Source: an archaeon
Lineage (GTDB): Archaea; Iainarchaeota; Iainarchaeia; Iainarchaeales; JAAZKV01
Assembly: GCA_036170245.1 (NCBI GenBank)
Contig: JAVHOV010000013.1
Span: 1-19,637 of the forward strand
DNA: 19,637 nt
Reading direction: 5' to 3'
Part shown: piece by piece, positions 1 to 19,637 of the stretch
Numbering within the stretch: the first letter of the stretch is position 1
Layout of the letters: each line of letters opens with the position of its first letter
Position numbers and translations under genes: made by a program
The notes under the pieces: model-generated
Database searches by the model: none
Seen by the model: only the letters and a program-made list of their open reading frames with translations
Told to the model about the DNA's origin: nothing

Positions 1-389
1 TCGCCTTCAAATTTCTCTGGAGCCTGAATAAAACAATGAGGCGCTCCAAAAACTTCTGCGTGAAAATAAATATCATCCTTCTTCATCTTGTTTTTTACAA
101 TCTGTTCATTCCCAATAGCATCTCTTCCGCCAACTACTAGTAAATTGTCGCTAGTAAAAAACCATCTGAATGGATAGAACCATTTTTTTGAAACTTTATC
201 CTTTGCTTTCTTCTGTTCTGCAATAAGTTCTTTTTTAGCATTAATTTCTTCTCTTTGAGAAACTTTGCCTAAAGCAATCTGAAGAGCTTTATTTAATCCT
301 TCAATTTTCCTTTTAGCTTCTTTTGATTTTTCAAAGTAAGAGGAGGCATTCTCATCAATGGATTTAGACAAATCAATTTCAATATCCAT
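1..389 (-). CDS. NFACT-R (DUF814) domain protein, Rqc2/NEMF-like; runs off the window start (3' partial)
   Basis: Not in the ORF track. Manual translation from ATG at 389 (GGTG RBS upstream) gives MDIEIDLSKSIDENASSYFEKSKEAKRKIEGLNKAL...KKWFYPFRWFFTSDNLLVVGGRDAIGNEQIVKNKMKKDDIYFHAEVFGAPHCFI. The WF..FRWF.TS..LV.GGRDA..NE and D.YFHA...GAP motifs are typical of NFACT-R. Confidence 0.88.
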   Translation of the reverse strand, partial: MDIEIDLSKSIDENASSYFEKSKEAKRKIEGLNKALQIALGKVSQREEINAKKELIAEQKKAKDKVSKKWFYPFRWFFTSDNLLVVGGRDAIGNEQIVKNKMKKDDIYFHAEVFGAPHCFIQAPEKFEG

Positions 390-439
390 AATAATGCACC
401 AAATTTAATCCAAAAATAAAAAAATAAAAGCTCCTGACA

Positions 440-979
440 TTAGTCAAGAGCAGCTTTCTTTCTTAAGATTTCAATTATTGAGTCAGTTCTTGAACCCCTC
501 TTGAAAGTTGGTTCAGTCATGTAAAATACCTGTCTATCCTTCACTACATCATAATAGTTTGGAATCTTTTTTACATAATTTTCCTGTAAATTCTTGTGAT
601 AAGATTCAACATCCTCATAAAACTGGAAACTTGCAACATTAAAGTTTCCAGAACCCATTACTGAGTTAAGTGCAAATACGTGAGGGTCTTTCTTTGCAAC
701 GTCCAAATACTTTTCAACTAAATCTTTCTTTGAAAAATCAAGCTGCAAGAACTCAATGCACTCAAGCTTATAGCCTAATTTCCAAAAAGCAATTTTTGGG
801 CCAAATCCAGTCAAAATTCCTTCTTTTTGTAAAAAATCTAAAGAACTCTTAATTGTCGCTAAGTGATAGTCAGTTTTGGCTTTAATTCTTCTAACATTAG
901 ACTGAGTACACCCCTTCTCAAGCAGAGCTTTAAGAATGTTAAGCCTAATTTCATCGTCTACTTTCATTTTCTGAGCCAA
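440..979 (-). CDS. Lrp/AsnC-family transcriptional regulator (divergent)
   Basis: N-terminal wHTH-like segment (DEIRLNILKALLEKG...TIKSSLDFLQKEGIL..F.PKI.F.KLGY) followed by a RAM-like domain. Start moved from 1003 to TTG at 979 because AGGTGGT (RBS) lies just upstream; ATG at 967 is an alternative. Confidence 0.75.
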   Translation of the reverse strand: MAQKMKVDDEIRLNILKALLEKGCTQSNVRRIKAKTDYHLATIKSSLDFLQKEGILTGFGPKIAFWKLGYKLECIEFLQLDFSKKDLVEKYLDVAKKDPHVFALNSVMGSGNFNVASFQFYEDVESYHKNLQENYVKKIPNYYDVVKDRQVFYMTEPTFKRGSRTDSIIEILRKKAALD

Positions 980-1042
980 GTTACCACCTTTCGACAATTG
1001 CAATAAAACAGCATCTGTCTATCAGGATGAAACACCAAGGGC

Positions 1043-1050
1043 TATATAAA
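1043..1050 (-). promoter_or_regulatory. TATA box (TTTATATA) for the Lrp gene at 440-979
   Basis: Perfect archaeal TATA consensus on the minus strand, preceded by an A-rich BRE-like tract, about 65 nt upstream of the start codon. Confidence 0.55.
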
Positions 1051-1159
1051 TGTATTTTTTATTACATTAAACTCTCATTAATACTTAATAAGGCACGAGT
1101 ATGATAATGGTATAGTTAGGAGGGATGTGATAGAGAGTTGTGAAAAAAAAGTTTTTGGA

Positions 1160-1237
1160 TTAGAGTTGCAGGTTAGGCTCACCAGGCTTTAAATTGGAGA
1201 TGAAATACTGATTCTTATTCCAATCCTGCAATTCTAA
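1160..1237. repeat. 78-bp element bounded by 13-bp imperfect inverted repeats, with internal hairpins
   Basis: TTAGAGTTGCAGG (1160-1172) and CCTGCAATTCTAA (1225-1237) are complementary at 12/13 positions, and the mismatch is G-U on the + strand. Internal ATTGGA/TCCAAT stem. Confidence 0.55.
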
Positions 1238-1257
1238 AAAAATTAAAAGAAAAAAAT

Positions 1258-2076
1258 CTATTTTTTAGAATTTAATATTTTATCATAAGCCAGCTGGTTT
1301 ACTACACAATGAACTGAATAAACTAACCCAGTTAATATTACTAAAATCCAAAATATAATCATATAAAAGGCTGAATCAGCAAAATAAGCTAAAACAAATT
1401 TTATTACTGAAACACAAAAAGGAATCAAAGACAAAATAAATACCAACTTTTTGTTCTTTAAAGAAACAAAAAATGAATCAGCAAAAGCACTACTTAATTT
1501 TGAATTTTCAAAAACTATTTTAGGATAAAGAAAATAAAAAATAAAAATAAAAATGAAAGTTACAATAAAAGACAAAATAAATCCTGTACTTGAAAGATTG
1601 AAATACAAAATAATTGCTGCTTCAATTATTGAAACAATTGTAATTATTACCCAAAGAATTATTCCTGAAATAAAAATTGGAACAATTTTTGGCTTGAATA
1701 AATGAAATCCTTCTTTGAAAGAAAGTTTCTTTTTTTCTGCCAAAGAAACAAGAACTGGATAAAACCCAGAGAAAAATAAATCAACAAAATATGCTAGTAT
1801 TGTTAAACCAAACAATAAAGCTAATGCAGAAAAGAAATAACCAAAATCAAAACTTAATATCTGCTCTGAGGTAAATGACTGAAAAGAAAATAACTGCTTT
1901 GACAAACCAATTGCTAAAAGAGTCCCAAAACCATACAAAATAGCAATAATTAATTTAGGGACAAATAAAATAGGGTTTTTCAAAAGTAACTCTACTGAAT
2001 CAGATATTATAGGAATTACTGTTTTCTTTGATGAATGCCTAGTTGAATTATTTGATTTAGTTGCCAAGATAATCAC
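1258..2076 (-). CDS. Polytopic membrane protein (about 6 TM) of unknown function
   Basis: 272 aa with several long hydrophobic segments and a YPKIVFENSKLSSAFADSF motif. The GTG start overlaps the topA TGA stop (GTGA), suggesting translational coupling. Confidence 0.75.
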   Translation of the reverse strand: MIILATKSNNSTRHSSKKTVIPIISDSVELLLKNPILFVPKLIIAILYGFGTLLAIGLSKQLFSFQSFTSEQILSFDFGYFFSALALLFGLTILAYFVDLFFSGFYPVLVSLAEKKKLSFKEGFHLFKPKIVPIFISGIILWVIITIVSIIEAAIILYFNLSSTGFILSFIVTFIFIFIFYFLYPKIVFENSKLSSAFADSFFVSLKNKKLVFILSLIPFCVSVIKFVLAYFADSAFYMIIFWILVILTGLVYSVHCVVNQLAYDKILNSKK

Positions 2077-4196
2077 TTTGTTTCATTTACTTTGCTCTTA
2101 ACTATTTTTGAACTTACTCTTTTTGCTTTTGGCTTACTTAACCTTTCTGTTTTAACATCTTCTTTCTTTTCCTCTTTTTTACCCCAATCTTTCTTTGAAA
2201 TACAAGTCATATTCAGGCACATTTTGTAAGAGAAGTTCTTTGACTTTACAAAAATCATAGGCGCAGAACAATCTGGACAATTTGTATTCAAAGGAGTAAT
2301 TGACCCATGCTGGGGAAGAGGGAAAGTTGTTGTACAATTGGGATAGGAAGAGCATCCCACAAATCTTTTGCCTGTTTTTCCTTTTCTTTGAATCAAATTT
2401 GATTTACAATTAGGGCATATCCCTATTGTATCGCTAGATTTTAATGCACTTCTTAACCCAAGACCAACAGTATCTTTATTTTTGAATAATAATTCCATTA
2501 CCTGCTTTAAATCAGAACAGGATTTTGTTACAACTTCAATCTGCTTCTTCTGCCCCGCAGCAATTTCATCCATCTCATGTTCAATACCTGCAGTCATTTG
2601 GGGTTTTGTTACTATATCACAATTCTTTTCTAATGAATCAATTACTGCAAACGCAACTTTGCTTGGTTCTACACTTTTATTTCCAATAATATATTTACGA
2701 GCGTATAATTTTTGAATTATTGAAGGACGAGTTGATTTTGTGCCTAAATTATTTTCTTCCATCAATTTAATTAAAGAACCCTGGCTGAATCTATTTGGAG
2801 GCTGAGTTTCCTTTGAATTTATATCAATTGAATTAATTTTTACAATATTTCCTTCCTCGAGCACCGGCAAAATATTTTCATTCAATTCACTATAAGGATA
2901 AACTGCTTTCCACCCAGCATATAAAATTACTTGCCCTCTTGCAATAAATGGTTCTTCACATGCATGAAGAAGAACACTTGTATTTTCTGTTTTTGCATCC
3001 TCGCTTAATGTTGCTAAAAATCTTCTGCAAATCAATTCGTAAATATCCCACTCTTCTTTACCTAAGCCCTCTTTTTGAACTACGCCAACTGGATAAATCG
3101 GAGGATGATCCTTTGATTCTTTTCCTGCCGAAGGAACTATTTCTTTTTGAGAAAGAACTTTTAGAACATCACTACTAATTGCACGCACAGAAACTAATTT
3201 ATTTAAAATTTCTTTTAAGTTTACACTAGGAGGATAAACACTATTATCGGTTCTTGGGTAGGAAGTAAATCCTTTTTGATACAAACTTTCTGCTAAATCC
3301 ATTGCTTTGCCTGCAGAGAAACCAATTGCTGTTGCTGCACGCAAAAATTCGGTTGTATTAAACGGAACTGGCTTTTTTATTATTTTTACTTTTTTCTCAA
3401 CTTTTTTTACTATTGCTTCTTTTGGCTGTTTATTAAAAATTTCAAGGGCACGAGCTTTATCCCAAAACTTTTCTTCAGCATGCATTGCATCAAATGCAAC
3501 TTTATCTTTTTCACAGTGAAGAACAATTTCCCAAAAAGGTTTTTTTATAAAAGCCAATCGCTCTTTTTCCCTGTCAACTATTAGAGCAAGCGTTGGAGTC
3601 TGAACTCTTCCCACACTCAAAAAATCTTTTCCAACTTGGCCTGAAACAATTGAAATGAACCTTGTTAATACTGCCCCCCAAATAAGATCGATTTCTCTTC
3701 TTGCATTTGCAGAGTAAGCAAAATTATAATCAAATTTTTCCAAATTATCAAAGGATTTATTGATATCAGTTTTTGTAATCGCTGAAAAATAGGCTCTCTT
3801 AATATCAATAATTCTATTTGTACTTAACGCATAAGTAATTGCTTCAAGACCAATTGCCTCTCCTTCCCTATCAGCATCTGTTGCAATTATTATCGAATCA
3901 GCTTCATGTGCAACATCCCTTAGGGCATTAATAATATTAAATTCTTTTTCAGAGTAAATTATTTCTGCAGGGTTAATTAATTCCCGTACATCAACCCCTC
4001 TCCAATTTGCAAACTTTTTTGGAAACTCAACATCACTAATGTGACCTCTCAGTGGAACCAGTTTTACTTCAACTCCTTTCCAATTGAACTCAAATACTTT
4101 TGCGCCTGCTACACTAGTTTGCTTTACTGTACCATCCGCTAAGAGCTGAGCAATATTTTCCCCCGCAATGGCTTTCTCTGAAATAATTAGCTGCAT
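2073..4196 (-). CDS. topA: DNA topoisomerase type IA (archaeal TopA/Topo III-like)
   Basis: TOPRIM motifs IISEK and ATDADREGE; LSVGRVQTPTL; active-site SYPRTD; LGTKSTR; C-terminal zinc ribbons (CPNC..CSSYPNC, CPDC..CLNMTC) and a Lys-rich tail. Confidence 0.96.
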   Translation of the reverse strand: MQLIISEKAIAGENIAQLLADGTVKQTSVAGAKVFEFNWKGVEVKLVPLRGHISDVEFPKKFANWRGVDVRELINPAEIIYSEKEFNIINALRDVAHEADSIIIATDADREGEAIGLEAITYALSTNRIIDIKRAYFSAITKTDINKSFDNLEKFDYNFAYSANARREIDLIWGAVLTRFISIVSGQVGKDFLSVGRVQTPTLALIVDREKERLAFIKKPFWEIVLHCEKDKVAFDAMHAEEKFWDKARALEIFNKQPKEAIVKKVEKKVKIIKKPVPFNTTEFLRAATAIGFSAGKAMDLAESLYQKGFTSYPRTDNSVYPPSVNLKEILNKLVSVRAISSDVLKVLSQKEIVPSAGKESKDHPPIYPVGVVQKEGLGKEEWDIYELICRRFLATLSEDAKTENTSVLLHACEEPFIARGQVILYAGWKAVYPYSELNENILPVLEEGNIVKINSIDINSKETQPPNRFSQGSLIKLMEENNLGTKSTRPSIIQKLYARKYIIGNKSVEPSKVAFAVIDSLEKNCDIVTKPQMTAGIEHEMDEIAAGQKKQIEVVTKSCSDLKQVMELLFKNKDTVGLGLRSALKSSDTIGICPNCKSNLIQRKGKTGKRFVGCSSYPNCTTTFPLPQHGSITPLNTNCPDCSAPMIFVKSKNFSYKMCLNMTCISKKDWGKKEEKKEDVKTERLSKPKAKRVSSKIVKSKVNETK

Positions 4197-4220
4197 TCAA
4201 GAGAAAGGGAGAGAAAAAAG

Positions 4221-4227
4221 TTATAAA
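4221..4227 (-). promoter_or_regulatory. TATA box (TTTATAA) of topA, probably a leaderless transcript
   Basis: Lies 24 nt upstream of the ATG at 4196; no RBS present. Confidence 0.5.
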
Positions 4228-4277
4228 GGGAAATGAAACAAACGGCAAAAGACGAAGTTAAGTGAATCAAAACAAAA

Positions 4278-4748
4278 TTAAATTTTGTTTTGAAGAGTAG
4301 AAGAAGGAAGAGTCTTTGATTTCTTTGGCTCTGAAAGAACAACCATTGTCTTAATATCAATTATCCCATCAGTGAGTCCAAGTTGATTAATGAATTTTTC
4401 TGCACTCTCAAGGTTTGGAACAACTAATTTTGAAATCAAATTGTATTCGCCAAGAACCTGGTATAATTCCAAAACAAAATCAAATGATTGAAGCTTCTTT
4501 ACTATATCCCTTGTCTTTGAAGCTTCGCAGCGCATTTGAACAAAAATAGGGTTTTCATATCCAAGCGCTTTATAGTTCAAATCAATTGAAACACCGCTTA
4601 TTACCCCTCTTTTTTTGAGAGATTCAAACCTTTTCTTTATTGCAACGTCCGTTAAGTTAACTTCTCTTGCTATTGCAGAGAAAGAGGCTCTGCCATCAGC
4701 TAAAAGCGCTTGTAAAATCAAATGATCAATCTTATCTAAAGAAACCAA
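4278..4748 (-). CDS. Lrp/AsnC-family transcriptional regulator
   Basis: Classical AsnC HTH (LDKIDHLILQALLADGRASFSAIAREVNLTDVAIKKRFESLKKRGVI), the linker LNYKALGY and a RAM domain (LYQVLGEYNL); 156 aa, TTG start. Confidence 0.93.
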   Translation of the reverse strand: MVSLDKIDHLILQALLADGRASFSAIAREVNLTDVAIKKRFESLKKRGVISGVSIDLNYKALGYENPIFVQMRCEASKTRDIVKKLQSFDFVLELYQVLGEYNLISKLVVPNLESAEKFINQLGLTDGIIDIKTMVVLSEPKKSKTLPSSTLQNKI

Positions 4749-4762
4749 CCCTAACCAACCCT
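4743..4762. repeat. 10-bp tandem duplication (AACCAACCCT)x2 over the Lrp start/RBS
   Basis: Directly visible at 4743-4752 and 4753-4762. Confidence 0.7.
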
Positions 4763-4914
4763 AAAATGTTTGAAAACCAAAGACCCCTCTTTGGAACCCT
4801 GACAATAATACTCAATACAGTTAGGTTTTTTAAAGAAATGGGTGGCTTTTTGAAAATAAAAACCAAAAAAATCTTACAAAGCTTAATAAAAAAGTTCTGC
4901 AACAAAAAATAAGT

Positions 4915-6456
4915 ATGGAAATAATTGAAGAAAGAGTACAAGGCATTGCAAAGGAAATGGAAGAAGCGGGGGCAACTCAGTGGAACATCACACGAATTGT
5001 AAAAATACTCTCTGAAATGAATACCACTAGCGAAAAGAAATTACGAGAAAAAACACTTGAAATGCTAAAAGAACTTGATCCTGAAGCTGCCGGGACCTAT
5101 GAAAGATTCAGCAGAATGAAAGTATACTTGACAAACGAAAAAATATTCCAATTCAATAGAGGAAACATAATTACTTCACTTTTAAAAGAAACTAATATTT
5201 CAAGAACTGCTGCAGAAAAAATCACTATCGAAGTTGAAAACCAAATTAAAGATACAAAAATCGAATTCCTTACTCCAAGCTTAATTAGAGAACTAGTTAA
5301 TTCAAAATTAATTTCATACGGGTTTGAAGAAGTAAGAAACAATTATGCAAGAGTAGGCGAAGCGATTTATGACATAAAAAAGAAACTTGAAAAAGAACCT
5401 CTGTTTGGAGAAGGGGCTAGAGAATATAATTTATTAACACAAATTGAAAAACCTTTGCGAGAACTTCACTATGACGGAACAATATGCATTCAAGATACTG
5501 AAGGATTTTCACAAAGAGCACATGCGATATCAATAGTTGCTGAAAAAAAAGAAACATATGAAAAAACAATTTATTCTGTATTCAAGAAAGCAAACAATCT
5601 TGACAAATACTTTTACACTCCTGTAAGTATATACGGACTAACACATGCATGCTCAAGCGAAGTAAAGAACGACAAAAATGCAAAAACAATTGCAAACACT
5701 ATTAATGATGTATCTGAAATTCTTGAAAAAAAGCACTTGCTTTCACTTGAACTTTACACTCCGAAAGAATTTGAGAAATCACAAAGCAATAAAATCAACG
5801 CAGCAAAAATTGCAAATGAGCTGCTCAACGAAAATGCTGTTGTTGGAGTAGATTCAAAATATTCACTTAAATTAATAGAAACCAAAGGAAAACACTTTTT
5901 TATACTGAACAATGAGGAAGAACAATACTATCCATTTGATACAAAATTATTTTCTTCAACTCCATTAATACTAATGCAAGTAGGGTTGAACCTTGAAAAA
6001 ATTGCGCAAGGAAATGATGAAGACAAATTCTTTGCAAACCTTAAGGAAGTAAGCGAACAGATAAACAAACTAAAGGAATTAAAGAAAACTATTCTTGAAA
6101 AAAGAGAGTACATGAAACAATTTGATTTTACGAATGCTAAAACATGCATTGGAATAACTAATCTTTACACATTAAGCGAAAACTTCAACAAAAAACCAAT
6201 TGAATTTGCCCCAAAAGTGTACAAAGAACTATCTAAATTATTTGACAACGATTTAATCTGCGGATGCACAGAAAAAGCGACGCAGAAATTCTCTGATACT
6301 CTTGGAAAAGAAGTTTATCCGCAAGATACATTCATTTTTGATGAATGCCTAAAAGAAAAGAAATGTTGCTTTACAGGAAAAGCTGCTAACTTAAATGAAC
6401 TAAATGAACTCTTAACTAAAAAAGTAAAACAAGTAGAGTATATGGGATTTGAGTAA
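4915..6456 (+). CDS. ATP-cone protein, degenerate class III (NrdD-like) ribonucleotide reductase homologue, probably catalytically inactive
   Basis: ATP cone (MKVYLTNEKIFQFNRGNIITSLLKETNISRTAAEKITIEVE..IEFLTPSLIRELVNSKL) followed by NrdD-like YARVG..IYDI, REYNLL, LHYDGTICIQD (compare HxxGxIHIHD) and VGLNLEKIA (compare TINLPRIA). Only 513 aa, with no C-terminal CxxC/CxxC or RxxGY glycyl-radical motif. Confidence 0.75.
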   Translation: MEIIEERVQGIAKEMEEAGATQWNITRIVKILSEMNTTSEKKLREKTLEMLKELDPEAAGTYERFSRMKVYLTNEKIFQFNRGNIITSLLKETNISRTAAEKITIEVENQIKDTKIEFLTPSLIRELVNSKLISYGFEEVRNNYARVGEAIYDIKKKLEKEPLFGEGAREYNLLTQIEKPLRELHYDGTICIQDTEGFSQRAHAISIVAEKKETYEKTIYSVFKKANNLDKYFYTPVSIYGLTHACSSEVKNDKNAKTIANTINDVSEILEKKHLLSLELYTPKEFEKSQSNKINAAKIANELLNENAVVGVDSKYSLKLIETKGKHFFILNNEEEQYYPFDTKLFSSTPLILMQVGLNLEKIAQGNDEDKFFANLKEVSEQINKLKELKKTILEKREYMKQFDFTNAKTCIGITNLYTLSENFNKKPIEFAPKVYKELSKLFDNDLICGCTEKATQKFSDTLGKEVYPQDTFIFDECLKEKKCCFTGKAANLNELNELLTKKVKQVEYMGFE

Positions 6457-6519
6457 ATTGAAAAAATAGTTGAACTAATTAATTAAAATAAAAAAATAGA
6501 AAAAAAAGATTCAAAAGAA

Positions 6520-7329
6520 TTAAATCTTTGAACCTTTCTTTGGCTGTTCTCTTAATCTTACTCCATACAACGGCTTTGCTCTCTCAATTTTTGGAGCACT
6601 AGCATGAACAACTTCATTACTCTTAAGTAATGCATTATTCATTAGGTATGCATAAGATTTAGTTTGTTCAAAGAAGGGAACTAAAACTACTAAAACTAAG
6701 AAGAAAGAAACTGCTACTCCGGGCAAGTTGAATAATTGTAGAACTAATTCAATTGCAGTGATCAAAAACAAAGCAACTGTTGCTAAAAGGAAAATTGTTA
6801 ATGAAACTAAAAAGTTGTTGCTCCAAAATTCTATACTTTTAGAAACTGCTTCAAAAACACTTGTTGTATCAAGAACAATACTTTGAGGAACAAACAAAAC
6901 AATCAAACTAATTATTAGATTCAATAACAGAGCATAAAATGCAAACCCGTACAAGAATCCAACTGAACTAATAGCATAAAATAAAATTGCAAGAATTAAA
7001 TAAAAGAAGAAAATCTTTATTGCTGCATCCTTAAACAAATCATTCCAATAAGAATCAAAACTCATGTACTGCACATCTCTGTGAGCCGCATAAACAGTCA
7101 ATGAAACAAAAAATGAAAAGAAATAAAGGAAAACTAATGAAACTAGTAAACCTAATATCCCCCCAAGTAAATTTGCATTAAGTGAAAAGAAAACAGAGCC
7201 TGAACCAAAAAAGAACTGGTCAAACAAAGCAAAAATTGCTAAAAATAGGAACAATACTCCAAAACTAAGCATTACCTTAAAATTAGAAAAATATTCTTCA
7301 TAAGCTCTTTTTAGAACTACTCCTATCAT
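6520..7329 (-). CDS. Polytopic membrane protein (about 6 TM), similar in layout to 1258-2076
   Basis: 269 aa, hydrophobic, with an FVPQSIVLDTTSVFEAVSKS motif and a basic soluble C-tail; AGGTG RBS upstream of the ATG. Confidence 0.78.
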   Translation of the reverse strand: MIGVVLKRAYEEYFSNFKVMLSFGVLFLFLAIFALFDQFFFGSGSVFFSLNANLLGGILGLLVSLVFLYFFSFFVSLTVYAAHRDVQYMSFDSYWNDLFKDAAIKIFFFYLILAILFYAISSVGFLYGFAFYALLLNLIISLIVLFVPQSIVLDTTSVFEAVSKSIEFWSNNFLVSLTIFLLATVALFLITAIELVLQLFNLPGVAVSFFLVLVVLVPFFEQTKSYAYLMNNALLKSNEVVHASAPKIERAKPLYGVRLREQPKKGSKI

Positions 7330-7425
7330 ACCCTTTTCACCTTTTAATTAAAACTAATAATATACCTAACTTCAAAAAGCTTAAAAATGCTCCAAAACGC
7401 TTAATCAAACCAAATAAAATCAAAA

Positions 7426-8094
7426 TTAATCTTTATTTTCTTTAATATTGTGGTAAAGTTCTTTTGCAAACAAAAATATCCAAGCACTTATCCCGCCAAG
7501 GATGAATAAGAAATACATGCTTTTCCTTATTTCACTCCAAAAACCAACTGGAATATACTGAGGCACAACAGTTATCTTTCCGCTTTGAGCCTGAGAAACA
7601 TATTCAGAGTTTAATTTCTGAACTGTAGTACTACAAGCTGAATCAGTTACTTCAGTCATACAAAAATAAGGAGAATAATTTGCCTGCCCACCATATCTTG
7701 AATTGTAAATAGTAGCGGATTCATTAACATAAAAGAAAAGATTAATGTAATAACCTGCAAACAAAGCAACTAAAATTAAAACCAAAAATAATATCCCACT
7801 AGCCTGCTTTGTTTCAAAATATGAATTCCACCAATTAATTAAAACAAAAAACAAAATGAATCCTGCTAAAGGAGCCAAAAAATACATCAATGAAGACCAT
7901 TGAGCATAAGGCATTACTAAATTCAAAATTGGAATATTACTCATCCAGTTGAATGCTCCGCTAGAAATACAAACTTTGCCATCCATTGGGCTGAGGCATC
8001 CCCCTCCAATGAACCATAATACTAAGAAAGAAAAAACGAACCAAGCAACTAAAACTAAAAGCAACTGCTTATTATGAAAAATATTGTCAGTCAA
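7426..8094 (-). CDS. Hypothetical membrane protein (about 4 TM) with Cys pairs in loops
   Basis: 222 aa; TTG start preceded by AGGTG RBS; four hydrophobic segments. Confidence 0.75.
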   Translation of the reverse strand: MTDNIFHNKQLLLVLVAWFVFSFLVLWFIGGGCLSPMDGKVCISSGAFNWMSNIPILNLVMPYAQWSSLMYFLAPLAGFILFFVLINWWNSYFETKQASGILFLVLILVALFAGYYINLFFYVNESATIYNSRYGGQANYSPYFCMTEVTDSACSTTVQKLNSEYVSQAQSGKITVVPQYIPVGFWSEIRKSMYFLFILGGISAWIFLFAKELYHNIKENKD

Positions 8095-8166
8095 AAAAAC
8101 ACCTAATTATTCAAATTAAATAATTAAGAACATGTTTTTAACCCTTTACCTCTCCTCTTATTTTTG

Positions 8167-9141
8167 ATGACACACACAGAAGAACTGGAACTACCCTGGG
8201 TAGAGAAATACAGGCCAAAAGGACTCAATGATGTTATTGGACATGATGAAATCACCAACAGATTGAAGAGCTACGTTGAAAAAAGAAACTTGCCAAACAT
8301 GATGTTTTCGGGACCAGCAGGAACTGGAAAAACTTCTTCTTCAATTGCATTAGCAAGAGAAATGTTTGGACCAAACTTTGAACAAAACTTTCTGGAACTA
8401 AATGCCAGTGATGATCGAGGAATTGATGTCGTAAGAAACACAATTAAGGATTTTGCAAGAACTCTTGCATTTGATTCACAATTCAAAATAATTTTCCTTG
8501 ATGAATGTGATGCTTTAACACAAGATGCACAACAGGCACTAAGAAGAACAATGGAAAAATACACTAAAACCTGCAGATTCATTTTATCTTGTAATTATTC
8601 TTCAAAAATTTTGGAACCAATCCAATCTAGATGCGTAATTTACCGTTTCAAGCCGCTTGAAACTAAGGATGTTGAAAAACAAATCGAACATGTTGCAAAA
8701 TTAGAAAAAATTACTGTTGATGATAAAGCAAAAAAAGCAATTTTTTATGTAACTCAAGGAGACTTGAGAAAAGCAATTAATGTACTACAAGCAAGCGCTT
8801 CACTAAACAACACTATTACTGAAGACATTGTCTATTCAGTATCAAGCAAAGCTAGACCCGAACAGGTACAGCAAATGTTGCTACTTGCATTAAGTGGAAA
8901 ATTTATTGATGCAAGAAAAAAACTGGAAGAGTTAATGTATGAACAAGGAATGAGTGGAGAAGATGTAATGATGCAAGTTTTCCGCGAAACAATGAATTTA
9001 CCTGAAAAAGATCTCGCTGAGAAAGACAAAATTGCATTAATTGACACAATAGGAGATTATGATTTTAGAATAGTTGAAGGTGCAAATGAAAGAATACAGC
9101 TTGAAGCACTCCTTGCACAATTCATGAAATACAAAAAATAA
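8167..9141 (+). CDS. rfcS: Replication factor C small subunit (clamp loader)
   Basis: PWVEKYRP, Walker A GPAGTGKT, LELNASDDRG, Walker B IIFLDECD, AQQALRRTME and the SRC motif (IQSRC). ATG at 8167 lies 25 nt after a TTTTTAA TATA box (8135-8141). Confidence 0.97.
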   Translation: MTHTEELELPWVEKYRPKGLNDVIGHDEITNRLKSYVEKRNLPNMMFSGPAGTGKTSSSIALAREMFGPNFEQNFLELNASDDRGIDVVRNTIKDFARTLAFDSQFKIIFLDECDALTQDAQQALRRTMEKYTKTCRFILSCNYSSKILEPIQSRCVIYRFKPLETKDVEKQIEHVAKLEKITVDDKAKKAIFYVTQGDLRKAINVLQASASLNNTITEDIVYSVSSKARPEQVQQMLLLALSGKFIDARKKLEELMYEQGMSGEDVMMQVFRETMNLPEKDLAEKDKIALIDTIGDYDFRIVEGANERIQLEALLAQFMKYKK

Positions 9142-9170
9142 TTTTTTTAATCAAATTTTATTCAAAAATT

Positions 9171-10403
9171 TCAAAACCACTGATTCAATCTAGTTTGGGA
9201 TTTAAACTGCTGAATCAAAAAAGATTTCTTTTTGTACTGATCCATTGGAACTGTGAGTTTCTTTGAGAGAAACTCCAAAGTCAAATCAAGAGTTGAAAAA
9301 GTAAGGGGCTTTTCCTTTAATGCAGCTCGAACATTTTCTCTAATCTGCCAAACTCCCAAAGGAACTGCATAATCTTTGCCAACCTCTCTAAAAACAATTG
9401 CTGAAGCATTTAATTTTTTGTCATACAAATATTCTGTTATCGCTAAGCGAGCTGCAAAATAAGCCCCTTCAGTTTCTTTTGGATATCCAACAAGCCCGCT
9501 ATTCAATTCATAATCAGACATGACATTAAAATCTGTTGCATCTTTAGTCCAAACTCCCCCAGGAAGCCATACTTCAATCTGCTCAAAACTCCAAGGATAG
9601 GGAAGGAGCATTATCCAAAAATCATTATCCAAATACTTTGAATGAAATAACTCAAAAGAATCAATCAATTTATTTTGAGGAAGTTTTTCTTCAATAAAAA
9701 ATTTTGATAAATTAGAATCAACTGCAGTAATACTCCAACGTGTTGGAACAATCTTTCTATGCTTCTTTACCCCTAAAGCTCCGCTAGAAAGAACTTTTGC
9801 TAATTGAGAAACAGGAACCCCTTTTAGAAATAAATCAATTAAAGCAGTATTTGCTTTTGCATCAGTATCAGAATTATAATAATCAATCTCCTTTGGAATG
9901 CTTGGATTTTCTAGTAAATTTATTTTATTTAATTTTGCACTCGGGCCTAAAGGGGCAGTGAAAGAATCAAAAGAAGTTTCCAAAATCGGTTTATTTACTA
10001 AACTCACTTCCATTTCAAAAACATTTGTGCTCATCGCAATTTCCTGAAAACCAATTAACTCATAATTCGGATCGGAGGCTAAAGAAACAGGCATAGTTTT
10101 ATAGGAACGAAGAAGGGATTCTCTAAAAGAAATTATTTTCTCCTGGGGAGTGCCGTACCATTTTTCAGGCAAATCACTAATTGGAGAAATTTCGCTTGGA
10201 AGGGCACTTAATGGAGCAACTGCAACTTTTGGATAATTTTGCCAAGAAACAAAAAAACCTGGGGGGGAAGCTCCAACAAAATCTGTACCCACCATGCTTG
10301 AAACAATCTTTGAACTTGAACTGGATTTTTCAAGAATAGGACATCTACTCAATCCACACAATAATTTTCCTTTGCACTTAATACACAAATCAGGAGAAAT
10401 CAT
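9171..10403 (-). CDS. nreA: Archaeal Nre-family DNA repair protein (PCNA-interacting)
   Basis: N-terminal CIKCKGKLLCGLSRCP, SPPGFFV..NYPKV, VPTRWSITAVD, YFAARLAI.EYL, PLGVWQIRENVR and a C-terminal PIP box QTRLNQWF. Confidence 0.93.
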   Translation of the reverse strand: MISPDLCIKCKGKLLCGLSRCPILEKSSSSSKIVSSMVGTDFVGASPPGFFVSWQNYPKVAVAPLSALPSEISPISDLPEKWYGTPQEKIISFRESLLRSYKTMPVSLASDPNYELIGFQEIAMSTNVFEMEVSLVNKPILETSFDSFTAPLGPSAKLNKINLLENPSIPKEIDYYNSDTDAKANTALIDLFLKGVPVSQLAKVLSSGALGVKKHRKIVPTRWSITAVDSNLSKFFIEEKLPQNKLIDSFELFHSKYLDNDFWIMLLPYPWSFEQIEVWLPGGVWTKDATDFNVMSDYELNSGLVGYPKETEGAYFAARLAITEYLYDKKLNASAIVFREVGKDYAVPLGVWQIRENVRAALKEKPLTFSTLDLTLEFLSKKLTVPMDQYKKKSFLIQQFKSQTRLNQWF

Positions 10404-10531
10404 TTCTTACCACAACAAAAACATCCAACATTTTCTAACAACTTACTAAAAATAGTAGTTGTGCTTCTAACTTAATAAGAATACTCTTGCAAATTATTAA
10501 CTTAAAAAAGTTTTTTTATCCTCTAGAAAGC

Positions 10532-10539
10532 TTTATATT
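10532..10539 (+). promoter_or_regulatory. BRE/TATA promoter (GAAAGC-TTTATATT) for the paired Cys-motif genes
   Basis: Purine-rich BRE followed by a TATA consensus, about 33 nt before the GTG at 10573. Confidence 0.5.
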
Positions 10540-10572
10540 TCGGTGTGCAATTGATAGTTGCAAGGTGGAAAA

Positions 10573-10956
10573 GTGGCTTTTGGAAATATTGTTAAGGATG
10601 TAAAGAAAAATGTGCTTCCACAAAAGAGCACGCCAAGTATTGCACAAAATGACATGACTGGCGCTATCATGGATAACCCTAAACCTAAAGCAGAAAAACA
10701 AGATATTTCTTACAAAGATTCAGAAATACAAGGATTTGTTCCACAACCTAGATCATTTGGTTCAAGACAGAACAGCGACCCTAGATGCGGAAGTATAATC
10801 AAAAACATAGCAAATGCTTCAAGCTCAAGCTCACAAATGGGTGCTGACACTTCTTGGGAAAATTGCAAATTCAGAAAAACAAATTCTGGAAGAGACTTTT
10901 GCGCAGAGTTTCACTCATTATGCGCAAAAACTGGTTGCAGAAGAGCAAGAAGGTAA
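10573..10956 (+). CDS. Hypothetical protein with C-terminal four-Cys motif (paralogue 1)
   Basis: Start reassigned to GTG at 10573 (AAGGTGG RBS; gives MAFGNIV, parallel to MAFNSLI of the next gene). C-terminus WENCKFRKTNSGRDFCAEFHSLCAKTGCRRARR. Confidence 0.8.
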   Translation: MAFGNIVKDVKKNVLPQKSTPSIAQNDMTGAIMDNPKPKAEKQDISYKDSEIQGFVPQPRSFGSRQNSDPRCGSIIKNIANASSSSSQMGADTSWENCKFRKTNSGRDFCAEFHSLCAKTGCRRARR

Positions 10957-10982
10957 AAATTATTTTTATAAGGTGATGAAAA

Positions 10983-11444
10983 ATGGCGTTTAACAGTCTA
11001 ATAGATGACACAAGAAGAATGAATGCAAAAATGATTGCAATGGGACAGAGTATTGATATACAAAAAATACCTAGGCCAAAAGCTGGTTCCCAAATGGCAC
11101 AAAAACAAGCAATGTTTACTCCAAGCGGAAGCGATGTAGAAAAACTGCTTTACCCTAAGAACTTCAAAGCAAGAGTCTATGAAGAAGAAACTCCAAAAGT
11201 AGCGGCTAATGCCCAAATGGTTGAAGAAATACAAGTACAAGCAAAACAACCAGCAAGAATAATCGGAGACGATGATATAACTTACAGCACAAACAAAAAA
11301 CAGCCAACTGAAAGAAAAGAAATGGATCTTTCAGGACCAGCTTGGCAAAGATGCAAACACTACAAACAGCAAGGCGGAAGAGATTTTTGCAAAGAATATT
11401 TAAGCCTCTGCGGAAAAGGAAAATGCTTAAGAGTAAGAGTATAA
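10983..11444 (+). CDS. Hypothetical protein with C-terminal four-Cys motif (paralogue 2)
   Basis: AAGGTGA RBS. C-terminus WQRCKHYKQQGGRDFCKEYLSLCGKGKCLRVRV is homologous to that of the upstream gene. Confidence 0.82.
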   Translation: MAFNSLIDDTRRMNAKMIAMGQSIDIQKIPRPKAGSQMAQKQAMFTPSGSDVEKLLYPKNFKARVYEEETPKVAANAQMVEEIQVQAKQPARIIGDDDITYSTNKKQPTERKEMDLSGPAWQRCKHYKQQGGRDFCKEYLSLCGKGKCLRVRV

Positions 11445-11469
11445 CTAATTAGAACAATTTTTGATGATA

Positions 11470-11504
11470 CTCGTAACATTTTTGTTACGAGCAAACTTTA
11501 AATA
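11470..11504 (+). promoter_or_regulatory. Perfect 9-bp palindrome plus TATA box upstream of the pilus ATPase
   Basis: CTCGTAACA-TTTT-TGTTACGAG (11470-11491), then TTTAAATA (11497-11504), 23 nt before the ATG at 11528. Confidence 0.6.
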
Positions 11505-11527
11505 ACACAAAAACATAAAACTAATGT

Positions 11528-13228
11528 ATGCCAACTGATTATTTAGAAGACATTATAGGCGCTGCAAAAGCAACTACTGCTAAAGAAGAAACTACTCCAA
11601 AAAAGGAAGAAGCTACCAAAGCAAAACCTGAAGACAAGGAAGAACAACTGGCACAAAATGTACAAAAAAAAGATTTTAAGGAATTCAAGCAGACAATGGA
11701 ACATGAAACAGAACAAGAAAGTGAAATGGAAGAAAAAACAGCAATTGAAAAAGAACTTGAACAAAACAAAAAAGTTGAAGTCAAAAGTTATGGAAAAGTA
11801 AAAATCTATAAAGTCCCTGGAAAACCATTAGCATACTATTTTACTCCAACAGTAAGACCTACTGGAGTAGAAAGAAAAATAATCAACACACTAAAAGAAG
11901 CAACTACAAGATTAATTTCAATTATTCCTTACAAAATAAGGAATCCTGAAGAGAGAAGAATAATTTACAAACAAAAAATAATTGAAATAATTAGGAGCAA
12001 CCCAAATTTAAGAATCCCTGAAAGCAGAACAAACTTTTACGCAGAAGCGGTTGTAAGAGAAATGGTAGGGTATGGATTAATTGATGATTTAATCAAGGAT
12101 GACCAGCTAGAAGAAATAATGATTGTTGGACCAAAAAAACCGGTTTATGTATTTCACAGAGAATACGAAATGATGCTGACAAATATCGAATTTTATTCAG
12201 AACAGGAAATTGAGGATCTTGTAAATAAAATTGCAAGAGAAGTTGGAAGAAGAGTGGATGTAGCTGCGCCTCTACTTGATGCAAGACTTGGAGATGGATC
12301 CAGAGTTAATGCAACAATTCCTCCAGCAAGTATCAGCGGAGGAACTATTACTATTAGAAAATTCCGTCAAGACCCTTACTCAATAATTGATTTAATAAAA
12401 ATTGGAACAATGTCAAGCGAAGTTGCAGCATTTTTGTGGCTCTGCGTTGACGGATTTGGAACAAAGCCTGCAAACATATTAATCTCAGGAGGAACAGGAT
12501 CAGGAAAAACAACACTACTAAACGTACTTGCTTCCTTCGTTCCGGATAGAGAAAGAGTAATTACAATTGAAGATACTGCTGAATTAAGTCTGCCAATAAA
12601 ACACTGGATAAGGCTTGAAGCAAGACCACCGGGACTTGAAGGAACCGGAGAACTAAGAATGGATGTACTCACAAAGAACTCGCTGAGAATGAGACCTGAC
12701 AGAATAATTGTAGGAGAAATTAGACACGAAGAAGCATTCACGCTATTCACTGCACTTAACACTGGGCACGATGGATCTCTTGGAACCGTTCACGCAAACA
12801 GTGCGGAAGAAACAATAATTCGTGTAACTTCACCTCCAATGAATGTACCAAGCGTAATGCTTTCAGGACTTGACTTTGTAATAGTTGAACATAGATATTA
12901 TGATAGAAAAAAAGGAACTATCAGAAGAATAAGTGAAATCGCTGAAGTATATGGAGCAATGGAAGGAAAACCACACACAGAAACAATATTTCAGCGTGAC
13001 CCTGTAAGAGATACTTTAGAAAGAACATTAATTGAAAGTAAATACCTAAAAACTCTTCAAAATTTTACAGGATACGGAAGAGAAAGAATAGAAGCTGAAC
13101 TTGTTGCAAGACAAAAGTTTTTAGAAGAAATGAAAGATAAAAATATTAGAGAACTAAGCGAAGTATCCGAACAGGGAAAGAACTTTTTAGAAAACAGAAA
13201 ACTGGCTGGTGAGGAAAATGAAATTTGA
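11528..13228 (+). CDS. Type IV pilus assembly ATPase (CpaF/TadA/VirB11/ArlI family)
   Basis: PLLDARL.DGSRVNAT, TIRKF, Walker A GGTGSGKTT, Asp box TIEDTAEL, LRMRPDRIIVGEIR and His box NTGHDG..GTVHANS; acidic low-complexity N-terminal extension. Confidence 0.95.
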   Translation: MPTDYLEDIIGAAKATTAKEETTPKKEEATKAKPEDKEEQLAQNVQKKDFKEFKQTMEHETEQESEMEEKTAIEKELEQNKKVEVKSYGKVKIYKVPGKPLAYYFTPTVRPTGVERKIINTLKEATTRLISIIPYKIRNPEERRIIYKQKIIEIIRSNPNLRIPESRTNFYAEAVVREMVGYGLIDDLIKDDQLEEIMIVGPKKPVYVFHREYEMMLTNIEFYSEQEIEDLVNKIAREVGRRVDVAAPLLDARLGDGSRVNATIPPASISGGTITIRKFRQDPYSIIDLIKIGTMSSEVAAFLWLCVDGFGTKPANILISGGTGSGKTTLLNVLASFVPDRERVITIEDTAELSLPIKHWIRLEARPPGLEGTGELRMDVLTKNSLRMRPDRIIVGEIRHEEAFTLFTALNTGHDGSLGTVHANSAEETIIRVTSPPMNVPSVMLSGLDFVIVEHRYYDRKKGTIRRISEIAEVYGAMEGKPHTETIFQRDPVRDTLERTLIESKYLKTLQNFTGYGRERIEAELVARQKFLEEMKDKNIRELSEVSEQGKNFLENRKLAGEENEI

Positions 13229-14324
13229 AACAAGCACCAACAAGGAAGAAGTTGACCAAATCGTTGAAACAATGAAACGAAAGTACAGAGCAGAAGGAAT
13301 GGAGTTTGAAGAAGTATCCGGCGGATTAAAAGAGCTAAGAGGAATAATTGCAGAAGATACTTATGCAAAAGCAGATATTGTTAACAAAGATGATTTAGAA
13401 ACATTTAATTCAAAACTTGCACAAGATGTGGGAGGCTTTTACTTAAAAATGAGAAAATGGCTAAACCCAATAAAAGAAGGATTAAAAAAATTCCCGCTAA
13501 GTAACGAAACTGGATACTACCTTTATTCAGCAAACATGAATTATTCTTCAAATCAATACTTGGCACTTGCAAGTGCAGCAGGATTAATAGCACTATTATT
13601 TGGATTCATTGCAGGATTATTTTTGGGAATAATATTTGCAGCGGCTACAAGAAATTATGCCCTTGCAACAATACTCCCTGTAGGACTAGCTCTTTTAGGA
13701 TCTATAGTAACAATGGTAATTATTTTAGATATTCCAAGACAAAAAGCAAATGCTAGAGGAGACGCATGCACTGCAGAACTCCCATTCGCATTAAGACACA
13801 TGGCAACTGAACTAAAAGCAGGCTTAGGATTATACAAAACAATACAAGCAGTAACCGCAGCAAACTATGGAATACTAAGCGAAGAATTTGCAAGAACAAC
13901 AACTGAAATAGAAGAAGGAACAGAAACTAGTGTAGCACTAAAACACTTAGCACTAAGAACACAAAGTAAAGCTCTGAAGAGCGCAATAAATCACATGCTA
14001 AGAGCAATGAGAGTAGGAGGAAACTTATCAGATATTATGAATGAAATCGCTGAAGAAGTTTCAGATGACCTAAAAAACAGAATAAATACATTCTCTCAAA
14101 AAATGAATTTCTTTGCAGTAATATTTATTTTTGTGTGCATTGTACTGCCTACAGCAATATTAATACTTGGAGCAATAAGAAACTCAGCAACAAGCGGAGG
14201 ACAGGAATTATTTAAATCAATCCCATTAACCCCCCAAGTAATGATAATCTTTTACTTAGTAATAATGCCACTAATATTTATCATGTTAAATTATTTTGTT
14301 TATATCTCTCAACCAAAAATGTGA
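13218..14324 (+). CDS. Type IV pilus platform protein (TadC/PilC, T2SSF domain)
   Basis: ELPFALRHMATELKAGLGL, YGILSEEF and GGNLSDIMNEIAEE plus TM segments. ATG at 13218 follows a GGTGAGG RBS and overlaps the ATPase 3' end. Confidence 0.92.
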   Translation: MKFETSTNKEEVDQIVETMKRKYRAEGMEFEEVSGGLKELRGIIAEDTYAKADIVNKDDLETFNSKLAQDVGGFYLKMRKWLNPIKEGLKKFPLSNETGYYLYSANMNYSSNQYLALASAAGLIALLFGFIAGLFLGIIFAAATRNYALATILPVGLALLGSIVTMVIILDIPRQKANARGDACTAELPFALRHMATELKAGLGLYKTIQAVTAANYGILSEEFARTTTEIEEGTETSVALKHLALRTQSKALKSAINHMLRAMRVGGNLSDIMNEIAEEVSDDLKNRINTFSQKMNFFAVIFIFVCIVLPTAILILGAIRNSATSGGQELFKSIPLTPQVMIIFYLVIMPLIFIMLNYFVYISQPKM

Positions 14325-14337
14325 AGCGTGAAAAAAT

Positions 14338-15303
14338 ATGAGCCCACTTGAAGACCCAACTAATAAAATAAAAGCAATACTTTACGTAGCATACAACAAG
14401 CTAACTGAAAATACTATTATTCAAAAATATCAAGGGTGGCTTGAATTTAGCCAAATAAATTATCCTGCCCCCATTTGGCTTGGAGCTTCAGTTGCAATGA
14501 GTCTATTTGCAGCAATAATCGCATTCGCTTTAAGTTCAATACTAATTTCAGAGTTTACCTTAATCCCATTTTCATTTGCACTTGCAACATTAATCTTAAT
14601 GGCAGGATACCCCTACATGAAAAAAGAATCACTAATTGATTCAGTTGAAAAAAACTTTAGTGATGCACTAAAACAAATGGCTGACACACTAAAAGCAGGA
14701 GATACTTATGAAAATGCATTAAGAGAAGTAGTTGAAGCAGATTACGGAAGATTATCTGATGAAATGCAACTTGCATTAAGAAGAATGGAAGATGGAGAAA
14801 ATTTAGACACGGCACTAACAGGATTTGCTAATAGAATAGATTCACTAAGAGTAAAAAGAACAGTAACTATTATTCTTGATTCAATAAAAACAGGTTCATC
14901 TTTATCAGACATCTTAAACGAAATCGCGGATGATTTAAGAGACTACCAAAGATTAAAAGAAGATAGAAAATCAAGCACAACAATGCAATTTCTTTTTTTA
15001 ATAGCAGCAGGAGAATTCATTGCCCCAATAATATTTGGAGAAATCGGATCAGTAATGAGCGGATTCACCGCAATCGGATCAAGAGAAATTAATATGGGTA
15101 CACCCACAGATAATTTCTTAACAACAATAATTCAACTTTACATTATTATAGAAGTAATTGGATCAGGAGTTATGATGGCTTTGATTAGAGAAGGAAAAAT
15201 TAACAAAAGTATTATATACATCCCACTACTATTATTAGTAGCATTTGTTATTTATCACTTGTCAAAAATTATTATTACTGGCGTGGTAATAGGTTCAATG
15301 TAA
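14338..15303 (+). CDS. Second type IV pilus platform protein (TadB/TadC, T2SSF domain)
   Basis: FSDALKQMADTLKAG, YGRLSDEM, GSSLSDILNEIADD and a C-terminal MALIREGK plus TM segments. Confidence 0.92.
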   Translation: MSPLEDPTNKIKAILYVAYNKLTENTIIQKYQGWLEFSQINYPAPIWLGASVAMSLFAAIIAFALSSILISEFTLIPFSFALATLILMAGYPYMKKESLIDSVEKNFSDALKQMADTLKAGDTYENALREVVEADYGRLSDEMQLALRRMEDGENLDTALTGFANRIDSLRVKRTVTIILDSIKTGSSLSDILNEIADDLRDYQRLKEDRKSSTTMQFLFLIAAGEFIAPIIFGEIGSVMSGFTAIGSREINMGTPTDNFLTTIIQLYIIIEVIGSGVMMALIREGKINKSIIYIPLLLLVAFVIYHLSKIIITGVVIGSM

Positions 15304-15316
15304 CGGTTGATTAATT

Positions 15317-15466
15317 ATGATGGAAGAAAAAGCACAAGTAAATTTAGAATACTTACTAATTGTAGTAGCAGGGGTTGCTCTTGTTACAATAGTTGCAATA
15401 TACATTAAAGCAACTGCAAATACTGCTGCAAGCGCTGCAAGGGACCAAGCAGCAAATACTAACTAA
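15317..15466 (+). CDS. Small type IV pilin with class III signal peptide (49 aa)
   Basis: Below the ORF-track cutoff. MMEEKA|QVNLEYLLIVVAGVALVTIVAIYIKATANTAASAARDQAANTN: KA|Q cleavage site, Glu+5 and a hydrophobic helix. Confidence 0.88.
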   Translation: MMEEKAQVNLEYLLIVVAGVALVTIVAIYIKATANTAASAARDQAANTN

Positions 15467-15485
15467 AAAATCCTAAAAAGCAAGG

Positions 15486-15493
15486 TTTAAAAA
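15486..15493 (+). promoter_or_regulatory. Internal TATA box (TTTAAAAA) for the putative major pilin
   Basis: Preceded by purine-rich AAAAAGCAAGG and followed by a strong RBS, AAAGGAGGG (15523-15531). Confidence 0.55.
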
Positions 15494-15538
15494 TAACAAA
15501 AACATAATAAAATCTATAATTTAAAGGAGGGAAACCGC

Positions 15539-15727
15539 ATGGAACAAAAAGCGCAAGGAGCAATAGAATACTTACTAATAATTGGAGCAGCTATTTTGGT
15601 TGTTGCAATAGTAATAATCGCATTATCAGGAGTTTTGACAGGAGCAAAAGCTGACCAAAACGGAATGAGCGATGTTAACACTGCAAAAAACACATTAAAA
15701 GATGATGCAAATTTTCCAACAAACTAG
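15539..15727 (+). CDS. Type IV pilin with class III signal peptide; likely the major pilin
   Basis: MEQKA|QGAIEYLLIIGAAILVVAIVII. It has its own promoter, the strongest RBS in the cluster and a downstream hairpin. Confidence 0.9.
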   Translation: MEQKAQGAIEYLLIIGAAILVVAIVIIALSGVLTGAKADQNGMSDVNTAKNTLKDDANFPTN

Positions 15728-15739
15728 TAAATACTTTTT

Positions 15740-15783
15740 TTGAAAAAGGCCTTTAACTAGGTCTTTTTCAATTCAATTTTTTT
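15740..15783 (+). terminator. Stem-loop plus T-tract after the putative major pilin
   Basis: TTGAAAAAGGCCT-TTAACT-AGGTCTTTTTCAA (15740-15771; 13-bp stem with one G-U), flanked by T runs. Confidence 0.65.
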
Positions 15784-15876
15784 AATTTCGGCTCAAAATA
15801 TTAATCAATTTTTTGAACCTAAAAGGCTTATATACTTGAAATCATAAATTAATAGATTACAAGAAAGGCTAAAATC

Positions 15877-16200
15877 ATGAATTACAAAGGACAAGGATCT
15901 TTAGAATACTTAATGCTTATCGCAGCAGCGGTTGTTGTAGTTGCAATTGTAATTTCATTTATTGCAAGTGCGATTGGTCCTGTGCAAAGTGCAGGAAGCC
16001 AACAGCAATATGATTATTTATGCAACACACTAAATGTCCATAATTTTACTTGTGGTTGTTATTTATGTGATGTTTCACGAAAAGGAGTTAGTGATGCTTC
16101 AGGCAAAATAGAAGTACCTGGCATAGACACTTGTCTTGCACTTGCAAAAAAACTCAATGAACCTCTTCTAAGCGGATGCAATGCGTTAGATTTTAAATAA
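15877..16200 (+). CDS. Minor type IV pilin with Cys-rich head
   Basis: MNYKG|QGSLEYLMLIAAAVVVVAIVI; six Cys in the C-terminal domain; NFT sequon; upstream TATA-like CTTATATA at 15827-15834. Confidence 0.88.
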   Translation: MNYKGQGSLEYLMLIAAAVVVVAIVISFIASAIGPVQSAGSQQQYDYLCNTLNVHNFTCGCYLCDVSRKGVSDASGKIEVPGIDTCLALAKKLNEPLLSGCNALDFK

Positions 16201-16229
16201 AACTTTTATTTTTGAAGTGATTAAATAAA

Positions 16230-16403
16230 ATGGAAGAACGAGCACAAGTATCTTTTGAATACTTATTAACTGCAGCATTTGCAATAATGCTTGCAATATT
16301 TTCAGCAATCCTAGTAGAAACCCTTAGAGGAATAGCCCTAAAAGCACAAGCGGATATACTATCAACAAGAGCAAGAGTAATAGAAACTGTACTATCTAAC
16401 TAA
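16230..16403 (+). CDS. Small type IV pilin with class III signal peptide (57 aa)
   Basis: Below the ORF-track cutoff. MEERA|QVSFEYLLTAAFAIMLAIFSAILVETLRGIALKAQADILSTRARVIETVLSN carries the canonical QxSxE motif. Confidence 0.88.
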   Translation: MEERAQVSFEYLLTAAFAIMLAIFSAILVETLRGIALKAQADILSTRARVIETVLSN

Positions 16404-16489
16404 CAATTAACTTATTTTATTGGTTAATCTAATCCTGCAAAAAACAAAACACTAAGATTAAAAACCAGAGAAACAATTAAATTGAATAC

Positions 16490-17611
16490 ATGGAAATAAT
16501 TATCCTAAACCAAATCTTTTACATAGCAATAATTGTTTCAGTACTTGGGCTAATTGCAGCAACATATACTGACTTGAAAGAAAGAATTGTACCAAACAAA
16601 CTAAATTATGGACTTGCAATAATAGGACTAATTTTATTTGGCATACAATCCATAATACAATCAACCCCTTTACCATTTATTTACTCTTTTTTAGGAATGG
16701 CGATAGGCTTCTTTTTTGGTTGGGTAATGTGGAAAATAGGAATATTTGCCGGAGGGGATGTAAAACTATTCATGGGACTTGGCGCACTAAACCCATTTAC
16801 TCCCGCCCTAATTAAAATCGGAATGCTGACAAACTCAAGCATACCCCTATTTCCCTTAACTTTATTCTTGTATTCTCTTTTTGCATTTTTGCCATACGGG
16901 ATATTTATAGTAATAATAAAATTAGCAAAAAATAAAAAAATGCAAAAAGAAATATTAAAGGAAATGAAACCAAAAATATTACTCTCAATACACGCATCTT
17001 TTTTTACTTCAGCGGCATACACTATTTTAGCGGTTTACTCAATTAATTTGCTACTAACAATACCAATACTAATACTTTGGGGATTATTTAAGTCAAATAA
17101 AAAATATTTAACTATAATTTCTTTAATCCTAGCTTTAATTTTAAATTATGTTTTGTTAACCCAAGCACTAGTTGCAACAATATTAATCAGTGTAATATTT
17201 TACTCATTACTAAAACTATTATTCCTAGTGAAAAGAGTTCTTGTTAGCGAAGTAGATGTAAATAAACTAACTGAGGGAATGATTCCTGCAAAAACATTAA
17301 TCTGGAAAGGAAAAGAAGTGGTGGCACAAGAAGGAATAAATCTTAAAACTATACTTAACTTAATAAAAGATAAAAATTCCAATGCCATTAAAGAAATGCT
17401 CGCACCAAAAAAAGAAATTATCTCAGCAATTAAGGCAAGAGGATTAAACGAAGACGAATTAAAACTTGTAAAACAATTAGCAAAAAAAGGATTAATCCTA
17501 AAAAAAATGCAAATAAAAGAAAGTATGCCTTTTGTGCCAACAATGCTACTTGGATACATATTGTGTTTAATACTTGGAGATATAATATTTATCATGCTTT
17601 GGGGAATCTAA
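16490..17611 (+). CDS. Prepilin peptidase, family A24, EppA-like
   Basis: Catalytic Asp motifs TYTDLKERIVPN and AGGDVKLF, C-terminal MPFVP. The 373-aa length and extra TM helices fit EppA-type rather than FlaK/PibD-type enzymes. Confidence 0.92.
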   Translation: MEIIILNQIFYIAIIVSVLGLIAATYTDLKERIVPNKLNYGLAIIGLILFGIQSIIQSTPLPFIYSFLGMAIGFFFGWVMWKIGIFAGGDVKLFMGLGALNPFTPALIKIGMLTNSSIPLFPLTLFLYSLFAFLPYGIFIVIIKLAKNKKMQKEILKEMKPKILLSIHASFFTSAAYTILAVYSINLLLTIPILILWGLFKSNKKYLTIISLILALILNYVLLTQALVATILISVIFYSLLKLLFLVKRVLVSEVDVNKLTEGMIPAKTLIWKGKEVVAQEGINLKTILNLIKDKNSNAIKEMLAPKKEIISAIKARGLNEDELKLVKQLAKKGLILKKMQIKESMPFVPTMLLGYILCLILGDIIFIMLWGI

Positions 17612-17613
17612 CT

Positions 17614-18057
17614 ATGCAAAAAGGACAAGCAATTCTTGAATTTATTTTTCTTATTTTAATAATTGTAGTATATTTAGTTTCAACAACCATCCCAATGGTG
17701 AAAGATACTCAAAATATTATACAAGATACCCAAAACATAACTCGCGCAAACAACGAATGCCAAAAAATAAGCAATTCAATAAAAGAAATAAATTTATTTG
17801 GAGAAGGATCAAGACAAACTTTAATGGTATTCATTCCAAATAATACTACTATAACTTGTATCAATAACCAAATATCTTTTGAAACACAACTTACTCAAAC
17901 TCCATTCCCCCAAGAATGCCCAAACGGATTATGTGATAAAAACTTTAATCCAAATGCAGCATTACAATGCACAGTGGGTACAATAAAAGGACCTCAAAAA
18001 GTAGGAATTACAATTCAAAAAACAAATGGACTAATTGAATTTACACGAAGTGAATAA
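17614..18057 (+). CDS. Minor type IV pilin (147 aa)
   Basis: Start reassigned from 17563 to ATG at 17614, giving MQKG|QAILEFIFLILIIVVYLV; the globular domain has Cys residues and N-x-T sequons. Confidence 0.85.
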   Translation: MQKGQAILEFIFLILIIVVYLVSTTIPMVKDTQNIIQDTQNITRANNECQKISNSIKEINLFGEGSRQTLMVFIPNNTTITCINNQISFETQLTQTPFPQECPNGLCDKNFNPNAALQCTVGTIKGPQKVGITIQKTNGLIEFTRSE

Positions 18058-18058
18058 A

Positions 18059-18391
18059 ATGAAAAATAAAGGGCAAATTGCTTTTGAAAGCCTGCTTGTT
18101 CTACTGCTAGTCATTACTTCAGCTACTCTAATAACTACCCTCTATTTACAATTTCATGACGAAACAATTGCTTTAGGATATGCGCGAATAGGAGCTCTTG
18201 AAGAATTATCAAAACAAAAAGAAACAATAATAATTGAAAAAATTTCTATTCAACGCATTGGACTTACCCCCACAATAACTATTAAATTAGATAGAGAAGT
18301 AACTTTAGATACTACAAAAATTGCAAATATAATCCAAGCAAACACTGCCCTAAAAAATGTCCAAGTCCAAGTAGAAACCATACGACAATAA
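18059..18391 (+). CDS. Minor type IV pilin (110 aa)
   Basis: Start reassigned from 18035 to ATG at 18059, giving MKNKG|QIAFESLLVLLLVITSATLI. Confidence 0.85.
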   Translation: MKNKGQIAFESLLVLLLVITSATLITTLYLQFHDETIALGYARIGALEELSKQKETIIIEKISIQRIGLTPTITIKLDREVTLDTTKIANIIQANTALKNVQVQVETIRQ

Positions 18392-18438
18392 GCGAAAAGA
18401 AAGTAAGTTCTTTTTAAACCCACAAACAACGTTTGTAA

Positions 18439-18762
18439 ATGAACGAGAAACAAATATCACAAATATGCATATTAATCACTCTAATCAGTCTAATTGCACT
18501 ATTTTTAAGTTACAAACCAGATTTTGAAGAAAAAACAATTCAAGAGATTTTAGACAACCAAAACTCTAAAGGAAAAGTTTTTGGCAGAGTAGAATATGTT
18601 GTAAAAAATTATCCAGTAACTATATTCACTTTAACAGATGGAAATTCAGCCACTATTTACTACCCAAAACCAACCACCTTAGAAGAAAATAATTTTGTAA
18701 CAGCCTACATAGAAAACCAAGGACAAAAAAACTTATTTGCCCAAAAAGTGGTGAAAGATTGA
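18439..18762 (+). CDS. Membrane-anchored OB-fold protein (putative nucleic-acid binding)
   Basis: One N-terminal TM helix, then an OB-like beta pattern TIQEI..GKVFGRVEYV...TIFTLTDGN..TIYYP..LEENNFVTAY...LFAQKV. TATA-like TTTTTAAA at 18411-18418. Confidence 0.7.
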   Translation: MNEKQISQICILITLISLIALFLSYKPDFEEKTIQEILDNQNSKGKVFGRVEYVVKNYPVTIFTLTDGNSATIYYPKPTTLEENNFVTAYIENQGQKNLFAQKVVKD

Positions 18763-19637
18763 TTCTTTGGTGCTTACTCGGAATATGCGCAGGAATAATT
18801 GCAGGACTAATTCCGGGGTTGCACTCAAATAATATTGCAATAATTTTGGCAGCAACCCCTTTTTTTGGAATAGAAATAACTGCATCTATGTTATCAATGT
18901 GCATAACGCAATCGTTTGTAGAATTTATTCCATCAACATTTCTACTTGCCCCAACTGAAAATACTTTTGAAAGCATACTTCCCGCACACAGACTGCTACT
19001 TGAAGGAAAAGCAATTGAAGCAATAACACATACAGTACTAGGAGGAATAATTGCAGTAATAATCGGTTCTATACTAACTATTCCTTTTTTTATTTTCTTA
19101 GAACAAAACTCAAACCAACTGATTCTTTTAACACCCCTAATCCTTATTCTAGCAGTAATTATTTTTGTAACTGAAGAAAAAAACCCAAACAAAAGAATAA
19201 TTATTTTATTTATAATCATTGCAGCAAGTGCACAAGGCTTTTTATTCAAAAACCAAATCTTTCCTTTGATTACAGGATATTTTGGGATACCTGCAATAAT
19301 TTACGCATTAAAAGAAAAAGAAAGTGTTTCAAAAATAAAACAAAGTGAAAATTGTGAAATAAAAAAAGAAAGTTTGAAAGATGCTTTAATAGGAATCATT
19401 GGAGGAGCAATAGTTTCAGTAATGCCAGGAATTGGGAGTAATACGGCAGGAGGAATTATTAACGTTTTACGAAAAACAACTAACCCCCAAAATTATCTCA
19501 CAATGCTTGGGGCAATAAATGCTTCCAACTTTTTTTTCTCATTTGCAACAATGTTTGCATTGTCAAAAGCCAGAAACGGGACAATGATTGCACTTCAAGA
19601 CAAAATATTTTATACTCCCGAAACACTCTTTATAGGA
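18759..19637 (+). CDS. DUF112 / TctA-family (tripartite tricarboxylate transporter permease-like) membrane protein; runs off the window end
   Basis: Not in the ORF track. TTG at 18759 overlaps the upstream TGA (GTGGTGA RBS) and the frame is open to the window end: MILWCLLGICAGIIAGLIPGLHSNNIA...FVEFIPSTFLLAP...ILPAHRLLLEGKA...GAIVSVMPGIGS...KARNG. The G.IPGLH.N, LP.HRLLLEG and second PG repeat motifs are typical of archaeal DUF112/TctA. Confidence 0.88.
   Translation, partial: MILWCLLGICAGIIAGLIPGLHSNNIAIILAATPFFGIEITASMLSMCITQSFVEFIPSTFLLAPTENTFESILPAHRLLLEGKAIEAITHTVLGGIIAVIIGSILTIPFFIFLEQNSNQLILLTPLILILAVIIFVTEEKNPNKRIIILFIIIAASAQGFLFKNQIFPLITGYFGIPAIIYALKEKESVSKIKQSENCEIKKESLKDALIGIIGGAIVSVMPGIGSNTAGGIINVLRKTTNPQNYLTMLGAINASNFFFSFATMFALSKARNGTMIALQDKIFYTPETLFIG

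Follow-up and report, generated by a model that had tools for sequence, protein, structure and literature searches.

A pilus operon of Iainarchaeota with a built-in OB-fold/TctA-like gene pair as a candidate DNA-uptake locus

The stretch of iainarchaeal DNA analysed here (19,637 nt, contig JAVHOV010000013.1; the window) closes with a cluster of pilus genes that runs into genes for an OB-fold protein and a TctA-like (DUF112) membrane protein, which raises the question of whether pilus and pair together import DNA in place of ComEC.

Layout of the locus and class of its pilus

The gene layout as first described was verified: the ATPase, two platform genes, six pilins, peptidase, OB-fold gene (separated from pilin 6 by a 47 bp gap) and its 4 nt overlap (TTGA) with the PF01970 gene were all reproduced, with every gene of the pilus cluster on the + strand (Table 1). 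The PF01970 gene is truncated by the contig end, and the operon continues on contig C5 of genome G000, which shares a 54 nt exact overlap with the window end; this join is spanned by contigs of 8545, 2160 and 5347 nt from three runs of one study. Contig C5 carries the rest of the TctA-like gene, a Prok-JAB gene 2 nt after it (PF14464 above cut-off), four more pilin-like genes and ABCE1. A 13-pair hairpin (15740–15771) lies 3′ of pilin 2, a weak signal given that 6 terminator-like sites were found against 5.6 expected.

Table 1. Coordinates and supporting evidence for the pilus genes and the adjoining pair
Feature	Position	Strand	Evidence
Type IV pilus assembly ATPase, 566 aa	11528..13228	+	PF00437 E 5e-44; Walker A GGTGSGKT, IEDTAE, IVGE, TGH intact
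Platform protein 1, TadB/C-like, 371 aa	13209..14324	+	PF00482 E 1e-20; alternative start ATG 13218
Platform protein 2, TadC-like, 321 aa	14338..15303	+	PF00482 E 2e-15
Pilin 1, 49 aa	15317..15466	+	KAQ signal, +1 Q, +5 E; PF04021 E 0.007, below cut-off
Pilin 2, 62 aa, candidate major pilin	15539..15727	+	PF04021 above cut-off
Pilin 3, 107 aa, Cys-rich head	15877..16200	+	PF04021 E 1.5e-7
Pilin 4, 57 aa	16230..16403	+	RAQ signal, +1 Q, +5 E; kept in 31/40 related loci
EppA-type prepilin peptidase, 373 aa	16490..17611	+	PF01478 and PF06819 above cut-off
Pilin 5, minor pilin, 147 aa	17614..18057	+	KGQ signal, +1 Q, +5 E
Pilin 6, minor pilin, 110 aa	18059..18391	+	KGQ signal, +1 Q, +5 E
OB-fold protein with membrane anchor and one OB domain, 107 aa, putative counterpart of MMJJ_13020	18439..18762	+	One hydrophobic helix 6-24; model; OB matches
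TctA-like (DUF112) membrane protein, putative counterpart of MMJJ_13030	18759..19637	+	PF01970 E 4e-32; first 293 of ~388 aa

In the portions of PMC4858521 and PMC3875500 consulted, clade 1 / system 1 (Epd) pili have a secretion ATPase with two TadC-like platform genes, a dedicated long 9-helix EppA instead of the 5-helix PibD/FlaK, and many small +1 Gln/+5 Glu pilins, and all of these features are found here. A [KR]-[AG]-Q signal with the +1 Gln and +5 Glu defined in the consulted part of PMC3875500 is present in 6/6 window pilins. The peptidase is of the A24 type with an Arc_PepC domain, has 8 helices by crude hydropathy, and keeps D28 and D90 invariant among 27 homologues; among 14 controls, PF06819 matched in M. 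jannaschii only. The NCBIfam EppA model aligns with residues 10–362 of the peptidase at 41.8 bits, far under its cut-off of 450, and the best NCBIfam model for the ATPase is FlaI at 289 bits versus a cut-off of 550. A DUF2341 adhesin-like protein, another feature of the Epd system, had no match among the 24 window proteins. According to the consulted part of PMC13705601, Nanobdellati pilus genes are seldom found in a single locus; in contrast, all core pilus genes form one operon here. The genome holds five pilus ATPases, and lectin-tipped pilins encoded elsewhere in it share the +1 Gln signal, so that further functions of the pilus are likely, and attachment is probably one of them.

Conservation of the pair and its linkage to pili

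Throughout Iainarchaeota the OB-fold and TctA-like genes travel together: they are adjacent in 86 of the 88 genomes holding both, and in 69 of 80 same-contig cases the pair lies within 5 kb of an EppA-like gene (the other 11 being more than 5 kb from the peptidase). Of 34 loci whose flanks are long enough, 28 have pilin-like genes on both sides of the TctA-like gene, and the linkage of pilus and TctA-like genes is far beyond chance. The pair is present in three further orders (L160, L161 and L165), and in a family missed by PF01970 (0/15) diverged copies recognised by hhalign (96.3% and 94.5%) occupy the same slot in all eight loci fetched. Among 40 related loci, the housekeeping neighbours JAB (39), ABCE1 (31) and pelota (30) are retained about as often as pilus genes (EppA, 35), so that inherited synteny explains part of the link.

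Outside the phylum the association loosens. In Woese/Pacearchaeota (Nanobdellota) the TctA-like gene is single-copy and present in 132 of 151 genomes, with a pilus gene nearby in 1/80 loci only, an adjoining OB gene in only 33/76, and a full-length EppA-type match listed for 5/151 genomes. The predicted conservation of the link to pili therefore stands for Iainarchaeota and fails as a universal rule. A second link is found in Methanobacteriales: in Table S4 of PMC4858521, Methanobacterium AL-21 and M. marburgensis have the TctA-like gene two genes away from a clade-1 ATPase, and as consulted the table gives arCOG04469 in nine pilus neighbourhoods, with 8 Methanobacteriales listed, unmarked as a pilus component. 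The consulted main text of that paper and of PMC13705601 makes no mention of the TctA-like gene. On a cyanobacterial plasmid (L173) genes for a double-OB protein, a TctA-like protein, NERD and a PhnD-SNase fusion stand in a row. The pair would be an add-on module to the pilus.

Putative counterparts in methanogens and predicted structures

The core idea of a pilus/TctA-like transformation system is already in print, and the locus is a variant of it. Fonseca et al. 2023 (PMC10133366) describe MMJJ_13020 (OB fold, one helix) and MMJJ_13030 (TctA-like, 11 helices) of Methanococcus maripaludis, and in the consulted text deletion of either gene abolishes transformation, complementation restores it, and entry of whole plasmids depends on both. 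Pilus genes are likewise essential there, with screen hits mostly in epd and eppA, and the M. thermophilus homologue is also required, so that the link between a TctA-like protein and methanogen transformation, which the original prediction had pointed to, is real; MMJJ_13030 is named there only as a candidate DNA importer. The two systems have the same two families in the same order, as abutting genes without TctB/TctC, a match that rests on family, gene order (from primers) and primer-derived fragments of 8–10 residues. Among these, ...NDKKI fits the start of the OB protein, FSGILGII, encoded some 500 nt into MMJJ_13030, fits the family (invariant G160 in the window protein), and TILYFLKI-stop fits the C-terminal end of TctA-like proteins (family PTILFYL). 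In M. maripaludis the pair (MMJJ_130xx) is apart from the pilus loci (MMJJ_082xx and 105xx), whereas here it sits inside the operon between pilins. A primer 500 nt upstream of MMJJ_13030 reads in frame like an OB start, from which we infer a longer, probably two-OB protein in M. maripaludis compared with the single OB fold of the window protein. The locus adds comparative evidence joining pilus and candidate importer, as one operon through a phylum and with the second link in Methanobacteriales.

No Pfam family was matched by the window OB protein itself, and PF01336 (OB) was matched by 21 of 36 aligned homologues. Its model (pLDDT 93.8) is closest to the AspRS anticodon domain (Z 12.5) and RPA (Z 12.4), with rmsd 1.4 over 78 and 76 residues, respectively. 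Nearly all structural matches are nucleic-acid binders; CcmE and YgiW, which are OB proteins not known to bind DNA, are also among them. The more positive flank precedes the helix in 70 of 87 homologues, and the OB domain is predicted from sequence to face outward. Its proposed role as a DNA receptor gained no support from the charge of the domain, which is acidic and not basic (net charge −1 in the window copy, median −3 among homologues). A Y-x-G hairpin motif occurs in 60/87 homologues and is absent from the window copy, and DUF4131 gave sub-threshold matches only, in 2 homologues (E 0.002 and 0.02). A complex of the OB and TctA-like proteins was predicted with weak support at 0.58 versus 0.00 for the best control; 116 of 157 solved complexes reached the mark, as did 2 of 215 mismatches, and those doing so at 0.60 or under were only 18 of the 157 and both mismatches. 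Runs agreed in at least 93% of contacts, and the partner pLDDT was at least 76.

The nearest Atlas clusters of the TctA-like protein are archaeal DUF112 proteins of 389–402 aa, most commonly from Methanobacteriota (scores 0.97 and 0.96), and a crude hydropathy count gave 10 helices for a relative with 82% identity. Its model matches barley YS1 of the OPT family (PDB 7wsr) with Z 11.5 and rmsd 5.3 over 258 of 388 residues at 9% identity (next Z 6.5), values that helical bundles can reach by chance. A Foldseek search with the model returned nothing at E 0.001, and there was no sequence match to OPT/YS1 either. YS1 contains two helix-loop-helix hairpins arranged as an inverted repeat and has been proposed to work as a proton-coupled elevator (PMC9691689, as consulted); the TctA-like model likewise has helix-loop-helix pairs around both PG motifs, and the YS1 substrate differs in being a small metal chelate. 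On this model the TctA-like protein is predicted to resemble an elevator-type carrier instead of a pore. The expectation that DUF112 would be a channel with a basic pore found no support, since only one fold match was clear, to an elevator carrier with hairpins. A carrier in place of a pore is a testable mechanism, and the invariant residues H22, N24, D/E55, H77, K270, R272 and R368 (P0023 numbering) are targets for mutagenesis.

DNA uptake and competing explanations

Beyond the observed gene content, order and conservation of the locus, we propose, with a probability of about 0.6, that the EppA-type pilus operon with its built-in pair specifies a machine for DNA uptake that works without ComEC. 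EppA-cut pilins, assembled by the ATPase and two platform proteins, would form a pilus that binds DNA outside the cell and carries it to the membrane; the OB protein, which is predicted to have its fold outside and to dock onto the TctA-like protein, would hold one strand or guide it; and the TctA-like protein, a predicted two-hairpin OPT/YS1-like carrier, would move the strand or short pieces inward in ion-driven steps. Imported DNA would go into recombination and repair, and its use as a nutrient would be secondary. An elevator carrier is better suited to small solutes than to a polymer, which counts against a DNA-uptake reading.

ComEC has three domains: an OB fold, a membrane translocator and a nuclease. 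As a design, the proposed machine resembles bacterial ComEC/ComEA in combining pilus capture, an outward OB fold, a membrane translocator and a nuclease, and differs in that the archaeal parts are separate proteins without sequence kinship. The ComEC competence domain PF03772 was matched in 0/5 genomes and in 10 of 14 controls, and DprA in 0/5 genomes; a thermonuclease of the family that M. maripaludis requires turned up in 1/5 genomes, which was not the source genome (86% complete). We advance a broader version only tentatively, namely that a lone TctA-like protein with an OB subunit is the functional ComEC replacement of archaea, an ion-driven elevator ratcheting single-stranded DNA across the membrane. 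In this version the gene is near-core and single-copy in at least two DPANN phyla and shares an operon with the pilus in Iainarchaeota, natural competence would extend to most DPANN archaea, and cyanobacterial plasmids would have acquired the module. If the uptake proposal is right, transformation would be a common trait of DPANN archaea, with a bearing on gene gain by reduced genomes and a route to DPANN genetics.

Of the other explanations, it is unlikely that the pair is an accessory pilus part (for assembly, retraction energy or basal anchoring), such that mutants fail to transform because the pilus fails and the true translocator is another protein. The pair is interleaved with pilins through 4 nt and 2 nt junctions, one family (f28) keeps it in the operon even though the PGxHxN motif, invariant elsewhere, is lost and the length falls to 320–327 aa, and a piliation assay of the mutants is absent from the consulted text of PMC10133366. 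Against this, the pair lies away from pilus genes in Woese/Pacearchaeota and beside nuclease genes on cyanobacterial plasmids, it is also required in M. thermophilus, and Table S4 of PMC4858521, as consulted, does not flag the TctA-like gene as a pilus component.

It is also unlikely that the OB subunit captures products of DNA breakdown, such as nucleotides or very short oligonucleotides, for ion-coupled import by the TctA-like protein, which would then serve these small-genome archaea in feeding and not in gene exchange. The elevator/OPT-like predicted fold, the PhnD-SNase fusion beside the plasmid-borne pair, the single-copy presence in Nanobdellota and the failure to find PurD and PyrD markers in the source genome (86% complete) would suit such a role, whereas whole plasmids need the M. 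maripaludis counterparts for entry, relatives G050 and G051 keep the pair despite having both purine and pyrimidine synthesis markers, and a class III RNR is encoded in the genome itself. The original remark that an apparently inactive RNR homologue nearby fits scavenging was half right: the homologue is a 513-aa ATP-cone protein, and the argument built on it fails, as it lies five genes and 5 kb from the pair and the genome encodes a separate class III RNR with activase.

We consider it quite improbable that the pilus is a host-attachment organelle and the pair an unrelated or decaying passenger within an ancient, conserved series of genes that includes JAB, phosphoglycerate mutase, ABCE1 and pelota. 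The persistence of JAB, ABCE1 and pelota, the lectin-tipped pilins, the 11 distant pairs and the copies that are frameshifted or split (L166 and L167) are what such hitch-hiking would leave; however, Methanobacteriales link the same gene to a clade-1 ATPase in a different arrangement, and in M. maripaludis, according to the published genetics, the pilus and the pair share one phenotype.

That the protein is simply a subunit of a tripartite tricarboxylate transporter for the uptake of citrate-like acids is highly improbable despite the database names and the PF01970 match above cut-off, a domain common to TctABC: the protein differs in its length of ~390 aa, invariant PGxHxN motif and OB partner, TctC and above-threshold TctB were each found in 0/5 genomes (positive controls matched), the predicted absence of tctB/tctC held downstream on C5, where JAB and pilin genes follow, and tblastn of a relative's full-length TctA-like protein against 72,556 plasmids matched two records only, with no canonical tctA and an OB gene upstream in both. 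One sub-threshold TctB match was seen, in an 857-aa frame of G018.

Pilus operon in the window and across the contig end

The genome that carries the locus (G000) comprises 867 kb in 43 contigs and is 86% complete, and the window is all of its contig C13. Its assignment to Iainarchaeota is inferred from its proteins, whose named relatives are entries for Diapherotrites/Iainarchaeum and one of which falls in an Atlas cluster found most often in Iainarchaeota. The genes from position 11528 onwards are separated by distances of -11 to 149 nt; the OB-fold gene begins 47 nt after the sixth pilin gene, and its end shares 4 nt with the TctA-like gene. All six pilins carry the Gln at +1 and Glu at +5 described as the signature of EppA substrates (PMC3875500), and both catalytic Asp residues of the peptidase are invariant among 27 homologues. 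By four of the five features tested or testable, the pilus is of the clade-1 type.

Contig C5 of the same genome shares 54 nt with the end of the window and adds the final 95 codons of the TctA-like gene. The join is also spanned in a single study (possibly the source material), three runs of which yielded contigs, 8545, 2160 and 5347 nt long, that each cover both stretches. The gene order on C5 thus places the OB-fold, TctA-like and JAB genes between pilin genes on both sides. Neither tctB nor tctC, which the original prediction had considered as possible downstream partners, follows the TctA-like gene on C5; JAB and pilin-like genes stand there instead. No RNA data set was among those listed as containing the locus, and a scan with a sigma-70 promoter model, which is unsuited to archaea, returned chance-level results.

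Features of the locus and of other sequences discussed in the text
Feature	Location	Strand	Remarks
ATP-cone protein	4915-6456	+	513 aa
NreA DNA-repair gene	9171-10403	-	divergent, just upstream of the cluster
Small unannotated genes	10558-10956, 10983-11444	+	directly upstream of the ATPase
Secretion ATPase, two platform genes, four pilins	from 11528	+	in this order
A24 prepilin peptidase	16490-17611	+	archaeal PepC domain
Two pilins		+	after the peptidase
OB-fold gene	18439-18762	+	107 aa
TctA-like gene (PF01970)	18759-19637	+	truncated at contig end
Prok-JAB gene	C5 (L261:4798-5157)	-	after the TctA-like gene
Four pilin-like genes, ABCE1, NUDIX gene, pelota	C5		after Prok-JAB, in this order
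Class III RNR	C18:6644-9679		same genome
Lectin-tipped pilin-like proteins	L262:612-2042, L262:4257-5651, L263:355-1491 (-)		LamG or Lcl_C
DUF2101 membrane gene, another family	L035:10772-11338	-	between pilin 6 and OB-fold gene
Cyanobacterial plasmid loci	L173:2565-10544, L172:3886-6380		double-OB and archaeal-type TctA-like genes

Several smaller observations concern the surroundings of the operon. The two small genes that precede the ATPase both end in a region with the pattern C-x(10-14)-C-x6-C-x4-C (52% identity over 33 aa), similar genes precede the ATPase in three related loci (L055, L057 and L068), and their products are possibly metal-binding regulators. An nreA gene, which in the window lies upstream of the cluster, also comes after the TctA-like gene in a metagenome locus (L187). 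The operon ATPase is 1020-1110 aa long in six relatives (L032, L033, L035, L045, L156 and L159) versus 566 aa in the window, probably owing to an intein or an additional domain. The DUF2101 gene occurs in several other families and was not found in the window.

Conservation of the pair and its linkage to pili

A match to the TctA-like gene was found in 58 of 61 relatives and in 96 of 121 genomes of the phylum, 94 of these over the cut-off. Linkage was counted from 89 strong, near-full-length OB matches and, for each genome, the best peptidase among the matches listed, a list that stopped short of 78 further rows. The OB-fold and TctA-like genes are adjacent in 86 of the 88 genomes having both. 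On the basis of the peptidases among the matches listed, 92 genomes combine a TctA-like gene with a peptidase, on one contig in 80 and on different contigs in 12, and the two lie within 5 kb in 69 of the 80. A further set of 40 related loci comes from the 57 non-self matches among the relatives; 22 of these loci belong to other families, 14 to other genera and 4 to the same genus. The linkage to pili on which the original prediction relied is conserved in the phylum: the peptidase is present in 35 of the 40 loci, and pilins flank both sides in 28 of the 34 with sufficient flank. The OB-fold gene was found in 38, JAB in 39, ABCE1 in 31 and pelota in 30, the last three counts indicating that general synteny is high in these loci. 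The operon is also present in genomes of three other orders (L160, L161 and L165). To find the pair fused into a pilus operon across a phylum is new. The Prok-JAB gene, which has an intact-looking HSHP-x7-S-x2-D motif and starts 2 nt past the TctA-like gene, is with its 39/40 loci linked as tightly as the OB-fold gene.

One family (f28) gave no PF01970 match (0/15). In all eight of its loci that were fetched (L152-L159), however, the same operon slot contains a diverged OB gene together with a membrane gene of 319-365 aa, and these align to the family profiles (96.3% and 94.5% in hhalign); this TctA-like protein is shortened, fast-evolved, devoid of the PGxHxN motif and missed by Pfam. Co-loss of pair and peptidase in this family is ruled out, since the pair is present, though diverged, and the peptidase is retained. 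The TctA-like gene lies in pieces in L166 and L167 (genomes G101 and G066), as pseudogenes or through assembly errors. An apparent OB-TctA fusion, a 518-aa frame in L049, proved to be a frame extended upstream, the OB gene being read in a different one; the TctA-like profile had no match among proteins of 736-2100 aa, which is weak evidence against fusion.

In Nanobdellota (Woese- and Pacearchaeota) the TctA-like gene was found in 132 of 151 genomes, and its near-core status in two DPANN phyla is likewise new. Of 80 loci from this phylum, 76 have sequence upstream of the TctA-like gene; in 33 of these the OB gene stands next to it, in 20 it lies at another place in the locus and in 23 it was not seen. 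A pilus gene occurs in one of the 80, just 31 of which have 5 kb on either side. The peptidases there mostly match over the catalytic half only, with at least five full length among the matches listed. A scan of a genome collection, aimed at methanogens, returned Woese- and Pacearchaeota-type loci only, and no relatives were found on viral contigs. Eighty metagenome loci include a clade lacking an OB neighbour, in agreement with a remark on M. thermophilus in PMC10133366. Two cyanobacterial plasmids carry a double-OB gene and a TctA-like gene; in one of them (L173) a NERD gene and a PhnD-SNase fusion gene come after the pair, and a kinase-GUN4 gene is also present. A quickly computed tree, which has long branches, includes no canonical TctA and is informative for groupings only, places the plasmid genes within archaeal sequences.

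Likeness to the methanogen uptake system and predicted folds

Transformation of M. maripaludis needs the epd and eppA genes, MMJJ_13020, MMJJ_13030, a thermonuclease, ArtE and a MinD pair; MMJJ_13020 has an OB fold and one helix, and MMJJ_13030 is TctA-like, has 11 helices and is the proposed DNA transporter (PMC10133366). Read as protein, primers from that paper give SSLILNDKKI for the start of the OB gene, FSGILGII for a point some 500 nt inside the TctA-like gene, and TILYFLKI followed by a stop codon for the end of the latter. These fragments fit the start motif, the invariant G160 and the C-terminus of the Iainarchaeota family, and the primers show that the two genes abut in the same order as in the window. 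We put the probability that the system works like that of M. maripaludis at about 0.6. The original prediction had also suggested looking downstream for dprA and nucleases. In five genomes (G000, two of its genus and two near-complete ones of its order) TctC, ComEC and DprA were found in none and TctB in none over the cut-off; SNase was found in one, which is not G000.

Searches of the openly accessible literature listed no paper that connects the pair with pilus operons or with DPANN, and the main texts of PMC4858521 and PMC13705601 make no mention of TctA. In Table S4 of PMC4858521, arCOG04469, the TctA-like family, stands unmarked in the pilus neighbourhoods given for eight Methanobacteriales and for H. 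volcanii; in two of these neighbourhoods the gene order is TctA-like, PrmA (opposite strand), clade-1 ATPase, TadC. This link between TctA-like genes and pili in Methanobacteriales, unflagged there, is new.

A model of the TctA-like protein, built from a full-length relative (82% identical), reached a pLDDT of 92.3. The family profile had no match among solved-structure sequences, and Foldseek returned none at E 0.001. A wide structural aligner ranked barley YS1 best, aligning 258 residues at Z 11.5 and rmsd 5.3; the next match has Z 6.5. DASS, TRAP and AbgT carriers stand in lower rows, and ComEC is not among the fold matches listed, though a likeness to it may still exist. YS1 is described as a two-hairpin, proton-coupled elevator (PMC9691689), and the model shows helix-loop-helix pairs around its two PG motifs. 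This new finding is no more than a lead; it points to a carrier-type fold rather than to an open pore, whereas the original prediction had proposed a translocation channel. The pair is neither a TTT transporter nor ComEC.

A single hydrophobic helix precedes the OB domain in the 107-aa protein, and the model of this domain (pLDDT 93.8) best matches anticodon-binding, RPA, PolD, MCM and CST domains, with CcmE and YgiW further down. The more positive flank lies N-terminal of the helix in 70 of 87 homologues, so the domain is predicted to face outward. The domain, which the original prediction took for a surface DNA receptor, is acidic. Complex prediction for the pair (chain 1 from the 82% identical relative, chain 2 from the window) gave weak support, 0.58 against 0.00 for the best control; the mark is reached by 116 of 157 solved complexes and 2 of 215 mismatches, and at 0.60 or under by just 18 of the 157 and both mismatches.

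Possible host attachment and nucleotide scavenging

G000 encodes five secretion ATPases and two A24 peptidases, of which one is long and the other short. It also has pilin-like proteins that bear a lectin domain (LamG or Lcl_C) and carry the same +1 Gln signal. Multiple ATPases and lectin-tipped pilins fit attachment to host cells.

The original prediction had seen an apparently inactive RNR homologue near the cluster as fitting nucleotide scavenging. The protein concerned, of 513 aa, has an ATP cone and falls into an Atlas cluster in which 15% of the members are NRDD, its neighbours being from Iainarchaeota and Planctomycetota; it matched neither the PDB nor the NrdD of its own genome. The CC and RxxGY motifs are missing from their expected places, so it is plausibly a dead or degenerate paralogue of the NrdD type. 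Contig C18, however, carries a separate class III RNR, in which a 668-aa NrdD with MCCRL is split from a 56-aa RVVGY gene followed by an activase-like gene. A search of G000, of which 86% is represented, detected neither the PurD nor the PyrD marker. Both are present in two other genomes (G050 and G051) that retain the pair; scavenging is possible, though not required.
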